Assembly: GCA_048938025.1 (NCBI GenBank) | Contig: JBHLMP010000037.1 | Location: 16,548 to 37,727 of the forward strand | Source: Promethearchaeota archaeon | Lineage (GTDB): Archaea > Asgardarchaeota > Lokiarchaeia > Sigyniarchaeales > SOKP01 | Length of the DNA: 21,180 nt | Direction: 5' to 3' | Part shown: positions 1 through 21,180 of the stretch, piece by piece | How the letters are laid out: each line of letters opens with the position of its first letter | Numbering within the stretch: the first letter of the stretch is position 1 | Translations under genes and position numbers: made by a program | The notes under the pieces: model-generated | What the model saw: only the letters and a program-made list of their open reading frames with translations | What the model was told of the DNA's origin: nothing | Databases searched by the model: none

Positions 1-2
1 CA

Positions 3-596
3 AACACAGAAAATTCGAATAAAGAAGAACTTAAAAAATTTATAGAAGAAACTAACGAAAAACTCTCAAGTTTCTCATCCATACTTCAAAAATTTGGATT
101 AGATTTAATTACAAAAATGGGTCAAACAAATTTGAAATTAAATATGTTGACAGATAAAATCGATGAATTAAGTAAAGCAACAATCGATGTTAAGGCATTA
201 ATACCTCAACTAAATAATGTAATTGAAAATCAAAAAATTCTCGAAGCTGAACTTGATTTAATTCGATCCTTAATACAGAAGTCAAGTGTCTCATTTCAAC
301 CAAAAGAAATAGAAAGTGAGGTTGTTGAAAGAGATATAGCTGCTACAGATAAAAAAGAATCAATAATTAGTCAACTTATAAACTTAAAAGACGAAATCAA
401 CAAAATAGATGACCCAAAAATAGTTATTAAAACATTAAAAAAAATAAAAGAAGATATTTTCGTATTTACAGGAGGTCATAGAATCCTTTATGATATCTCA
501 CAAATTATTAATAATTTAAATGAGAATAATACAATTCCAGAAGATTTAAAGGAAATTATTAAGGAAAAAACTATTTTTTGGAAAAATAAATTATAA
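3..596 (+). CDS. Hypothetical coiled-coil protein, probably 5'-truncated by the window edge
   Basis: The frame of ORF 117..596 is open back to position 3 (NTENSNKEELKKFIEETNEKLSSFSSILQKFGLDLITK-M), so the true start probably lies upstream. Heptad-like L/I pattern, K/E-rich; no family recognised. Confidence 0.75.
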   Translation, partial: NTENSNKEELKKFIEETNEKLSSFSSILQKFGLDLITKMGQTNLKLNMLTDKIDELSKATIDVKALIPQLNNVIENQKILEAELDLIRSLIQKSSVSFQPKEIESEVVERDIAATDKKESIISQLINLKDEINKIDDPKIVIKTLKKIKEDIFVFTGGHRILYDISQIINNLNENNTIPEDLKEIIKEKTIFWKNKL

Positions 597-758
597 CTTA
601 AAAATTAGCTAAGTAATTTTTTACTTTTTTATCAAAAGATTAAGATATCTTTATTAACAATTACAGTAAGTAATATATATTAAACCTAGTTTGCAATATT
701 CTAAAAATATTGAATTTAATGAATAATTATTAAAAATAATTCGAAAATGGTTATGATT

Positions 759-1289
759 ATGGGAAAAGGAAAAGTTGTTGCCATAATTGGCGCTGCAGTT
801 GGAGTATTAAGCGTTATCCTGAGTTTAGTTTTGCCCGCATTGTTCTCTTGGTACCATTTAGAGGTTACTGGTGGCGGTCTTTCAGATTATCTTTACCTTA
901 CTGCATTTGGGACTATAGATGCGGATATTACACCGCTCTCAGCCCCAGATGAGATAGTTATATTAGTATTGATCGGAGGTATCTTGGTACTAGCAGGAGC
1001 AGCTTTGTGTATTGTTAGTGCACTTACAGAACAAAAAATTTTAGGAATTATTGGTGGAATTGCAATGCTTTTAGGTCCAACCTTCTTAATTTTTGACCTT
1101 TTAGGCCAAATGAGTGAGTTTGCTGAATTTATGGATAATGTAACTACTACTCTCTATGATGAAAATATCTTTTTTGCTACGTTTACACCTGGTCCTGGAA
1201 TTAACGGGGTTGCGGGCCTATGGATTGGATTCTTCATGGCTTATGGTGGTGGAATTTTAGGGTTGATAGGTGGAGCAACAGTCGAATAA
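759..1289 (+). CDS. Four-TM membrane protein, array paralog 1 (claudin/PMP22-like layout, putative)
   Basis: Four hydrophobic segments. Shares SWY, YLTAFG, GG.LVLAGA.LC, SEFA, IFF and GLIGGAT blocks with the other paralogs. Start at ATG 759 (MGKGK) is preferred over 747 by alignment with the paralogs. Confidence 0.85.
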   Translation: MGKGKVVAIIGAAVGVLSVILSLVLPALFSWYHLEVTGGGLSDYLYLTAFGTIDADITPLSAPDEIVILVLIGGILVLAGAALCIVSALTEQKILGIIGGIAMLLGPTFLIFDLLGQMSEFAEFMDNVTTTLYDENIFFATFTPGPGINGVAGLWIGFFMAYGGGILGLIGGATVE

Positions 1290-1381
1290 TAAATTAATTT
1301 TTTTTTTATTTCTTTACTGTTTTTAGGAAAAATAGGTTATAAATTAAATCTTCAATCATATGTGTATAATTTTTTAATATT

Positions 1382-1515
1382 CTAGAGAAACCTTTATTAA
1401 TAATTGTATTAAAATTATATTTAATAAAAATTGATGTCCAAAATTATTAAAATCTTTAATTAATTTGCGAAAAAATAAATAAAATTAAAAAATAAATAAG
1501 AAAGAGGTAATAAAT
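1382..1515 (+). repeat. 134-bp upstream/promoter region, copy A (copy B at 2232-2365)
   Basis: Manual alignment gives 9 mismatches in 134 bp and no indels; a weaker copy lies at ~3362-3447. Confidence 0.95.
1385..1400 (+). promoter_or_regulatory. Putative archaeal BRE/TATA promoter (GAGAAACC-TTTATTAA), repeated before each array gene
   Basis: CTTTATTAA(T/C)AATT occurs before all four paralogs (TTTATTAA at 650, 1393, 2243, 3367), preceded by a purine-rich BRE-like stretch. Confidence 0.65.
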
Positions 1516-2040
1516 ATGGGAAAAGCTGGAATGGTTCTTGCAATAATTGGCGCTGTTATTGGGCTATTAAGCGTTCTCCTAGGTTTAGCTATACCCGCAC
1601 TATTCTCTTGGTACCACTACGATTTAAGTACTCCTGGTTATTCCGGGGGACTTTATCTTACAGCATTTGGTAGTATAATTTCTGATCCATCAGGAGCAGA
1701 TTTTGAAGTTGCTACACTAGTATTGCTCGGAGGTATCATGGTATTAGCAGGAGCTGGTTTATGTATCGTCGCTGCTGCTACAAAAATGAAGCCTTTAGGG
1801 ATCATTGGTGGAATTTTGATGATTGTAGGCCCAATTATGTTAATTATTGACCTTGCGAGTGTAGGCAGTGAGTTTGCTGAATATATGGATAATATAGCTA
1901 CTTACACTGATAAATCTATTTTTTTCGATACATTTAGTTATGCGGGTTATAGTGTCGTTTGGGGCTTATGGGTTGGTTTTTTCATGGCAATAGCTGGTGG
2001 AGTTGTAGGACTGATAGGTGGAGCAACACTATCAGAATAA
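1516..2040 (+). CDS. Four-TM membrane protein, array paralog 2
   Basis: Same conserved blocks; GAGGT Shine-Dalgarno at ~1504-1508; T12 tract after the stop. Confidence 0.9.
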   Translation: MGKAGMVLAIIGAVIGLLSVLLGLAIPALFSWYHYDLSTPGYSGGLYLTAFGSIISDPSGADFEVATLVLLGGIMVLAGAGLCIVAAATKMKPLGIIGGILMIVGPIMLIIDLASVGSEFAEYMDNIATYTDKSIFFDTFSYAGYSVVWGLWVGFFMAIAGGVVGLIGGATLSE

Positions 2041-2053
2041 TTTAAATATTAAA

Positions 2054-2065
2054 TTTTTTTTTTTT
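2054..2065 (+). terminator. Oligo-T archaeal terminator (equivalents at 1298-1307, 2915-2927, 3158-3165, 3993-4002)
   Basis: A T8-T13 run lies within ~20 nt of the stop codon of every array member. Confidence 0.65.
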
Positions 2066-2135
2066 CTAAATTAACTTAAGTGAATTTAAATTAATATAAA
2101 TATTAGAGTTAGAAAATTTAAAAAACTAAAAATAA

Positions 2136-2223
2136 TTAATCATCTAATTTTGACTGATAAGTTAAGTCTGCAATTTTTTGAAAAATAATTAACGACTTCT
2201 CTTGTCAACGCAGAGGTTTCAAA
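2136..2223 (-). pseudogene. Duplicated 3' end of the Rab-like GTPase gene, remnant 1
   Basis: Minus strand reads FETSALTREVVN/(2-nt deletion)/IFQKIADLTYQSKLDD*, versus FETSALTGEGVKTIFQKIADLTYQSKLAD* in the live gene (4058-4147). Confidence 0.92.
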
Positions 2224-2231
2224 TAACATTA

Positions 2232-2365
2232 CTAGAGAAACCTTTATTAATAATTATAGTAAATGTATATTTAATAAAAATTGATGTCCAAAATTATAAA
2301 AATCTTTAATTAATTTACGAGAAAGTTAATAAAATTAAAAAATAAATAAGAAAGAGGTAATAAAT
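2232..2365 (+). repeat. 134-bp upstream/promoter region, copy B
   Basis: Direct repeat of 1382-1515; begins ~8 nt after GTPase remnant 1. Confidence 0.95.
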
Positions 2366-2896
2366 ATGGGAAAAGCTGGAAGGGTTCTTGCAATAATTGG
2401 CGCTGCTATTGGAATTGCAATGGTTCTCCTTAGTTTAATTGGAGGCGGATTTTTGTCTTGGTATTATTTTGATGTTGATTATGGCCCTTATACAGGTGGA
2501 GTTTATCTTACAGCCTTTGGGAGTTTCATTGAGGATACGATTTCATTACCAAGTGCCTATACCGAGGTAGCTATGTTAGTATTGCTTGGAGGTATCTTGG
2601 TATTGGCAGGAGCTGGTTTATGTATTGTCTGTGCTGCTACAGAAAAGAAGCCTTTAGGGATAATTGGTGGAATTTTGATGATTTTAGGCCCAATTTTCTT
2701 AATTATTGACCTTGCCGGTCAAGTCAGTGAGTTTGCTCAATTTATGGATCAAATAGCTAGTGCCTATGATGAATCTATTTTTTTCGGTTCATTTAGTTAT
2801 GGACCTGGTAGTCTCGTTTGGGGCATAGGGATATTTCCTATTGCTATGATAATAGGTGCTGGAGTTGTAGGGCTGATAGGTGGAGCAACACTATAA
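2366..2896 (+). CDS. Four-TM membrane protein, array paralog 3
   Basis: Same conserved blocks; upstream region nearly identical to that of paralog 2 (offset 850). Ends two codons earlier than paralog 2 (TCA vs TAA), with the paralog-2-equivalent stop still present at 2900-2902. Confidence 0.9.
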   Translation: MGKAGRVLAIIGAAIGIAMVLLSLIGGGFLSWYYFDVDYGPYTGGVYLTAFGSFIEDTISLPSAYTEVAMLVLLGGILVLAGAGLCIVCAATEKKPLGIIGGILMILGPIFLIIDLAGQVSEFAQFMDQIASAYDESIFFGSFSYGPGSLVWGIGIFPIAMIIGAGVVGLIGGATL

Positions 2897-3038
2897 AAAT
2901 AATTTAAATATTAATTTTTTTTTTTTTCCTAATTAATTTAATTTCTTAAAGTAGTCATAAAATTTGAAAAGACTTAACTAAGTTTAAATTAAGAAAATTT
3001 AAAATTAGAGTTAAGAACATTAGAATTTGAAGAAATTA

Positions 3039-3157
3039 AGTATTTTCTTTGGTTCAAATAGCACCTATGCATGGGGTTTATGGTCGGGTATTTCCTTGCC
3101 TATAGTGGTGGAATTTTAGGATTGATAGGTGTAGCACTAGTATCACCTTCAAATTAA
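3039..3157 (+). pseudogene. 3' remnant of a fifth array paralog with a 1-nt deletion
   Basis: Reads SIFFGSNSTYAWGLW, then (after restoring one G in tgg-gtc) VGYFLAYSGGILGLIGVALVSPSN*. This matches the paralog C-termini (WGLWVGFFMAIAGGVVGLIGG; AYGGGILGLIGG). Followed by T8; no 5' part or promoter. Confidence 0.85.
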
Positions 3158-3257
3158 TTTTTTTTAAATTTTTCATTAAATTCACTTAGCTAAATTTAAA
3201 TTAGTATAACCTTAAAAGTAGAGTTAAAAAATTTAAAAACAGAAAAATCAAAGTTAT

Positions 3258-3347
3258 TTAATCAATTAATTTTGACTGATACGTTAGATCTGCTATTTTT
3301 TGAAAAACAGTTTTAAAATCCTTTCCTGTTAACGCATAGGTTTAAAA
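3258..3347 (-). pseudogene. Duplicated 3' end of the Rab-like GTPase gene, remnant 2
   Basis: Minus strand reads F*TYALTGKDFKTVFQKIADLTYQSKLID*. It is colinear without indels with 4058-4147 and carries a GAA>TAA nonsense change. Confidence 0.92.
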
Positions 3348-3447
3348 TAAAATTAGATAATAAACCTTTATTAATAATTAGATTAAATTTATATTTAAAA
3401 GAAATAGATATCCAAGATTAAAAAAAATTAAGAAAGAGGTTGTACAT

Positions 3448-3978
3448 ATGGGAAATATGGGAAAATATCTTGCCATAATTTCCGCTTTTGTCGTAATCTT
3501 AACCGTTCTCCTTAGTTTAGCCATACCTGCACTGTTTTCTTGGTACGATTTCACAATAAGTGGCGGTGGTTACTCATCTGGGCTATATCTTACCCCATTT
3601 GGAACTTTCATCGTGAATGATTATGGAAGTCCAGATGAGATTGTTGGCTTAGTATTAATTGGAGGTATCATGGTATTAACTGGAGCAGGGTTATGTATTG
3701 CTGGCGTTGTTAAAGAAATTAAAGTTCTCGGAATAATTGGTGGCATTTTAATAATTCTTGGTCCAACTATGCTATTAATTGACCTTAGGTTTCAGATCAG
3801 TGAATTTGCTCAAGGGATGCATCATTTAGTTGAGACTGAGAGTTATAATTTAACTCATGCTCTTTGGGGTAGTTTTAGCCCTTCTCCGGGGGTAACCGTG
3901 GATTTTGGCATAACTATTGGTTATTTTATTACTTATATTGCTGGTATTTTAGTATTTAGTGGGGGATTGACAATATAA
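3448..3978 (+). CDS. Four-TM membrane protein, array paralog 4 (most divergent)
   Basis: PALFSWY, GLYLTPFG, GGIMVLTGAGLC and SEFA blocks; GAGGT SD at ~3436-3440; T10 tract at 3993-4002. Confidence 0.9.
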   Translation: MGNMGKYLAIISAFVVILTVLLSLAIPALFSWYDFTISGGGYSSGLYLTPFGTFIVNDYGSPDEIVGLVLIGGIMVLTGAGLCIAGVVKEIKVLGIIGGILIILGPTMLLIDLRFQISEFAQGMHHLVETESYNLTHALWGSFSPSPGVTVDFGITIGYFITYIAGILVFSGGLTI

Positions 3979-4057
3979 TTTAAATACTAATCTTTTTTTT
4001 TTATAATCTAAACTAATTTAGAGCTGAAAATTTCAAAATTAGAAAAAACTAAGATAG

Positions 4058-4630
4058 TTAGTCAGCCAATTTCGACTGATATGTTAAATCTGCAATTTTT
4101 TGAAAAATAGTTTTAACGCCCTCTCCAGTTAAAGCAGAGGTTTCAAAAAAGGGAGCACTTAATTTTTCGCTTAAATGATCAGCCATAGGATGAATAATTT
4201 TTCTCTCATCTTTTAGATCTATTTTATTACCAACTAATATACGGGGAATTCCGCTAAGACCGTACCGAACTGCCGAATTATACCAATTGTTTACATTAGA
4301 AAATGAACTTGAACGTGTAATATCATATACTAAGATCATACCATCTGCACCATTGAAATATGGACGATGAAGCATATAAAATTGGGGTTGTCCTGCGATA
4401 TCCCAGAACATGAGAAATACATTAACATCACTTCCTTTTTCATCAACTACATTAAGCTTTGCTTTCAAAATGTTAACGCCAACTGTGGGTATATACTCTC
4501 CCTTGATTTGTTTACCTAAAAAATTGTCAAGGAGAGATGTTTTACCTACTGCTGGGTCTCCGATAACAATTATTTTATAGACTAATTCATCTCGAGATGT
4601 AAAAATGAGTCCTTCTTTTTCTTCAGGCAT
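4058..4630 (-). CDS. Rab-like small GTPase (Ras superfamily)
   Basis: G1 GDPAVGKTS, G2 PTVG, G3 WDIAGQ, G4 NKID, G5 ETSAL; no C-terminal Cys prenylation motif. Confidence 0.95.
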   Translation of the reverse strand: MPEEKEGLIFTSRDELVYKIIVIGDPAVGKTSLLDNFLGKQIKGEYIPTVGVNILKAKLNVVDEKGSDVNVFLMFWDIAGQPQFYMLHRPYFNGADGMILVYDITRSSSFSNVNNWYNSAVRYGLSGIPRILVGNKIDLKDERKIIHPMADHLSEKLSAPFFETSALTGEGVKTIFQKIADLTYQSKLAD

Positions 4631-4714
4631 ACTAAATTCAAATTTTTATTGATAATTTTAAAATTAATTATATAAAATATGAAATTGCTATATAAAAACT
4701 TTAATTATTCGTAA

Positions 4715-5257
4715 TTAGTAAGATAAAGGAAATTGTTTTTCAATTTTAAATTTCGCAATTTTACTTTTTTCTCGAGCGATAAAAAAAATATCATTAACGA
4801 GAAATTCTAATGGTATCCAAGAGCTCTGTAATTTATTTATCACTTTAGACAGCTTTTCTTTTCCTTTTATTTGCCCTACACTTAAATGAGGAGTGAATCC
4901 TTTCTTAAATTTATTCACATCATTACAATCAGGAACTAATTTTAATATTTCAGCTTGAAGTGTAATACTTGATTCATTTGGTTCAGGTTCTAACCAGATT
5001 GTATAATTCTGATGTCCATGATTAAAGAATCTAAAGCTTTTTAATGAAAGCTTAAATGAGTTGATTTGTGAACAGATTTCTGAGAATTTATCTTCAATTT
5101 TATAATAAGAGCTTTTTGGTCTAAATGGATATATTAGTGTTATGTGGGGCATCCATTTATCGACATTTCTATCATATTTTATTCTAATTTCTTGGATGGG
5201 TTTCCATTTTTCTTTTGGAGGGATAATGACTACAGCAGAAGTACTAACTTTACTCAT
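4715..5257 (-). CDS. 2H phosphoesterase / 2'-5' RNA ligase family protein
   Basis: Two HxT/S motifs: PHITL and PHLSV. Confidence 0.88.
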   Translation of the reverse strand: MSKVSTSAVVIIPPKEKWKPIQEIRIKYDRNVDKWMPHITLIYPFRPKSSYYKIEDKFSEICSQINSFKLSLKSFRFFNHGHQNYTIWLEPEPNESSITLQAEILKLVPDCNDVNKFKKGFTPHLSVGQIKGKEKLSKVINKLQSSWIPLEFLVNDIFFIAREKSKIAKFKIEKQFPLSY

Positions 5258-5355
5258 TAACTTAAAGAGTTGTATTTATTAATTTCTAAATTAGGAAAAA
5301 ATCTTTAATTTTTTAGTAACATAAGATATTTGTAAATAATAAAGATAGTCTTCAC

Positions 5356-6582
5356 TTATCCTTCAAATAGGAATATCCATAAGTAAGTTATAATTATATT
5401 AAAGAAATATAAAGCCAAAACGCTAGTCAGAATGTAAATTAAGATTCTATATACTTGAAAATCAAATATTTTTCTGTAACTTTTCTTTTTACTCTTCTTT
5501 ACAACCTTAGTAAATTGTACACATTGATATATTATGCCAAAACAGATTAACAAAAATGGGAACGCCCAATTGTAAGGAAACCCTATTACATGAATAACCG
5601 TCTCTGAATCATAATCGATAAATAAAATATTTCCCCCCATCATATTTCCTACTAAAATTTGTCCATTATCTAATAAATCTGACTCATAGGGGGTTGATAA
5701 CCAAGGATTTCTTATCTCTTTTATAATTTTTCTAGATTTGGTATCATAAACTAATAGACGATTATTACCTGAATCTGTAATTAATCTTAAACCATTTCCG
5801 ATATCATCACAATCTCTTACCCATCTAAATTTACCATAAGGAAATTTTAATTTTAATTCCCATACAATTTCTTTTGTTGTACTATTAATTTCAATAACCC
5901 TATCATTTTCAGAATCACATATAATTGTATTTCCATTATCAATTCGATCTGGTTCATGCTGATGATTGAGTAATGTTAAATTATTTGGTTGTCCATACCA
6001 CCACACTATTTCTTTTGAATCACTATAATTTACTTCTATAACCAAATCAAGATTTCGTAATGAAAGCAAAAGTGAATCATAATTACGCCCAAATTTAGAT
6101 CCATTAATAAAATCTACATCATTAACATAAGCCCACGGTCCTAAAAGAGGTTGATTACTTTCATAGAAAGGGAAATCAGACCATCCTCTATCATTCGCAA
6201 ATTTCGTCCAATTTATATCAGATACATTTGTAGCATTCCAACTCCAGAGAATATTTTTTGGATCATTGATATCTACCTCATATACGAGATCATTCCAAGT
6301 TGACGTAATAATGAGGTTGCCATTTGGGAGCATATCACTATCATGAATAAAGAATCCCGGAGAACCCTTCCATTTTAAATGTCCATATTTATCTATAATA
6401 ACTACGGGGCCTGATACAGAAGTGACTAAATAACACCCAGAATATTTACCTTGTTGAATGTAATCAACACTTAGCGGGTTATTGAATGGGATGAATCTCG
6501 GGATTATACTATAAAAAGAGACCAAACTAATAGTTAGAATTATTATTGCCCAAAATCCCATTATTTTTTTCTTTTTTTCCAA
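5356..6582 (-). CDS. Membrane-anchored arylsulfotransferase (ASST)-like beta-propeller protein
   Basis: N-terminal signal anchor and two C-terminal hydrophobic helices; repeated blades (HDSDMLPNGN, VNDVD, SLRNLD, HQHEPDRIDNGNTIICDSENDRVIE, WVRDCD); TTG start. Confidence 0.7.
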   Translation of the reverse strand: MEKKKKIMGFWAIIILTISLVSFYSIIPRFIPFNNPLSVDYIQQGKYSGCYLVTSVSGPVVIIDKYGHLKWKGSPGFFIHDSDMLPNGNLIITSTWNDLVYEVDINDPKNILWSWNATNVSDINWTKFANDRGWSDFPFYESNQPLLGPWAYVNDVDFINGSKFGRNYDSLLLSLRNLDLVIEVNYSDSKEIVWWYGQPNNLTLLNHQHEPDRIDNGNTIICDSENDRVIEINSTTKEIVWELKLKFPYGKFRWVRDCDDIGNGLRLITDSGNNRLLVYDTKSRKIIKEIRNPWLSTPYESDLLDNGQILVGNMMGGNILFIDYDSETVIHVIGFPYNWAFPFLLICFGIIYQCVQFTKVVKKSKKKSYRKIFDFQVYRILIYILTSVLALYFFNIIITYLWIFLFEG

Positions 6583-6605
6583 AAGTTCTCATCCTCGCTA
6601 TAAAC

Positions 6606-7001
6606 TCAAAATCCAAGATAAAATGTAATACAAGCACTCAGTAAGAATAAACTAAAGTATATAAAAAAATATCTCAACGTGAAAATCCAAATATTTTCAT
6701 TTTGAAGGGTAAATCTGTTAGAATGTGATTTAACGATATATATTATGAATACGATAAGCAGATGTATAATAATAAAATATCCAAAAATCACAAATACTAT
6801 TAAAAAAGTTCGTATCTCAGCATCTATGTTAAAAAACTCTCTTGAATATAAAGCAACTTGAATAAAATAATGTGTACTTCCACCCACTATTCCTAATATA
6901 ATTTTTAGCCAAAATAGAAGGATTAATAATGAATAGTTTTCATAAGAATCGTCCTTAATACTAAATTTTTTCCCTTTGAGATCCACTTTTTTCCCTTCCA
7001 T
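6606..7001 (-). CDS. Small three-TM membrane protein, possibly RAB5IF/EMC6 (Rab5ip)-like
   Basis: Three hydrophobic helices; FWLKIILGIVGG in TM1 and W..T..YF..YF.LFLL...ITFY at the C-terminus. The CDS is likely real; the family call is tentative. Confidence 0.5.
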   Translation of the reverse strand: MEGKKVDLKGKKFSIKDDSYENYSLLILLFWLKIILGIVGGSTHYFIQVALYSREFFNIDAEIRTFLIVFVIFGYFIIIHLLIVFIIYIVKSHSNRFTLQNENIWIFTLRYFFIYFSLFLLSACITFYLGF

Positions 7002-7196
7002 CTAATGGCAATACTTTAATTAAGTTAGTTACTAATAAAATCTCTATGTCTTTTTTTATTAAAACAAAATAATTTAGATGAATTAAAAGATTTTTATTTT
7101 AAAAAACTTTATTTCTTTTCTATTAGGAGATCTTTATTATTGAATTAAATTTAATTAAAAGATTTTTATTTCAGTAAATTAATTGTAATTTGAAGA

Positions 7197-7703
7197 ATGA
7201 AAATTAAAAATCGCCATTTTATTAGAAAATCCGAACTGAAACCATTAATGGACAAAATCTTAAATCAGTATAACCAAAAGTTCATTGATCAAGTATTTCC
7301 TAAAAACTCTAAAGTAGAAGTCATTCAAACGGAAGCAGGAGATACACTTTACGCGATTAATAATGAGTTAAAGCTTTGGAAATCAAATGAAGGATATATT
7401 CCCGTTTTAACGCTTCTTTTAAACAAAAGGGTCGATTTAAAAAAGATTAGAGTTGATAAGGGTGCAATTAAATATGTAACTAATGGAGCAGATGTTATGC
7501 GTCCAGGAATTACAGAAATTGATCCAACTATAAAAAAAGGAGATATTCTAGTAATTGTAGATGAAACTCATGATAGAGCTTTAGCAATAGGAAAAGCGTT
7601 ATTTGATGCTAAAGTAATGAAAGGAAAAGATTCAGGTAAAGTGGTTAAAAATTTACACACAATTAATGATTCGGTTTGGGAATTCGAGAAACTATTTAAA
7701 TAA
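7197..7703 (+). CDS. PUA-domain RNA-binding protein (DUF1947 + PUA; MCT-1/Tma20-like)
   Basis: RHFIRKSE N-terminus; VDKGAIKYVTNGADVMRPGI; ALAIG; GKVVKNLHTINDSVW. Confidence 0.92.
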   Translation: MKIKNRHFIRKSELKPLMDKILNQYNQKFIDQVFPKNSKVEVIQTEAGDTLYAINNELKLWKSNEGYIPVLTLLLNKRVDLKKIRVDKGAIKYVTNGADVMRPGITEIDPTIKKGDILVIVDETHDRALAIGKALFDAKVMKGKDSGKVVKNLHTINDSVWEFEKLFK

Positions 7704-7983
7704 TTTCTATTTTTAGTGTTGATAATAATATTTGTCTATCTGATTTTACTAAATCACCAATTACTTTACTCTCACATTCATAAGAATCTATAAAATTATC
7801 ATTAAATAGAGACATTATAAATATAAGTGAATTCTGAATGAATTTATGATAATGTATTTTTTCCGAAATTTTCATCAATTCAATGATTTTCTTATTTCTC
7901 CATAACTCTCTTTGATGAACGTCATTACGGATATAGGAGAATTCCTCTATTAAATCTGAATAGTACTCTGTTTCATTTATCAT
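7696..7983 (-). CDS. Hypothetical protein
   Basis: 95-codon ORF in very AT-rich DNA, convergent with the PUA gene and overlapping it by 8 nt; no motif recognised. Confidence 0.6.
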   Translation of the reverse strand: MINETEYYSDLIEEFSYIRNDVHQRELWRNKKIIELMKISEKIHYHKFIQNSLIFIMSLFNDNFIDSYECESKVIGDLVKSDRQILLSTLKIEII

Positions 7984-8439
7984 TTTCAGAGATACCTCAA
8001 TTCATAAACAAAAGTACTTATTATTCTACAATCTTTTTTAGACATTTTTGAGTTTTAAATGATTTTTTTTTTAAGATTTTACGTTGCTGTATTACAAACT
8101 TTACAATTTGTGTGTAAAAAATTGATTTTAACATCTAAAAGCTTGTTATTAATGTTTTATGATTTTTATTCCAAATGAAATTAACCCCAAGTAAAGTTTT
8201 TATAGTGAGTAATTCATAATCCTTTACTTCATGATTTAAAAAGGAATTTGAGGTGACCATATCTTATGTGATATAAAGTTAAGAATTTGTAATATCTCCA
8301 TAATATATTATGCAAATATTACACGATATTATTATAAAACTTGATTTTATATTACTTTGGACTATATAATGATGACATTAACACATGTATTGTTGAATAT
8401 ATCGTGATAACTCATCATAATTAGAGAAAATAAGAGGTT

Positions 8440-8751
8440 GTGCGTGAAAGTATGAGCATGTATCGATCATATTTACTGAAAAATAATTTTTGGGCAAAAA
8501 AAGGTAATGAAAAGAATCCAGAAGCCGAGAAAGTATTTATCAAACATGATTCAGAAGTGGGAGGTATTTATGCAATTATTCATAATGATAAAAGGGGAGT
8601 TAAAATTATTGCTGAAGGGAAAGAGTATTTCTTCAACAATTTTGATAAATTAGACACTTTTTTAAATCAACTTCAACAAAGAAGAGACGATTTCATGAAA
8701 ATTCTCAGAAGAAAAAATATTTCTAAAAGATTAAGAATGTTAGATATTTAA
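8440..8751 (+). CDS. Hypothetical basic protein
   Basis: 103-codon ORF; GAGGT just upstream, so the true start may be a slightly later ATG (8452 or 8458); no motif recognised. Confidence 0.65.
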   Translation: MRESMSMYRSYLLKNNFWAKKGNEKNPEAEKVFIKHDSEVGGIYAIIHNDKRGVKIIAEGKEYFFNNFDKLDTFLNQLQQRRDDFMKILRRKNISKRLRMLDI

Positions 8752-8867
8752 ATATAAATTTTCTATTTTAAACACGATTAACTTTGTGTAAGATTATAGT
8801 TAATCATTACCTTAATTAATATTATAAAAGATGGTCTTTTAGAAGTAAATTATCTGGAGATATATTT

Positions 8868-9311
8868 TTGAAAATTTTAATTAATAGAGTCTATCAAAAT
8901 TATAAAGATGATAATTGCCATGAAGCATGGATACAAGCTCAGCTAACAAGTAATCGCGAAATTAAAATTTTCGACCCAGACTGTTTAATTCCTAAGGATT
9001 GTGAAAATAAAATTATTGATTGTTTAATTTCACTGATGATATGGGAAGAAGCTCCTTATTTTACTGAGTTAAGTGGAAAATATTTAGGAAGGCATAGAAT
9101 CTCATCAATAGAGAGAGCGAAATATGTAATTCCTACCTATTTAAAAGATCTTAACATAGATAAGAGAAATTATCTCGAAGGACTTTATGCTTTTCAAACT
9201 GAAGAGGGTTTATTTTTTGTAGAACAAGATAGATTACATGGAAAAGAAGGTGAAGAAATCAAGATTAAAGTGTTTAGATTTGATGTCTTCGCATGGTGTC
9301 CAATCCAATGA
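8868..9311 (+). CDS. Hypothetical protein
   Basis: 147-codon ORF with a TTG start preceded by GGAGA at ~8856-8860; no motif recognised. Confidence 0.7.
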   Translation: MKILINRVYQNYKDDNCHEAWIQAQLTSNREIKIFDPDCLIPKDCENKIIDCLISLMIWEEAPYFTELSGKYLGRHRISSIERAKYVIPTYLKDLNIDKRNYLEGLYAFQTEEGLFFVEQDRLHGKEGEEIKIKVFRFDVFAWCPIQ

Positions 9312-9362
9312 TTAGAGAACTCTATTACATAAAATATAATTGTTAGGATTTAGAAATCAAAT

Positions 9363-10973
9363 TTATTTAATATAAATTGGTTGAAGCCCTGTTTGAAAAT
9401 GACGCAATCTGAGTTTGGCACCTCGAGATATCTTCACTTTAGGGATTTTATCTCGATTACGATATAATTCTGTTACTGCTGCTACAGCATAATCGATATG
9501 ATCTTTACCATAAACATTCCTTGGGATAGCAAATCGTACCAAATTTAAAATACCTTTACGCTGTTCAGAGGTTTTATTATCCCATTCAAAAGCAAACGGA
9601 CCTAATTCACAAGCCCTAATCCCATAATGTCTTAGAAGTTCAATTGTAAAACCAACTCCCCCAAAATCATTTATTTTCATATCTGTTCCTTCAAAAAATT
9701 TATTCATATTAAGATAGATTGCATGCCCACCAGCAGGCAATATAACAGGAACTCCATTTTGGGCTAATTTTTGGGCAAAGTACCTAACCTGCATTATTCT
9801 TTTTCTTAACGAATTTTGATAAATAGTTTCATAAAGACTTGTAGCTAGAGCCATTATATCTCGTCCACTTAAGCCCCCATAGGAGTCATTCCCAAATGTA
9901 AGTATTTGTTTTTCTTTTAATTTAATGCCAATATCACCTTCAATTGAGAAGTTTTGGTGGAAAACACCTCTATCTTTAAAGAACAATCCTCCTCCAATGT
10001 TTGCCATTCCTTTTTTGAAGCTAATGGTGAAGCCGTCTACATAAGAAAACAATTCTTTAACGATACTTGGAATCGTTTTATTCTTATATCCATTTTCAAA
10101 TTCTTTAATGAAATTGGCATTTTGAGCAAATCTACAAGCATCAAAGAAGAGAGGTATATTATGTTTTTTGGCAATTTTATTAACTTCTTTTATATTTTGC
10201 ATCGAAACGGGTTGTCCTGCAGCAGTATTGTTAGTAATCGTTATATAGATTAATGGTATAGATTCTACTAATTTTTCTTGAATAAGAGCGTCTAATGCAT
10301 TTATGTCCATATTTCCCTTAAATGGATTTCTAATATCCATCTCATCGTAAGGAAAATCATCTAAAAGGTTAGCTGAGAATAAATTTATAGGAATGATCCC
10401 ATTAGCATTAATATTTGCTTCAGTAGTATCAAAATGGCCATTATTAGGTATATAATATTCTCTATTTGGATCTTTTTCCTTTAATATTGGAGCTATGGTT
10501 GAAAAAAGTAAATGTTCAGCACAGCGACCCTGGGGAACAATAAAAGCATTGGGATGTGAAAGTTGAGTTACTCCTCCATTAACAAATCCTCCTTGATAAT
10601 CTATAAGATAAAGCTCATCCATCAATCTTTTAATATTAGTTTCGCCAGAAAGAATTAAATTTATAGCACGTTTAGGTTTATCTCCCCTTTCAAAAGTATC
10701 TCTAATGGCATCAAGAAGAACATAATAACCCTTATTACGAGCATATGATTCATCTCCATGAAATAGTGCCGACCATTGTAAATCTGTCATTGTACCAGAT
10801 CCAGAATCTGATAAAAAATCTACAAAAATTAAGTCTGCTGGAAATGAGAACATATTATATTCAGTTTTTTTCAGCGCGTATTCACGTTGTTCTTTTGTAA
10901 CCTCCTTTATAGTTCTAACAACTAAAGGCTTATTCGCAGGAATTGGAACTCCTAATTCATTTTGAGATTTCAA
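9363..10973 (-). CDS. tnaA: Tryptophanase (PLP-dependent beta-eliminating lyase)
   Basis: DFLSDSG, GDESYA, QGRCAE, HFDTT, FFDACRFA, SFKK (PLP lysine), SYGGLSGRD, VRFAIPRNVY, LRHF. FDTT and LRHF favour tryptophanase over tyrosine phenol-lyase (FTTT, LRFF). Confidence 0.85.
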   Translation of the reverse strand: MKSQNELGVPIPANKPLVVRTIKEVTKEQREYALKKTEYNMFSFPADLIFVDFLSDSGSGTMTDLQWSALFHGDESYARNKGYYVLLDAIRDTFERGDKPKRAINLILSGETNIKRLMDELYLIDYQGGFVNGGVTQLSHPNAFIVPQGRCAEHLLFSTIAPILKEKDPNREYYIPNNGHFDTTEANINANGIIPINLFSANLLDDFPYDEMDIRNPFKGNMDINALDALIQEKLVESIPLIYITITNNTAAGQPVSMQNIKEVNKIAKKHNIPLFFDACRFAQNANFIKEFENGYKNKTIPSIVKELFSYVDGFTISFKKGMANIGGGLFFKDRGVFHQNFSIEGDIGIKLKEKQILTFGNDSYGGLSGRDIMALATSLYETIYQNSLRKRIMQVRYFAQKLAQNGVPVILPAGGHAIYLNMNKFFEGTDMKINDFGGVGFTIELLRHYGIRACELGPFAFEWDNKTSEQRKGILNLVRFAIPRNVYGKDHIDYAVAAVTELYRNRDKIPKVKISRGAKLRLRHFQTGLQPIYIK

Positions 10974-11196
10974 GACATTTCATCTAATTTGAAAATTCAA
11001 ATCATTCTATTAATTATTTTGGTATTATCTAAATGGTGATTTATGATTAAGAAATATTATAAGAAATATTCTAAAGCATTTAGATAAATTGTTCAATGTT
11101 TAAAAATTTAAATATCTAATAGTCATATCTAAAAAAACAGGTGTAATCTATTATTTTTAAATCCAGCTAATTATTTGATAATTTTTCTAATTGCTC

Positions 11197-11868
11197 CTAA
11201 GCCCAAATAACCGTTCCCCCTCTTTCATGACGCTTTTTTAAATCATTAAAGATATGACTGATAACATCATCCCTAGTTATTGCTTTTACCCATTTTTTAT
11301 CCCATTCTGAACCATTAAAAGCATTCTTCCATTGTATCGAATAACGTAATAATCCTAGCAAAGCTCTGGTTGGAGCATCCATTGTCTCTAACTTCGTTGT
11401 AAAAAGAGTACGCACATTATTAATTAATGCCTCCCGCATTTCTGGTTTAATTAAAATAAGCTGGCTTCCTTGATTTTGTATAATACCTTTATTTTCAAGC
11501 TCCTTCCACAGACCATTCTCTAAATTCCATCTCTTATTCGCTAAAAATTTGATTAATTTAGATAGATTATTCGATCGAAATTTTTGTAAACGACCAAAGA
11601 TAGTTTGTAAAAAGGGGTTATCGACTGGTTTTTCTCTCTGCATTGTAAATGTACATAATTTACGAAGGTCAGCATATGTCTCTAGGAATTTACTACCGAA
11701 GCCAAGAGATCTCTGTAAATATGGCTCGAGATTACCCGAGATTTCTAAATCGTGTACAATTGAGGTTGCAAGAGTGTATCTTTTGATCCAACTCTTCGCC
11801 TTCCATTTTAATACATTGTTTTTATATCTTGAACAGATAAGTAAACATCTTTCTCCTATAAGTAACAA
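11197..11868 (-). CDS. GOLPH3/Vps74/GPP34-family protein (divergent, putative)
   Basis: Ordered motifs LLIGERCLLI, YTLATSIVHDLEISGNL, PVDNPFLQTIF, LENKGII and DAPTRALLGLL parallel the GPP34 pattern (L.LAEELLLL, GLAGA.L.EL...G.I, PTGDPLLD.AL, LV..G.L, D.RT.AL..LL). AGGAGG SD at 11878-11883 before the TTG start. Confidence 0.65.
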   Translation of the reverse strand: MLLIGERCLLICSRYKNNVLKWKAKSWIKRYTLATSIVHDLEISGNLEPYLQRSLGFGSKFLETYADLRKLCTFTMQREKPVDNPFLQTIFGRLQKFRSNNLSKLIKFLANKRWNLENGLWKELENKGIIQNQGSQLILIKPEMREALINNVRTLFTTKLETMDAPTRALLGLLRYSIQWKNAFNGSEWDKKWVKAITRDDVISHIFNDLKKRHERGGTVIWA

Positions 11869-12005
11869 AATGATGATCCTCCTAAGAACTAATTATTGAT
11901 TTCACTTATTAAATAAAATAATTAGCTTATGAATATAAATCTATTTAATAGATAGAGAATCACACTGGAGCATTTTGGAATAAAAATAGATAAATCAAGG
12001 ATCTA

Positions 12006-12536
12006 TTATATGCCTGATTTTTCAATCATTATACGACTTATCGTTTCGAAAACAACTTCTACATTTTCTCCAGTTTTAGATGAACACTCAATAAAATCTA
12101 AAAAATTATTCTCCTTGGCAAAAATTTTTCCCTCTTCTTTAGAGACTGTTCTATTTTCTTCAAGATCGAATTTAGATCCAACTAAAATCGTAGAAACCTC
12201 TTGATTATTTTCTTTATTAGCCTTATTAAATACTCTCAACCACTCAATTAATGATTCAAATGTAGAATATTGGGTAATATCATACATAAATATAGTTCCT
12301 TGCGCCCCAAGAACTGCACTAGGTAAAAGAAATCTGAATTTTTCTTCTCCCGCAAAATCCCATATTTGTAAAGATATTTTATTTCTATTAAGTTCAAGTT
12401 TTTTCAAATAGAAGTCCATACCAATTGTTAGTTGATATCTCTCTTCGAAAATTCCTGTTAAATATCGATTAGTTAGAGTAGTTTTACCAACTCCTCCATC
12501 CCCAAAAATTACAACTTTATATTTTGTATAAGTCAT
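12006..12536 (-). CDS. Rab-like small GTPase (Ras superfamily)
   Basis: G1 GDGGVGKTT, G2 TIGMDF, G3 WDFAGE, G4 GSKFD, G5 ECSSK; no prenylation motif. Confidence 0.95.
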   Translation of the reverse strand: MTYTKYKVVIFGDGGVGKTTLTNRYLTGIFEERYQLTIGMDFYLKKLELNRNKISLQIWDFAGEEKFRFLLPSAVLGAQGTIFMYDITQYSTFESLIEWLRVFNKANKENNQEVSTILVGSKFDLEENRTVSKEEGKIFAKENNFLDFIECSSKTGENVEVVFETISRIMIEKSGI

Positions 12537-12725
12537 TTTCTAGAGCTTTTTATTACTAATTTATAATGAAAAAATCTAGCTTAAATAAATTGAATTTTTA
12601 ATTTAAAGATTTATTAATACATAGATTTATAAGTGTATGAAGGTTAGGCGTGCTATTACTAAAATATCAAAATTTTAAATCGAATGAATATTCTATGATT
12701 TTAAAAAGTGAAATAATTAATAATT

Positions 12726-14414
12726 ATGGAATTACCAGATTATATAAAAAATCGGTACTGGAAGGATTACTTGCCCCCTGGAATAACGTTACAGATAAAC
12801 ATACCTGAAGATATTTCTTTGGTTGATATTTTTGAAAAAGGTGCTAAAGAATATAGCGATAATATAGCAATGGATTATTATGGAAGAGAATTTACGTTTA
12901 AAGATATGGATAATTTAACAAGACGATTTGCCAGTGCCTTATTAAAGTTAGGTCTAAAGAAAGGAGATATTGTCGCTCTATGGTTGCCAAATTGCCCACA
13001 CTTTAGCATTTGTTATTTTGCTACATTAAGTCTCGGTGCAACCTTAACAGCTATTAGTCCCTTGTTCGTTGCGAGAGAAATGGCTTATCAAATAAAGGAT
13101 TCAGGTGCAAAATTTCTAATAATGATTGATAGATTTTTTCCTCAATATAAACGAATTAAAGAGGAGTTACCATTAGAAAAAGTAATTCTTGTTAATGTTG
13201 AAGGTAAAACTCCAGATATTCCTGAAGATAACAAAATTTTACATTTTAATACCTTAATGGATCAAAATCCTGAACCAATCACAGATTTTAAAATTGATAT
13301 TAATCCTAAAGAACATATAGCTGTTATTCAATATACAGGAGGAACAACAGGTTTACCTAAAGGAGCAATGCTTACGCATTATAATATTATTGCAAATATT
13401 TATCAAATGAAACAAATTTCCGATTATATGAGAGAGGTATATCTTAAAGAAAATTTCATAACTCTTTCTGTGCTTCCATGGTATCATATTTATGGGCAAA
13501 CATGTGAACTTGCCCAAGGTCCTTTACTTGGTTCAAAAGGAATAATAATGGCTACATTTGATATCCCCCAAATCCTTGAAGCAATTCAGAAGCACAAGCC
13601 AAATTTAATGCTTGGAGTTCCAACAATGTTTATAAATCTCTTAAATTATCCTCAGAGTAAAGATGTAGATTTTTCTAGTTTGAAATATGCTAACGTTGGA
13701 GCAGGAGCCTTGCCCACTGAATTATTCAAAGTGTGGGAAGAAAAAACAGGTTTTGCATTGGGAGAAGGCTACGGATTATCGGAAACAAGTCCAACAGTCA
13801 CAAATTCTCCACCCTGGGCAAGAAAAAAATTTGGGAGCTGTGGTCATCCAGTTGCAAACACTTTGGTAGGTATAATTAATGAAGATTTAGAATTTTTAGA
13901 TATAGAAGAAGCGGGAGAATTAGTAGTTAGTGGTCCACAGGTAATGCTAGGATATCATGATCGTCCAGAAGAGAATAAGAAAGTCTTTTTTGAAGCAGGG
14001 GGTTATAGATGGCTGCGAACAGGTGATTATGCAAAAATGGATGAAGAAGGTTATATTTTCCTTTTAGATAGAGTTAAAGATATGATAAAATATAAGGGGC
14101 ATAGTGTATATCCGAGAGAAATTGAGGAGATTCTATATGAACATCCAGCTATTTTAGAATGTGGTGTAGTCGGTGTTCCAGATCCCGTGAAAGGGGAGGA
14201 GATAATGGCTCATATTATTCTTAAAACTGAATATCGTGGCAAAATTTCAGAACAGGAAATTATTGATTGGTCAAAGGAAAATATGGCAGCATACAAATAT
14301 CCAAGAATTATAAAATTTGTACCCAGTTTACCTAAGAGTGCTGTCGGAAAAGTATTAAGACGAGTTATTAGAGAGAAAGAGGTTAAAAAAGCAGAAAAAA
14401 GGAGAAAAAAGTAG
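12726..14414 (+). CDS. fadD: Long-chain-fatty-acid--CoA ligase (ANL adenylate-forming family)
   Basis: QYTGGTTGLPKG, EGYGLSETSP, GELVVSGPQVMLGY, WLRTGD, DRVKDMI, LPKSAVGKVLRR. Confidence 0.9.
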   Translation: MELPDYIKNRYWKDYLPPGITLQINIPEDISLVDIFEKGAKEYSDNIAMDYYGREFTFKDMDNLTRRFASALLKLGLKKGDIVALWLPNCPHFSICYFATLSLGATLTAISPLFVAREMAYQIKDSGAKFLIMIDRFFPQYKRIKEELPLEKVILVNVEGKTPDIPEDNKILHFNTLMDQNPEPITDFKIDINPKEHIAVIQYTGGTTGLPKGAMLTHYNIIANIYQMKQISDYMREVYLKENFITLSVLPWYHIYGQTCELAQGPLLGSKGIIMATFDIPQILEAIQKHKPNLMLGVPTMFINLLNYPQSKDVDFSSLKYANVGAGALPTELFKVWEEKTGFALGEGYGLSETSPTVTNSPPWARKKFGSCGHPVANTLVGIINEDLEFLDIEEAGELVVSGPQVMLGYHDRPEENKKVFFEAGGYRWLRTGDYAKMDEEGYIFLLDRVKDMIKYKGHSVYPREIEEILYEHPAILECGVVGVPDPVKGEEIMAHIILKTEYRGKISEQEIIDWSKENMAAYKYPRIIKFVPSLPKSAVGKVLRRVIREKEVKKAEKRRKK

Positions 14415-14470
14415 AGTCTTATTATTGTTCTTATGCACTATACATTTAAGCAAACATATCAATAATATAA

Positions 14471-16849
14471 TTGAAGGCTAGAACATTGAATGAGAGAATA
14501 ACAAAATTACGCAATGAAAGTCGTAAAGCAATCCCCTATATCTCGTTAGAAAGAGCTTTATTAATAACAAAATTTTATAAAACTGGTGCTGCTCATAAAT
14601 TTTCGCCACCGGTTGCTAGGGCTAAAGCATTTAAATACATTATAGAAAATAAGAAAATATGCATTAATGAAGGAGAATTAATTGTTGGTGAACGCGGACC
14701 TGAACCTAAAGCAACACCCACTTATCCTGAAGTTTGCTGTCATAGTTTAGAAGATTTGGAAATATTACATAATCGAGAAAAAATTTCTTTTAAAGTATCT
14801 GAAGATGTAATACAAAATCAAGAAGAGATAATAATTCCATTTTGGAAGGGAAGATCAATTCGCGATAAAATTTTTTCTCAAGTTGATAAAGAATGGAAAG
14901 ATGCATACGAATCTGGAATATTTACAGAATTTATGGAACAAAGAGCTCCCGGACATACTGTGGCAGGAAAAAACATATGGAAAAAAGGATTTTTAAATTT
15001 TAAAAAAGAGATAGAAATTAGTATCAAAAACTTAGACTTTTATAATGATCCTGATGCTTTAGATAAGAGAGAACAATTGAGAGCAATGGATATTGCAGCA
15101 GATGCAATTATCATACTAGCAAAACGTTATGCTCAAGAAGCTTTAAATTCAGCAAAAAAGCAAAGTGATCCGATTAGAAAAAAGGAATTAGAAAAGATCG
15201 CTGAAATTTGTTCTCATGTACCCGCACATGCACCTAGAACATTTTGGGAAGCCCTCCAACATTATTGGTTTATTCATCTTGGGGTTATAATTGAATTTAA
15301 CACATGGGATTCTTTCAATCCTGGACGTTTAGACCAGAATTTATATCCTTTCTTTGAAAAAGATAAAGCTGAAGGAATTTTAACTCAAGAAAAAGCTATT
15401 GAACTTCTTCAAGCTTTTTGGGTAAAATTTAATAATCACCCAGCACCCCCTAAAGTTGGTGTTACAGCTGAAGAAAGCAACACTTATACCGATTTCTGTA
15501 ATATAAATTTAGGAGGATTAAAAGAAGATGGAACTAATGGTGTTAATGAACTCTCCTATATGCTTCTGGATGTAATTGAAGAAATGAGAATACTTCAACC
15601 AAGTAGTAATGTTCAAATTAGTAAAAAGACTCCAGATGAGTTTTTAAAACGAGCACTCAAAATTGTTAAAACTGGCTTTGGTCAACCCTCAATTTTTAAT
15701 ACTGATGCCGTTATACAAGAATTAACTAAACAAGGAAAATCATTAATTGATGCTCGTAATGGGGGGGCTAGTGGTTGCGTAGAAGTAGGGGCTTTTGGAA
15801 AAGAGGCATATATTTTAACAGGATATTTTAATCTTGTAAAAATTCTAGAAATTACTCTAAATAATGGAAAAGATCCAATAACAGGCAAAGAAATTGGATT
15901 AAAAACGGGAGATCCTATTAAATTTAAAACTTTTGATGATTTAATGGAAGCATATACAAAACAGATTAATTATTTTGTTGATATTAAAATTAAAGGAAAT
16001 CAAATTATTGAACGACTTTGGGCTCAACTTCCAGCTATTTTCATGTCAATCATTATTGAAGATTGTATTCAGAATGGAGAAGATTATAATAATGGAGGAG
16101 CAAAATACAATACTTCTTACATCCAAATCGTTGGGATGGGTAGTATAACCGATTGTTTAGCTTCTATTAAATATAATGTTTATAATAAAAAACTTATTAC
16201 AATGGAAGAATTGTTAAAAGCACTCGACACAGATTTTGATGAATTTGAGGTTATAAGACAAAGATTAATATATAAGACTCCAAAATACGGTAATGATGAA
16301 GATTTTGCTGATAATATCACTAAACAAGTATTTGAAATTGTTTATAATGCAATTGATGGGCGTCCAAATACTCGAGGTGGAGCACATAGGATAAATTTAT
16401 TACCTACAACGGTACATATTTACTTTGGAAAAATTACAGGGGCGACCCCTGACGGGAGAAAAGCATATTATCCCTTATCTGAAGGAATTTCACCAGTACA
16501 AGGGATGGATCTTAAAGGCCCTACAGCAGTAATAAAATCTGCTGGGAAAATTGATCATCTCCGAACCGGAGGAACTTTATTAAACCAGAAATTTTCCCCT
16601 ACATTTTTCTCAAGTGATTCTGGTATGAATAATATTATTCATCTAATACGTACTTATTTTGAAATGGATGGACATCATATACAATTTAATGTCGTTTCAG
16701 CTGATACTCTACGAACAGCCCAAAAAAACCCAGAACAATATCATAATTTAATTGTAAGAGTAGCAGGTTATAGCGACTACTTTAATAATTTAGGTGTAGT
16801 CTTACAAGATGAGATAATTAGAAGAACAGAACATTTATCATATTATTAA
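14471..16849 (+). CDS. hypD: Glycyl radical enzyme, trans-4-hydroxy-L-proline dehydratase type
   Basis: RVAGY glycyl loop and SGCVE Cys loop. HypD-type motifs EQRAPGHT, WDSFNPGRLDQ, PKVGVTAEESNTYTDF, ILTGYFN and LPTTVH. TTG start. Confidence 0.85.
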   Translation: MKARTLNERITKLRNESRKAIPYISLERALLITKFYKTGAAHKFSPPVARAKAFKYIIENKKICINEGELIVGERGPEPKATPTYPEVCCHSLEDLEILHNREKISFKVSEDVIQNQEEIIIPFWKGRSIRDKIFSQVDKEWKDAYESGIFTEFMEQRAPGHTVAGKNIWKKGFLNFKKEIEISIKNLDFYNDPDALDKREQLRAMDIAADAIIILAKRYAQEALNSAKKQSDPIRKKELEKIAEICSHVPAHAPRTFWEALQHYWFIHLGVIIEFNTWDSFNPGRLDQNLYPFFEKDKAEGILTQEKAIELLQAFWVKFNNHPAPPKVGVTAEESNTYTDFCNINLGGLKEDGTNGVNELSYMLLDVIEEMRILQPSSNVQISKKTPDEFLKRALKIVKTGFGQPSIFNTDAVIQELTKQGKSLIDARNGGASGCVEVGAFGKEAYILTGYFNLVKILEITLNNGKDPITGKEIGLKTGDPIKFKTFDDLMEAYTKQINYFVDIKIKGNQIIERLWAQLPAIFMSIIIEDCIQNGEDYNNGGAKYNTSYIQIVGMGSITDCLASIKYNVYNKKLITMEELLKALDTDFDEFEVIRQRLIYKTPKYGNDEDFADNITKQVFEIVYNAIDGRPNTRGGAHRINLLPTTVHIYFGKITGATPDGRKAYYPLSEGISPVQGMDLKGPTAVIKSAGKIDHLRTGGTLLNQKFSPTFFSSDSGMNNIIHLIRTYFEMDGHHIQFNVVSADTLRTAQKNPEQYHNLIVRVAGYSDYFNNLGVVLQDEIIRRTEHLSYY

Positions 16850-16850
16850 A

Positions 16851-18275
16851 TTAAGAATTAAACCTATTTTCCTCTAAGATTTTTGCTCGTTGAGTTAAAA
16901 TATTCTTGATATTTTCTCTATCACTTGGAAACCATTTCATTGCAAGAATCCATAGTATTACTCCAGGTATAATACATAAACATATAATCAAAACAGTTAT
17001 TTGATAATTTGTATTCGTAGATGCTAGTAAGATTCCACATAATAGTGGTCCAATGCCTCTTCCAAATTGCTCTAGAAATTGATTCCAAGAAACTATTTGC
17101 CCCTGTGCTTCTGGTAAGTTAATTTGTTGAATTACTGGACTCTGGTTAACAATATATAGTGAAAAAATACTGCGTGAGGTAAAGAATAAAGCACCCATAA
17201 TCCACATTGTGGGCATTCTCATAATATAAGCAATATTTTCACCCTGCTTTGGTGTCAATGGAACCCAAGGTAGGAAAAAGAAGAGAGCAAAAGTTATTAA
17301 ACCTCCTATTATAGCAATTACGATAATTGGTAATCTTCTTACTGGATCCTTTAGAGCAATCCTGTCACTAACCCTAGATAAGAATATTTGCCCTACCAAC
17401 CCACCTGTTAAACCAAAAACAATCATAAATACGCCTATTGAAAATGGCGCTAAGTTATATGGTGGATTCTGAACATAATTTAAAATTAAAAAATTAAGGC
17501 TACTCATAAGGATACATGTAAAAATACCTTCAATAAGGGCAACACTATTCGTTTTACTAAGCATAGTTTTCCTCATCATTTTCCGATCAATTTGAAAATC
17601 ATACTCTATCGAATCATCTTGTAGGATGTGATATAATTCTTCTTCTTGAGCTCCTCTTTTTGGTTCTTCATTATGAATAGCAAAAATTAAACCTCCAAGA
17701 AGTATAAGTAATCCAATGCCCCAGAAAAAAAACCTCCAAAGACCAATTTGGACTAAAAATGTTGCTATTAACCAACCGAATATATTAGTCGTATTGAGTA
17801 CTATTTGATATACTCCAAAAAACCGAGAACGATGATCTTTAGGAACAACATCATTAGATAATGAATTTATCGCTGGCCATGAACCTCCTGCAAAAAAACC
17901 AAAAATAGCTATTAAAATAAAAAAGTACCACCAAGTATTAACTTCACCTCCTTTAATAGCAAAACCCAACATAAACATTGAGATCCCCCTAAAGAGAGAT
18001 ATTATAATTATAATTTTCTTTCGAGAGTGTTTATCAATAAGTCGCCCAAAATACAGTCCAGCAAAAGATGAGCTCCATGCTAAGCTTGTATAAAGTAGAC
18101 CCATTTCAAAAGCATGATTGTAAGCAGAGTCATTTGGCCAAATAATTAAAGCAAGGGGAACTACAAGTACAATCATAGCTCCATATGCTATGCTTTGAAA
18201 CCCATTTAATAAATATAATGGCCAAAAAATTTTATTGAAAGATTTTTCAGAATTTACATTATTATTATTAGCCAT
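16851..18275 (-). CDS. MFS transporter
   Basis: About 12 hydrophobic helices; motif A GRLIDKHSRK; RSRFFG; WRFFF; EEPKRG after TM6; SRVSDR in the second half. Confidence 0.9.
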   Translation of the reverse strand: MANNNNVNSEKSFNKIFWPLYLLNGFQSIAYGAMIVLVVPLALIIWPNDSAYNHAFEMGLLYTSLAWSSSFAGLYFGRLIDKHSRKKIIIIISLFRGISMFMLGFAIKGGEVNTWWYFFILIAIFGFFAGGSWPAINSLSNDVVPKDHRSRFFGVYQIVLNTTNIFGWLIATFLVQIGLWRFFFWGIGLLILLGGLIFAIHNEEPKRGAQEEELYHILQDDSIEYDFQIDRKMMRKTMLSKTNSVALIEGIFTCILMSSLNFLILNYVQNPPYNLAPFSIGVFMIVFGLTGGLVGQIFLSRVSDRIALKDPVRRLPIIVIAIIGGLITFALFFFLPWVPLTPKQGENIAYIMRMPTMWIMGALFFTSRSIFSLYIVNQSPVIQQINLPEAQGQIVSWNQFLEQFGRGIGPLLCGILLASTNTNYQITVLIICLCIIPGVILWILAMKWFPSDRENIKNILTQRAKILEENRFNS

Positions 18276-18411
18276 ATTTGCAAACTAGCTATTCTATATT
18301 CTTAAGTTGTTTTGTAAAATGAGTTTTTAAATTTTAAGATAATGAAATTGAAGAATTACAAATTCTTAATTGAAAAAAAAAATAAAGTTATTTATTAGAT
18401 TTTATGAAAAT

Positions 18412-18924
18412 CTAACAACAGCCACCATGGTCATGGTTGTGACTATGATCGTGTCCACAACTACACATGCTTGGTGGATCAGGTTCACAATTGGTTTCAA
18501 CAATTTTAATTTTAAAATTTAAAACCTTACCTGCCATTGGATGATTTAAATCGATAGTAACATCATCTTCTTCAATGGACTTAATCGTAGCAAGCATTTG
18601 ACCCTGTGGTCCCATAACCATCAAGATCATACCTGGTTGTGGTTCGGGACCTTTGGGAAATTGATCTTTTGGAACTTTTTGGGTAAGTCCTTCCACGTAT
18701 TCACCATACGCTTCGGATGGTTCAAGCTTAATAGTATACTCTTCATTAAGTTCTTTACCGATAACAGAATCGTCGAATCCCTTAATTAATTGCCTTTCTC
18801 CTGCTTGAAATTTCAAAGGAAGACCATCATTATGTTTGGTACTGTCAAAAACTGTCCCATCATCAAAAGTCCCTATGTATTCAACTTTTATCCATTCTCC
18901 TTTTTTTACAGCCATTCTAATCAT
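18412..18924 (-). CDS. slyD: FKBP-type peptidyl-prolyl isomerase with His/Cys-rich tail (SlyD-like)
   Basis: VEYIGTFDDGTVFDS, LIKGFD, PSEAYG, IDLNHPMAGKVLNF; tail CSCGHDHSHNHDHGGCC. The start may be ATG 18915. Confidence 0.9.
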   Translation of the reverse strand: MIRMAVKKGEWIKVEYIGTFDDGTVFDSTKHNDGLPLKFQAGERQLIKGFDDSVIGKELNEEYTIKLEPSEAYGEYVEGLTQKVPKDQFPKGPEPQPGMILMVMGPQGQMLATIKSIEEDDVTIDLNHPMAGKVLNFKIKIVETNCEPDPPSMCSCGHDHSHNHDHGGCC

Positions 18925-18995
18925 ATTTATAAATTATTAAGAAGATAATTGAATCATAATTTATTAGTAAATTGATTATATTTTATATATTATAC

Positions 18996-19020
18996 TTGAC
19001 TCAAGGCAGACTTGAGTCAA
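18996..19020. promoter_or_regulatory. Perfect inverted repeat TTGACTCAAG-N5-CTTGAGTCAA, putative operator
   Basis: 10-bp perfect arms, comparatively GC-rich, in an otherwise very AT-rich region between divergent genes. Confidence 0.6.
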
Positions 19021-19166
19021 TACATGAAATAATCAAATATTAAAGGGATTAAATGTCTAAATTCACTTTTTATTCTTACTTCTGTAAAAGTTCAATTAAA
19101 TATTCTATTTATTTTTTGAATAATTAGATTCTATAAATGAAATTATTTTTAAGGTGAAAAAGGAAA

Positions 19167-19478
19167 ATGTCAAAAATAAAAATTACTGTAGTAAAACAAT
19201 TTACTCCAGAAGATGTGCTTGGACATGAATTCATACGAGCTGATGGGAGCCCAATTAGGAAGTGTGGTATTAAAGAAGGTATGGAATTTATAGTGGACGA
19301 AACAGGTGACATGCCTGAAGGATTCTGTCATCATGCATGGTACGGATTATACAAGAATGTGTCAATTTTACAATGTGGTGGTGGATTTCCCACATGGACT
19401 GGAGAGAATATGATTTATACCGCGTGTCCAGATGGTATTCGACCTGTATGTTTCAAATTGGAACGAATTACTGATTAA
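19167..19478 (+). CDS. TIGR04076-family Cys-rich small protein
   Basis: KIKITVVK, C..KEGMEF, PEGFC..AW..LY, CPDGIRPVCFKLER. Confidence 0.8.
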   Translation: MSKIKITVVKQFTPEDVLGHEFIRADGSPIRKCGIKEGMEFIVDETGDMPEGFCHHAWYGLYKNVSILQCGGGFPTWTGENMIYTACPDGIRPVCFKLERITD

Positions 19479-19574
19479 ACCATTTTTTTTATTCTCGGAG
19501 ATAAAATTTGCTAATGAATTAATACGAGTAAAAATTTAATTTGTTAACAAGGTCTGTTTTAAGGTATTGATTTC

Positions 19575-20252
19575 ATGGTTTTAAAAGATTGGAAATCATG
19601 GTCTTTTCTTTTTATAATGAGTAGTAGTCTCCAATTTATCATTTTAACGATCATCGCCATGTTCTATTATAAAGGAGGAACTTATATCGATCAAACAACT
19701 TCAGGATATTTATTATGGAATAACTTTTTTAGTGATTTAGGTCGAACTATCGCCCATTCTGGATTAAATAACAGAACTTCATTCATCATTTTTACCATAA
19801 CACTTTTCATCTGGGGTTTATCTCATATTCCATTCTATAGTGCATTATCCTCTAATTTTAGAGAAAATAAAAAACAAAAACAGCTTAGTGAGGTAGGATC
19901 TATTTTAGGTATTCTTACAGGAATTTCATATATGGGGATTGCTCTTACACCATCAGATATATTAAATGATGCTCATAATATTTTTGTTCTTATCGCATTT
20001 TCATCTATATTTTTTAGTATAATTATATATTCTATCGTATTTTATCATAATCAACTCCTTCCTAGCTTTTATTCATATATTTTAATAATCTCAGCATTTA
20101 TTTTAGCAATTTACTACACATTTCTTTTTCTCGTGCCAGATAATACGACACCAACAGGTTTATTTATTCATGTAGTAGGACAAAAAATAGCAGTATACAC
20201 TTTATTAATGTCTGGTTTTATTCAAGGCTATGGAGCATGGAAAAAATTATAG
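19575..20252 (+). CDS. Multi-pass membrane protein, DUF998-like
   Basis: Five to six hydrophobic helices; AMFYYKGGT...GY..WNNFFSDLGRT; H after P.D (PSDILNDAH); QK before the last helix. Confidence 0.65.
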   Translation: MVLKDWKSWSFLFIMSSSLQFIILTIIAMFYYKGGTYIDQTTSGYLLWNNFFSDLGRTIAHSGLNNRTSFIIFTITLFIWGLSHIPFYSALSSNFRENKKQKQLSEVGSILGILTGISYMGIALTPSDILNDAHNIFVLIAFSSIFFSIIIYSIVFYHNQLLPSFYSYILIISAFILAIYYTFLFLVPDNTTPTGLFIHVVGQKIAVYTLLMSGFIQGYGAWKKL

Positions 20253-20401
20253 GGAGATAATACTCCTCATACTTCTATTATTATAATAAATTTTTTATAC
20301 TATAGATGAATATTTGAATAAATAATTCGATAACAAAACATTTTATTTTATTAAAATTTTCAACCATTTTTAATAAACCAATAACCTAAAAGTACAATAT
20401 C

Positions 20402-21180
20402 ATGAATAACGGGAATGAATTATTAAATAAACTTAGAACAGGGTCTCTTCGTGGGATAATTTTTGACTTTGATGGTACTTTACTTGATATTAAAGAGCCC
20501 CTTGAAAAGTCCATCGAGGAAGTATTTGCTGAATATAAGGTTAATACTGATATGGATATTACTTTTCAAGAAATAGGCGCATTATTAGAAACTATTCAAG
20601 GGTACCCACTTCCTAAAGTCTTATTGGATTCATTTGAAATATTTAAACACATTACTGCACTTGAAGGTATAACCTATTTTAAGCAATTGAGAATAGCAAT
20701 CAAAACTTTTTCAAAATATTTAGAATATTCTAAAGACGCTACCTTATATCCGGGAGTAAAACCTATATTGAAAAAATTTAAAAAATTTAGTGATCTTTAT
20801 ATTGTATCCCATAACAAAACAGAAACTATCATGAATCATTTGGAGAAAGAAAAAATAGATAAATTCTTTAAAGGCGTGTATGGGAGCGATAAAATTCCCG
20901 TACAAAAACCAGATCCAATGGCACTTCAGCCACCAATTGAAAATTATGAAACACGAAAAAGAAATGAATTTTTAATGATTGGCGATATGCCATCAGATAT
21001 TATTGCTGGTCGAGAAGCTGGTTTTTGGACTATTGGGATTTCAAGTGGAGTAAGCAAAAAAGAAATTTTGGCTGAACAAAGACCAGATTTATTAATTGAT
21101 TCATTAGATGATTTATTAAAATTAGTTGAGAAAAAAAATATATCAGAATCGAATATTAAAACATCTATAAGGATAAAATC
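20402..21180 (+). CDS. HAD-family hydrolase (phosphoglycolate phosphatase-like), 3' end beyond the window; missing from the ORF track
   Basis: Manual translation from ATG 20402: IIFDFDGTLLD (motif I), LYPGV, IVSHN (II), KPDP (III), MIGDMPSDIIAGREAG (IV); no stop before 21180. Confidence 0.92.
   Translation, partial: MNNGNELLNKLRTGSLRGIIFDFDGTLLDIKEPLEKSIEEVFAEYKVNTDMDITFQEIGALLETIQGYPLPKVLLDSFEIFKHITALEGITYFKQLRIAIKTFSKYLEYSKDATLYPGVKPILKKFKKFSDLYIVSHNKTETIMNHLEKEKIDKFFKGVYGSDKIPVQKPDPMALQPPIENYETRKRNEFLMIGDMPSDIIAGREAGFWTIGISSGVSKKEILAEQRPDLLIDSLDDLLKLVEKKNISESNIKTSIRIK

Follow-up and report, generated by a model that had tools for sequence, protein, structure and literature searches.

A tandem array of paralogous genes for a small membrane protein, gained and lost by birth and death in the gap between a conserved gene (ORF0) and a Ras-family small GTPase gene, very probably explains the locus described here. 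This reading is built on what is observed at the locus, namely its anatomy, a shared junction, variation in copy number, monophyly of the paralogues, and orthology by position. The window, i.e., the whole stretch of 21,180 nucleotides (21 kb) that was analysed, belongs to a 3.5 Mb archaeal genome that is 96.7% complete (G000). The array consists of four full units and one fragment, arranged head to tail, all on the + strand and spaced by 754-1124 nt. Its features are listed below by position in the window, with the array paralogues named mem1 to mem4.

3..596, + strand: ORF0, 3' part; coiled-coil-like and conserved, left flank of the variable gap
747..1289, + strand: mem1, 180 aa, four-helix membrane protein and array paralogue, with a different upstream region of its own
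1316..1390, + strand: ORF0-tail relic at junction J1, the last 9 ORF0 codons plus native downstream sequence
1382..1515, + strand: conserved upstream block of unit 2, putative promoter and 5' leader
1516..2040, + strand: mem2, 174 aa
2136..2223, - strand: relic A of the GTPase tail, comprising 29 codons and the stop, 2 nt deleted
2224..2365, + strand: junction J2 and upstream block of unit 3, from alignment and repeat search
2366..2896, + strand: mem3, 176 aa
3041..3160, + strand: 3' fragment of a mem gene at junction J3, frameshifted, ~40 terminal codons of a lost gene
3258..3347, - strand: relic B of the GTPase tail, in frame, with a stop at an E codon
3348..3447, + strand: junction J2 and upstream block of unit 4, from alignment and repeat search
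3448..3978, + strand: mem4, 176 aa, the GTPase-proximal unit and orthologue of gene G098_c of genome G098
4058..4630, - strand: live Ras-family small GTPase, 190 aa (PF00071, TIGR00231)

The live GTPase matches Pfam PF00071 (E 4.5e-42) and TIGR00231 (E 1e-27), and its translation contains GDPAVGKT, DIAGQ, NKID, and ETSA, which we take to be the G1-G5 motifs of the Ras superfamily. It was matched in 37 of the 41 genus genomes searched, with exactly one match in 35. Its 3' end (4058-4147; the minus-strand translation closes with FFETSALTGEGVKTIFQKIADLTYQSKLAD and the stop codon) is matched by both relics. A preliminary description of this DNA had proposed that 2136-2223 and 3258-3347 are decayed copies of this 3' end together with spacer, and alignment, a repeat search, and whole-genome matches agree that they are. 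Alignment and repeat search delimit a family of three copies, each composed of spacer and GTPase 3' end (D5; 2097-2228, 3219-3350, and 4019-4150). In the whole-genome search, relic A and its flanking spacer showed 82% nucleotide identity to the live stretch (E 2.9e-24) and relic B with its spacer 79% (E 4.5e-26). When the 132-nt live stretch was compared to the 3.5 Mb genome, the two relics were the only extra copies, the next match having an E of 0.0026. The reading frame of relic A is kept only by allowing for its deletion.

All three copies end at the same base, at GGTTTCAAA (2215-2223, 3339-3347, and 4139-4147), in keeping with the single fixed breakpoint that had been claimed. A conserved CTTTATTAATAATT block lies ~19 nt beyond this end; a TATA box had been placed within ~20 nt, and the block at that distance is conserved, though the label of TATA box is putative. 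The conserved upstream blocks are putative promoters; the region of the unit 2 block is 87% identical over 232 nt to 2232-2463 (family D4), and units 2 and 3 have an exact 54-nt repeat in common in this block. Moreover, junction J2 of the two relics recurs in G098, one of five sister genomes that carry the membrane-gene array, in relics F1 and F2 and in the decayed F0. In relics A, B, F0, F1, and F2 the junction reads GGTTTCAAA, then TAA(A/C)ATTACTAGAG, then the promoter block, such that the GTPase codons F-E-T abut sequence from upstream of that block, with both sides of the junction homologous in all relics.

Further junctions of other types are present in the array. The segment 1316-1348 is 85% identical to 570-602 (family D16), and 1316-1390 is matched by the ORF0 3' flank of genome G012 (83% over 76 nt, E 2.7e-16); 3041-3160 shows 74-80% identity to the 3' ends of mem1 and mem2 (family D7). 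The presence of an ORF0-tail relic and of a mem 3' fragment indicates that breakpoints are not limited to the GTPase tail. The repeat unit had been described as ending in that tail, which is the case at relics A and B but not in the unit after mem3, where the relic has been lost by a deletion that left the mem 3' fragment (3041-3160) behind.

Misassembly was ruled out by bridging contigs and by the loci of sister genomes. Both relic junctions are bridged with 0 differences by assembler-independent contigs (Logan; three runs of one study), the pieces of which cover 1502-2295, 2352-3789, and 3766-4124. No single Logan contig or long read covers the whole array, and contigs break at the 54-nt repeat. 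The sides of the minor contig joints (606>1386, 2062>2244, and 147>4134) are short, and relatives of this organism may be their source.

Comparison of the locus across relatives, as the preliminary description had suggested, revealed that array content is not fixed and ranges from 1 to 4 units. ORF0 has no match in Pfam or NCBIfam; its orthologues lie convergent to the GTPase at the loci of 18 relatives and at 54 of 80 metagenome loci. The gap between the two genes varies from 23 bp to 5.9 kb among 19 genus genomes. Among six closely related genomes with the same flanks, G000 carries 4 units, G098 carries 3, G091 carries 2, G078 and G012 carry 1 each, and G102 carries at least 1, the latter being a lower bound because the locus lies at a contig start. 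In a phylogenetic tree, the 12 array genes, which come from 6 genomes, are united in one clade (support 100/100) relative to 4 non-array homologues. Within it, mem4 and G098_c pair with support of 100/100 and a dS of 0.20, as compared to 0.27 for ORF0; this pairing, together with a dS near that of ORF0, indicates orthology of the GTPase-proximal unit across genomes. The distant genome G017 carries an independent tail relic that also has exactly the anatomy of a tandem duplication, the other breakpoint falling in an SRPBCC gene, at codon 11. In 5 further genomes the membrane family occurs elsewhere as tandem pairs or triples. Of the 80 loci recovered in a metagenome scan with the GTPase, two were close (99% and 90% identity), on contigs of ~1.1 kb that are too short for showing arrays. 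Under the filter used, the tail fragment was found at 0 of the 80 loci and a piece of a mem gene at only one (L086).

Birth-and-death multigene families form tandem arrays that originate by illegitimate duplication and grow or shrink by unequal crossing-over. The locus shares with such arrays its head-to-tail units, one junction copied per unit, pieces of flanking genes at junctions, variable copy number among relatives, monophyletic paralogues, and duplicates both old and young; there is no essential difference, the setting here being an Asgard-type archaeal MAG. The preliminary description had offered tandem amplification copying one junction as one of two models, and the same J2 in G000 and G098, the paralogue clade, and the other junction types in the array all favor it. 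We infer the order of events, and the part played by crossing-over, as follows. The founding step would have been one illegitimate tandem duplication with homology at the level of microhomology at most, its right breakpoint inside the GTPase gene, in an A/T run before the E-T-S codons, and its left breakpoint just upstream of the promoter block of the membrane gene. The resulting unit would run from the promoter through the membrane gene, T-tract, and spacer to the GTPase tail, which would be dead in the left copy and part of the live gene in the right one. Unequal homologous crossing-over between units could then have spread this single junction, and one junction copied in this manner would account for the same breakpoint in every relic. 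J1 would stem from a separate duplication that broke within the ORF0 tail, illegitimate deletions would have made J3 and removed units, and the array would have been inherited vertically while sister species gained or lost units.

The second model offered was repeated capture at the GTPase tail, which would act as a landing pad: circular promoter-gene-tail cassettes would integrate repeatedly at the GTPase 3' end, regenerating the gene and leaving the old tail. Integrative elements may indeed target gene 3' ends, e.g., those of tRNA genes, leaving a duplicated tail, and the likeness extends to a partial direct repeat of a gene 3' end beside inserted DNA and to a gene that is left intact; the window contains no tRNA targets. 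The fixed breakpoint of the relics, units that always end in a tail, and relic codon states that match live alleles of different sister genomes are what capture would produce. In one run, a live-like tail and a promoter block are joined on one contig, but J2 in a related strain would be expected to look the same. Against capture, the ORFs of the 21-kb window include no recombinase, as had been noted earlier. The genome-wide search for recombinases that had been suggested yielded a single PF00589 match, a tyrosine recombinase located elsewhere (contig C33), but no serine recombinase in the genome (96.7% complete). No attC-like repeats were found; 16 inverted pairs are AT-rich low-complexity sequence and none recurs at unit boundaries. 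Moreover, the GTPase-proximal unit, where new cassettes would be expected to land, is the stable, orthologous one while distal units differ, breakpoints are also found at the ORF0-tail relic and the mem fragment, and all copies are homologous to one another on the non-GTPase side of the junction. Like integron arrays, the locus has short single-gene units in one orientation at one site with content that varies between relatives, but it lacks an integrase and attC-like sites, and all units are paralogues of one family. Integron cassettes are promoterless and share a common promoter, whereas each unit here has its own conserved upstream block, a putative promoter. In contrast to 3'-end integrative elements, there is no integrase, the insert duplicates the neighboring gene, the oldest conserved unit lies beside the live gene, and the tail of the opposite flank is also duplicated. 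Capture is thus a very improbable origin of the array.

The decay of the relics is in line with the tandem-array reading and bears on whether they have been retained for a function. The translated sequence FQKIADLTYQSKL is identical in the live tail and in relics A and B, as had been claimed. Five of six variable codons in the 13-codon core have states that are found in live alleles of sister genomes, and at the TCG serine codon the live copy of G000 is the one that differs (1 of 10). The apparent restriction of core changes to synonymous ones mainly reflects variation among live alleles. Relic B carries ~8 non-synonymous changes, including the stop, and ~1 synonymous change, and relic A carries 4 non-synonymous changes and a frameshift; identity is 71-88% between relics and live copies and 86-99% among live alleles. 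Were the relics bidirectional terminators, insulators, or regulatory RNA, with purifying selection on the core, the T-run after the GTPase stop codon, kept in each relic, would be expected, as would the mild excess of core conservation in G000, where at most 1 private change per relic lies in the core versus ~6-10 in the surrounding 16 codons. This excess may instead be due to chance or to conversion by live tails. In the core of the G098 relics 9 codons are changed, 7 of them non-synonymously (F1 has 6 of 13 core codons changed, every change being non-synonymous), the units of G078, G012, and G102 look working without an intact upstream relic, and the relic is missing from the unit after mem3. 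A retained function is therefore extremely improbable.

A tree of tail copies with live alleles, as proposed in the preliminary description, was built from tail plus spacer (10 rows, 210 columns) and resolved no grouping. AU tests rejected neither one relic clade (p 0.37) nor the other groupings tried (p 0.19-0.49), and single sites conflict: GAA>TAA is shared by relic B and F2, GCT>GAT by relic A and F1, and CAA>AAA by F1 and F2. The tree does not separate the models, and a single origin of the relics thus rests on the shared junction rather than on phylogeny.

Exchange between strains is a further potential source of units. Units and tails could have been imported by homologous exchange, the relics being foreign live tails cut by recombination, with conserved flanks and tails as anchors. 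Genomes G012 and G102 form a mosaic of stretches with 95-100% and 67-87% identity across mem, GTPase, and LigT, indicating that recombination between lineages occurs at the locus. Synonymous states of the relics match various live alleles, the contigs of G098 and G091 break off at the same E codon as the relics, and the minor contig joints suggest variants in co-occurring populations. Nevertheless, the identical non-GTPase side of the junction would still require a single origin, the array genes are monophyletic, and the tail tree is indifferent to this model. As the source of the array, import by exchange is quite unlikely; exchange may well act on top of duplication, not in place of it.

Orphan toxin-tip and immunity modules stand downstream of rhs/cdiA genes, and there, as here, gene 3' fragments alternate with small genes. 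The tails here, however, are copies of one conserved C-terminus rather than alternative variable tips, and the genes here are convergent with the membrane genes. An rhs/cdi-like arrangement was rejected, with no toxin family detected and the tails not variable.

The array proteins are predicted to be claudin-like four-helix tetraspans with an extracellular beta-sheet (AF2 model of mem2, pLDDT 90.2). The best PDB matches of the array protein model all have the claudin fold (Foldseek E 9.4e-4, TM ~0.5), and alignment to claudin-fold chains by VIA-align gave Z scores of 12.3, 11.6, 11.5, and 11.0, values below the safe level for helical bundles. The four membrane helices and extracellular beta-sheet of the model may correspond to those of the claudin/PMP22/TARP fold. 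Claudins distribute their strands 4+1 between the outer loops, whereas the model has 2+2. No profile match to PF00822 or PF13903 was obtained at E <= 0.01, NCBIfam offers no name for these proteins, and a match to DUF4064 is weak and sub-threshold (21.6 bits versus a cut-off of 32.1). The papers retrieved on DUF4064 concern Firmicutes. Titles and abstracts of retrieved papers contained nothing relevant on claudin-like proteins in Asgard or other archaea, nor anything on this locus of GTPase and membrane genes. The membrane proteins evolve fast (dN/dS 0.4-2.1), and their evolution is unusually fast in the predicted outer loops. It is possible, but unlikely, that the array proteins are surface-exposed tetraspans with a true, distant kinship to the eukaryotic claudin/PMP22 superfamily and that they form a multi-copy, diversifying module for recognition or adhesion. 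If true, units could be rearranged inside a strain and from one strain to another, with the repeated GTPase tails and promoter blocks as homology anchors.

When a gene tail is duplicated with an unvarying breakpoint, the result can mimic an attachment site; here the breakpoint would mark one old duplication junction that was passed on by descent. With relics of its two convergent flanking genes, this tandem array in an Asgard-type archaeal MAG is a new example of its kind and would provide a clean, datable case of array growth and shrinkage in Asgard-type archaea, the flank relics serving as markers. The more promising lead is the cargo of the array, an unnamed archaeal membrane family with a claudin-like predicted fold and unusually fast evolution of its predicted outer loops.

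The array comprises four tandem membrane-protein genes (mem1-mem4) between ORF0 and a convergent Ras-family GTPase gene, and is located on C42, one of the 88 contigs of a 3.5-Mb genome (96.7% complete); the window is AT-rich (25-34% GC). The four mem proteins share 49-67% pairwise identity, none were found elsewhere in this genome (G000; other G-numbers denote genomes of relatives), and their nearest protein clusters belong to Promethearchaeota. A tblastn search with the GTPase matched 52 genome segments. The source is thus probably an archaeon of Asgard type. A second Ras-family GTPase in the window (12006-12536, minus strand; PF00071, E 2.2e-48) lies beside an AMP-binding enzyme and a pyruvate-formate-lyase-like glycyl-radical enzyme (12726-16849, plus strand).

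Features of the ORF0-GTPase locus
3-596, plus strand: ORF0, without a family match
747-1289, plus strand: mem1, array membrane-protein gene
1316-1390, behind mem1: ORF0-tail relic (last nine codons and native downstream sequence)
1516-2040, plus strand: mem2, array membrane-protein gene
2136-2223: relic A of the GTPase tail
2366-2896, plus strand: mem3, array membrane-protein gene
3041-3160, behind mem3: mem 3' fragment (last ~40 codons, frameshifted) of a lost mem gene
3258-3347: relic B of the GTPase tail
3448-3978, plus strand: mem4, array membrane-protein gene
4058-4630, minus strand: Ras-family GTPase (PF00071, E 4.5e-42)
4715-5257, minus strand: LigT-like gene

The preliminary description had read relics A and B as decayed copies of the GTPase 3' end that stop at one fixed breakpoint, and both claims hold. 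Together with ~40 nt of spacer, these stretches copy the live tail and are its only matches in the whole genome (E 2.9e-24, 82%, and E 4.5e-26, 79%) before the next at E 0.0026. All three tail copies stop at GGTTTCAAA, and the next unit's conserved upstream block (a putative promoter) starts ~19 nt further on. In relic B the reading frame is kept and the E codon has become a stop, and the frame of relic A can be restored with a 2-nt gap. Both relic junctions are bridged with 0 differences by independent contigs from three runs of one study (1502-2295, 2352-3789, and 3766-4124), whose only breaks fall at an exact repeat of 54 nt common to two of the putative promoter blocks; these runs may contain the source sample, and the agreement is a check on the assembler, not on the biology.

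Two further scars lie in the array. The ORF0-tail relic is a second, independent type of duplication junction; it matches 570-602 at 85% and, across 76 nt, the 3' flank of ORF0 in sister genome G012 at 83% (E 2.7e-16). Behind mem3, the spacer is cut short and the mem 3' fragment follows, which indicates a deletion that also took out one GTPase-tail relic. The array thus holds three kinds of junction, only one of which involves the GTPase tail.

Searching with a mem-family profile detected the family in 65 of 154 genomes from the order, mostly as 1-3 copies at other loci. Inside the ORF0-GTPase gap it is present in five close genomes besides G000: one unit in G078, one in G012 along with a segment carrying a 125-aa Cys-rich ORF, at least one in G102 (where the contig begins), two in G091, and three in G098, which also carries relics F1, F2, and a decayed F0. 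Every G098 relic shares the G000 junction, and its non-GTPase side is homologous. In G012, GGTTTCAAATAAAATT lies immediately 5' of the single promoter block and is either a junction remnant or pre-existing microhomology. The Cys-rich ORF, without a Pfam match, lies between the two mem genes of G091 (L081:884-1261); the matching ~450 bp of G012 (L029), flanked by ORF0 and the one mem gene, is apparently split into shorter ORFs. Contigs of G098 (C188, L079 position 1) and G091 (C21, L081 position 1) end at the GTPase E codon of FETS, where the relics stop. A fork of the assembly graph at the edge of a repeat would give such ends, and they may point to additional, nearly identical copies of the tail or to strain variants in the samples concerned.

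In a phylogeny, the 12 array genes form one clade (100/100) separate from four non-array homologues, and mem4 pairs at 100/100 with G098_c, each of them adjoining a live GTPase. The dS of this pair (0.20) is close to that of ORF0 in the same two genomes (0.27); mem2 and mem3, the youngest G000 pair, have a dS of 0.31, and other paralogue pairs 0.42-0.75. The tree and dS values place several duplications before or at the split of the six genomes, since when the GTPase-proximal unit has been stable. This is the opposite of what follows from repeated, integron-like integration of cassettes with the GTPase tail as landing pad, a model that predicts novelty beside the live GTPase. On the grouping of relics with different strains' alleles, also predicted from capture, a tree of tail plus spacer is silent: its branching is unresolved, and AU tests reject nothing (p 0.19-0.49). 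As previously remarked, the window shows no recombinase, and Pfam scans of 19 of its ORFs found neither a recombinase nor a transposase; a genome search for tyrosine or serine recombinases returned a single match to PF00589, which lies off the locus (contig C33), and none to PF00239. Inverted repeats in 560-4200 were AT-rich chance pairs, none marking unit boundaries, and no tRNA genes were found in the window.

Very probably, a single illegitimate tandem duplication made the tail-promoter junction, which would then have been multiplied by unequal crossing-over; a second duplication and later deletions would have given the remaining scars, and the array would thereafter have been inherited, with gains and losses. 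Tandem amplification had been the stated alternative to capture, and the anatomy, shared junction, copy-number variation, and orthology observed here support it. A precedent, independent of the relics in the G000 clade, is found in G017, a distant member of the genus (L042) with a GTPase ~72% identical. There, a GTPase-tail relic ~130-320 nt past the live GTPase stop runs in frame into codons 1-11 of an SRPBCC gene, after which come another promoter and the complete SRPBCC gene. This arrangement is exactly what a tandem duplication with breakpoints before FFETS and in codon 11 would produce. The breakpoint falls within a few bases of that of the G000 clade, at a T-run encoding FF, which may reflect a fragile run or coincidence. 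Homologous exchange between strains is probably also active at the locus: over ~3 kb, G012 and G102 (L029 and L080) show patches of 95-100% and of 67-87% identity spanning mem, the N-terminal half of the GTPase, and LigT, a mosaic that indicates recombination with diverged lineages, although such exchange is unnecessary for explaining the relics.

The GTPase was matched at E <= 1e-40 in 37 of 41 genomes searched, exactly once in 35. ORF0 and the GTPase were both present, always as a convergent pair, in 18 of 20 fetched loci, the contigs of the other two ending too early. Across these 18 loci and the window (19 genomes), the gap measures 23-24 bp (three genomes), 289-334 bp (three), 782-832 bp (seven), 954 bp (G022), 1077 bp (G017), 1343 bp (G012), 3384 bp (G014), 3461 bp (G000), and 5893 bp (G011). 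In the 5.9-kb gap of G011 (L033), a ~573-aa protein is present as three tandem paralogues, and the gap of G014 (L038) contains a 3.4-kb group of unrelated genes. An SRPBCC-type gene occurs in most gaps of at least ~0.8 kb. Among metagenome loci, the pair was recovered in 54 of 80, with a gap of at most 373 bp in 45 of the 54. In general, this gap is a hotspot of insertions and of tandem growth.

The tail core, FQKIADLTYQSKL, had been described as unchanged at the protein level in the relics despite synonymous differences; this is true of G000 and fails in G098, where F1 has six changed core codons, all non-synonymous, and F2 has one non-synonymous and two synonymous changes. Six core codons vary among ten tails compared. 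At five of them, live alleles from sister genomes share the state seen in the relic; the live G000 copy is alone in deviating at the serine codon (1 of 10), and the sole private state is ACT in relic A. For the most part, then, the core differences are variation that originated in live genes, either along the lineage of the live G000 copy, or earlier than the copying, or by gene conversion. Outside the core, relic B carries ~8 non-synonymous changes (stop included) and ~1 synonymous, and relic A four non-synonymous and 3-6 synonymous changes and a 2-nt deletion; both decay like pseudogenes. Chance or gene conversion may account for the mild excess of core conservation in the G000 relics.

Modelled by AlphaFold2 from a 16-sequence alignment (pLDDT 90.2, pTM 0.84), mem2 has four long helices, with a pair of beta-hairpins on one side; in this high-confidence model the array protein is a four-helix tetraspan with a predicted extracellular beta-sheet. 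Its top Foldseek hits among PDB structures were claudins or TARPs throughout (best E 9.4e-4, TM ~0.5), and an independent all-against-all structure search was headed by claudin-19 (Z 12.3), claudin-15 (11.6), claudin-4 (11.5), MP20 (11.0), and TARP gamma-7 (10.8), the best Z falling below the value of ~13 from which helical bundles count as safe. A Pfam scan of the mem proteins gave no match to the claudin family, and the array protein has no sequence-family name; among the papers listed in literature searches, none joined claudins to Asgard archaea or to archaea generally. Ten mem pairs have dN/dS values of 0.40-0.78, compared with 0.16-0.23 for ORF0 and 0.02-0.09 for the GTPase. The orthologous pair G012_a/G102_a (L029:6245-6808 and L080:698-1255) reaches 2.09, with 38 of 42 differing codons non-synonymous; its predicted outer part stands at 3.5 (26 non-synonymous, 1 synonymous; dS only 0.06) versus 1.0 for the helices, a contrast not seen in mem4/G098_c (0.41 versus 0.49). 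The pattern of the G012_a/G102_a pair suggests diversifying selection or patchy recombination. The relics are a fresh example of a well-known process, and the mem protein family is the part deserving pursuit.
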